Assembly (NCBI GenBank): GCA_951406725.2
Contig: OX597827.1
Location: 50,096,001-50,160,000, forward strand
DNA: 64,000 nucleotides
Source: Octopus vulgaris
Lineage: Eukaryota
Reading direction: 5' to 3'
Both the position numbers and the translations under genes were made by a program. Each line of letters begins with the position of its first letter. Positions within the stretch are counted from its first letter, which is position 1. Below the pieces are notes generated by a model. That model was not told the origin of the DNA. It ran no database searches and was given only the letters and a program-made list of their open reading frames with translations. This document shows positions 1-64,000 of this stretch, piece by piece.

Positions 1-203
1 TACAACCACCGTGGTCACTACCATTAATGCTACGATCAACAGCCCCCTACTGCTACCACTGCTACTACGGCCACAGTGAGAGAATTAAAATAGTGGAGGT
101 GGGGGGAATTACAATTTCTCAGATCCTTAAACAGTCACCCCCCGCTGGCAGTGGTATGTCTTAGGGAAGGAAGAATTTATAAAAAGATTTTTTTCTCTGC
201 GAG

Positions 204-407
204 CAGATCTGATTTTGATTCGTCAAAAAATTGACGACGTTTTACCTCCGTGGTCAAGCTTGTCGTTCTGCTTGGTTAGCCACCTTACAGGACACAGTTA
301 TGGGTCAGATCTGATTTTGATTCGTTAAAAAATTGATGACGTTTTTCTTCTGTGGTCAAGCTTGTCGTTCTGCTTGGTTGGTTTCCTAACAGGATACAGT
401 TATGGGT
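204..407. repeat. Tandem duplication, 2 x 102 bp
   Basis: Unit starting CAGATCTGATTTTGATTCG and ending CAGTTATGGGT at 204-305 and 306-407, with scattered substitutions. Confidence 0.9.
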
Positions 408-790
408 CTTTTCCTTATATTCGTTGAAGCTGGGTATACTTCTCCACTACACTCGACAAAACAGTAAGGAACGACTATGGACTTTTTCTATTATACTCTT
501 TATAATATAATTGATAAGGTTCGCCTTTTTAAGAACATGGATTCTATTGAATGTATATAGCATGGATTCTATTGAATGTATGTAACAATTATGAACTGTT
601 CCATTATACTGTTTATTATAAATTTTTTTGATAAGGTTCGTTATTTCAAGAACCGAAACATGTAAAATTAAAATTTATCTAATATAGTGGCGTTTTCAAA
701 CTTCTTTTTTACAAATATATACCCACTCGTATACGATCTACTCTTATTATAAATATATAAAAAAAATGTATGTATATATATATATGTATG

Positions 791-835
<45 letters not shown>

Positions 836-838
<3 letters not shown>

Positions 839-1650
839 TAAAAACGGTAAGATAACAAAAGAAAGAAAGAGACCTCAATATTATGTAAACAGAGCAAATT
901 TATCTGTAAAATAATATGTGACAATTATTCAATAGCCACGATAAAACTCTGAGTTTCGGATGCCGAGGTGGAAATCCACAACACCATCTCTTCGGTTATC
1001 TCATATTTTGAGGATGCAATTTCCTCGTAAGGGATTGATAATAACAATCCAAATGCCAACTGACTTTATCAATAAATGGAAAGAAAGTTCCTCAATATAT
1101 ATGTATAAACAGTCTAATTAATTATAAAGTTAACAAAAGAAAATGGAGGAGAAAAAATGTAGCAGCTACTTGGTTACATTTGTCTTTATCCCATCTTCCT
1201 CCCATAAACTTTTATAAATATATTATAAATATATTTTTCAAACGCATTTGATGTTTTAGCAATATTTCAACGATCAATATTAGCTAAATTTCAACGATCA
1301 ATATCTGATCACATGAACTCCGCGTCCTAATAAGCTGTTTACATTCGAAATTTTCTAACCACAGTCACCAAATTAGTTACTTCGTAATTCAAGATCGGAA
1401 AATATACTTACTTTTCTCTGAAGATACCCGGCAATATATGGTTTATTACATCTATAATTGTTCGAATGTGGATGATTCAAACATACCGTGGGATCGAAAC
1501 ATGTGTAGGATGTTTTTTCGGATTAGTTTGGTTGTTTTGTTGATCCGGTTCTTTTTATCCTTATTCTTATCGGTATCACTTTTACTTTGCATTACTTTTC
1601 CGTTGTGACACAAATAAAATGAACCAAGTATCTATTATATTTTTCTTCTC
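836..1650 (-). mobile_element. Decayed Penelope-like element terminal region between (TA)n and (TATC)n tracts
   Basis: Contains a hammerhead-like fold at 940-1000 and abuts (TA)n like other PLE ends here; no intact ORF. Confidence 0.5.
940..1000 (-). ncRNA. Type I hammerhead-ribozyme-like motif (CCGAAGA core variant)
   Basis: Minus strand reads GATAA-CCGAAGA-GATGGTGTTGTGGATTTCCACCTCGGCATC-C-GAAA-CTCAGAG-TT-TTATC; stem I GATAA/TTATC, GUU cleavage triplet. Confidence 0.65.
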
Positions 1651-1684
1651 CATTTTCTTATACATATATACATATATATATACA

Positions 1685-1759
<75 letters not shown>

Positions 1760-2100
1760 ATATATATATATATATCTATATATATATACATACATACATG
1801 CATACATACATACATATACATATATATATACACATAGAGAGAGGGGGAGAAAGGAGAGACAGAAAAAGATGCAAACTCGCACACATATATCCATACATTC
1901 ATTTTACCCCTGCCTACATACATGCCAGGATTCCAAAGTTATTTGACAACTTGTAGAAGGTACGGCACAGTAGGATTGAACAAGGAGCTGCGTGGTGTGA
2001 AGCGCACTTCTTAGCCACTTCGCCATGCATGCAGATTGTGACATCGTAATTTCATAAGATATATCACCATACATACTCAGATTTTAAAAAATCTACTTAC

Positions 2101-2245
2101 ATTTGTTGTCCTCCATCGTTTGATACAACAGAATTTCTTCGTGTGTCAAATACAAAAATTGTACGAGATTGTATTTGTACAAGAATGCCATATTTCATAA
2201 TAACATCAGACGTTCTGAATAACTGCAGCTTCCAGGAGGTCATTA
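2101..2245 (-). CDS. Candidate exon 5 of the PAN-domain gene (VMTSWKLQLFRTSDVIMKYGILVQIQSRTIFVFDTRRNSVVSNDGGQQ)
   Basis: Acceptor tttcaaag, strong donor GTAAGT at 2100-2095, open in the frame that continues the 3368-3306 exon; no recognisable domain. Confidence 0.45.
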
Positions 2246-2443
2246 CTTTGAAATATAACAGGTAAAATAGCAAAATGAATTAACAAATAGAAATTTAAAG
2301 AACTAGACAACAAATAAGATTACTTTCAATGTGCACCACCTTCTCCTTCCCTTAGAAGATTGGAAGAAATATCTGAACCCATATTGGCTAAAATATTCAA
2401 AAGTTTAAATGAAAAAAATTCAGATGTCAATATACAACGTTAT

Positions 2444-2771
2444 CCTTAAAGACTCCGCCGGTTACGACGACGAGGGTCTCAGCTGATACGATCAACGGAA
2501 CAGCTTGCTCGTGAAATTAACGTGCAAATGGCTGAGCATTCCACAGACACGTGTACCCTTAACGTAGTTCTCGAGGATAATCAGCGTGACACAGAGAGTG
2601 ACAAGGCTGACCCTTTGAAATACAAGTACAACTCATTTTTGCCAGCTGAGTGGACTGGAGCAACGTGAAATAAAGTGTCTTGCTCAAGGACACAACGCGT
2701 CGCCGGGAATCGAACTCACAACCTTACGATCATGAGCCGAATGCCCTAACCACTAAGCCACGCGCCCTCAC
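2444..2771 (-). mobile_element. tRNA-derived SINE (CORE-like body) with 12-bp TSD
   Basis: Head GGCGCGTGGCTTAGTGGTTAGG (A box) and GAGTTCGATTCCC (B box), then GTGTCCTTGAGCAAGACACTT; TSD ATACAACGTTAT at 2432-2443 and 2772-2783. Confidence 0.9.
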
Positions 2772-3305
2772 ATACAACGTTATAAGAGGAACAGGAAAGC
2801 TGAAAGAGAATGCGTGGTCTCAGACAGTTTCCAGACCATATTTGTCGGAATTGCATAGGATTCATAAGGACCAATAAAAATTTATGTATGAGGATAAGCA
2901 AACTAAAACTGAGAGCTGTAAGCTGTTTTACAGGCTTTGGGAACAACAGAGTTCTTTTGGAAGTACCAAAAGATTTCTCGACCTTTTTACACAAGTTGGT
3001 CTATACAAGTCAAATGTGGCAATGAATTATAAGAATCTAGTGCCACAAGAAAGGAATATACTGAAATTAATCTGTTGTATGTTCAACAATAATTTTCGGA
3101 AAATTCTTGAGCATTGCGAACCTATATTGAAAGATAGCTGCGATAAGCGTTACTTACAAAAGACTTCTAAACATTGTATGCTATAGAACAGTTGTTGAAG
3201 TATCAAGGCGCAGGGGGGAAACAGCTGTATTACGAACTCGACCGACCTATGTGCAAAAAAAAATAAACGATGATATTTTGATAATCATAATAATGTAATA
3301 TAAAC

Positions 3306-3368
3306 CTTCTCCATTCTGTAAGGAAGACTGTGTTGTAGGTAGTATTGGATTTCCTGTTGACTGCTTTC
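3306..3368 (-). CDS. Exon 4 of the PAN-domain gene (linker GKQSTGNPILPTTQSSLQNGE)
   Basis: Acceptor atttgcag, 63 nt, phase 1-1, open in the continuing frame; donor GTTTAT is weak. Confidence 0.65.
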
Positions 3369-3759
3369 CTGCAAATATAAAATAATTTTAATTTCAGATT
3401 TCATTTCCAACGGACAAAATAGGATTCAGTAGGTATTATTTTTAAAGTCTGGTCTCTTAGGCTGAACTGCTATGTTACGGTGATGCAAACAATCCAATAT
3501 CGTTTGTCAAGCTGTACAAACATAAACAAGAAACGTACACGCGTACCTCCACAGACACACGTACAGGCACACACATATGATTAGTTCATATTAGTCCGCA
3601 AGGAACATAATGGCTATTATAGTAGAAGGCACTCAGGTGTAAAAGTACACGAGTTAGGTTTCTGTGTGTACTTCTTGCAGAAGTTACATGATTTTATTGA
3701 AATATTCATGCATAAATTTATGTGCTTTTATATATCCTGAAAATATTTTCGATGCCTCA

Positions 3760-4301
3760 GTTTTTTAGGATTCAAGAGGCATTGTGTTTATCAACTATCT
3801 TCAGAAGAGCCACACCATCAATGGAGTGTATCTATGCCAACTTGTAGAGGCAGTTACAAAAAGCTATCAAGACCAAACGACCTGGAAAACTGACGAAAAG
3901 GATCTTGTTTCACCAGGATAATACTGAAGCACACAAGTCCTGGCTTCCAGTGGTTGCTGCCCGTGTCTATGTCTTTGAACTAATTGATCGGCCTCCATTT
4001 TCTACTGATTTATTTCCCATCTGACTATCATCTGTACCCAACAGGAAAAAATAGTTGGCTAGGAACCAGTATAGTAGTGATGGTGACGTCATATCTGGTG
4101 ATGGTGACGTCATATCTGCAGATGATGACTTTTTGGACCAACTGGATGAAAGCTTCTTCACCATTAGAATCCAAGAACGGCAACACCAGTAGGAGAAGTG
4201 CGGGGACTGCAAGAAGGACAATGTGCAAAAATAAATCTCGTTTGGTCACATTCCATGAGAGTATCTTGGTAATCCTATGAACTTTTCAGTTGACTCCCGT
4301 A
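3760..4301 (+). mobile_element. Decayed mariner transposase 3' fragment
   Basis: Translates to PPFSTDLFPSDYHLYP (YSPDLAPSDY-like) with frameshifts; TIR-like end AACTTTTCAGTTGACTCCCG followed by TA. Confidence 0.75.
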
Positions 4302-4551
4302 AAATAAAACGAACTTCATTGTAATTCAATGATGTTACAGCCTTAAAATTTATATAAAACAAATAGTCCCATTATTTGACAAGAATTATTGAAATGGCGA
4401 ATTTTTAGCATATTGAATTTACGAAACTCTATTACAAAGCGTCAAAGTCTGAAGATTACTAATGATTAAATAGGAAAATAGTTTTAACAAAAGGCAAATA
4501 TCGCTTAAAACTGAATACATATATACCTGCATGCATACATACATACATACA

Positions 4552-4585
<34 letters not shown>

Positions 4586-4656
4586 CACATATACGCACTC
4601 ATATACATACATACATACATACATACATACATACATACATACATACATACATACAT

Positions 4657-4955
4657 CGTAAAGTCAATACCACCATGACTGATATCCAATCCACAGTGGA
4701 GAAGGCTAGCCACTGGATTTGGTTAAAAAGAGACGATGAGCGATGGCTAGAAGTATATTGAGTTCTTCATAACCAGCTGATCTAGCAAGCGGGGCCTCAT
4801 ATCAGTGAGGGGGGCCGGTGCGCATTGATGCCGTTGAGAGGTAGGCCCCGAAACGGCGCGCATTCTCTCCTGATGACCCCATACACTTGTTAGCTTCCGG
4901 TATACGGAGCTTTTAACTGGTAGCACTTGCATGTGCAAGTTGTTTGCAAGACATC
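4657..4955 (+). mobile_element. 3' end of a HERO-like (RLE-type) non-LTR retrotransposon in (TACA)n
   Basis: TVEKASHWIWLKRDD resembles the C-terminal AExASxWxWxxR motif of HERO-like elements; followed by a 3' UTR and flanked by CATA repeats. Confidence 0.6.
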
Positions 4956-5632
4956 ATACATACACACATATAAATACATATATATATATGTACGTACATA
5001 TATGTATGTATATGTATGTATTTATGTCAGGTGGCTCTTGAGCACTACTGGTACCATGTAATTCAGTACAATCTGTTACATGGTCGGGTCGTCGGCGACC
5101 AAACTAGCAACACTACCAAGCATGCTTGGTGAGGAAGGTGATTGTTGGACACCCAGCGGGACAATAAATAACACCCGTCAAAAGCTAGAAGAACTACAGT
5201 GTAATCAACGGCCATTTAACAACATGTGTTTGTGGACATGTGTGTGGAGTGTTTGTTTGTGTGTGTGTGTGTGTGTATGTGTGTGTATTGTATATATTGT
5301 ATTTCAAACTGTATGTGTGTATATTGTATATATTGTGCTTTAAATTGTATTTATTATATCTCAATTCTTATTCTTATTTTTGCTCAATTGTATCTTAATT
5401 TTTAATTTTGTTTTATTTTACCCCCTTTTTTGTATGATAAATAGTAAGGGGTGGATAGAGCTCCTTTGTTTACCCAAGCCTCGGTGAAAGCAGTCTATCC
5501 AGGAGAAGGTAACTATGAATTTAAATACTTCACTTCTGTCTTGCAGTTAGCCTTTGACTGGGCAAAAAGCGGGAGAAAGGCACTGATATGAAACCTGCGA
5601 CGGCAAATGCACCCAATAATGCACTGTATGTA

Positions 5633-5726
<94 letters not shown>

Positions 5727-5747
5727 ATACAGAATAGAGAGAGAAGT

Positions 5748-5813
<66 letters not shown>

Positions 5814-5861
5814 GATATAAATAAATATTTAGCTATAAATACAAGGATATATAAAATATAC

Positions 5862-6092
5862 CTTTAAGTTGATAACTGCTCCATCTTGAGTTTTTTGCTT
5901 CAAGATTTAATTGAGAAAACGTCAGATTACTCAAGAGACACAATCCATCTGTTTGGCAAAAGGTAAATGATGAACACAGTGCTTGTTTCAGACAAAATAA
6001 TTTGCATTCCTGTTGAGTGGAGTAGAATCTCTGGGTCGAGTATTTTTCGGCAAATGAAGCGCCCAAAATAGACATAATTTTTTCTTTGTTGT
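5862..6092 (-). CDS. Exon 3 of the PAN-domain gene: PAN/apple module 2
   Basis: Acceptor ttcttttataacctag, donor GTATAT, 231 nt, phase 1-1; ECKLFCLKQALCSSFTFCQTDGLCLLS gives the C-x3-C-x5-C-x-S-F...C-x-L PAN pattern. Confidence 0.85.
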
Positions 6093-6495
6093 CTAGGTTA
6101 TAAAAGAAATGTTTATTTAAAAAAAAATGTTTTCATAAAATATAACTTTAATTTCTATACGTTTTTCAAAGCAATAGTTTATAAGCTAATAACAAGTCAA
6201 GCTGGAAATAGATAAAACAATTTCATTTAATTAAGTCGATGTAATTTAATAAGCAAAGAGGCTGGTCCATTCTTTCATAATTTAGTCTGAACAGAATGCT
6301 GTTGCTGTGAGTGATACTCACAGGTTAGCCTCAATCGAGCAAATCTATGACTAAAGTTATTCCAGCCATAAATCACCCAAATTTTAGAGGTTTCTCAGAA
6401 GGAAAGGTGTTAAGGGATATTGTGGCTGTTAGTTTTAGAAAATCAACTTGTCGGCTCATGAGTTTGGGAACAGTGCTTTTCCTATTCTTCTAGAC

Positions 6496-6696
6496 CAGTG
6501 CTTTTCAAACTTTTTGCTGGAGCAGAACCCCAAGAAAACATTCCACTGGTTCGAGGAACCCCTGTGCAATAATTTAATAGTCTTATGCACACATATCTGC
6601 ACAGGAGACTTTAAAATTACTGCCGATTTTAGCAGTTTTGTAACTTCTTGCGGAACCCCTGGACTGTACTGGCGGAACCCTGGTTGAAAACCACTG
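6496..6696. mobile_element. hAT (Charlie-type) MITE
   Basis: TIRs CAGTGCTTTTCAA / TTGAAAACCACTG; 8-bp TSD TTCTAGAC / CTCTAGAC (NTCTAGAN target). Confidence 0.88.
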
Positions 6697-7194
6697 CTCT
6701 AGACTAAGTAACTTGAACGCATGGAAATCGACATCTTGTTCAGTACTTAGAATAGTTGTTGAATTTGTTCTGGAATACAATTTTCTGTTATCTTTACCTT
6801 TTTGTTGTCATAGTATTACATACAATACAATAAAGTGTCGAAAATGTCCACTGTCCAACTTCGACCTGCTCACTAACAACATACCGCTGCATCCAATGAA
6901 TGTTTGTCTTAAGTTTTAGCGAAGCAATATCACTGCACTACATTTGACATCAATTATTGTATTCACCATACACTCCTTTCAAGCGTACAGAAATTAACTT
7001 TACTTTGACATCAATTCTTTAAGGTGAATCAGCAAAAAAAAATGCATTTAAGCATGCACACCTCCGCACGTATGTATACATGCACATGCATATCTGTATG
7101 TATGTATGTATATATATATATATATATGAATTTTTTGTGTAATGAGATAAAAAAAACAAGGCTGTATAGATATTAGAGCATTTATAGATAGAAG

Positions 7195-7253
7195 GTCTTA
7201 CAGCTGTTTCTAGAATATTAATTAATAGTAATTAATATCCCTTCATCGGAGAC
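7195..7253 (-). ncRNA. Type I minimal hammerhead-ribozyme-like motif (CCGATGA core variant)
   Basis: Minus strand GTCT-CCGATGA-A-GGGATATTAATTA-CTAT-TAATTAATATTCT-A-GAAA-C-AGCT-G-TA-AGAC: stem I, 13-bp stem II, palindromic stem III, GUA triplet. Confidence 0.8.
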
Positions 7254-7401
7254 GGTGTGAGAGGAAAAATTAAGTCATAGTTAGTTTCGATGTGATATAA
7301 ATAGAGAGTGAGGTGGAGGACAGAAAATAGATGTAAGATATGTATGGGTATTGAGTTCATAAATCTGTTTTATAGGCATAATGGTATATATGTGTATTAT
7401 T

Positions 7402-7636
7402 AAAGGCGGCGAGCTGGCAGAAACGTTAGCACGCCGGGCGAAATGCTTAGCGGTATTTCGTCTGCGTTACGTTGTGAGTTCAAATTCCGCCGAGGTCGAC
7501 TTTGCCTTTCATCCTTTCGGGGTCGATAAATTAAGTACCAGTTACGCACTGGGGTCGATGTAATCGACTTAATACCTATGTCTGTCCTTGTTTGTCCCCT
7601 CTGTGTTTAGCCCCTTGTGGGTAATAAAGAAATAGA
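7402..7636 (+). mobile_element. SINE family A (GGCGGCGAGCTGGCAGAAACG...) with 17-bp TSD
   Basis: B box GAGTTCAAATTCC, body GCCTTTCATCCTTTCGGGGTCGATAAATTAAGTACCAG; TSD TATATATGTGTATTATT at 7385-7401 and 7637-7653; related copies near 9850, 13660, 22483, 25447, 38664, 54480. Confidence 0.9.
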
Positions 7637-7789
7637 TATATATGTGTATTATTCCAAAGTCCGTTGAGTAAAATCCAAAAGTCCCACAGAGTTTAATATG
7701 AGTCCATCCAATGTAAAGTTAATAAGCAATGTAAGCTTCTCTTAAAGTTGGTCCTTCCCAGTAGGGAATTTATATAGAATGTAGCATAC

Positions 7790-9620
7790 CTTTATTTTCG
7801 AGGCGGTGGGAGAGAGACGGGAGGAGGAGATGAGGTCATGGATAGTGGAGGACAGTCTGTTGATAGTAGGCGTGGGTTGGTGGGAAGAGGGCAATAGAAG
7901 GAGGTGTCTTGAAGTTGGCGGAGAGCTTCAGCTTTGAAGAGGCCTGCACGCCACACCACCACGGCTCTACCCTTGTTAGCCGGTTTTATGATGATGTCTT
8001 TGCGGTGTTGGAGACATCGGTAGGCTGGGAGTTTGGCCGAGGAGATTTTAAAATGTCAGGGACACCAACGAAAGTTAAACCGGTCCACAACACGTTGGCA
8101 GATGCTTGCAAAAGGATTGACTGCTTGGAACTGGCCTGGTGCTGGTGTCCGGTGGGATGGTCGCCGGCCCAGGTCGGTGAAGCAGTCCTCTTCTTTAGAT
8201 GCAGGTGGAGTGTTGTTGAATAGTGCATATAGTCTGACGCGATGCACAAAGCTATGAATATCAGCACGGGTCTGAAATTCGTTACTAGATAGAGTGAAGA
8301 AGATGAAGCACAGACCCTTACTAAGAAGAGAGCGCACCGCCTCAGAGAGGAGAAGAACAATAGACTGAAGTGGGTAGGATGGATGAATTAGATGTGGGAA
8401 GGGTGGTAGGGGTAGTGGAAGGCTGGGAGGCAGTGGAAGGCTGGGAGAAGCGAGAGGAAGAGTAACTGCATGGGAGGGTTGGATTAACGGAAGGGTTGGG
8501 GCGACGATGAGGGGGAGTGTATCAGGGACGAAGGGGTAGAGGAGGGGGTGTATGTAGTGGTATGGGGTGTGTCAGAATGAAGGAGTGAGTAGAGTTTATG
8601 TTGTTTAGTACGAGGGAGTTACTCATGGAAAAGATGATTTAAATTGATTATAAAGCTTAGAGTGGAATGTGCAAAGGAAGGTGAAAGACAGGAGAAAAAG
8701 GTGGAATAAGCGAGAGGGAGAAGGCGGTCGAGGGTGTGTATTTTGGAGAGATTAGAACGCATGGTGGCAACGCATAAGCAACGCCTGAGAAAGGAAACGC
8801 GTTTAGAGAATCGTCTTTTTTTGAAAATCAGTAGGGAAAGATTAATAGAGTGTTGAAACTTGCGGAAAGAATGCGTGAAAAGGTGTTTCTTTAGGCGGTA
8901 GAGAAGATGGAAGAGGAGAGATTTGCAATCGGGCTGTCTGGAAAAAAGGAGAAAAAAGAAAAAGAAAAAGAAGTAAAGGAGAGAGAAAGGCAAAGTAATG
9001 ATATACGGAGTATAAAAGTTCAAAAAATTCAAAAGTCGTGAAGAGCAGAAAAAAAGAAGAAAGAAGAGAAAAGGAGAAGAAAAGAAGAAAAGACGAAGAG
9101 AAGAAGAAGAAAAGGAGAGAGAAAGGTAAAGTAACAAAGTTCAAAAAAGTTCAGGCGTCGTGGTATGTTGGAGCGATTTTTCTTCAACGTGAAATTCGTA
9201 AGTATATCCAGTGGTAAATCGGGTGGAGTGTTGGTAAGTAGATGAGAGGTGCAAAATGTTCAGGCAGTAGTTGAGATATGTAGGTCCAAAGAGAAGGAAG
9301 TTAAAGCAGGATAAAACTGGGGTGTCGACTGTGAGCGTATAATATATAGTTAAAATTTACAGAAAAACAAAAGACGAAGACAGGTGTATAAACAACAAGC
9401 GTGTTAGTTTGACGCTCGGGAAAGTGAGAAAGTCTTTTACGATTCAACCAACGCTTTTCAACAGAAAGGAACACGAGGAAATAAACAGAAAGAGAATAAA
9501 AATTTAAAAAAAACGTGTGGATTTAGCGATCAAGCATGGCGACTGGTTTGGAAAAAAATTTGAGAGGGGAGGTACAAAGAAGGGGAGATAATAAAGTATT
9601 GGTGATCCCAAGACGAAGTT
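7790..9620 (-). mobile_element. Penelope-like retroelement, 5' part (pLTR plus N-terminal ORF), decayed
   Basis: Minus-strand peptides SLLSKGLCF...FVHRVRLYALF and DIIIKPANKGRAVVVW (the PLE IKPADKGxxVV motif before RT); hammerhead remnant at 9434-9468. Confidence 0.8.
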
Positions 9621-10092
9621 GAGCGTGCGTGTGTATGTATGTGAGAGTGTGTGTCGAATTTAATAATTAGATAACTTAATAGGTCTAATAAAATTTGTCT
9701 CAATTTAATACATGAATATAAATACAGAAAGGTTTTCAATAGACATACAATTAAGATTGCTTTATAGTTTCATCCTTAATAGGAATTACATTACATAAGC
9801 CTAATCCAACTATTGTACAGCATGCTCACTGAATGGATCATTATTTATCTAGCGGTATTTCATCTACCTTTATGTTCTGTGTTCAAATTTCTCCGGGGTC
9901 GACTTTGCCTTTCATCCTTTCTGAGTCGATAAATTAAGAACCTGTTGCGTACTGGGGTCGATCTAATTGACTAATTTCAGGCCTTGCGCCTAGAGTAGAA
10001 AAGACTATTCATCTAATGGTACAGACAAATACATACATAGGCAGATAGACAGCTCTGTAAAGTCAAGGAGGGATTGGATTAAGCTTACTTAC

Positions 10093-10344
10093 ATTTAATA
10101 AGTTGGTAATAGTTATAACCATTTACTGGTACCAAAGATTCAGTTGCGGCACTTGTTGGATATATCATACATTGATTCAATACTTCGTTGAAAACAAATG
10201 AGTGACATGTCGACCAACTCAGACACCAGCTTGCACAAGCACTACTATAAGTACCAGTGATATTAATTTCAGTGATTGTTTGAGATTCACTGCTAGATAA
10301 CTTTGCAGATTGTACTTCAATAAACCATTGTCCAAGTTGATAAC
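10093..10344 (-). CDS. Exon 2 of the PAN-domain gene: PAN/apple module 1
   Basis: Acceptor tttttgcag, donor GTAAGT, 252 nt, phase 1-1; YQLGQWFIEVQSAKLS...ACASWCLSWSTCHSFVFNEVLNQCMIYPTS...GYNYYQLIK. Confidence 0.88.
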
Positions 10345-10780
10345 CTGCAAAAAATTAGTTATATTAAAGATCAGAAGAAATAGCTTTTTTTCCTCTTTTT
10401 AGTTGAATATAAAGGTACTCAAAAACTTAGTAACTGGTGAGAAAAGTAATTTAGCTGTCATTGAAGGCTAACGGATAAAAGTCTTCTAAAACACTTTAAG
10501 ATAATTCTTTTCGTGGGAGAGTTCAACATTAGTCTTCTAAATCATAACATTAATAAAAACAACTGCATTCAGAAACCTTGTACAGCTAAATTTATTCCTT
10601 CCGCATGTACTGCAGCATATTATTAGCATAAAGCAATTGTTGATATTGAATTATATTAGTGCAAGCATCAATAGATGGATTCCAAATAACCTTAAGCTAT
10701 AGGAAATTGTAAAGTATTTAAAATATACACAGCACTAAATTTACTTAATAGCATTTATTAAAATTACTACATAGTAAGTA

Positions 10781-11990
10781 TTAGGGGTACGGAAAAGTAA
10801 TGTCACATTTCATGAAATGTGTTCAAAACAGCATAAAACAAAATAAATATATTTATTCATTCAAGTATTATCGCCATAGTTTGCAGTAACATTTCCTCAC
10901 CCCGGAACCAGTTTTCTGATAAGTTGGGAAAAAAATCAGGTTCTTTAGAAGAGAAAAATATTTGAAGTACTGTTTCGGCATCATGCATGCTTCTGAAAGC
11001 TTTTTCACTGTTAAAGTACCCTAGTGACCTGAATATCTTATCGTGCTTGGTCTGCTGAGCAGGAAGGGAGAGTTAGTTTCACAGTCTATTGAATTTATAT
11101 TTTCTTGGATTATCTTTGCTGAAGGGGTTTTGCATTATCATATTGCTGGATGACTCCCTTTCTGTTATCTGAAGCTGGTTGATTTTTGAGCAAAACTTGT
11201 TAACAATTCAATTCCACTTTTTAGCTTTTTAGCTTTTGTTCCAATAATTCTAAGTGAACAACATTTATTGCATATCACTAAACGCACAGCAAAATCTTCT
11301 TTGAGCATTGGAACTGGAATTTATTTTTTTTGGGGGGGGGGTGTGTGGCTTGAGCCACTGCTTCTTACGTGTATTTTGGTTTATTCTATCCATTTCCCAT
11401 TGCTTGTTGCAATTCGATTAAGAAAAAAATGTTTGTTCATTCTTGACAAGCAATTTGTTGCAAATTGTTGAACACACTGCTTTATTCTCCGTTGACAGCT
11501 CATAAAGCTTCTACTTTCCTTTTCTATACACTTTCTCAATCTGCTTGACATGATGTTGCAAGGTTTATTACGCTTCCCCCGATACTTTGACGCGGATCTT
11601 CTTCAATTACTATTTTCACCGTGTCGTTATTGAGAACAGTTGGTCTTCCTGATCGAATCGGCCCACCCAAAAGATCGAAATCACTGTTTTTGAATTTATC
11701 AAACCACTATTGACATTTCTGAACACCATTAGGATATACTGTATGTATGTTTTTCCTTGCACGTGTTGCATTGTTTCCCTTAAAAGATTCACGAAGTATG
11801 CAATTCCGAATATTTAGCTTACTAAATTCCTTGTCTTCTGTGGGCAATAAGATCCAGATTAATGTTTGACCATTAACTCTATGTTGATTGGTAATTGATT
11901 TCGAGGACATCTTTTGTCGGCTTGCAAACTATTTGTGGTGCGATGTCAAACTATTTGCTTGCAGACACAACAATACTTTTCGATACTCTT
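10781..11990 (-). mobile_element. Decayed mariner/Tc1 element
   Basis: Minus strand QQYDNAKP (HDNARPH-like) and SGRP-like remnants; TIR-like end TTAGGGGTACGGAAAAGTAATG. Confidence 0.65.
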
Positions 11991-12514
11991 AATAGTAACT
12001 TTACTCTAAGTCAACGAAAACTAAGAACAGTAAATAACAGTTTGTATAACATGGATAAGTGAATAGAACTGCAGTTCAAAAATTATTAAATTAAAAGAAA
12101 AATAATGTTCAAATTTTAAAGCAATGGCCGCACTTAAGTACAACAACATAACTACTGACTCTCTCAATTCACCTTTCTTTAAATACTGATGTCTTATTTA
12201 GGCAAAATATGAACTTTGAGCGAAGTAAACTCAAATTTAAAACATACATCATAATGATAATTATTTCGCTAACCCCAAAGGAAAATTTGAATTCAGAACT
12301 CAGAGATAAGACTATAAAACGAACCTATACTAACACTATAAACTCACGTCCAACTAATTGTTTTATTGTTATTATTTGAAGTTTGGTATTAGCTAGAAAA
12401 TCTTAATAATTTAAAAGAATAGAAGTTTAAAGGCACAGTTTCAAGATTATAAACAACGTGGAGTGAACTTATTTTTACAGTATCAATGTTGCGCTTTCAA
12501 ATTGTAAGATAAAT

Positions 12515-13620
12515 ACAGGGGTTTGACAAAATAGAAACACCTTAAAATTTCAAACAATTTTATTTTAATATGGGATAGGACCACATTTGGTAGTAATTAC
12601 AGCTTGAATTCTGCGACGTATGGACTCATACAAAGTTTGAATTGGTTCCAAAGGAATTTTTGTCCATTCTTCAGCTAAAACAGTCTCCAGTTATTGTAGT
12701 GGTGATGGTGGAGGATATCGAATCCTTACTTGTTTTTTCTAAAATGCACCATAAATGTTCAATAACATTGAGATCTGGGGACTGGGGTGGCCAGTTAAAA
12801 TGTTCAACTTCACTGGAATGTTCCTTGTGCCATTCAGTAACAACTTTAGCTGTGTGAATTGGTGCATTATCATCCTGAAAGATTGCGTTTCCCTCCGGAA
12901 ACAGTTCCGTAACTATAGGATGAATTTGATCAGATAAAATGCTTAGTCTTGACTATTAATTCTGCCATGAAGGGAAACCACTGGGCTAGCGGATTTCCAA
13001 GACATAGCCACCCCCAGATCATCACAGCTCCTCCTCCATGTTTAACAGTTGGAAGAAGGTAGTCTGGGTCAAATGCTTCTTTTGGCTGTCAACACAGGTG
13101 GTCGGGAATAAGGTAAAGGATGACTCGTCCGAGAAAATAATATTCTTCCACTGCTCTAGGGGCCAATTCTGTAGGTTTTTACTCCACTCTAAACGCTTTG
13201 CAACGTTTGTTTTTGAAAGCAGTGGTCTTCTGAATGTAGCCCTCCCGTGAAATCCGGCTTTGTGTAACTCCTGGCAAACAGTTTTTGTAGAAACTGGATA
13301 ATATTGGGTTTTGTACTTTTGTGATCCTCTCTAACAATTCGCATAAGAGTCTGACGGTCCCTATCTGAAAGTTTTGGTTTTCTTCCGGAGTTTTGTTTCG
13401 AAGAGGAGGTTTTTTCCCCTCTTTCTCAAATGCTGTCATTACTTTCGAGACAGTACTTCATGATACACCAAACATTTTCGTTACGCTAGCGCCTGCCATA
13501 CGAGCACTAACAATTTGATCTCTTTGAAAGTTCGATAGATCTGTCATTTTAATGAATTTTAATTACATTTTTCTTGTGATATCTGAAAAGAAACAGCAAT
13601 TTTAGCAAAACATATTGAGC
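12515..13620 (-). mobile_element. Tc1-family (DD34E) transposon, decayed
   Basis: Minus-strand IFSDES, FQDDNAPIH and WPPQSPDLNVIEHLW motifs; terminus TACAGGGGTTTGACAAAA. Confidence 0.85.
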
Positions 13621-16070
13621 AACACTAATAATAAATCAAAATGCATAAAAATAAACTGGTACCTATCTTATCGACCCCGAAAAAATGACAGGCAAAATCG
13701 ACCTCGGCAGTATTTAAAGACGGAATTTAAAACTCAGAATGTAGAGAGGGACGAAATACCGCTAAACATTTTGCCCGGTCCTCATTTGAAAATATTAACA
13801 GAACAATTCAACCACTAACTTCCTTGCCCAAAATGTTTTAAACTAACTAAAATAGAAGACTTCTAGAAAATTACTTTACAGAAACATTTTTGTTATGTTA
13901 TATTGGGAAATGTTTCAAAAATAGAACCTAAGCTTTAGAAAACAAAGATTCGTCTTCACAAAAGACGAATCTCTAAATTATGTTTTATTTCATGCCTTAG
14001 CTGCCTTAGTTTAGAACTGATATCAAAAGCGAGCAAAGTACAGTTGCTGTTGTCTATCTGATCTGCAACTTAACTTAATTATTCTTATTTATGAAACTGG
14101 TTGCATTACGTTGCAGAAGCTCACAGTAAAATTTTGATTTCAAATTTTACTACTGGTATTTAAGGCACTATTTTGTGTAATGATTTTAAAGGGTTTCGTT
14201 ATCATTTTTATCTGATGCAATGAACTACCAAATATTTAAAACCCGTTCTTAAGAAACACGTGAAATATCTCACTATGAACATAGAAACACTTTTCTAAAG
14301 TAACCTTTACTGTATTTGTAAAAAAACATTCACCTCAAGCCTCTGTAGTAGTTATAAACCGGACTATTTAATATTGGCTTATCAACAATTAATTGATAAG
14401 GCACGTATAATGTAAACATTAACATACTAAAACAAATAATAAATCAACAATAGTCTTATCGATCTATCTGGGATTTTATGTCCATTTTTTGTTGTTGTTT
14501 TGCAGATAATGGTTCATTGGCATGAGGAAAGCAGAAAGTAATTGTAAGAGAACACGTATGATTGCGTTTTCTTCAGTGTTTTAAAACGTCCACTCTAACA
14601 ATGACAAAATATGTTATTAATTGCTTAAAAATGAAAAAAATCTGGTTAATTCTTGGCTAACTTATGATATGAATGAAATGAAAAGGCTAACGTTTTTTTC
14701 TACCTTAAGTACAATTGAGTAATTTATTATTTAAGATGCATTTTTTAAATGGTACCCACGAACTGGCTTTCCCCGTTGTTTTTCAATTCCAGTTCACAGT
14801 TGGTCAATGTTAAAATGTACAACATTATATGATGCCATTAATATTTTTACTTTTTATTGGCATAGTGTACTTTGGATAATACTAAAGACAGTAAGGTGTA
14901 ATCTGGAAGAGAGCTTTGGTTCTTATAGCCGATTATGTTGCGGCTCCAACGATGATTTGTCTGAAAGAAGATGCGTAACCAGACCAGGATATCGCCTCTT
15001 AAATAGAACTGAAATTGAGTTGTGTACTTAACATTACACAACTTTCTAAAGTGATTTCTACTTGAACTAATTTGTAACGAAATAAATACGAAAAGACACC
15101 TATAAGACATGGAAAATACATGAAGACACTCCTTTCACCTAAACCCCAGAAAAATTAAGAAATATCACAGTTCAAATTCTGTTATATTAATAACACAATT
15201 TTGTTAGGTAACCGTGTGTTGGCGATTGTTAGTGTTCAGACTCATAATTCCTATTGAGTAGGCCGACAATCAAAGGTATTTCAGGTGTGGCTACCTCGTC
15301 TTTTTAAGGGCATCCATTATTACATTATCCAATATATTTCGTAGGATACGATATAAAGGACATTTGGCCTGGTCCATAATCGTTATATTGAAGTGAAATG
15401 CTAGTTCGTAGACATTATTAAAAAAAAATACTTTTATTGAATACTTTATTGAGTAAACCTTAGAATAAAACGCATTAGAACAGTTCAATCAGCTTTTAGG
15501 CGTGTATTTTATATTGAACTCTAAACTCTGCTATTATCTATTGTTGCACGACGCATGACGAGTAGACAGAGTAAATACATAATAATGAATAAAATCTCGA
15601 AATGTTATAGAAAACAAAGTATTATTTAAAGATAAATGGTACTTGTATCCAATAATCAACTGAAATAGTTAAAATATTTAAGCGCATTTACTAATTTTCT
15701 TTAAACTCAGTCGTTTAGAAAATACTTACATAGAATACAATTTAAGTAAAGTGATAAGACGAATTTACTGTGCAAAAACATATATTTCAAAGCATAGCAA
15801 ATGTCATCAGTGCTCATAAAAACTACATTGCTTTAAGGAAAATGCTCCAAGCTACAGTAGATTTTCAAATGATTTAATAATCATGAGTGTAGAAATTTTG
15901 TCTGCAATTATACTTGAAAATACTCGATACTCCGTAGTCATAAAAAAATAAATAAAACTAAAATCTAAAATTTCTAGACCAATACAGTACTTTGATATAA
16001 GTTTCATGAATAAAAGACGATTTATTGTATCATGTTAAATTGATGGAAAATATTGAGTTCATATACATAC

Positions 16071-16143
16071 CTTGAATGATTTCTAAAATTTCCGCTATGC
16101 CTATTAAAATCAAGAGCAGGTTATTGCTGAAAAAGTATGCCAT
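16071..16143 (-). CDS. First coding exon of the PAN-domain gene (signal peptide MAYFFSNNLLLILIGIAEILEIIQG)
   Basis: ATG in AAACAATGG context, hydrophobic stretch, donor CAAG|GTATGT in phase 1 matching the exon at 10344. Confidence 0.75.
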
Positions 16144-17873
16144 TGTTTGGAAGTTAACATTCACCGTCTTTGCTTTGTTAATATTGACTAGTATTCTCCT
16201 TATAGAAGTTTGTACTACTGAATATTATGGGAATATTGATACTGTATACAGCTTGCTTTTATTTTCCAACGTGTGTTTATTTACCAGACTAGGTTAATTG
16301 CGAATTTAATAAACCTCACATATTCTTTTTGATGAATGGCATGAAGCCCTCGCAGGAATCGGGTTTTGCCTAGGCAACAGCACATATCGTAAAACACTCA
16401 AATATTGAACGAGAATTTGAAATAAAGTTTCTTCTTGTTCCACATATATATGTATATATATTTATGTATATATGTATGTATATATATATATGGAACAATA
16501 CGAACTAATATTTACCCTTCTTAGCCATATTATTCTATACATGTAGCAATGCAAATACACCGAATATGATGGTATGTACGTGTGATTGTGTTTTAGTAGA
16601 GCTGTTTAAACAAGGTTGTGTACATTTGTTCTTTTGTAATAAATAGTCCAGTATGAATTTGTTTAAACAAATATTCTTAAGACATTTTATGGACTTCGCT
16701 ATGTATTTTGTTGGTTGACTATGTTTTAGAGAGTACTTTCATCCAGTCAAATACGTAAAGCATTTCTGACACTAATACTTAGTAATTGGATTCTGTTTAT
16801 TTTAGGATTTGAAAATTAAAACCGTTCTACTTCTCTTTAGTAGATTCTCTCAGATGCTTTCGTTTTTACTTTATATATCTTCTATTTCTTTAATACTCGC
16901 TATGTCTAATGCAGAGTAAAGTGCTGGACAAAGTAAATTTCAGTAACTAATTTCCTGTTGAGCTACAGCCTTCACTCCTTTGTAACAATAAACTGAATAG
17001 CAGAGATGAACTGCAATTGATTCAAAATTATACACCTATCCAAAGAAAATTCCTGATCTAGTGTGAGAAATCGATATACACTCTGTTCCGACGTTTAAAG
17101 TCAGAGAGTTGAAAAGAACAATTATGTAGCGGACTAAATGCCACATATTTTAAATACTGAGTTCAAATCCTGCCTCAGTTGATTATATCTTTCATTATTT
17201 TGACAGCAGCACTATACTATGGACATCAACGTACTCTATAGACAGTTAGAAAGTGCTCAGCGTTTGAGAACAAATGATACTTGTTCTTATTTCGGAGATG
17301 GGATAGGTCTAGCTTATATGTTTTAATGAACCTCAGGAGAAGAGCGGAAGAAAGTTAGGAAGAGTCGAGGAGATAGAAATGTGAACAAAATACTATAGAA
17401 TTTCTCCAAGGGTAATGTTAATTTCCTTAGTGCAGAGTTGAACAACCAAAGGCTTGAAGGTGATGATCTCCATAAGTTTTCCTGATATTTTGTCATGTTT
17501 CTGTTAATTCTTGAGAGAGAGAGAGAGAGGGGGGGAGGGGGAGAGAAAGAGAGAGAGAGACAGTGAGAAAAGAGAAAAATCTGATACTTCTCAACACTAA
17601 AACACAATTAAGTATTTCTATTGGGAACACCAATCATAACTTTGTTATTCTGGATAAACTTGATGGTCTTGTGGAAAGTGTCTAACCAGATTCAGGTGGC
17701 CCGAGTTAATAGATCTGCCATTATTGATTTTTCATTCGGTAAAGAGACTACAAATAAATTGCAGACGATATGTGAACCTCATTTACGTTTCCCTGATTGA
17801 TCTTACAAGACGGTTGATATCGCCATCAGGAACTATCTCTGATTCTAATTGAGATCGATTACTCACTCTACAG

Positions 17874-18001
17874 CACTAGCGTAGTGAGAGTGGAGCAGAG
17901 GGGGCGGCACCACTTTGGGTCAGCTGTAGGTACTATATATTTTTTTGGGTGGGGGGTCAAACTGAAGGGCCGCTCCTGGCGTTACACTAGCTACGCTAGT
18001 G
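17874..18001. mobile_element. Small MITE (hAT-like)
   Basis: TIRs CACTAGCGTAG / CTACGCTAGTG, imperfect 8-bp flanks CTCTACAG / CTCTACGA. Confidence 0.65.
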
Positions 18002-18385
18002 CTCTACGAAGTAAGACGACACCAATTTCGGGATATTTGCATATGCAGTTGTGTTAAAGAAAACTGAATTCACAACCCATTGTTATTTAGAAGTTTTTCT
18101 TCTTACTAGATCAAGTGGAAAGCTTTTCAACCTCTCCAAATATCAAAATTCAGTAATGACATTCAAGGTAGGTCTTTACTGAAAATGCTAGTCAAATATA
18201 CCAGAGCTCTCTACTTTTCCCAGCGTCTTAAGCCAGGTGTGCAAAGATTTCGATCTGAGCATCAGCCTTGGAAAGATGCAGGTGAATCTAAATAAAGACG
18301 AAACTTCCTTAGAACCCTTTATCCCAATCCGGATCGTTGCTACCCCTGAAAACTTGTTTGTCAACACGCGCAAAGAAACATAGCC

Positions 18386-18500
18386 TTCTTCTTCTTCTTC
18401 TTCTTCTTCTTCTTCTTCTTCTTCTTCTTCTTCTTCTTCTTCTTCTTCTTCTTCTTCTTCTTCTTCTTCTTCTTCTTCTTCTTCTTCTTCTTCTTCTTCC
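18386..18500. repeat. (TTC)n microsatellite
   Basis: Long pure TTC run. Confidence 0.97.
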
Positions 18501-18507
18501 TCCTCTA

Positions 18508-18870
18508 AGATAGATGTTGCAATACCAGGCTATTCGAGGATGAAATGTAAGGAAACAGAAAAGAGTGAGAAATACCAGCCACTGCGGGACGAGATAGGAA
18601 AGTTATGGGGCATAAGGAAAGTAATAGTGATACCGGTGGTAAGTGGAGCATTAGGAGCAGTTTCCAAGAGCTTTGAAAAGCATATTAAGAATATTGGAGC
18701 TGCTGTCAGACTCGAGATGATCTAGGAGACAGCATTGTTGGGTACGGCTCGCATTCTAGGAAGAGTATTGTCTCTGAGTCACAAGAGAAGGCACTACTTG
18801 AAACCTTTGATGGTTTGTTATTGCTTGCTTTCAAGTAAAGAACAATCGCAAATAGAACAGCGAGAATCAA
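18508..18870 (+). mobile_element. R4/Dong-like LINE 3' end (RLE domain)
   Basis: IDVAIPG...KETEKSEKYQPLRDEIGKLWG...VIPVVSGALGAV. Confidence 0.8.
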
Positions 18871-18919
18871 AACAACAACAACAACAACAACCACAACAGC
18901 AATAATAATATTTTAAAAG

Positions 18920-19506
18920 GTTTGACGTAATTCTTCACAATGGTAAACAGACAAGACGAAGAGTGCTATGCGATTGCAATAAATATTTTATTGGTTGATA
19001 TTTCGACAGCAATCTTATCTTTGTCGAGTTCAAAATAAGAAGTGATAAAAATTCAAAATTATAGAAATTCAAATTTAAAGTGTGAACGAGAGCAACCAGC
19101 GCCCACACGTTGAATGAATGACATCATCAGTCTTTAAGTTTTTTAACTGATAGAAACGTCGATTTCTCAATTTCTGATTCGTATTTCAATGGTCCAGAAT
19201 TCATTGACTCTGGATTGGTCTCAACACTGGCGTCTAGCGAAACTAATAGGGCTGACAAGCCAACTGTAAGAAGGAATAGAACGCAGTAGCTGTAATTTAC
19301 ATTACGACTTTTTCTTAGACACCCGGCTGCTTTGGTAACTTCCAAAATTTCTATATGTTCTAATTTTTGTTCTGTGTACCATAAAATTTATCACTTCAAT
19401 CTACTTGATTTTGATATTTCAAAACGATAGACGTAACTCTTCACAAAGGCAAACAGAGAAGACGAAGAGCGCGATGCGATTGCAATGGATATTTTATTGG
19501 TCGAAA
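18920..19506 (-). mobile_element. Probable Penelope-like terminal fragment with direct repeats
   Basis: AAACAGA.AAGACGAAGAG.GC.ATGCGATTGCAAT..ATATTTTATTGGT.GA repeated at about 18945 and 19450; degenerate GTCGAAAT hammerhead half on the minus strand. Confidence 0.45.
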
Positions 19507-19576
19507 GATGATGATGATGATGATGATGATGATAATAATAATAATAATTATAATAATAATGATAATAATAATGATG

Positions 19577-19654
<78 letters not shown>

Positions 19655-19920
19655 GCATTTTATGATTCGGTGCGACCATGAGATAGAGAATGGGAAGCCG
19701 GACATAATCTTAATTGAGAAAGAAAACAAACTAACACTGGATCACAGATATAGCATGCCCACCCAACAACAAGGTATGCGATAAGGAAGAAAGAAAAGTC
19801 GAGAGATATGACAGGTTAGCTTGGGAAGTTAAGCAGTTGTGGTCGATGAAAAAGGTAATGGTAGTACCAATAATTGTAGGAGCCCTGAGAACAGTGAGCA
19901 AAAATCTCAAGAAGTTACCT
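19655..19920 (+). mobile_element. R4/Dong-like LINE RLE fragment between (TAA)n arrays
   Basis: DHEIENGKPDIILIEK...DIACP...KVERYDRLAWEVKQLW..VVPIIVGAL. Confidence 0.8.
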
Positions 19921-19985
19921 ATGTTCATTGGTAGTGAACAGCTGACACTGTAGTACATCTCCAGCGTTAGAAGTTGTGCAAAGGC

Positions 19986-20085
<100 letters not shown>

Positions 20086-20087
20086 TA

Positions 20088-20641
20088 TGCCCTGATGCAG
20101 TACCAGGCAGTGGCTCTCGTGGGTTCTGATCTTAACTGATTTGAAGTGTTATCATGCACATTGTTTTGTCTTGGTATAAAAGATGGGCTACAGCAAATAT
20201 TCTTCTCGAAACCACAGATTTGCTGTCAGTTGTTTGACCTTAACCAGTTGAGCATGTCCCTTAGTTGCTGACGAAATGTGCATCTCTGATCACGAGCAGA
20301 AGTAGTGGGGGAACATCATAGCCATGTGTTGAAAGGGATTCTTTGGGGTGTGACTAATTCACCTCTGGAAACATGGGTGTTCCGTTCAACATCCTTAAAC
20401 AACCCTTATTCAGGGACCTTTTGAGCGGGATGGGTTACTCGACCAGAAGAAAATTCTAACTGGCCCCCACCTGCAAGGTCATGTGCTGTTTATCTTGATA
20501 TGAAATCACCATGTCGCGCGCATATGGTTGTGATGCATGTGCCTAGTGTACCCTTATCAGACGGGTAGTCATGATGGGTATACTGGGCTTCATATATTTT
20601 ATCCTAGTGTCACTTTGATGGCATTCACTGCTCTCCTACTC
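20088..20641. mobile_element. Unclassified ~550-bp element bounded by (TAA)n on both sides
   Basis: Sharp composition change between TAA arrays; no ORF homology recognised. Confidence 0.45.
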
Positions 20642-20666
20642 AATAATGATGATGATGATGATGATG

Positions 20667-20735
<69 letters not shown>

Positions 20736-20739
20736 TACT

Positions 20740-22065
20740 TTCTTGGCACAGGAAGAAATACTACTAAGGGAACATAAAGGATGTAGGAAGAGTTGTAAGA
20801 GTATCAAGGATCACTTGGTCATCGATAAAACAGTTTTGAGTCATTGAAAAAACATCATACAAACATGTCTGTGGCTTGGATTGACTTTAAGAAGGCATAT
20901 GATATGATACTTCATTCTTGAATCGTTGAATGCTTGCAGATGTTTGGTGTTACTGACAACACCACAAATTTTCTAATGCATAGCATGGAAGAGTGGAAAA
21001 CCAAATTGTACTCAAGTAACGTATTTCTTGGAGAAGTTAATATTAAAAGAGGAATCTTCCAAGGTGACTCGTTTTCTCCCTTACTATTTGTAATTGCACG
21101 AATATCCAGAACAATGACACTTGAGAAAGAAAGGCCCATCATTGAACCATCTTTTGTTTATGGATGACCTGAAATTGTTTGGGAATGTGAAAATAGATAG
21201 ATTCCTTAACCAAAACAGTCCAGAAGTGTGGTAGGGATATTGGTATGGAATTTGGGATTACTAAATGTTCAGTGCTTAATAAGAAAAGAGGAAAGAAAGA
21301 CTCCTGCAGGAGATTGCGGTTACCATCAGGAGAGACCATGGATGAACCCGACGGTAGTGTGTATAGATATCTAGGGATTTTGGAGCTGGATGACAATCTA
21401 CACAGATAAGTGAAAATGAAGGCCAGTGAGGCATATCAAAAAACGATGAAGATGGTGTTGAAATCCAACCTGAATGCCAAAACTTTGGTTACGACAATGA
21501 ATATCTGGGCAGTTACCGTGGTCAGATATAGTGCGTCCATTTTCAAATGGACTAAGGAGGAAATATCAACACTGGATAGAAGGACGAGAAAGTTGATGAC
21601 GCTGCATGGGGCGCTACACCCTAAAGCAAACGTAAACAGATTGTATATGAAAAGAAATAATGGTGGCAGAGGACTAATTAGTCTAGAACATTGGATAAGG
21701 AGTGAAAGGAGAACGCTTACCGAGTATTTGATTTAATAGTGATGAAGACCTGCTGAAATACGCTGCGCAAGATATGGGTGTAAATGCAGATGAAATGGTG
21801 GGCAAGGAAGAGTTTAATCAAAGAGCTGAGAAGAGAAAAGAAGACCTTGAAATGAGAATGCATAGACAGTTTGAAAGGAATACATAGGACGTTAAGCATC
21901 GTGGGCATGGCTTGAGCGAGGTGATTTGAAGCGTACCACCGAAAGCCTGATCATTGCTGCACAAGACCAGGCTCTCGCTACCATTTCAGTGAAGTATAAT
22001 ATCTGTAAAACTTCCGACACCCAGAAATGCAGACACTGTGGAAAGAGCGTGGAAAATGTGACAGG
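20740..22065 (+). mobile_element. R4/Dong-like LINE RT-to-zinc-knuckle fragment (pseudogenised)
   Basis: AWIDFKKAYD, KRGIFQGDSFSPLLF, HLLFMDDLKL, YRYLGILE, LHPKANVNRLYMKRNNGGRGL, ESLIIAAQDQAL, CRHC; stops and frameshifts present. Confidence 0.9.
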
Positions 22066-22850
22066 GAAGATGTGCGAAGTGGAGGGACTGGATTGGGGTC
22101 GCCGGAAGGCTCGGAGAATGGTGCGTTGGATGAGTAGGATGGAAGAGTGGTAGGTAAGGGGAAACGGAGACGGGTAAGGGTGGGGCAGGTACGAGGAGAC
22201 AGAGCAGATCGTGCCCGGGAAAGAGTAGTGTGGATAATGGTGAGGCAATATCCATGTAGGATGAAGTGGCCAGCCATGAGTTGAGATTGAGTCTCAAAGC
22301 CATAGTTGTCGCTGCAGAGCCTGCGTAGAGGGGGGAATTGGGAGTAGGGGATGGAGAGCTTGATGTGGGTAGGGTGGGAGGAAGAGAAGTTAAAGTAGGC
22401 GTGGGAGTCAGTGCATTTGAAGTGGATGAAGGTGGTGAGAGCGGAGCGGTGTATGCTGACAGAAATGTTGAAAATGTTGAAAAAGGCGGCGAGCTGGCAG
22501 AAACGTTAGCACGCCAGACGAAATGCTTAGCGGTATTTCGTCTGCCGTTACGTTCTGAGTTCAAATTCACCGAGTCGACTTTACCTTTCATCCTTTCGGG
22601 GTCGATAAATTAAGTACTAGTTACGCACTGGGGTCGATGTAATCGACTTAAACCGTCTGCCTGTCCTTGTTTTTCCCCTCTATGTTTAGCCCCTTGTTTA
22701 GAGATCGTGCAGGAGCATTCGAGGGCAGGATGGAAGGATTGAACAAAGGGGAGGAAGGAGTCCAGATTTTTGCGGGAGAGTGAGGTCGCGCCGATATAGC
22801 CATCGATATAACGACCCTATAGCTCGGGAGTGGGACCAGTGAATTGTATG
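22066..22850 (-). mobile_element. Penelope-like RT/thumb fragment interrupted by a SINE
   Basis: Minus-strand GRYIDG (RYIDD-like) near 22810 and MAGHFILHGY (F..RGY motif); SINE A inserted at 22483-22698. Confidence 0.7.
22483..22698 (+). mobile_element. SINE family A copy
   Basis: Near-identical to 7402-7636. Confidence 0.9.
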
Positions 22851-24244
22851 TATATATACATGTATGTTTATTCATTAAGAATTAGTATTAACTTAAAATA
22901 ACCATCTGTGAATCATACTTGATACAAAGGCATCATTGACAAACAACAGCTCTTATGGACTTGTTGTGTTTAAAACATTATATATTGATGAGGGAGACAA
23001 ATATCATCCCAGTAGCGACCAATGAGAACGTCAGATGCATTTCGGTCAATGGAGACTTATCAACGACATGTAGTCACAAGCAGCAACATGCCTAGACACG
23101 ATTTGTCACCGCCAACATACAGGCAAGAGTGAATTCAATATTCGATGGTATTACGAATAACCGCCCGGTGGAATAGAAATACGTTAGGTATGTGGCTGGT
23201 AGTGCGTGCACGTCACTTATTAGGTCGAAATAAACCGAAATGCCTCTACCGTTCGTTCAAGACACTACTATGACAATTTTCGTCTCTCTCCGATATATGG
23301 TGTCATTTTTAAATGCAGCATATTCATAAAATATGTTATCTCAGGGCGAGGACTGTAACTTACCTTTCAACGATATTTACGTTAAATATTATTTATAGAT
23401 GCCCCCCTCCTCTCAGTTTGTCTATCTGTCTCCATATCTCTCTTATATATCTATATATGTATACATACACGCATATATAAATACATACATGTATAAATAC
23501 ACACATGCACTCACGCACGCGAGCACGCACATATACGCATATATATATTCATGCATGCATGTATATATATGTGCGTGTTTGTTTTCGTCTATCTCCCCAT
23601 GCATCATTCAAGCCACCTTGATTTGCCTGTTTACGTAACTATCAAATTAAACATATCTCTATTTATCGATCAGTACACCCATCCATTCTATCCATCTGTG
23701 CCATCTATTCATCCATTTAATCAATAAAGCAATTATAAATCGCATGTCTCAATTCTTGTGTGTATAGTATGATATATCATAGAATGACTTGTAATGCTTT
23801 AAAAATATTTTTCTCCAGAGGCATAAGCAATGTCATGAAATCACTTGGTTACTATTGTGCTCCAATTTCATTTCATAACTGCAAACCCGTGTATAATTTT
23901 CGTATTAATGTCACCTAAAATATAATCAATATCAATACCTTATTCAGTAGCATGCAGTTTTCAGCACCAATTAATCGACACAAAAGTAGAGTACTTAAAT
24001 AATTCGTCGTAGATTAACATTCATGTAATAAATATGATGTAATATGATATAACAAACACCTCTGTTTATCTTTTTCTCCGTACTGAAGACATCGTACCAG
24101 ATGAAAATTGTAATTAAGCAAAAAATAAGGCTTCAGTTGTTGAAACGAAAGGAAAATCTAAACTAAGTAAACAATATAAGTAATACACATTTCATTTCTT
24201 TTACTTCACTAACGATAATATATGGATTCTTAGTAAGGCATATA

Positions 24245-24307
<63 letters not shown>

Positions 24308-24353
24308 ATGTGTAGTGCGTGTATATATTTGTGTGTGTTTATGTACGTGTGTA

Positions 24354-24466
<113 letters not shown>

Positions 24467-24694
24467 GTCTATCTACTTATCTATCTTAGAACGCCGAATA
24501 ATGTCTTAAGAGGTCCTCTGATGTTGGCAATTACTGGATACAAGCAGAGACATAACTCGTAGTAAACGATAATCGTCTGTTATGGGGGCCGGATGTGTCA
24601 GATCATGTGATTTTAGTCCAATAATACTATATTTGTTCCACGTCCTCGCGTTGTTGTGTTTTCTTTGTGCTTTCATGTTTGGATTAACTATATA

Positions 24695-25109
24695 CTCTTT
24701 TTTCCTCTTTTACTTGTTTCAGTCATTTGACTACGGCCATGCTGGAGCACCGCCTTTAGTCGATCAAATCGACCCCGGGACTTATTCTTTTTTTTTTGTA
24801 AGCCCAGTACTTATTCTATCGGTCTCTTTTTGCCAAACCGCTAAGTGACGGGGACGTAAACACACCAGCATCGATTGTCAAGCAATGCTAGGGGGACAAA
24901 CACAGACACACAAACACACACACATACATATATATATATACATATATACGACAGGCTTCTTTCAGTTTCCGTCTACCAAATCCACTCACAAGGCATTGGT
25001 CGGCCCGGGGCTATAGCAGAAGACACTTGCCCAAGATGCCACGCAGTGGGACTGAACCCAGAACCATGTGGTTGGTTAGCAAGCTACTTACCACACAGCC
25101 ACTCCTGCG

Positions 25110-25111
<2 letters not shown>
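24695..25111 (-). mobile_element. SINE family B (tRNA head, CORE-like body, internal microsatellite)
   Basis: GGCGCAGGAGTGGCTGTGTGGTAAG...GGGTTCAGTCCCACTGCGTGGCATCTTGGGCAAGTGTCTT...GACTGAAACAAGTAAAAGAG; multiple copies in the window. Confidence 0.9.
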
Positions 25112-25199
<88 letters not shown>

Positions 25200-26030
25200 C
25201 TGGGGTCAAATGTACTGAAAACAGCGGTAACACCTAAAAGCAAATTCAAAACCTAAACATTTTGTTTTTGCGTAAAAGTTTTGTTTTTCTTTAACTCATA
25301 TGATAGGACTCCCCAAGACAAGTGGCATGGGGCTAATCTTTTCAAAAAATATTCAAAATAAAAAAAAGTTATTATATAAGCTAAATGTGCCAAAAGTACG
25401 TAAAACAATTTTCAAGTAATGTCGTTACTTATTACAGTACTAAGACGACGGGCTGGCAGAGTCGTTAAGACGGAGGGTGAAAGCTTCGCGGCATTTCGTC
25501 TGTCTCTATAGTCTGAATTCAAATTCCGCCAAGGTCGTCTTTGCTTTTTATCTTTTTGGTACTCGATAAAATGAGTATCAGCTGAGCACTGAGTTCGATG
25601 TAATCAACTTCCCTCCCCTCCGGATTTAATGGCCTTGTGTCAAAATTGGAAACCAATATTGCAAAATGTTTGATTCAATTCAGTATTTCGGTATCTTGCG
25701 AAGATCTACCTCATATTCATAGAATACATTATATTGTAATAAATATCATTCACACACGGCAGTGTGTGAATAATATTCTTAAGGTTAGCATTTACTCACT
25801 CGCGACCCCTTCTAGACTTTGTCACTAATTCAGTTTTTTCTTTTACCAAATTTGATGATGTTTATACATTTTTAGACTGGCCACCTCTTAAGCTACATTT
25901 TGAGCTATAAAATTTGAATTTGGTTCCGTAGAAAAAAAGTTGAAATTTCAAATATATGAGGTAAAAAAAAGGGAGAATGCCTGAAATCGACTTGAGGGAT
26001 ATACACTCGACGCTGCATACATACTTTCGT

Positions 26031-26081
<51 letters not shown>

Positions 26082-26302
26082 CATACACACACACGCGCGC
26101 ACACACACACATACACACATGCACAATGCACACACATACATGCACTTTCATATAAGTAACTTTTAAAACGCCCATGAAGGGAAACAAAGGTGAGAGTGAC
26201 GAATACGTAGCTTTAAGGAGAGAGGGGGTAAGTTGACAACAATTGATGACAAGTGGACTCTTTTCTGCTGTCCATCGTAAATAAACACTCACACACATAC
26301 AC

Positions 26303-26359
<57 letters not shown>

Positions 26360-26420
26360 ATATAATAATACATACGTCCATACATACATACTCCCTTCTT
26401 TGGATCTTTCCTTTTTCTAT

Positions 26421-26455
26421 GTTTCTGATAAAGAGCTCCGCTCGAAACGTTAAAT
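26421..26455 (+). ncRNA. Minimal hammerhead-like motif with a G8A change, in a short PLE-type terminal repeat
   Basis: GTTT-CTGATAA-A-GAGC-TCC-GCTC-GAAAC-GTT-AAAT; the downstream ~85 bp matches 24626-24694. Confidence 0.65.
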
Positions 26456-27849
26456 CCTCCTTCTTTCCTTCCTTCCTGAGCGTCCAATAATACTATATTT
26501 GTTCCACGTCCTCGCGTTGTTGTGTTTTCTCTTTGTGTTTTCATGTTTGGATTAACTTTACATACATACATACGTACTTATGTTACTAAGGTTTAAAGTT
26601 TAATAATTTTTACCTAATCAGAAAATAGGATTTAGAAGCTGGCATTTCCTGCATGATAGTTGTCTATCACAAAATGAAATCAAAATCATTATACGAGGAG
26701 GAATTTATATTAAGCAAACGAAAGCAAAGCATTACGACGCCCTAAGTTGTAAGAACTTCTGAAGTTTTAATCAGTGTTTTGTTTGATTTTAAACTTTTAA
26801 TTCAATATTATAGTAGAATTTAGATTATTATTTCTTAGCTTAAACTGGACAAGGTTTTTGCTTTCAGATAGTATGATTGGATTTTCAGAGTAGCAGGATT
26901 TAGATTATTTATCTTCAGGGAAGTTGACAAGAACAGTAACTGAATTGCAGGCTATATTTTTATTTTGCATGAATTTCAACTAACAAACTAACTTTGTCCT
27001 GACAAGGGCAGGTGGCTCTTCCTGCCTTACGGTGAATGCATTGACTATTTTTGCATTTAAAAAAAATTTATATTAGCAATGGCTTTACTATTCATATGAC
27101 CAGATTCTCTTCTTACTATATAGTTGATATATTCTCATACATCTTCTTGCTAGCTCTTCTTACTATATATAGATATAACTCATTTATTTCTTGATTTTAT
27201 AATAAAATTAGTATTACAATAATATTCAATATTATATAGAAATTTATTTTTCATAATGTATTTTCGCATTTTCATTTTTGGCGCGTTTGTATTATGCACT
27301 TTGTTTCAATATAAAAATTTTGTATACAGTGAAGATATAGAATATAATTTTTATTATTATTATTATTAATTATATAGAAAATAAATATACAGGCAGGTTT
27401 AATTTAATTCAAATATTTTTGAACAAAAGAATATTTATTAGTTTTATTGCATTGGCTTGAAAAAAGTGGATTACAATGAAAAATGCGGGCGCATGTATGT
27501 TAATATTCTTAAATTATTACACCTGGAAAACTACAGAACAAGATTCCTGCTGTAGAATTTGCCTAATTCGTCACATATAAAGGAGACTAAAAAGTACTTA
27601 AAATTAAAATTCTACTATACTTGAAATATTGCAACCGAGAATACCACATTTAAAAAATTAAATTTGAGATAATTTATTTTATTTATAATGAGGATCTAAA
27701 AAACAAGTAAATTCTTAAAAACATGGTACAAAGATAATCAAAAATAAATTTAAACAATTAAAAAAAAAAAATCATGCCTTTTGAAATATACAATTAAAAT
27801 AGTCATTTTATTTAATTATAACAATAAAATATGGAATTGTTAATAATAT

Positions 27850-28059
27850 TCTTTCATTCTTTCCTTTGTTTCAGTCATTTGACTGCGGCCATACTGAAGC
27901 ACCGCCTTTAGTTGATCAAATCGACCTCAGGACTTATTCTTTGTAAGCCTAGTACTTATTCTATCGGTCACTTATGCCGAACCGCTAGGTTACGGAGACG
28001 TAGACGCACTAACATCGGTTGTCAACCGATGGTGTGAGGGACAAACACAGGCACACATA

Positions 28060-28131
<72 letters not shown>

Positions 28132-28290
28132 ATATATATATATTATATTTACGACGACCTTCTTTCAGTTTCCGTGTATCAAATCCTCTTACAAGGCTTT
28201 GGCCGGCCCGAGGCTATAGTAGAAGACACTTGCCCAAGGTGCCACGCAGCGGGACTGAACCTGGAACCATGTGGTTGGTAAACAAGCTAC
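27850..28290 (-). mobile_element. SINE family B copy
   Basis: Similarity to 24695-25111. Confidence 0.85.
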
Positions 28291-28852
28291 TTTATTTCAT
28301 GAAATATTTGCCTTACGGCATTACAAAGATGGGACAAACAAGGACAGACAAACATAAAAATGGTGAAGTTGCTTTAATAGTTCGAATGATGAATTATGTT
28401 TAAAATCTCGATTAAAATATGGTAAAAAGTTTTAAAAATTTGGTTAAGTTACATTGCCATATGCAATGAGTTACCTGAAGGAAAGGCATCCGACCACCAG
28501 GGTAGAACCTTTGCTTTCTTTCCGGAGCTCCACTTACTTGGTGCCCATCACTTCCAGTTGTCTTACCACAAGCTTCCATCTTTTTTCTGGAATCTCTCTC
28601 GTGACAGGTATATCTTCTCCAGCCTGATCTTGCTACTGAGGTGGTAGCTAAAAAAAGTTTACCAACCCCTGTCTAGATACAAAGGTATCCGTCCCTATTC
28701 CTTTCACACGCACCTTCCATACTGTTTCTTTTAATATGGCTACCACGCAGAAAGAAACAGGCTTTTCTCTCCCCGCTAAGGGAAGGAAGCGGCACAATCT
28801 CGATGAAGGACTTAGTCGATAGCTGTACTCTTCTCATCGACGACAACAGTTG

Positions 28853-29233
28853 TTCTTTTACTCTTTTACTTGTTTCAGTCATCTGACTGCGGCCATGCTG
28901 GAGCAACGCCTTTAGTCGAGCAAATCGACCCTATGACTTATTCTTTGTAGGCCTAAAACTTATTCTATCGGTCTTTTATGCCGAACCGCTAGGTTACGGG
29001 GACGTAAACACACCAGCATCGATGTTGGGGGTGGGGGACAAACAAACACACGCGCACATACACATATATATACATATATACGACGGGCTTCTTTCAGTTT
29101 CCTTCTACCAAATCCACTCACAAGGCTTTGGTCGGCCCGAGGCTATAGTAGAAGACACTTGCCCAAGGTGCCATACCGTAGGACTGAACCCGGAACCATG
29201 TGGCTGGTAAGCAAGCTACTTACCACGCAGCCA
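28853..29233 (-). mobile_element. SINE family B copy
   Basis: Similarity to 24695-25111. Confidence 0.88.
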
Positions 29234-29739
29234 ATAATATATATAATATTATTATTTTTTTCTGTCAGTAATTGAAACAGAATAAGGTGAATTGGTCCTT
29301 TCCAATGCCAAAGTCATCAATCTCATTAATCTCAAGTAGTAATAAATGCATTTGACCTCTACTGGCCACATGGGCGTGACGCTTCTTTTGTTTCCTGATC
29401 GCACAGGAATGCGAAGCCCCATGGTTGATCTACTTCTTTACCATCTGTCGAACCTATTTACAGACTTGTGGAATTTGGTCTATTCCCCAAGCTGCTTCTC
29501 TTTCTCCTACTATCCCCGCCAACCCTCACATATTGAAGACAAATGTCGAAACTAAACAATATTTTGTAATACCACACAGTGGTAGGAGCAAAGATGGCAG
29601 ACTTAACTAAAAAGCGGTTTTACTGTTGCCACTAACTACTATACTACTCTACCTGTGTAAACTGTGGGTGTGAGAGTATGATATCTACTATGTATATTTC
29701 CTATTTAGTATTGGGGATGTTTCATGTATAAGGACGTAC

Positions 29740-30430
29740 TCCCGTATTTGTCTGATAGTTGGGCCTTTTAGGTACTTGGATAAATGCGGATGTCAAGTTG
29801 ACCCAAGTTGTCTCCATGTTGGTCTTTGGCATGTTGGTAGAGTATGGAGAAATGTTTTTTGTCTTCATATTTTCTCAGATGTTCATTTAGTCATTCCGCA
29901 ATGCTCCTAAATGTCTCCCATATGTATGTCATGTTCATGTCTTTACAAGCACCTTAGTTGTGATATGATGGAGTTCTCTGGCTTTTTAACAATCTTAACA
30001 TTGAGTTTGACCTCCTTCAGAGCTTTTCTAAATCTACGGGCTACTTCTCCATGGGCTGTGGCCTCTACAAACATTACTCCTTGATATTTGTCAGTTTTGT
30101 ACCACGTGTTCACTCTGTTTGCTTTGTCACAAGTTCTTTGTATCCTATTCCATTCTTTGTTTCTATATCTAGGCCAGGTACCACTGGTATCATTATGTAT
30201 AATGTTATCTAATTTCTTTCTAGCCCACCTATATACTCGAACCCTATCTTTCAGATCATACCCAGAGAACTGCATGCGGTGCATGAAGTTCTGTATATGT
30301 TTTTCCGTTTCATAAGGTTCGCATAGTGGAGATATATTGTTCATTATTCTAACTAAGTTTGCTATCAGTGTGTTAATTTTCATGTTGTGTGGCAAAGCTG
30401 AGTTCTTGTGAACAACATATTTTGAAGTTG
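29740..30430 (-). mobile_element. Penelope-like element, thumb/linker/GIY-YIG fragment
   Basis: ORF 29943-30395 (MPHNMKINTL...MQFSGY...RYRNKEW...VMFVEAT) followed by TYIWETFRS..LNEH (YIGET-like). Confidence 0.7.
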
Positions 30431-30540
30431 AGGAACTGCACTCTATTGTTCCTCACAGTCTCTAACCAAGTTTTAAGAAATAATATGGCCATATTATATC
30501 CAAGATTTTAAAGGTTTTCTTCTGTTATAAAGTCTGCATT

Positions 30541-30833
30541 GGCGCAGGCGTGGCTGTGGTAAGAAGCTTGCTTCCTAACTACATGTTTTTGGGTTCTGTC
30601 CCACTGCATGACACTTTGGGGAAGTGCTTTTTACTATAGCCTCGAGCCGACCAGAGCCTTGTTAATGGATTTGGTAGACGGAAACTGAAAGAAACCATCA
30701 TCGCTTGACAACCGATGCTGGTGTATTTATGTCCACGTAACCTAGCGGTTCGGTAAAAGAATCCGACAAAATAAGTAGTAGGCTTACAAAGAATAAGTCC
30801 TGGGGTCGATTTCTTTTACTAAAACCCTCTAAG
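30541..30833 (+). mobile_element. SINE family B copy (internally deleted)
   Basis: Similarity to family B head and tail. Confidence 0.8.
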
Positions 30834-31476
30834 TCGCTACTGTTCAATTATGAACAAATCCATATCTTAAAAGAGGATATAAGAGCTCTACCTACTCCAA
30901 GAGACTGCAAAGAATATGGCTAAAGGACTGAGCATTAAGAAGGTCTGTAAATCTTAAATGATAACTATCCTAATCGTGAACTGGAGGTAACAAAAAAATT
31001 ACTAGAGTAATTCATTATGGGTTCAGTTCCTGAGTTGTAAAAAGAAATTGTTTGTTGTTAAGGTCAAACAATTTCGGCTAAGTTTGTCATCACTACTGAA
31101 GCTGATGCTGATGATGATGATATACAAGGCAGAAATTAGTTCCCTTCTTCCTTAATTGAATTCCTCTGCACCACCTCCTACCAGTGTACTTCTTTTATGG
31201 TGAGCACAAACCTGCTGCAATATTTCTCCATTTGTATTTAATGCTTAATACATTTCTCTTCAGATATTTTGAAGTAAATAAACAGTGATGTGCGAGTTTG
31301 AATATTGTTATTTTTATGCATAAAACTATTTTTTCGAAAATAATTCAGCCCGAACGCACCTCTATTTATAACATGAAAGTCCATGGGAAAAAAAACCTTG
31401 TTAAGAATTCTATTCAAGGACAAGATTGTCAGAAACGCAATACTTCCGTATCGCAGGAATGCCTGCTTTGTGTATA

Positions 31477-31677
31477 CAGGGTGCGGCAGAAATAACTCGC
31501 ACATTTGAAAGGTTGACAAAAGGAAAAAGAAACATTTTACTATTGCTTAAACAAAGGGTTACAGCTTTTGTTCCTCAGCTAAATGAAAACATCATTGGCA
31601 CTTGCATAAGTTCATTAGCAACACATAGGTGAAAGTTTAAAATGTGCGAAGTAATTCTGCCCCCCCCCCGCCTCATG
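31477..31677. mobile_element. Tc1/mariner-type MITE
   Basis: TA-flanked imperfect TIRs CAGGGTGCGGCAGAAATAACTCGCACATTT / AAATGTGCGAAGTAATTCTGCC...TG. Confidence 0.75.
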
Positions 31678-32935
31678 TATATTTTTTAATATCAATTAGG
31701 TTTTAACCTTTCGTAGCGATGATCAATCAACTGTGCAGTTTTATTAGTTGTGTTATTGTCAATAACTGTCTGGCGCCAGTGATTTAAAAGCATTCAAGAA
31801 AACACTTGTTCTTAGACTCTTTTGATTACAGCTATGAGGCAACAAAATCTAGTTACGACGTAACATAATTGCACACATCTCCCGCACTGCGGTAGCTTTG
31901 CGTTCATGAAAATCATCTTATAAAGTAGGATTCCGTAATAAGAATTATTTTCACACTGATTTCTATGAGATGAATTGAAGTGTACTCCAGTGGAATTAAT
32001 TTATGAAAAAGAAAAAGTTCAAGTTCTTCAACTTCTAATTAATATTTTTACCATAGTCTTCATAGAAGTATAATGTAATTCATAGGCATCTCAAACTATC
32101 TTAATTGAACGTTATATAAGCTGTTTTACAAGGTTAAAGTTTTAATTTATAGTGATTTTCCTAAATTTTTTGAACAAAAATACTTTAAAAACAATTTGAC
32201 GAGCCAGGTACATAGAAACATAATGTAAATAACGTGCCTCACGAATAATTAGCTTCATAAATGCACAATTTTAGCTCCACACATCAATGTTTGACTATAT
32301 TTGTCGTTGAATACGTCATATATAACCTTACTCCAAACTCTAGTACACAAAAGAATAAAACTACAAAGAAAAGAAGCCAAGTGGAACAGAAGGTGTTGTC
32401 ATATTTCAGTATCATTATCTTCAATATTTCGTTGGATGTATCTATACTGGAAGTTGTTAGTTCGTCACTTGTACATTTATCTCTCAAAAGGGTTACGAAA
32501 TGTCGAATAAACTTCATCAATTTGTTGAGCCATTAATATATACTGAAAAACCCAGTAAAAATATGGATATAAGATATACAGGGAGACGGCACAAAATTCA
32601 ATGAACTTGCGACTTTTGAAAGCAATGCTCTAGTATTCCTTGACCGTGATGGCTAAAATAAAGTTAAAAGTCAAAGAAAGAAAGGACAAATGTCTAACTG
32701 CTTATTATGCGCTCTGTGTGGTAAAATACTAGGCAACAATATTGATTTGTTGAACAGAATCCTAGAGATGTTGCTAAGAAATAGATTGATTAGTAGTTTT
32801 TTTTCCTTCCTTTTATTTGCTGTATATTTATCATGTAGCAGTGAGTGTGTGTATATATGCGTTTATGCGTAGAGTCGAGGCAAAAAGGTAGTCACTCTGT
32901 ATATAAGTATATATGTGTATGCATGTCTCTATGCA

Positions 32936-32969
<34 letters not shown>

Positions 32970-33039
32970 CATACATACATGACCCCAGTCTAATGATTGA
33001 AACGAGTAAAAGGTAATATATATATATGTATATATATCG

Positions 33040-34368
33040 TGAAGTATATTTGCCCCCTAAATGTGACTGGATAACTTATCGCGAACAGGTAAAGCGTTCC
33101 TGTAGCACTGCCAGGTCAGGGATTTTTGGAAGTCATCCAACTACCCCGGCCTGAAAGTTTTTTTGAACAGGTTGGCAAGTTGGTTCTCATCGAACCCCAG
33201 AGCCCCTCCTGGGACGTCATCGTTTTTTGCCTCTACCAGCCCTCTATAGAACACCGAGGTGGTATTCCCGCTGCCGGCCTTGCCCGTCTTGTGGATCAGC
33301 CATAGTGCCTGACAATACTCCTTCTGCCATAAAGTCAGGTTACGTCTTTTAATGAAACCGGGTTTAAATCTCTCCAAAGAGGCCGGTCGCGGCAAGAACT
33401 CCTCCGCCAGCAGACTCCACACCTTATCACCTTCCAGGTGGAACGAGAGATGTCTCAGCCTCAACGCATGTCTGCACATCATCAGCCAGGGCATTCCCAG
33501 TCCACCCTTCAACGGTTCCTGGCAGCAAACGGAGCACCTCACAAGTGGCGACACTAGACGATATCAGCTTATTCCTCCAGGTGCCGAAGCACAAACCGAT
33601 GGACTTGTCCTTGTTAACTTTTGCCCCTGCCATCGCTTCGTATCCTCGAGAGCATCTTCTACACGAGGTAGCTGTGCTTCGTTGGACACGATGAGGGTGA
33701 CGTCATCCGCATAAGCAGAAACAGACCTACCGCATCCGATTTCATTTGGGTTACCTCCTAACTTCTCCAACTTCCACAATAATGGCTCAAGAGCTAAAGC
33801 GTACAGAAGCGGAGAGAAGGGACACCCTTGACGAACAGAACACTTGATCGAAAACGGCTCCGTTAGGTAACCGTTTATCTGGACCGCTGTACATAGTGGA
33901 GATCCACCCGCATAAGCCAGGGCCCAGCCCAGCCGCTTCGAGGACCGCCCCAGGTACTGATGGTCTACCCTATCGAACACTTTACTTTGGTCTAAATGGA
34001 CCAATGCTCCTCATTTGCCGGCTAATTTTCCAACCCTTTCTAAGGTGTAGCGGAGAAGGTGAAGAATATCCTGGATCGACCTGCCTGGGATTGCACATGT
34101 CTGTGCCTTCCCGACAAGTTTCTCCACGACAGCCGTCAAACTTTTTGCTCAGACCTTGCCTAAAATCTTTAACTCTACATTAAGTAGAGTTATGGGCCTA
34201 TAATTACAGATACTATCCCCCTTGCTCGGGTCTTTCTGGACCAGCGTCACAACTCCCCGGCTCACAGAACAGAGAATTCTCCCAATCTGTTGCCAGTTTG
34301 CATAGACACCTGCCAGTATCTCCCCGAACAAGTCCGGCATACAACGATAAAACTCATTGGGCAGACCA
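33040..34368 (-). mobile_element. Tx1/L1-clade LINE reverse transcriptase fragment
   Basis: YRPITLLNVELKIL, LDQSKVFDRVDH, SVRQGCPFSPLLYALALEPL, SAYADDVT, GAKVNKDKS; frameshifted. Confidence 0.9.
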
Positions 34369-34929
34369 TATATATATATATGTATATATATATGTATATA
34401 TATATGTATATATATATATATAAAAATGTGTGTGTGTATATACATATACATACATACACACACATATATATATATATTCACAAATAATGCATTCATTGGT
34501 AGCCTAGTTAATTTGTTACTTCGTGCGGTGGAACTTACGACAGAGACCAGTGAATACTAGTGACTGCCGGTTGCCAGAGCATCTAGAATGGTAATCCAAC
34601 GATTAGCTATGCAGTTATAGGATCGCTTGTCTAAATCAAACTACTAACTTTCTTACAATTATTAAATGGTAATACATATAACTTACACTCTTAGGCAATT
34701 AAGGCATTATCTATAACTTCAATAAAATACGAGATGCATTTCAGAAATTTGAGACTTTTAATGGAGAGGCAGTTATAAACTTCATAGATTGCTCTAATTT
34801 TATTATATCATTATTATACCTCTAATAGCCTGAGCTGCCAACTTTTTTTATTATTCAAGATTGAAAGAGACGGCTGTAATAACACTTTGAATATATATAC
34901 CCTAGTAAAAACTGCTCGTCACAGCTGAT

Positions 34930-35110
34930 TAGTTTGTATAATTCAGTTGCGAAGTGAAGATAATCTGGAAGCTGGCCATGCAGTAAAAGTTTGTGTTAAA
35001 CTGGGCAAAAACGCTACAGAAACTTATGAGATATTCCAAGTTACTTATGGATTAACTTGTATGAGCTGAGCACCTGGTTTTCACTGGAACAAGAAGCCAG
35101 GAAAAGCAAA
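34930..35110 (+). mobile_element. Mariner transposase 5' fragment
   Basis: HAVKVCVKLGKNATETYEIFQVTYG (N-terminal HTH). Confidence 0.6.
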
Positions 35111-36450
35111 TACACCGAGTGTTTCCTTCTTGTTAATAGATAATATCTATCGATTTCTAAAAAGGATTCGGTATAATCTGAGAAAAATTGGACTACTAGT
35201 TTTAGCAAGTCGAATGACCATGTAGGAGTCCTCTCCTTGGTCCCTGATATTCTATTTCACTACTCACTCAGATGATTCTAAAGGGATGACGTGAGTGCCA
35301 GATAAATAAATATGCATTGAAAAGGATTCTGGATTGATTCTGAATTTGTGATTTATTCCTTATTGGGATCTAAATGAATTTTCTATTTTTACATGAAATA
35401 ACATGTCAGGACAAAACTGTGCACCGAATCCTGATACAAGGTTATAGCTCACTCAACCATTAAATCAGCGACTCGGTCGATTGAAGACCCAGCTTGTAGG
35501 TCGTAAAACTTAAATTAATCGATAATGGGGATCAATGGCAGATAACATATAGCGTATGTGTGTATGTGTGTGTGTGTGTGCATACACGTGCAAACATGTC
35601 TGTGTGTGCGTGCACGAACGTCTGTGTACGCATGCGTATCTGCTATAGTTTCTGAAAGATTGTGTACAGAGTTAGGAGAAACAAACATTCGTTGTTTACG
35701 AAGATATATTATATAGCAACAAGGTATTATTTGCCTAGAAACGTATCTATGTGATTGTTGTGGATCGCATGTCAGAAACAAGGTAGTGCTTCACTGAAAA
35801 GACTACTAAAATGATTCAAATTAAAAGTTCGAGTTGTACTTAGCTCACGAATGACCGTCAGATATTATTACATCACCTTTTCATTAACAGGTGTTGGATA
35901 TTCTGTTTAAAGATAGAGAAAAATACATAGCGATCTCATGCGACATAACAACCGCACCCAAAATATTCACAGTGTTCACTCATTAGAAAAGTAAAATACA
36001 TGCCCATTCAAACTTTATGTAAAACTCTGAAAAAGTGACTGAACTGCTTTAGCAAACCGAGTGAAACGTTCCTTGAGGTAAGTCATTGATTGAAAATTAC
36101 CGCACTACGTGCAGAGTGGCTGAATATTTTCAGACACAACTAATCTCATAGTATTTTAGATGCAATCTGGAGTCTTCCCCACATGTTGTTTACTCGGCTT
36201 CACTCAAATGACTTGGATCCACACGAGCTGTGTCAATGTTAGCGAAATTCTAAATGATGCAGCTGTATGTATGTATGTATGTATGTATGTATGTATGTAT
36301 GTATGTATCCGTTTATCTGTCTGTATATATATATATATATATATAGTTGAAATTATAGAAAAACAAAAGACGAAGACAGGTGTATGAACAACAAGCAGGT
36401 GTATTACTTTGACGCTCGGAAAAAAATGATAAAGTCTCTTGCGTTTCGAG

Positions 36451-36513
<63 letters not shown>

Positions 36514-36621
36514 GTATATATATACATACATATACACAGATACACAAAACATGCACACAGGCACACACACCTGTACACATAGACACACGCACACATATAC
36601 ACATATATACATACACATATG

Positions 36622-36686
<65 letters not shown>

Positions 36687-36720
36687 ATATATTAGTATAT
36701 ATATATTAGTATATATATTA

Positions 36721-36769
<49 letters not shown>

Positions 36770-36784
36770 TATTAGTATGCCATG

Positions 36785-36821
<37 letters not shown>

Positions 36822-37080
36822 TATGCCATGTTAATGTTGTGCAATTTCAAATTTTCCACCAGACTCTGCGTAGTAACTTGTGAATCTTTATTATCTTCTA
36901 TCTTATCGTCTGAATTAATAATTATTGTGTGAATTATTAATTCAATAAATCTTATATTATGTTGATGTTTTATATTTTGCCTGTGTATTTATGTATATGA
37001 GCATTTTTGAATATATTTAAATACCTACGAGTTTTATCTTATATCATATCGACGTTTTATACATATTTTTATATCTATCT

Positions 37081-37241
37081 GCGCAGGAGTGGCTGTGTAG
37101 TAAGTAGCTTGCTAACCAACCACACGGTTCCGGGTTCAGTCCCACTGCGTGGCATCTTGGGCAAGTGTCTTCTGCTATAGCCCCGGGCCGACCAATGCCT
37201 TGTGAGTGGATTTGGTAGACGGAAACTGAAAGAAGCCTGTC

Positions 37242-37330
<89 letters not shown>

Positions 37331-37525
37331 TCCCCCTTGCATTGCTTGACAACCGATGCTGGTGTGTTAAGTCCCCGTCACTTAGCGGTTCGGCAAAAGA
37401 GAACGAAAGAATAAGTACTGGGCTTACAAAGAATAAGTCCCGGGGTCGATTTGCTCGACTAAAGGCGGTACTCCAGCATGGCCGCAGTCAAATGACTGAA
37501 ACAAGTAAAAGAATAAAAGAAAGGA
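37081..37525 (+). mobile_element. SINE family B copy
   Basis: Full head, internal (TA)n(TG)n and tail. Confidence 0.9.
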
Positions 37526-37880
37526 AGAATCTGTATATATATATTTATGTATTTATATATTTATAATGCCAACGTATTTTCTAAATATTTTTAAAAATAT
37601 TTTAAAATATTTGCGTATTTTTAAATATTAAATATTTATATGTTCATATACTTGTGTGATTTAGTGCTGTATTATCTGGAACTTTATTTTTGATTTATTA
37701 ATATCCAGTGAATGTGCACATATATATTGAATAATCTATTGGGTAATAGTTCACGTTCCTCTTGTTTTTCGCTGGTATTGCCAACATTGAAATCATAAAT
37801 TGGAAATTAGCTCAATTAGAGCACTTTATTTCTAGACTGTTTCTGAGTATTGGTAATATATATACATGTATATACATATG

Positions 37881-38064
<184 letters not shown>

Positions 38065-38077
38065 TACACTTATGTGG

Positions 38078-38543
38078 AGGCGCAATGGCCCAGTGGTTAG
38101 GGCAGCGGAATCGCGGTTGTAGGATTGCGGTTTCGATTCCCACCAGGGGGTGGGGTGACGATCCCTGCTGTACTCTTTCCCTAAAACCTTCTCTCACTGT
38201 GATCACGGTGATATATACATAGCGATGTGTAGCAACATCTGATAGCCTGGTCGGTCACGGTGACCGACCAGGCTATCAGATTTTACTACACATCGCTGGC
38301 ACAATGTGCTTCGCATTGTTTTAGCCTTCAAATGACGCCACCCCGCTGGCTAGGCGAGCAGACCAGAAGAAAGAGTGAGAGAAAGTTGTAGCGAAAGAGT
38401 ACAGCAGGGATCGCCACCACCCCCTGCCGGAGGCTCGTGGAGCTTTAGGTGATTTTGTTCAATAAACACTCACAACGCCCGCTCTGAGAATCGAAACCGC
38501 AATCCTACAACCGCTTTTCCGCTGCCCTAACCACTGGGCCATT
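38078..38543. mobile_element. Two inverted tRNA-derived SINE family C copies (tail-to-tail) with a central palindrome
   Basis: Head CAATGGCCCAGTGGTTAGGGCAGCGGA...GGTTTCGATTC on + at 38078 and on - ending at 38543; palindrome 38221-38297; a third partial copy at 60036. Confidence 0.85.
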
Positions 38544-38583
38544 GTATATATGTATGTATATATATATATATATATATATATAA

Positions 38584-38633
<50 letters not shown>

Positions 38634-38663
38634 ATATATTATATATATATATATACATATAAA

Positions 38664-38881
38664 TTTCTTTACTACCCACAAGGGGCTAAACACAGAGAGG
38701 ACAAACAAGGACAGACAAACGGATTAAGTCGATTATATCGACCCCAGTGCGTAACTGGTACTTATTTAATCGACCCCGAAAGGATGAAAGGCAAAGTCGA
38801 CCTCGGCGGAATTTGAACGTAGCGGCAGACGAAATACTGCTAAGCATTTCGGTCGGCGTGCTAACGAGTCTGCCAGCTCGC
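38664..38881 (-). mobile_element. SINE family A copy
   Basis: Reverse complement of the 7402 family. Confidence 0.9.
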
Positions 38882-38890
38882 ATATGTATA

Positions 38891-38949
<59 letters not shown>

Positions 38950-38959
38950 AATATATATA

Positions 38960-39083
<124 letters not shown>

Positions 39084-39149
39084 GTGTGTGTGTTTGTGTG
39101 TGTGTGTGTATGTGTGTGTATGAATGTATATATATATAAATATATATAT

Positions 39150-39180
<31 letters not shown>

Positions 39181-39908
39181 GACAGAGACAGAGAGAGAAC
39201 GAGAGAGAACGCACGTACACACACACGCACACACAGACACACACAAACGCACACATACATAGTCTTTAGTGTTTGCCTGTTTGATGTATGTCAAAAGAAA
39301 AAAACCTGATCGCTGTAAATATATCTTCTCTTCCCTTCAACCATTGCAACAATAGTTTTCATTGTATTTTTTATAAAACTGTCAGAGCTAGTAAAAAGAA
39401 AAAGGAAAAAAAAACAGACAACAGCAAACAAAGGATTTTAGGTGTGACATACTCTAAGAGTAAGACACATTTATTTTTAGAATATTTCCTAAACCACGTT
39501 TTATTTGCTTTATTTTTCTATAATATTATATTACTTATTACGTAATTTATAGAAAAATCTTTCCGTGAATGAGTTTCCAGTTTTTGTCACGAATTTTCAA
39601 GCCTAATATTATTTGTTAAGAAGTTCTCTATTATGAAAAGGAATTTAAAGTATTTATTAGAAGTTACGTCACAAAAAATATACGATATATATAAAATGTT
39701 AGAAATGATGTTTAGAAGGATATTAGAAATGTCCTAGTGCAAAAAGTTATATTTTATAACATGATATCATCTATCCATATAAGTGTGAATTTTCCCGAAA
39801 AATTCCAAGTCATAATTTCTTATCGTTTATAAAACAATCAATTGTCGATTGAATATTTAAAATTAGGACAGACACACATACACATGCGCACACACACACA
39901 CATATATA

Positions 39909-39950
<42 letters not shown>

Positions 39951-39962
39951 AATGATATCTAT

Positions 39963-39994
<32 letters not shown>

Positions 39995-40001
39995 ATATAT
40001 C

Positions 40002-40033
<32 letters not shown>

Positions 40034-40062
40034 CATACATACATACATATATATATATATAT

Positions 40063-40330
40063 AGTATTAATAAAAATCTAATAAATTCAACAGGTCTCAG
40101 TAAATACATTTGGGACCGTCAATCTAGATCTATTAAATATAAATTAACTTGGGAGATTATTTGTAGGGCTAAATCATATTGTATAGGGAGTAATTATTGC
40201 TCATTGTGTAATAATGAATTCAAAGAAATATTATTTAATAACAATTATGTGCTGGTAAACCCATTGGAGGAACGTAAAATTTAATTGTAAACATACATGA
40301 AATTACCTATATAATAGGTTTAGCTAATAA
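40063..40330 (+). mobile_element. Penelope GIY-YIG endonuclease C-terminal fragment
   Basis: NSTGLSKYIWD...KYKLTWEIICRAKSY...CSLCNNE; followed by a ~125-bp AT-rich direct repeat at about 40331 and 40651. Confidence 0.8.
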
Positions 40331-40911
40331 ATAAATGATTATATAAATTTATTAAGGTATATTAATCATAGTAATATAAATTAATTTAAATATAATATAT
40401 ATATTTTACATATTTATTATTTAGACTTTAAATTTATGATAAATAGTCATTTAAAATTAAATGTTAACACAAACTTATTTACCTGTATAATACGCTTAAC
40501 TTATTTTTCCATATGTACAAAACATTATTTCTTTCTATGTTATTTATTTCTTGTAGATATAATTTAATAGTATTAGAATATAATTTACTATATTATTATA
40601 TATTATATTAATATATTTGAATAATTTTAAACTTAGATATTTCCTAATACATAAATGATTATATATAATTTTATTAAGACCTATTAGTTATAGTAATATA
40701 AATTAATTTAATATTATATGTATATTTTACGTAATAAGTATTTGGAACTTAATTTATAGTATACAGTCATTTATAGTTCTTTTGTTATTCTATTTTTCTT
40801 TAATTCATGAAGCTTGAATATCTTTCGTCTTTTTCATTTATAAATATTTTTCGTCATTTTCATTGATAATTTTATTCTATTTTTTTTTGCACAACGTCTT
40901 CACGAGTTTAA

Positions 40912-41305
40912 TCTCTCTATATATAAAACTGAGAATGTGTGTGTGTGTGTGTGTCTGTCTGTCTGTGTGCTTCCCTAAAATTTGAGAACTACACAACCAA
41001 TTTCATTCAAATTTTATATATGTCTTAATTAGGGTCCAAGGAGTGTCATGAGCAAAAAAGTTTTTTAAACTTCTTGCCTAAGGCGAGCCCATAGCAATAT
41101 CATAGCTTCTCCACTATGAATCCCTAAAACTTGAGAACTACACAACCAATTTCATTCAAATTTTACACATGCCTTACTTTGTAGTGTCATGGGCGAATAA
41201 ATGTTTAACTTCTTGCCTAGGGCGAGTCCACAGCAATATCACATCTTCTCCACTATTTCAGTATTACGTGTTAAAAGTGAAAAAAAGCTTATCTCTATTG
41301 TATGT
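40912..41305 (+). mobile_element. Helitron-like non-autonomous element with internal duplication
   Basis: Starts TCTATATATAAAACTG, then (GT)n(CTGT)n, then CCCTAAAA.TTGAGAACTACACAACCAATTTCATTCAAATTTT duplicated at about 40973 and 41122. Confidence 0.55.
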
Positions 41306-41309
41306 ATAG

Positions 41310-42180
41310 TCACTCGAAGAACTCAGAAAGGCAAGAAATAAAACCCAACTGACTGCCAGACGCTGTGCAAATAGGTATTGGCAGGAAATCTGTCAGAGTA
41401 TCAAGTCAGCTGCTGACAGTGGCGACACCCGTGGGATGTATGCCGATTTGAAGAAGGCCCTCGGTCCATCCGCAACCAAGTCAGCCCCTCTGAAATCAAC
41501 TACTGGAGATCTCATCAAGGACCAAAGCAAGCAAATGGATACATGGGTGGAGTACTACCAGGATCTGTACTCACGGGGTCCACGGTAGCTGAGGTTGCAA
41601 TCGAGGGTGTCAAGATCTTGCCAGTCATGTATGAACTTAACAGTCTGCCATCTATAGCAGAGCTAACCAAAGCTATTGACTCTCTAGCAAGTAACAAGGC
41701 TCCGGAAAAAGACGTCATCCCCTTAGAGATCATCAAAACTGGCAAAAACACCATCCTGCTTCGGCACCTTCATGAGCTTCTGTGTCAGTGCTGGGAAGAG
41801 GATACAATCCCTCGGGATATGCGGGATGCTAACATCATTACGCTTTACAAAAACAAAGGTGACCGTGGTGATTGTAACAATTGCCGTGGAATATCTCTTC
41901 TAAGCACTGTTCGAAAGGCCTTTGCTCACATTATCCTGTCCAGGCTACAACCACTTTTTTTTCGAATTTAACCAGAATCGCAGTGTGACTTTAGAAGAAG
42001 CAGATCAACTATTGACATAATATTCTCCATACGCCAACTTCAGGAGAAGTCCAGAGACCAGAAAATGCCATTATATTTGCCTTCATTGATCGGACAAAGG
42101 CCTTTGACTTGTTAAGTAGAAAAGGTCTCTTCATCCTGCCCCAAAAAATCGGATGTCCACCAAAGCTGAGGATCATCAGA
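41310..42180 (+). mobile_element. RTE (BovB-like) LINE fragment
   Basis: ARRCANRYW, IITLYKNKGDRGDCNNCRGISLLS, PESQCDFR..RSTIDIIFSIRQLQEK, FIDRTKAFD; frameshifted. Confidence 0.88.
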
Positions 42181-42699
42181 GCTCGCTCTGGGCGCCATTG
42201 GACTGACTGTCCAAGGCTACGACACCACAGTCAGCGCTATGGCTTGGATTGGCTAGAAAGAAAGAAAGAAAGAAAGAATTTCAATTATATATAGTGAACT
42301 ATAGCGCGAAGGCAGCATAAAAAAACAACCCTTCCTCAGTTGTTGGCAGTTTTACCTACTCCGCATTGCAACGAGATGCGTCTTCATCTAAGCAATTGCT
42401 CCCCTAAAGCAAATTAAATAAAATTTGAGATACGTGGAACGTCAAAACTGCAAACAAAAACAGGACAGTGAAAACATTCAGTATGGGCTGTTTAACTCTA
42501 ACGAGGTGAAGTGGTGAACGCTGGAGAAAAAAAAGCTTTGGCAAGAGACAGACAAGAATGCGTCTTATAGTTATAAGCTGAACGAGAAGATAAAGAATTA
42601 CGTTTAGAAATAGAGATCTATAATTATTGAGGTGCTCCAGCATGGCCACAGTCACGTGACTGAAACAAGTAAAAGAGTAAAGAGTAATATATATATATG

Positions 42700-43720
42700 T
42701 ATTACAAATGAAAGACAGAAGATGGAATATACAAGAATTTATTGTTAAATACGACAATTGTTTCGACACATCTAGCATCGATCCCTCTTGAGTGGGACAC
42801 TCAACAACTAGTTCAGGAGCATCCGGTAGTGCAGATGCATCTTGTAAGGTGATAAATAAATAAAAACAACTCGTTAAAATGACTATTCCACAATGTAGCT
42901 TACCGTTTTGTAGAGAGAAAAACAGCTAGACGGAGGAAAAACCTTCATATATATAGAAGATCAAAAATAAAATTGCGGATGACAAAAAGAGAAACGATCA
43001 CGTAATCCAGCGAGAAAAGTATTCAAAATAACCATTAACAGATATGAATGTATAAACGCCCTCGGGCAAGCTGCATAGCACGAGTACACATGCTCACACA
43101 AGCATCATCAAAATGTGAGCATACGCACACGCGAGGTTTGGTGCACTCCTGATCACAAAAGGAGCTAGTTATTTACTTGGTGTTTATAAGAATGGGGAGG
43201 TTAAAAATGAACGTAAGTCATCCATACCTTAAAGTAAATTAAATTACATTAAGTTAACGGTTACTCAAAGTTCATTCTCACTGCATTGTGCAAAAATACA
43301 TTTATATGAATGCAGGCATCTCGATAGTCGTTCAGAAATTCTATTAAGTATCTTCTCGTTAGTCTACAGAATAGACAGGTTTCCTCGGAGCTGTGACGGC
43401 ATCTCCTGGAGATTATATTGTATGGTTTTGCATGTCTAATTATGGACCAATTAATGTTGTGCTTCGTTTTACTTTCCTTCACTCGCCATATAAAACCTGC
43501 CAAAGATGTTGAATGTTTCTTATTGACTGACTTAAAGCTGGCAACATGGTTACGATAACGATTCTTAAATGAATCAGCTGTCTGCCCATTGTAAACAGGG
43601 CCCTCCCCCTTGTGTGCACGGTACATTTATATATAAGCTTTGTACACATACAGAAATTTATCAAAGGACATTTTGATTTATTTCTGCATGAGCATTTATC
43701 GTATTTATTTGTATATAAGG
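42700..43720 (-). mobile_element. Penelope-like element 3' part (GIY-YIG plus pLTR with a hammerhead remnant)
   Basis: CSCRNKSKCPL..FCMCTKLIYKCTV / VYNGQTADSFKNRYRNH..SF...STSLAGFIW...INWSII; hammerhead-like fold at 42748-42853. Confidence 0.85.
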
Positions 43721-44199
43721 CAGTTCCGACTCCATTTATCGGCTTTGTTATCGTGCTAGCTGTACTTTGAGTATTTCTACTGCTACAAATTGGTCGAAGC
43801 TGATATTTATCAATGCGGTCATTTTTGATAACACTTAAATGAAGATCCTCTTTTCCATTCAAGTTGGGGAATGTAACTTTGGCCTAGAACTGATTTCATT
43901 AGACGCAATCCAACGATCATCTGATATTTCGAGCCCTCGAACGTAACACCTTCCCGTTTTCGCCTCAAATCTCCCCTCTTGCTCTGTAACCAACAAGAGC
44001 ATCTTTCTGCTGCCTCTCCCATTTCAGGCACAGATAACTTTTGCTCTCTTCCTCTCGTTCCAATACTATTGATCCTTCTCCATTTGACTGTGCCGGGAGT
44101 CCCCAACAGCTAACTTCCACTTAGAATATCCATGATTGCCGTCCTTAGAATATCCGTGGTTGCAACTATAGAATATTCATGATTGCCGTCCTTCCTGCA

Positions 44200-45480
44200 A
44201 TCCCGCTGAAGATTCTCGTACTTGACACGCTACCATTCAAAGGCTTAATCGCAAACCTCTTCGCACGGGACTATAAGCTCGATCAAGATTTTCTTTGCCT
44301 TGGTGTAGACTGTTTGTAATTTTTGCTGTCCTCATCGCCTTCTTTCCTTCCTTCACAAACTTGATCGCTTATGTTTTTCATCCTCTTGATGGTGCCTGTT
44401 GAGTCCTGTTTTAGGGTGTAATCGAGAGTTGCAAGAACCTTATCATGGCTCCTCTTGTATCTCATTTGAGTAAGTGCTATTTTGTATACTGTCAAGATGT
44501 GTGCCAGAATGTTCCATCTTTCTCAAAGTCTACACAGCTGGTTCCTTTCAAACCCCATCTGCACAAGTTTTTTGGCGTTAGGAGTATGTCATACATCGCC
44601 CACATTAGGAAGGCGGTGCAGAAATGTCCCGGTCTCCACAGGTCTATTCATGTGACCTTCTTGGGAGATCCCATTTAGTCTAGGCTTCCTGTGATACCAG
44701 TTTCACAGCTCCTAATCTTCATCTTTCTTCCTCATGGTGTCATACTTCTGCCTGTGTCATGGCTTCCTTGGTATTTGCCTTCTTCCATCGTTGTAAATGT
44801 GAAGAAAAACTGAAACCCTGCCGTCTCGTCCCGAGCTTGTAATTCTAATGATATCGCGTAGTGTCAGCATGTTTTCAGTCTGTGCGACTATGGTGCCGGC
44901 TACCCACTTGCACTCTGAACATGTAATGATACTTGCATGTCTGACAAGTTCATTCTATATCATTACAACTCTAAACTTCGCTACCTTGAATCCCTCCATT
45001 ATCGGCGACAGAGGAAGTTGGAGCTGTCCAGGTCTCATGTATAGGCCTATTGAAGTGCGACTTGTAGAGACATCCAACCACCTTCGGAGATACTTGTTTA
45101 TTATTCTTTCCACTCTTTTTAGTCTAGTCACTGGAATCTCATACACTGTCAATAACCGCACAAGTCTTGTGAGCAGACCTTGTTGATAGTATTATGCCTT
45201 GTATTTTCCTGGAAGTCCTGGTATTGCCATTTTTTTTCAGTCACCCTTCTGCCTGCTTCCCAGTATCAATGGTATTACTTCTGTAAGAAAGTGAATTGTT
45301 AGACATTCCCAAGGCATTTGATTGGATTTTCTTCTGTTGATTGAATAGATTCTCCTTGCATTTGGTACTGCTAGATGATTTGAACCTTCTGATCATCATA
45401 CGCCAAGATTTCTCAGACTCCTTGGGCTTATTTTTTATTCCAGCCCATGTTGTCATGTATTCAAGTGAAGTCAAGTACCC
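44200..45480 (-). mobile_element. HERO-like non-LTR retrotransposon fragment
   Basis: GLPGKYKA, RLLTVYEIP..ERIINKYLRRWL..LY..LQLP, RYKRSHDKVL; many stops. Confidence 0.75.
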
Positions 45481-45525
45481 ATTGCCCCTGCACATAGGTT
45501 GTGGTTATCACAACACACACGCACG

Positions 45526-45710
<185 letters not shown>

Positions 45711-45871
45711 CTATATATCTATATCTATATCTCTATATATTTACTAACGCATTTATTTTTGTTTTACATGTTTACTTTCATATCAAGAAGAAGGAAGCAA
45801 GCAGCGACAAGTAAAGCAAATTGGAAGAAAAAAATTACAACGGAACTGAAATCTAAAATATATCCTTCGGA

Positions 45872-46118
45872 ATGGATGGGCTCCATCGTAACAACCTGTT
45901 CGTTAAATTCTTTCACGTAACGTTCCTTCTCGCCGTAATCATTATTAGTTTACAAATAACATCGATTAGAGCGCAGAGCGAGAGTAACAAAACATGGGGT
46001 GATTTTCCAGATGCTTCAACCAATCTTCCACCATTAGAGTATTCATTCGAAGGACTAGGTGCTTATTTCAAATTCTCAAGATCATTTGTTTACAACTCTT
46101 TGAAACTTGATCCTCTAG
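45872..46118 (+). CDS. PROM: Prominin-like protein, coding exon 1 (signal peptide plus N-terminal ectodomain)
   Basis: MDGLHRNNLFVKFFHVTFLLAVIIISLQITSIRA...GLGAYFKFSRSFVYNSLKLDPL; donor CTAG|GTAAGT in phase 1. Confidence 0.8.
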
Positions 46119-46123
46119 GTAAG

Positions 46124-46132
46124 TACTACAAC

Positions 46133-46204
<72 letters not shown>

Positions 46205-46218
46205 GACTACTACAACTT

Positions 46219-46266
<48 letters not shown>

Positions 46267-46272
46267 GAACTG

Positions 46273-46335
<63 letters not shown>
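46124..46335. repeat. (TAC)n/(CAC)n microsatellite directly after the splice donor
   Basis: The same repeat resumes at 50088-50172 after the LINE. Confidence 0.95.
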
Positions 46336-46599
46336 TTTTTACTACAAAATCCCTTTCTTTTTCTTTGTTGGGAGAAAAGAGAATCTACAGTAAAAACAAA
46401 CCCTCAGCCCTCCCTCCAGGGTGTAAATTACTTTAAAAAGAAATACTTTAAAAGGGAAAAACGTGAGAAAAATTTAAATTAAATTAACGATAGACAAAAG
46501 CATGTGCCTTCTCGCACATAAACACATTATTCACACTTATACAAACATACGCAGACGCAAATATTGAAGTACTAAATGGCTCTCCCTCACTTGTCCTTC

Positions 46600-49500
46600 C
46601 CATTAATGCCATTGCTCAACCAATTCTGAACGATCTTGTCAGGTCAGGTCTGTTGTATGCAGCATCGGATCCTACTACTGGTAAACTGTAAACCAGTACA
46701 ACCTGTGTCAGTGGGGTAGAAAGGGCTCCTTAGCCGTAGTGAATGCAACCTATCTAGGGAGATAACCTTACAATAAATCACTCAGCCCGTAGCTTAGAAG
46801 TACTGGGTTGACGTCCAGCGGGAACAGCTTTGTTTCATGGAGGAGGAAAGATCTTCTTTAGTACTTGGTTGTACAATGCTTTCCAATGTGTGTAGTAGTG
46901 GCGCGCGCACACATTATTAGCCATTTGAAAAGACTATGGAATTTACAATTAACTGCACCAGGGTTCCTCTTCCCCAGGGAACCAGACCTAATGGTATACC
47001 TGCGGATGTAGGTCCAGCCCCTGCTTTGCCGGGTCCTGTCTCTGATCATGTTGCACCTCCAAGGGCATCCATTGACGGTGATGCCCTCAATCTTAACAGA
47101 CGGGTATCACCTGATGGAGAAGAGTCAGCCCCCAACCAAACAACACCAAACAAACACCTCATCAGCTGTAAAAATCATACGATACTCAGCACCCTCAATG
47201 CCCGAACCCTCGGCTCTCTTGGCCGTCTAGAAGAACTTGGTGCAAATGCAGAATCACATGGCATTGATATAATAGCTGTCCAAGAACACCGATTTTACCA
47301 CCCTGACAACATCCTCAAATACCATCAAGTCGGTTCTTATCAACTTGTAACCTCCTCAGCATCAAAGAATACTGTTAATTCAACAGTTGGAGGTATCGGA
47401 TTTCTACTTTCATCAAAGGCTAGTGATACTCTCTTGAGTATAGAGTCAATCTCACCTAGAATTATGGTGCTTGAGATAGATGGAAACCCAAAAACAACAT
47501 TGGTATGTGTGTATAGCCCACATAATTCGTCTGTGGCAGACGAAATTGAAAATTTCTATACAACCCTTCGTTCAACCATTGAGCAAGTACCTCTCCATAA
47601 TTTTCTGGTTATAGCTGGTGATCTGAATGCTAGACTAGGACCCGATGAGACCAAGTTTACTTTCAACTCTAAAACCAATCGGAACGGAGAAATGCTCAAA
47701 GACTTCTTGGAGGAATTTAATTTCTACACCTCCAACAATTCTTTTATGAAACCAAAAGGTCAACTTTGGACATTTGAGTCCCCACTTGGTGATAGGGCAC
47801 AAATTGACTACCTCATCTTTCGAAAGAAATGGCGCAATAGTGTTAAGGACTCGAGATCCTACTCATCCTTTAGTTCTGTCGGCTCTGACCACAGAATTGT
47901 ATCAGCTACCGTTAAGCTTAGTCTTCGCTCATCCAAAAAAACTAAGCCTCACCCGATCAAAATGATCGACTGGGAGGAAGTCTTATCTAACCCCGATATG
48001 TCCAAACAATTTACTATTGAGGTCTATAACAAATTTCAATCTCTGTCTACTTCTGAAATAGATGCTGAGAACATTGAGGAAGTATACAGCAGCCTCATCA
48101 AATCAACAGAGGAAGTTGCACTGGCTGCTCTTCCCAAAAGGAAGAGTAGGGGCCAGAGCAAACCTTCTAATTCCCCAAATGTCATCGAAGCCAGAAACCA
48201 TCTAAAGTCTACATCACTAGCTTACCACCGTTCTCCATCCCAGTCACTGAAGATCCAACTCATAGCTGCCAGGAAGAATCTTGATGAGGCTTACTTGAAC
48301 GCCGAGGTCGAATTTATCAATGGCAAAATTAGTAAACTATCGAAAGAGCACATTAGTAAAAAACACCATCTCGCCTGGAAATCCATCAAAGACCTATCAG
48401 GCAAAAATTCTGGGTCATCAATTAGAATTAAAGGGGGATCAGCTAAGAAGCGTTTAGAAAATTGGTCAACCCATTTTAAAAACCTCCTTGGGAAGAATGC
48501 CAAAATCCCTGATAACCCCACTCTCCCAAGTGTGCCTATATCAGACACGCTGGACATCAACACCTCCCCTTTTACCATATTTGAATTAACAGCAGCCACC
48601 AAGCAACTAAAAGCCTCGAAAGCATTTGGTCCCGACAACATTCCGGCTGTGATTTGGAAGGATGATAGATTTCACACACTTTTGCTTAACCTCTGCAACC
48701 ACACACTTTCCACCTTTGTCGCTCCAAAGATTTGGCACCAGTCTCAAATCATTCCAATACCCAAAAAAGGCGATTTGTCCCTCGTCACCAACTACAGGGG
48801 CATATCTCTAATGTCAATTGCTGCAAAACTGTACAACAAACTGATCCTAAATCGTCTTGTCCTTTTTGTTGAACCTTTGCTCCGAAAGAACCAAAATGGA
48901 TTCAGACATGGGCGCTCAACGCTGAGCCAGATACTATGCCTGCGCAGACTTATTGAAGAATCAAAAGCATTTAATCGCGATCTTGCAATGGTATTTGTAG
49001 ACTTTTCTAAAGCGTTCGATTCTGTAGATAGGTGCAAGATGTTTGAAATCCTTAAGCTCTATGGGATACCAGACAAAATTATTTCTGCCATCAAGGTCCT
49101 CTACACAGATACGTCTTCAACCATCTTAACCCCTGATGGAGAAACATCATCTTTCTCGATCGAGGCCGGAATACTGCAGGGAGACACACTCGCCCCATTT
49201 CTTTTCATCATTGTTGTTGATTATGTGCTACGTATGTCAGTTGATACCATCTCTGGCAAGGGCTTTGAAATAAAACCAAGAAGAAGTTCCAGACACCCAG
49301 CTGAGTACTTGACAGACACTGACTTTGCTGACGACATCGCTCTTATCAGTGATTCTCTCTCCAATGCCCAGTCTCTTTTACAATCTCTTGAACAAGCCTC
49401 AAATTGTGTAGGTCTTTACCTTAATGAGACCAAAACTGAATACATAAACAAGTGCCTGTCCAACAGTGATTGCATCATCCACACTCTCAACAGTGCACCT

Positions 49501-50085
49501 TTAAATATGGTTTCTGATTATAAATATCTTGGGTCATACATATCATCATCTGGAAAAGACTTTCTAACTAGAAAGGGTATGGCCTGGTCAGCCTGTAATG
49601 ACATGCATAAGATCTGGTCATCAAATCTAAGTAGAGACTTCAAACTTGAAATATTCAAAGCCACAGTCGAACCAATCCTACTATATGGCTCAGAAACCTG
49701 GACGTTATCAAAGAAGCTTGAGAGGCGGTTGGATGGAACCTACACTCGCCTCCTTATGAGAGCTCAAAATCTCTCGTGGAGGCGCCATCCAACTAAAATG
49801 CAAATATATGGGAAATTACCACCTGTGTCATCTTTTGTGAAGGGTAGGAGAGTCCAGTTTGCTGGACATTGTTGTAGAGCTGAAAAAGAAGTAATTTCTA
49901 CTCTTCTCCTCTGGAAGCCATCTACTCGCAACACCAGAGGGCGCACACTCTCCTACCCTGATGTAATCTCCAGGGATACAGGCATCCAGCAACAGGACCT
50001 CCGTAATGCTATGATGGACCGTGAAGTCTGGCGCAACATGGTAAATTCCATTGTCTCGACCACGGTCGAACAATGATGATGATGA
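46600..50085 (+). mobile_element. Full-length-looking RTE-clade LINE with a (TGA)n tail
   Basis: Single long ORF, short tandem-repeat tail TGATGATGATGA at the stop; 5' UTR resembles the fragment at 5443-5512; 5' boundary uncertain. Confidence 0.9.
46936..50076 (+). CDS. LINE ORF: apurinic-like endonuclease plus reverse transcriptase (1046 aa, uninterrupted)
   Basis: APE motifs TLNAR, VQEHR, AGDLNA, IDYL, SDHR; RT motifs NYRGISL, FVDFSKAFDS, GILQGDTLAPFLF, DFADD, YKYLGS; RTE C-terminus LLYGSETW, FAGHCCR, DREVWR. Confidence 0.95.
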   Translation: MEFTINCTRVPLPQGTRPNGIPADVGPAPALPGPVSDHVAPPRASIDGDALNLNRRVSPDGEESAPNQTTPNKHLISCKNHTILSTLNARTLGSLGRLEELGANAESHGIDIIAVQEHRFYHPDNILKYHQVGSYQLVTSSASKNTVNSTVGGIGFLLSSKASDTLLSIESISPRIMVLEIDGNPKTTLVCVYSPHNSSVADEIENFYTTLRSTIEQVPLHNFLVIAGDLNARLGPDETKFTFNSKTNRNGEMLKDFLEEFNFYTSNNSFMKPKGQLWTFESPLGDRAQIDYLIFRKKWRNSVKDSRSYSSFSSVGSDHRIVSATVKLSLRSSKKTKPHPIKMIDWEEVLSNPDMSKQFTIEVYNKFQSLSTSEIDAENIEEVYSSLIKSTEEVALAALPKRKSRGQSKPSNSPNVIEARNHLKSTSLAYHRSPSQSLKIQLIAARKNLDEAYLNAEVEFINGKISKLSKEHISKKHHLAWKSIKDLSGKNSGSSIRIKGGSAKKRLENWSTHFKNLLGKNAKIPDNPTLPSVPISDTLDINTSPFTIFELTAATKQLKASKAFGPDNIPAVIWKDDRFHTLLLNLCNHTLSTFVAPKIWHQSQIIPIPKKGDLSLVTNYRGISLMSIAAKLYNKLILNRLVLFVEPLLRKNQNGFRHGRSTLSQILCLRRLIEESKAFNRDLAMVFVDFSKAFDSVDRCKMFEILKLYGIPDKIISAIKVLYTDTSSTILTPDGETSSFSIEAGILQGDTLAPFLFIIVVDYVLRMSVDTISGKGFEIKPRRSSRHPAEYLTDTDFADDIALISDSLSNAQSLLQSLEQASNCVGLYLNETKTEYINKCLSNSDCIIHTLNSAPLNMVSDYKYLGSYISSSGKDFLTRKGMAWSACNDMHKIWSSNLSRDFKLEIFKATVEPILLYGSETWTLSKKLERRLDGTYTRLLMRAQNLSWRRHPTKMQIYGKLPPVSSFVKGRRVQFAGHCCRAEKEVISTLLLWKPSTRNTRGRTLSYPDVISRDTGIQQQDLRNAMMDREVWRNMVNSIVSTTVEQ

Positions 50086-50087
50086 CA

Positions 50088-50172
<85 letters not shown>

Positions 50173-52300
50173 AATCTTAGACTTCCTCAAGATTTGTAAA
50201 AACGACGAAATGCAATTTGTATGTCGTGAAAATGGTGGATAGCCTTTTGTTGTTTTCAATTCACTTAGTAATGTGAACAAGTGTTGTGAGCAATGTTAAT
50301 AATAGAGAAAGGCAATTACAAATGATATCCGGTTGGGCCTCTCTGAAACTGTCTACAAATCACAATGAAGCCTTTCCTTGTTAGACACATGGTATGTACG
50401 TACGTGTGTATGTATGTATGTATGTATGTACGTACGTATGTATGTATGTATGTATGTATGTATGTATGTACGTATGTATGTATGTATGTATGTATGTATG
50501 TATGTATGTCATTGTTTAGTATTATTTCAAGATTTCTTGCCAATAAAAAGAACAGGATTCTAACCTAGATTCAAGGCGTCTTCATTGAAATTTCAACATC
50601 AACAAGAGGGTAATTTTGTTTGAATGTATGTATGTATGTATGTATGTATGTATGTATGTATGTATGTATGTATGTATGTATGTATGTATGTATGTATGTA
50701 TGTATGTATGTATGTATGTATGTATGAATGTATGTATGTATGAATGTATGTATACATGTATGTATGTGTGTATATGTGCAGATTTGTATGTTTTGCTTTA
50801 TGTATGTATTCTCATGCATATAGTTGCATATCTAGACCATGCTCTTATATATTTAAATGCTAAACTTTTGGAAAGTTTCACAGATTTTTACAGTTTCAGC
50901 CAGCGATGGAATGGATCTGTAGTCTTCGAATTAGCTTTCTCCTTTCTGGTTTTGAGAATCCTAATTTCTGGTTTTGAGAATCCTAATTGCTGCCATAATT
51001 GTAAACTTTATCATATTTTTCAATACAGACCTGTTTGTTTTACTTGCTGTTGATGGATGGCATGTGATTTGCTAAATAGCGTCACAGAGAAACTGTTTGC
51101 TTGGAATATACATCTGCGATACTGTATTTTATCAGTGACAATACACCTGGCTCAAGACGAAGTAGGACAGCTATGGTTTTGGTTATGCTCTCTACAACTT
51201 TAGTAAATCGAAGGGCTTCTAGCATTCACGAGTAGGGAAAAGAGTTAAGACCAGGTTCCTACTATGCTGCTGCATCTCTGGCAATACAGTTCTTGTTTAT
51301 GGACAATTGCTCAACACACTCTGAAACACCCTTCTTCCCAGTTGCTTGTTCTGTTGTGATGACATTATTTACACAAATAGTCTTGGAGGAATAAGTTTAA
51401 AGAGGTTATATAAATTTTATACATTAAGTTCAGGCATGCAGTTAGCCGGTAATTCTGTTTTAGGAGACCAGTTTCATTTCTGCCAGAGTTAACCAGTGTG
51501 GTATACTAATATCCCCACAGAGAGTTTGTTTACATAAGATAGAGCTGGTAAAGGTCATCTTCTTGTACCAGTATCTAACAATCAAGTTTTACTTGGCGCA
51601 TTTCCACTCTAAAGTTTTTAAATTACTCTCGCAGGATCATCCCTATTGATGCTGAATGCATTGGTTATAATACAGGAATAATAGTTAATTTCCCGAAAAA
51701 TTTCTTATTTACTTTTGCAACGGTTTTGTGATTTTGTGGTTGCTAACGGCTTTTTTTTCTGGTTCCTTCGATACTGGCTCTTTGGTTCACCAAGTGGAAA
51801 ATTTCGCTTCAACCCATACAAGTCTTTATTTTCCGTGAAAATTTCTTATTTACCTTCTCATCGTCATATTAAGAAATATAATTTCCGTTACCCATTGTTT
51901 TCTATCTTCTGCACCCGTGTATTTCTGTATATGTATATAACCATGCCTAGAAGGAAAGTGTCAAATTCGTCTACAATATCAAGGTCAGCCTAAATAATGT
52001 CCCTAAGTGTACGGATTTAAGTGAAACTTTTGAAGTTACTTCTGACAGTAAATTATGAACTTACTTTTATCAGTAATTCTTCACCCCCCCCCCCCAAAAA
52101 AAAAAACACAAAACGTTGCAAAAGTAAATAAGAAATTTGTAGGAAAATTCAACGAAGTGTATGGATTGAAGTGAAATTTATTAAATTACTTCTGTCAGTA
52201 ACTAATGTATGAAATTACTTTCATCAGTGAACTTCTTTCTGTAAGTAATTTGTTGTTATTGTTTTGTAAATAGCGATTGAAAACTTAGTGAAAACAATAC

Positions 52301-52356
<56 letters not shown>

Positions 52357-53014
52357 AGAGAGAGAGAGAGAGAGCGAGCACTAGCTTGTTAGCTAGTTTA
52401 GTTAGACAAATAAGATAAATGTAAATAAGATATAGACAGATAGATACTGAGATAGATAGATAGACAGATGTAGGCATAGAGATGGATAGAAATGGACAGA
52501 CATATAGACAGAGAGATATAGACGTCATTGACGCTAGAAAACGAGGTAAATATTCTAAAAAACTTTCAAAGATGTGAATGTTAAATAAAAAGCAATATTC
52601 TTTATTTTTAATTAAAAAATCAAATGAAGAGCCTAACATATGTCCGAGGTTAAATTATTCACGCATCACGAGTATGGAAGCAATTGGTGAAGCCGTTTTC
52701 GCGTGAAAAATGAATACACACATATCTCTATTTTATATATTAGAGGAGATTGTGATAATGTTTTTGATGAATGGGTGTAAGGGAGACAACAAATTTCTGA
52801 CAGTTACTTAGCAAAGAGTTACCTCTCTTTCCCACGTAACCCAGTAACGGGTATTTTCTGCCCCCAGGGGCCCCATTACTTATCGTAAAAAAAATTAAGT
52901 GCCTAAAACAACCCCTAGAACATAAGTAATGTATGTTCGCAGTTTGGAGAAAATCAGTTGAAAAATGCGGCATTTATAATATTTTACACATACACACACA
53001 GAACGGGATTTATA

Positions 53015-53520
53015 TTATAGGTTATACATTTTGAACTCATACCTGGTGTTACTCAGTTCGTTTGGGAGTGGGATCAGTACTATGCAAAAGAGTAATAGGG
53101 AGAGTGAGTTACCCTGAAAAATGCCTAATTTGATGTTGATGCTGTTGGATTGGCTTATCCCATTACTATGGTTTAGAAGGAGATGTGCATTCCACTTGGT
53201 CATGCTACCTTGTTTTTGGTAGAAGGTGTATTGTTCCTTCAGCCAGCCGGGCAGGTATTTGCTCTGGGTTCTGGATGACACCAGTCAGGGATGCAGCAAA
53301 ATTTTGGTGTGGCTTGTTAAACAATTGGGCCAGAAGTTAGGGGTCCGGTCCATTCCTGGGGTTCTCCATTTGTGAGACTTTCTAAGAACACAACTTAGCT
53401 CTTCTACTCATCTTGCCTCATATTTCTGCTCTTCAACTTCATCCAGTTTCACTTTCTCACATTCTATCCAGTCAGCTTCAGCATTGTATTATTTTTTGTT
53501 GCTCCATATCTTCTTCCAGA
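53015..53520 (-). mobile_element. R4/Dong-like LINE RT fragment
   Basis: KSHKWRTPGMD..PNFW and INIKLGIFQGNSLSLLLFCIVLIP. Confidence 0.7.
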
Positions 53521-53543
53521 ACTCTTCCATTTCCTCAGTCTTA

Positions 53544-54036
<493 letters not shown>

Positions 54037-55199
54037 GTCTGTTAAATCATTTCACTTAATTATTAATAAACATAAAGATTCCTAACTAGCTAGTAAAGCA
54101 ATTCCATTTGTCCTTATTACCCGCTCACCAGTTGACCTTAATTTCTCAATCATCTTCCTCTCTGTTCATTTGTTGATGTTGCTCGGCAATCACGTTCGTT
54201 GAATATTTTATTACCATTTCTTGTGTTCTGTTTAGTTAGAATGGGAAGGGTTATGTTTATGACACTTAAAATTTTTAGCATCCTCTGTGAGTGATAGACC
54301 AAAATCACCATGAAGCTAAGGACCTCATCCTAAGTTTTGAAACAATATGAACTCTGCTAAAGGTACCCACGGACCAGTCGATGCTGCTAATCCGAATGAT
54401 AATTTAGTCCAGCATCTAAGAACACAGAACGTAAAGATCCTGAACAATAACGAAAGGCATCTTAATAGACGCTCTAACTATTCTGTCGATCCACTGCTAT
54501 GGAGTACAACTTTATTTTGTCAATTCTGAAAGGATGAAATGTAAAGTTATTTTGGCTAGCTTTGAACTCACAGCACTGAAAGCTGTAGCAAATATCACTC
54601 AAATCTGCGCTCTAACGACTCTGTCAATTCGTCATAGAGGCTCTTAAATGTATCATGACTAATTCATTAAATAACAAAACCAAAAATAAATCTTAACCGG
54701 AACGTAAATCTGATCTTTGCAGGCAAAGAACAGAAATAGAAATGTTTCAGTCATGAAGTCTTCTTGATTAGTGACATATTTTTAAATATAGAAAATAGTT
54801 TCGAATACATACATTTAGGCTAGTATAATTTGAATAATTAAAAAGCAAGAGGAGCGAACGGAAAGATTTCAGTTGGGTCAACAGTATGCATAAGTATGTT
54901 AAGGGATAGTGTAGTGACTGCCAGCAAACAAAACAATCTATATTTTTGATATTTTCCTCTCTTTGTTGGGAGAATTACCGTTAGCTGTTTTTTTTTCTTT
55001 TTCTCATTGGGAGGGAAATGTTAGTTAAATATTTGTTGCGTCCGACATTTCGTACATCATCCGAATTTGTGAAATTGACCTATTTGTAATTTCTTTTTTA
55101 TGATTATGCAAATTATATTGGTTATAGATAATTCATAACCCACTTCATTTTGTATATATAAATGTTAATTGAGTGACAGTCTGTATTAACCGTTTTGCA

Positions 55200-56433
55200 A
55201 GTAACCGGAAACATTCTCTGTAGGACAAGCCCGTTGTAGTTCAGGGTTCCGCCGCTAGGAGCCACTTGATGCGACACTCAAGCATTAGTCTGCCGACTGG
55301 CGTCGTCGTGCAAAGTCGTTCGTACTGCCACGTGGTGCGTCTTTGTTCTGCTGTGCTTCTCCCCTGTTCGTCGATTTTTGCGATGACTGAAACGAAAGGA
55401 CAGCGTGCTTCCGCGAAATTCTGTTTTCTGCCAGGGAAAAAGGTGGCTGAAACAGTTTTCTTGCTTCAAACAGCTTACAAGGACACTGCCATGAGCAAAA
55501 CACATGTTTAGAAGTGATTTTCACGCTTTAGGAATGTCTCTTGAAGACCGACCTTATTCAGGGCGACCGTCGATCTTCCGAACGAATGAAAATATCACGT
55601 AAATTGGAGGACCGTCGCCGAACAATTGACGAACTTATTGTTATGACTGGTGTGTCCTGGAGCTCCTGCCAACGAATTTTGAGCGAGGAATTGAGATTGA
55701 AAAGTGTTGCAGCAAAATTTGTGTCTCGGTCACGGAAGATTAAAAGCAGCCATGACCGAATGGGTGTTGTGAATTGAAAGAACAGTTGAAAGTTAACCCG
55801 GACTTTGTTTTCGAAAGTCATCACTGGTTACGAAAGCTGGTGTTATGGCTACGACCCGGAAACGAAGCAGCAACCAAGTCAATAGAAGCGTTCAATATCC
55901 CCACGCCACACCGAAAGTGCGTCAAGCGAAGTTCAATATGAAGACAGTGCTGATTTGCTTCAACGAGAAAGGATTTGTCTACACAGCATTTGTTCCACCT
56001 GGTCAAACTGTTAACAAGACATTTTACTTGGTAGTTCAGAAGCATTTGCTAGGCATGGTGAGACGAAAACGCCCCGACCAGTGTCAAAGTGGAGAGTGGT
56101 GGTATCATCACGACAATGCACCTTCGCATACCGTCTTGAGTGTGAGAAAGTTTTTGATCAAAAATGGCATGACACCGTTTACCCACATTCTGCTCCCGAC
56201 AACATTTTTTGTTCCCTCGATTGAAAAACGTCCTTAAAAGAAAAACGTTTTGTAGATGTGGAAGATGTAAAGTAAGAAACGACGGAGGCGTTAAAAGGTA
56301 TCACTTCGCAGGAGTTCTAGGACTGCTTCGAACAGTGGAAAATAAATTGAAGGTGATAAAAGTATAAACATGTAAAACTAAATGAATAAAATAATATTGC
56401 AAAACTTTGATATTTTGGGGGTACCGGGTCGTA
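55200..56433 (+). mobile_element. Mariner element, near full length but decayed
   Basis: QRASAKFCF..GKKVAET, ITGYESWCYGYDPETKQ, FVPPGQTVN, WWYHHDNAPSH; frameshifts. Confidence 0.88.
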
Positions 56434-56957
56434 CTAGATTGAAAGTGTCTAACAGTCCGTAATTGTCATTTGATGCAAACAATGATCAAAGTCTTCCTTC
56501 CCATAAGCACTGAAATGAATCTGCTTTTCTTTTAGCTGCTACTAACAGGTGATGGTATTTTTTCATTTACTCCAGCTAAAAGGAAAATTTCAATTAAGGA
56601 ATTTTTGCGCACATCACTTCTTAACATGTATACGCAGATTAAAAAGAGTTGAAAACAATTGATACGGAGGGGTCTTGGCGAAGATATGCTTTTGCTCGAA
56701 CATTATTTTGATTATGTCTTTGTTCAGTTATATGTCAATCCTGATAAGAGCAAAATTAAGACGAAAGACATTTCAGTTGCCACCATGCTGTCTTTTAGGT
56801 ATATTTTTACCTACCTGACAACAAATGCCCTACTATTATTTAAGAAGCTAAGGTGAGAATAGAGGGAGAGTTGACTGTTATTTGGCTATTTGTTTATCGG
56901 AGGTTATTGTGTAATCCAATGAATTGTTTCTATTTGAATTATATTTTCATTTTGTAG

Positions 56958-57016
56958 ATTTATTTGAAATGTTTGTGGGCAAGAATATCAAGCTTGATAT
57001 GGAGGTTGTGAAAAAG
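56958..57016 (+). CDS. PROM: Prominin-like coding exon 2 (DLFEMFVGKNIKLDMEVVKK)
   Basis: Acceptor ttcattttgtag, donor AAG|GTAGGC, 59 nt, phase 1 to 0, exactly bridging exons 1 and 3. Confidence 0.75.
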
Positions 57017-57367
57017 GTAGGCTCAGATTTATATATTAACAAGCGCAAATGTACACACACACAAACGCGCACAAACACACGCGCTCACATACGTACAAAT
57101 ATATCAATCATCATAGATACATATAGTAATGCATATATATAGAGAATGTTGACAAAATTACCCAAAAAAACTGCAAATACATTCCCGACCGATGCACCAA
57201 AACTTAGGCGCAGCTGTGGCTGTATGGCAAGAAGTTTGCTTCGCAAGCACATTGTTTCGGGTTTATTTCTATTGTGTAGCACCTTGGGCAAAAGTCTTTT
57301 TCTATAGCCTCGGCCCAAGCAAAGACTTGTGAGGATTTTCATAGGCGGAAACCGAAAGGAGCCTGTC

Positions 57368-57422
<55 letters not shown>

Positions 57423-57532
57423 GATTTCGAACGATGAAAATTTGTTAGCTGACCGCTAACAAATTTAATGTACGATAGGGTTTTATAAAGCTAGTTTTAT
57501 ATATTCTAAATTTGCAGAAGAATTTGTCATTT

Positions 57533-57606
57533 GGGCAATTTAGCTTAATGTTAAAGCACTTGACGCGTAATCAAAAGGATGTGAATTCCAGTCTCATGGC
57601 TGACCA
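57533..57606 (+). pseudogene. Decayed tRNA-Thr(CGT)-like unit, copy 1
   Basis: GGGCAATTTAGCTTAATGTTAAAGCA-CTTGA-CGCGTAA-TCAAA-AGGAT-GTGAATTCCAGTCTCAT-GGCTGACC; cloverleaf with mismatches. Confidence 0.55.
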
Positions 57607-57816
57607 CCGGCAGATTTTTCTGCAAAATATGGATAGTTTATCCTGTTCATGTTATGCGTTTGAGAATAAAATTATTTCTTTATCTGTATCTTTCAATACA
57701 TCTCAACGCTTCAAAAGCAAACTTTGTTGACTTTCAATGCAAGTCGAATTTAACGTAAATAGCGTCTTATAAAGCTGGATTTATATATCCTAAATTTGCA
57801 GAGGAATTTGACGTTC

Positions 57817-57890
57817 GGGCAGTTTAGCTTAATGGTAAAACACTCGACGCGTAATGACAGGGATGTGAATTCGAGTCTCATGGCTGGCCG
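57817..57890 (+). pseudogene. Decayed tRNA-Thr(CGT)-like unit, copy 2
   Basis: GGGCAGTTTAGCTTAATGGTAAAACA...CGCGTAA...GTGAATTCGAGTCTCATGGCTGGCC followed by a T run; 284-bp period with copy 1. Confidence 0.55.
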
Positions 57891-58630
57891 CCCACAGATT
57901 TTTCTGCAAAATATGGATAGTTTATCCTGTTCATGCTATGTTATTAGCATCATCCTGCGTTTGAGAATAAAACTATTTTCCTTATCTGTATATAAATGTC
58001 TCTGTTTGTACTACCATATTGTCAACCAATGTTGGAGTGGTTATGTCCCTGTAACATAGGGATCGGCAAAAGTAACCGATAGAATAAGTACTAGGCTTAC
58101 AAAGAATAAGTCCTGTGGTTGATTTGTTCGGCTAAAGTCGATGCCCCAGCATGGCTGCAGTCAAATGACTGAAACAAGAAAAAGAATAAAAGTGTATCTA
58201 TATATATATATAATGTCACATTTTGTTCTGACAAATTATGAAAATTTATATTACAATTTTTCAGGACAGTTTACTAAGTAGCTTGTTATATTGCGTTACG
58301 TAATGTTCTACTTTACACAAATGAAACACGCCATTCTAGTTGGTCTTATCTTCAGCTGGATATTTAATAATATTGAATGTTGAGTATGGGAAGGAGTGTG
58401 AAGGGACAAAGAGAAGAGGAACCTGCTGACAGAGTATTGGAGAAAATAGTGAAAGAGGTATTTTTCATCTTGGTACATGAACGTCTAGTTTTACCCAAGA
58501 ACTGTAAAAGCACTGTGATGCTGTGTAAGAAAAAGTATAAACTGTACAAGTACATGTACAGATTTGGCTGAATATCTGATGCTGGGATATATAATTTCCT
58601 TCACTTTCTTTTTTATTTTTTATATTCTAG

Positions 58631-58830
58631 ATAATCTTAAAGAACATTGGATTTGTTGTGGCTATTGCTGTTGGCATTCTCTTTATCATTATTTTCACTT
58701 TGGTCGGAATGTGCTTTTGCTGTTGCCGAAATTGCAATAAATGTGGTGGTAAACGAATACAAAAAAATGTAAATCGCACGAGACGAAGAATATATGTACT
58801 CTTGCTCCTGGTGACTATGATATTATTAAG
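58631..58830 (+). CDS. PROM: Prominin-like coding exon 3 (TM1, Cys-rich loop, TM2)
   Basis: IILKNIGFVVAIAVGILFIIIFTLVGMCFCCCRNCNKCGGKRIQ...YVLLLLVTMILL matches the prominin hallmark GxxFCxCRCxxKCGG; polypyrimidine acceptor ttctag, donor AG|GTAAGT. Confidence 0.93.
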
Positions 58831-59542
58831 GTAAGTCAAATTATACTTTCGTTTCTTTCTAATTCAAAATAACATAAAGAAAATATCTTGCACGTGTTAT
58901 AATAGTATACTTATGACCGCACAAAGGTCTTGAGTATACTATTGCTATAACTGATTTTCAATTGTTGTTTTTGCCAGCATGATTAAATATTATAGACTTA
59001 TTAGACAATACAGGCAAGATAAAAGAGTCAGTAGTAGAGCTTGATTTGTGAAGCATCGCACAAGATGGCATAGATTCTTAATTATCTGATCCGAACAACA
59101 ACATCAATGGAAATATATCATAGTGAAAATTTGATATGGTATCACAGATTAAGTGGTGAAAGATTTTTAGCATCCTTTCTGTTAGCTGTATCTAAATATA
59201 AGCAATAATAAATCTCAGACCAAGTTATAAACAGTAGCTACAACACATCGTGACTTATATTTGCCATTTAAATATGGCAAATATATGTCACGATATCTAA
59301 ATATAAATATGGTGCTATAGCGCAGTTATATTTAGTACAATTAAGTGGTGTGAAATGGCCAGTATGAAGTGATTAATTCAAGGAGCTGCAGAGTAAGTTG
59401 TCAGAAGGACATATTTGTCTTATCTTCTTGAAGCATAATCTGCATTTAATCTACGGTGATGTAGCGCAATTTGTATCACTTATATTTCAAACCAAATGAA
59501 TAAGAACTAGTTTTTGTTGCATTCCTTTTCGGAAGTCTTCAT

Positions 59543-59955
59543 AGGTGCAGGAGTGGCTGTGTGGTAAGTAGCTTTTTTACCAACCACATGGTTCCGAGTT
59601 CAGTCCCACTGCGTGGCACCTTGGGCAAGTGTCTTCTACTATAGCCTCGGGCCGACCAAAGCCTTGTGAGTGGATTTGGTAGACGGAAACTGAAAGAAGC
59701 CCGTCGTATATATGTATATATATATATGTGTGTGTGCGTGTATGTGTTTGTGTGTCTGTGTTTGTCCCCCTAGCATTGCTTGACAACCGATGCTGGTGTG
59801 TTTATGTCCCCGTCACTTAGCGGTTCGGCAAAAGAGGCCGATATAATAAGTACTGGGCTTACAAAGAATAAGTCCCGGGGTCGAGTTGCTCGACTAAAGG
59901 TGGTGCTCCAGCATGGCCGTAGTCAACTGACTGAAACAAGTAAAAGAGTAAAGAG
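59543..59955 (+). mobile_element. SINE family B copy
   Basis: Full-length match to family B. Confidence 0.9.
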
Positions 59956-62092
59956 TATATATTTTTTTCGCGAAGGTGATGTGTGTGTGTGTGTGTATGC
60001 TTTCATGTTTGTCTGTGTGTACGTATGTATGTGTAGGCGCAGTGGCCCAGTAGTTAGGATAGCAGACTTGCTGACGTAGGATCGCGGTTTCGATTCCCAG
60101 ACCGGGCATTGTGAGTGTTTATTGAGCGAAAACGCCTTAAGCTCCACAAGGTGCCGGCAACAACATTAGGAACACAACTGTATAGTAATCCATATTTTTC
60201 GTAGACTGTTGTTTCCACAAGCATAATTCTCTCACACAACACTTTTCTGGAAAGATTTGCTACTTACACGTGTGTATAACAATAAAAGATCTTCATACAT
60301 AATGCATACCTATACCACAAACAGGCAAGAATGCTAACAGAGAAAGAAATATTGCGTAGTTCTCAAATGCAGAAAGCATAAATTGTTGCTAATTTACAGG
60401 CTCTTTTCATGCAAGTGCATGTGGCACTTTGGGAATCTTAAGTTTGCTAGCATTCAGTCTCTTTTGCGCAATTATCCCAACTTTTTTGTACGTCAAACAC
60501 AGCTTATGTCCTCAATATTGTCCCTGAGTCTAAGTAAGTAGTCCAACAGATATCGTTTCGACCGTAGATGATACCAGCTATAAAACCGATGGAAGAAAGT
60601 GTTTGCCATGACCAGACATAATTGATGCATCCCTTCTTATATAGCTCATTTGTCATCATAGGATCTTAGCTAATAAAAACAATTATACTTAAATTTCCAG
60701 GTAGAGCTAACCTCACTTTCATTAGCCTATTGGATATAATAACAAAAAGTGGCCGCAGATTGCTAAAAGAGTGTTCGTGATCACTAGGCCAACACAACTG
60801 CACTCTACACAGCATTTTCGTTTTCAAACTAGAAACTGTAGCTCTCTTAAATTCTATATACCCCAGTTATGTTTTGACAGTGTAACAGTATCAGTTCCCT
60901 ATCGACTATCATCTAGACTTTCCAAAATTGGCAACACTCATCATCATTCCAGTGTTCCAGGAGCCAAAATTCAATTTGATTTGTTTTCTTCTCGCTTTTT
61001 CCTTTATTTCGACTTCAGAAATGGAGAGTCCACTGCGTGCGGTACCCCAGTTTAGTTGAGAGGGCGATTAATATCTCTCCTTTTTTCAGAATGTCCCCAG
61101 ATTTTAGCTGGCAACGCAACCCCTAGACAGGAGTGCGAGATGGGGACGAGGATGAGGTTGGATGCAACAAGGGTAACAAGTGGTCTTCAATGAGGGCTTC
61201 AAAAAGACTTATAGCGTAACTGTGGCCCATCTTTAGCGAAGGTCTGTAAAAACTCAGTGGCCTTTCCTTCGAGGCTTTTGGATACCGGTGAGAATAATGT
61301 AATCAATGTTCCCCTTGAAAATATGTAGGAAATAGCATGCGTACTAAGCAAGAAAAGTATGTGAAGAGATTGGGGGAAGAGGTTAAAATTGGGCTGTGGT
61401 GAACGAAATATGAATGACAATATAAGAAATGAGTGTATGAGGAATTCCTGAATGAAGTTGACACGAAACCAACAAAATCCGAAGATTAGAGGTCACTGTA
61501 GTAAAAAAAAAAAGACAGAGAGAAGAAATGGAACGTCTACAATCGAGTTTTATAGTGTGTTTATAAGCCGCTGTATTCCAATCAGTCGAGTAGCCTTTCT
61601 TTGAATGCGGTCAAAGATATGTATGTCATTATTCAGTTATATTTCAAGATTTCTTGTCAATAGAGAAAGAGTTGGTTTCTAACCTTAATCAAAGATTCCT
61701 TTTCTGAAAAAAAACAAAAAAACTGTAAGTATGGTAGTAAGTCAAAGTCGTGTTGTTCTCCATATTTGAGTATAGGGAAATATTTGTATATTTCAATTTA
61801 CTGCGTGACTCGTTTTTATCTGGTTCCTGTTTTACTTGATTAAATTCATAGGTTACTTTTCCCTTCAGCTTGTTTCGCTGATATGTGACTCAGAAAAACC
61901 TAAGGGAAAATAGTATAGTGATAACAGATCTTACACAACTGTGTATTTGCGATAGTCATACTGTTTGGGATTGATTTTAGTTTGTAAAATAGCTTTATTA
62001 GAATTTATCTTTACTTCTGTATGATTAATTAACGGCGCGAAACCTGCGATATTATTTACGAAATATAATGCATTTTCCCATATCTCTTTCAG

Positions 62093-62213
62093 TACTGGTC
62101 TTGCGTGTACGCTTGCGTCTATATCACAAATGGAGAGAAATATTAAAACCGTGCCAAAGACAATAACAACAAGTGTGGACTATGTCAACGACTATATTGA
62201 CAAATTATTTGAA
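62093..62213 (+). CDS. PROM: Prominin-like coding exon 4 (STGLACTLASISQMERNIKTVPKTITTSVDYVNDYIDKLFE)
   Basis: Acceptor tctctttcag, donor GAA|GTAAGT, 121 nt, phase 2 to 0, in frame with exon 3. Confidence 0.85.
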
Positions 62214-62396
62214 GTAAGTTTTTATTTCTTAAAATAATAATGCTGCTGACGATAATAAAATAATAATAATAATTTCATTTATTTGTAACCAGGGCGAAGG
62301 ATGAGGGGGACAACACAAAATAGGTATAAAGTAAGGGGGTTTACATATAATGAAATGGTAAAATAAATTAATAAACAAAAAAGTATAAATATATAT

Positions 62397-62562
62397 GGTG
62401 AGTGGCTGTGAGGTATGTAGCTTGCTAACCAACCACATGGTTCCGGGTTCAGTCCCACTGCGTGGCACCTTGGGCAAGTGTCTTCTACTATAGCCTCGGG
62501 CCGACCAAAGCCTTGTGAGTAGATTTGGTAGACGGAAACTGAAAGAAGCCTGTCGTATATAT

Positions 62563-62598
<36 letters not shown>

Positions 62599-62808
62599 AT
62601 ATGTTTGTGTGTCTGAGTTTGTCCCTCTAGCATTGCTTGACAACCGATGCTGGTGTGTTTACGTCCCCGTCAGTTAGCGGTTCGACAAAAGAGACCGATA
62701 GAATAAGTACTGGGCTTACAAAGAATAAGTCTCGGGGTCGATTTGCTCGACTAAAGGCGGTGCTCCAGCATGGCCGCAGTCAAATGACTGAAACAAGTAA
62801 AAGAGTAA
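62397..62808 (+). mobile_element. SINE family B copy
   Basis: Match to family B. Confidence 0.9.
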
Positions 62809-62839
62809 CGAAAAGGAAGGGAAATATACATAGTATACA

Positions 62840-63520
62840 AGGGTTAAAAAAACAAAGGAGGGTTGATAGCTATGTAGTCATCCTGATCCTAAAAGACCTC
62901 TAGGGATAATTGAGGAACCTCATTCTCCAAGATCTCCATGAACACTAAGGGAAAGTGCCCTCTCCAGTTCTTTTTCTCCGACTCACTAGTCTTCACTTAT
63001 AGAGTACCATCCACTCTGTCCATTTTCGCAACTTCCACTCACCTTTCAATAAACTCACTCGAAGTTAGCACTTCCCTCTCCACCCTCAATTTCCTTTTCA
63101 AGTGAAACTTGATGAAGTCAATGAGACCTCTACCAAAGAAGAACGTATCTGTCCTCAAGCCTTTCAGTCTCCTCCATCAGGCAACCTCTTTTACCGCAGC
63201 CACCAGGCAAAGGAAAACTGCTTTGACGGGCCGATTAAAGGAGAGCGGCGGGGCAATTATCACTATGGACTCGGCCAATAGACAGATTCGCCCCACACAT
63301 GACAGTAGCTGTTCGACATAACCTCACAAGTCAGCAATGCTCAGGCACTGAACGAGTGAGTGCGTGCAGAACGGTTTCAACTGCGCGCACCTCAGATAAG
63401 CCTGTCTGACAGTACATCCGCGCTTGTAGAGTTTATCTCGAACCGGTAGCGCTGGTCCGAAAGCTGATATCAGCTGGCTGTACTTGAGGAGAGACCAGAG
63501 CAGAAGAGGCTTAATAGCAG
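62840..63520 (-). mobile_element. Tx1/L1-like LINE C-terminal fragment
   Basis: ALPVRDKLYKRG...YLRC...HSLVQC resembles the zf-RVT region. Confidence 0.6.
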
Positions 63521-63569
63521 TAGAAGAATGTGAACAAATGGAAAAAAAAGTATAGTAGAGAAGCACAGT

Positions 63570-64000
63570 AAAAAAACTACCAAAGGGAGCTAATAAAGAA
63601 TAGGTGATGAAGCGCGAAATAGGAGAAAAGGACAAGAATGAAATACAAAGAGAGAAGGTCAGAGAGATCGAACAGAAACCTCTGCATGGCCAATTTTGGA
63701 GAGCCACTGAAGACATGCGGAACAAAATCCTGGGATAGGTTAAAAATGGGGCAATTAAAAAAGGAAACATCATAATTGTAGCAGACCAAGATCAAACAAT
63801 AAAAACAAACAACTTAAGAAAAATATATATGGAGAGAGTGTCCCAAAAATGTAGAGCCTGTGGAACTTGGAACGAGGCAGTGGCAGAATGCCCACAGTTG
63901 TCACATAAAGAATATAAGAAATGGAGGCACGACCATGTTGTAAAAGATTTACACTGGAAATTGTGCCAGATATGGGGATTTGAAGCTGAAAACACATGGT
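63570..64000 (+). mobile_element. R4/Dong-like LINE C-terminal fragment
   Basis: KPLHGQFWR, KCRAC, ECPQLSHKEYKKWRHDHVVKDLHWKLC. Confidence 0.8.

Follow-up and report, generated by a model that had tools for sequence, protein, structure and literature searches.

The window, by which we mean the whole 64-kb stretch of octopus DNA that was analysed, holds on its minus strand a short gene with two PAN/apple domains, and inside one of its introns lies the 3' end of a Penelope-like element (PLE) that carries a hammerhead motif with C instead of U at core position 4 (C4). The features that matter for the analysis are the following:

5861-6092 and 10093-10346, minus strand: exons of the short gene with two PAN/apple domains, Pfam PAN_1 in both
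6093-10092, minus strand: spliced GT-AG intron of this gene, 4,000 nt, with the motif in sense direction
7109-7127: (TA)n tract, 3' end of the element and likely its insertion target
7128-7401, minus strand: 3' part of the PLE tail with the motif, ending at the (TA)n tract
7402-7636: later insertion of a multi-copy short repeat, 235 nt, with a 17-nt target duplication (7385-7401 and 7637-7653)
7637-7786, minus strand: remaining, 5' part of that tail, with the 5' truncation of the copy near 7786
7790-9620, minus strand: frameshifted fragment of a different PLE-like element, with a DKG-type motif by eye, ending before the reverse transcriptase core; no Pfam match
940-1000, minus strand: second C4 hammerhead motif, core CCGAAGA, in an unrelated repeat family

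Contigs from two of four runs (two studies, with RNA status guessed) join position 6092 to 10093, and the CT..AC ends correspond to GT-AG on the minus strand; the spliced contigs are about 1 kb long in two studies and show neither ends nor strand. The preliminary description had placed the motif in the sense direction of intron 2 of the PAN gene. The sense position stands, with PAN_1 exons on both sides and spliced contigs across it, while the ordinal has to be loosened to at least the second intron, there being 190 letters further upstream in the contig.

The fragment at 7790-9620 had been described as a PLE open reading frame with the motif 3' of it on the same strand. It is frameshifted, its longest stop-free stretches being 133-173 aa, and when it was compared by blastn and tblastx with three long copies of the parent element no similarity was seen. 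As a candidate parent it was rejected, since it gave short scattered matches in 29 other loci, none of which continues the tail, and is unlike the three long copies. Pfam scans of seven fragments from the window gave no match. Other PLE-like coding fragments were recognised by eye at 21892-22609, 29943-30452 and 43261-43883 (all on the minus strand; no Pfam match in the pieces scanned), the last of which has the look of a Hydra-type linker and endonuclease. On the plus strand, an unbroken frame of 1,051 aa spans 46921-50076; by eye it shows endonuclease and reverse transcriptase motifs, and it probably belongs to a young LINE.

The element carrying the motif

The motif sits in a 261-nt stretch that recurs as a dispersed repeat, with 2,094 candidates, the best 40 of which are 92-95% identical, and exact matching gave 950 flank-anchored (control 2) and 1,626 3'-anchored matches (control 0). 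The window copy spans about 7128-7786 and is interrupted by the 235-nt insertion, which may be a SINE. Most of its relatives share the 3' end at (TA)n, and the adjacency to such a tract noted earlier is right, the tract lying at about 7109-7127, some 65 nt beyond the motif. Six relatives (L006, L007, L012, L015, L025 and L029) share about 130 nt extra beyond the usual (TA)n, followed by a second end, and the family has two 3' ends. Some copies (L012, L025-L027) have a long stretch of pyrimidines in the 3' untranslated part of the element, roughly 350 nt upstream of the motif; it ends in TTTCTAG and resembles a 3' splice site.

The motif is situated in the terminal repeat or 3' end of a PLE, with the parent reading frame upstream in the sense direction. 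Three long parent copies (L124-L126) have a reverse transcriptase followed by a C-terminal GIY-YIG, both read by eye in the translations; Pfam on pieces of these copies gave GIY-YIG only at E 0.02 and no reverse transcriptase. Also by eye, they have a CxCX5C linker and CxxC plus CxH around a conserved E and N, and CCHH is absent. All three are 5'-truncated before the DKT/RWK region, and two of them have an inverted copy of the tail at the 5' end. Judged from these letters, the parent is likely a PLE of the Hydra clade. In the sections of Craig et al. 2021 (PMC8557442) that treat this clade we find the same C-terminal GIY-YIG, CxCX5C and CxxC/CxH around E and N, the same insertion at (TA)n, a 3' hammerhead in sense, and 5'-truncated copies with inverted partners. 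Non-LTR retrozymes consist of tandem short non-coding units with one hammerhead each, unlike the window motif, and we rejected a tandem partner or a retrozyme because the window has a single copy and the long copies run on into a reverse transcriptase-endonuclease reading frame.

The hammerhead motif

The motif is read on the minus strand from 7253 to 7195 and has the shape of a minimal type I hammerhead with a C4 core. Its parts, all on the minus strand, are:

7253-7250: stem I GUCU, 4 bp, pairing with AGAC 3' of A17
7249-7243: core CCGAUGA, C4 being position 7248
7211-7242: stem II with flanking unpaired A's (7242 and 7211), first pair G·U
7241-7212: stem II helix, 13 bp with two G·U pairs and a 4-nt loop
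7210-7207: GAAA, preceded by the extra A at 7211
7207-7200: palindrome ACAGCUGU, 8 nt, predicted intermolecular stem III
7199: A17, followed by AGAC; predicted GUA cleavage site
7199/7198 junction: predicted cut, after GUA

The minus-strand letters from 7253 to 7195 and a descriptor match both confirm the earlier claim of three helices and an intact GUA site. The descriptor (core CYGANGA, at least 4, 7 and 2 in stems I, II and III) matched once within the 64-kb window and in none of 60 block-wise dinucleotide shuffles, by which a chance fold was ruled out. Among the 150 listed of 172 Rfam matches (E<=5) hammerhead families were absent. With a relaxed descriptor there are two weaker hammerhead-like matches, at about 26421-26455 (plus strand) and 23028-23069 (minus strand) of the window, both with A8 and one with U3-A8.

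Canonical consensus is followed at C3, G5, A6, G8, A9, G12, A13, A14, A15.1-U16.1 and H17, all of which are retained in the subfamily majorities. The canonical U4 is C4, in the window copy and as a state of its family, and the motif is therefore classed as a variant and not as a member of the consensus; searches for CUGANGA would, as had been pointed out, miss the CCGAUGA core. Moreover, the G10.1-C11.1 pair adjoining G12 is in the window's family replaced by G·U plus an extra purine before G12, which together with its neighbour reads TA in 38 and TG in 17 of 61 scorable copies. Stem II does have the 13 bp given in the preliminary description, which left out the extra A before G12 and the G·U pair at 10.1-11.1; this length is private to the window copy (0 of the 29 nearest copies, the family stem II being 7-9 bp), and with it goes the special standing as the best-formed copy.

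A PLE minimal hammerhead is expected to have a short stem I, a long stem II, one extra base following A9 and a palindromic stem III, and the window motif has them all; the CUGANGA core with G10.1-C11.1 is found in older sister subfamilies and is absent from the window's. The PLE-type identity that had been proposed is supported. The motifs of Cervera and de la Pena 2014 (PMC4209133) are, as far as the text and supplement rows compared go, likewise type I with a short stem I, a long stem II, an unpaired base between 9 and 10.1 and a palindromic stem III, occur as dispersed truncated copies and are predicted to cleave as dimers. They differ in having U4 in all 44 supplement rows compared, for which the descriptor required U4 (two begin UUGA), in the conserved G10.1-C11.1 that is G·U in the octopus motif, and in the extra A before GAAA, which only one entry of their GAAA column has. 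Small PLE variants of Lunse, Weinberg and Breaker 2017, as summarised in PMC6765202, share the short palindromic stem III, the PLE link and the cleavage as dimers. In File S2 of PMC8557442 stem II is flanked in many Hydra motifs by one additional base at each side, frequently U·U where the octopus has A·A or A·G, and all 26 Hydra rows have CUGA, under a descriptor that again required U4; the motif of the octopus family described there, Hydra-1_Obim, differs from that of the window.

C4 as a family state

C4 is a family state and not decay. Exact patterns for the window's family gave 699 matches with C4 versus 142 with U4, and in 98 copies chosen by a downstream 3' anchor, 61 of which could be scored, core positions 4-5 read CG in 39, TG in 11, CA in 10 and CC in 1. 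These counts rule out that C4 arose by decay of the window copy. A non-core CpG a few bases upstream gives a similar tally (CG 39, TG 9, CA 8, other 5 in 61 copies), and the U4 copies within the window's family are therefore CpG decay; U4 is there no commoner than G5A, which would ruin the core. Copies depart from their subfamily majority by 2.3% in the core and 2.9% in the 3' flank, with a collection pattern that favours intact cores, and hence the decay of inserted copies is close to neutral. Homologous copies do retain core and stems, and the loss of conservation that the preliminary description had named as counting against its reading did not appear.

Samples were drawn in contig order and comprised the first 98 out of 1,626 matches, the first 30 out of 42, and 93 from among the first 100 out of 236. 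Subfamilies were taken from a clustering of 197 copies; the sister families were collected with hammerhead-shaped patterns, and their conservation is in part built in. The older subfamilies have U4 (6/6 and 14/16 copies) with G10.1-C11.1 and lie 8.5-11% from their own majority, a mixed subfamily at 9% has C4 in 4 of 8 copies, and three younger ones at 4-6%, with the window's among the youngest, have C4 with G·U. Sister U4 subfamilies have the G-C pair plus the extra A. In a tree blind to positions 4-5 the C4 subfamilies group together at 98/96 (midpoint root, bootstrap not settled).

Recurrence in other families

The second C4 motif of the window, at 940-1000, belongs to a repeat family with at least 842 candidates. 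Its window-like subfamily reads CG in 28, CA in 3, TG in 3 and CT in 1 of 35 motif copies, the loci having been picked for likeness to the window copy, and the sisters of this subfamily have TG, i.e. U4, in 13 of 15. One locus of the family holds an endonuclease that is related at the protein level. Many copies of this family begin just upstream of stem I and are arranged as short inverted pairs.

A third family, with 173 matches, reads CCG in 8, CCA in 7, CTG in 14 and CTA in 1 of 30 loci, so that a large share of the family seems to go back to a C4 ancestor. Outside the motif it has no blastn similarity to the first family, and three stem pairs differ on both sides between the two; these double-sided changes represent one lineage split, and as 222 of 500 shuffles reach the same pair count they are statistically weak. 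The third family (L307-L336) is older. It shares stem III and the extra A with the first, has a loop II of 40 nt and compensatory changes in stems I and II, and shows what looks like a further helix of 6 bp that lengthens stem I; no coding region turned up for it.

Position 4 is altered in three families, a number that counts C4-bearing families, of which the first and third may share one gain of C4, while the other invariant core positions are unchanged in the majority sequences. Since position 4 is the only invariant core position seen to change, with the remaining core and the stem pairing kept, U4C would seem to be tolerated although weakening. A much wider reading would be that CCGANGA is a recurrent working core in the PLEs of this genome, fixed separately in at least two and probably three families, with thousands of slow, dimer-only ribozymes and with 5' ends of truncated copies that record the cut; we put this forward tentatively, as a possibility that we would not expect to hold in full.

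Folding and cleavage

The three-way junction with stems I-III is present in the models, and stem III is predicted to be stable only between two molecules. The palindrome described earlier is there (8 nt, ACAGCUGU), but the isolated 59-mer disfavours stem III, with a pair probability of about 0.08. The ACAGCUGU duplex is worth -11.1 kcal/mol, and the predicted homodimer of the bare 59-mer is a double hammerhead (-33.5 versus 2 x -9.9 kcal/mol), which upholds the dimer logic of the preliminary description and fits the model of dimer cleavage for PLE motifs given in the relevant parts of PMC4209133 and PMC6765202. With native flanks of 10-80 nt the active stem I has a probability of at most 0.04, and with flanks of 40-80 nt the stem III of the dimer is lost as well.

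The motif is probably, in our judgement, the 3'-end minimal hammerhead of a PLE family, likely of the Hydra clade, in whose master copies U4→C was acquired and fixed. Two such motifs would make stem III from their ACAGCUGU palindromes and would be cut after GUA, as a slow ribozyme that acts only as a dimer and serves the transcripts of the element, and the lone truncated copy in the intron is likely inert. Most templates would be reverse-copied uncut, as the element needs in order to transmit the motif; the whole motif is retained in 66 of 98 copies, from which it follows that most templates were copied uncut. What counts against this explanation is that G10.1-C11.1 is lost to G·U besides U4C, so that two weakening changes are stacked. 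According to the parts of PMC4209133 that deal with activity, a canonical core does not save PLE motifs from poor cleavage in vitro. A known parallel is the natural U4C variant of a viroid hammerhead, cited in PMC3088659 from Ambros and Flores 1998, which has the same core change and, as it is summarised there, much reduced activity in vitro, enough activity in vivo and continued infectivity. Perreault et al. 2011 suggest in the same paper that tertiary contacts offset core defects in the viroid hammerhead. The viroid U4C is a rare variant there, whereas the octopus C4 has become fixed in retroelement subfamilies that amplify, within a minimal motif in which we see no tertiary contacts.

Another explanation, which we regard as rather unlikely but worth weighing, is that U4C killed the ribozyme and that the C4 subfamilies spread since cleavage is dispensable for PLE mobility, the motif being a hitch-hiking relic or a structural signal. 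A mutational scan of another hammerhead reports, in the results given in PMC9901934, that mutants of the CUGA turn have little activity, and Naiad PLEs are described in PMC8557442 as thriving without canonical motifs, in line with such a loss. The competing folds with flanks and the G·U at 10.1-11.1 agree with it as well, and since the C4 subfamilies differ little, their intact cores may merely reflect short time. Against this stand the change of position 4 in three families whose majority sequences keep the other invariant core positions, the persistence of the CpG formed by C4 over at least three successive subfamilies, and the third family, which is older and has retained its core and stems along with C4.

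Cutting might also have left its mark on the 5' ends of truncated copies. We scored at-risk C4 arms whose furthest 5' extent falls within 2 nt of the predicted cut and obtained 9 of 116, versus 1.95 expected; hand curation removed four (both arms of a hairpin with its centre at +4, a hairpin that had been mis-aligned and an internal deletion) and left 5 (Poisson about 0.05, calculated by hand), and the arm-end script misplaced at least two arms that do fit the cut site. The 5' ends of C4 arms are broadly enriched from -10 to +14, and in the U4 sister 2 of 88 end at the cut, versus 2.4 expected. Fold-back inversion or stalling of the reverse transcriptase explains this pattern equally well as cutting does. 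Tiny head-to-head insertions that fold back close to, or exactly at, the predicted cut or the stem III palindrome were seen at six loci (L218, L246, L256, L260, L272 and L299).

A further explanation is that C4 was selected, either because a ribozyme that cuts more slowly leaves more templates at full length for reverse transcription or because the A·A or A·G pair by G12 compensates, which would make the motifs tuned active ribozymes. The recurrence in three families and the C4 state of the youngest sampled subfamilies of the window's lineage agree with this, as does the number of C4 ends (9 raw and 5 curated, where about 2 are expected). T→C transitions are however common, and tolerance alone accounts for the recurrence; large U4 families are abundant too, and the U4 sister shows no excess of ends. 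The same extra A is already found in U4 sisters, so it did not arise together with C4. We consider selection for C4 improbable.

With regard to the window copy itself, no partner motif of the same family was found in the 64-kb window, the intron is spliced, and the active stem I has hardly any probability with flanks; for these reasons a role in the host pre-mRNA is unlikely. That the host has co-opted the copy to cut the PAN pre-mRNA would accord with its sense position in a spliced intron, its longer stem II and a core that is the same as that of the family, but only this copy has the longer stem, splicing of the gene passes over the motif, the active fold is disfavoured in context, and the cores of family copies decay about as their flanks do (2.3% versus 2.9%, with a pattern that favours intact cores), and we find co-option very improbable.

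Architecture, location and dimer logic are thus known from other PLEs, and U4C fixed in retroelement families is apparently new. Our search of the literature on U4C, CCGAUGA, CCGANGA and octopus hammerheads found no report of it, a result that does not establish absence from print; PMC4191386, PMC6155905, PMC7229834 and bioRxiv 10.64898/2026.07.22.740005 yielded nothing on C4. The single intronic copy matters little, and the value lies in the family-level pattern of matched U4 and C4 subfamilies. The role of hammerheads in PLEs is called unclear in the pertinent section of Craig 2021 (PMC8557442), and natural subfamilies from a single lineage, matched as U4 and C4, are a ready test of it. Should the C4 versions prove dead, PLEs can move without cleavage; should they cut, both the core consensus and the descriptors used in searches would have to be widened, and such genomes hold more ribozymes than have been counted.

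Using a loose canonical-type pattern we also obtained 5,693 matches (control 75), part of the listing (L157-L186) being dominated by a big U4 family with a 40-nt motif.
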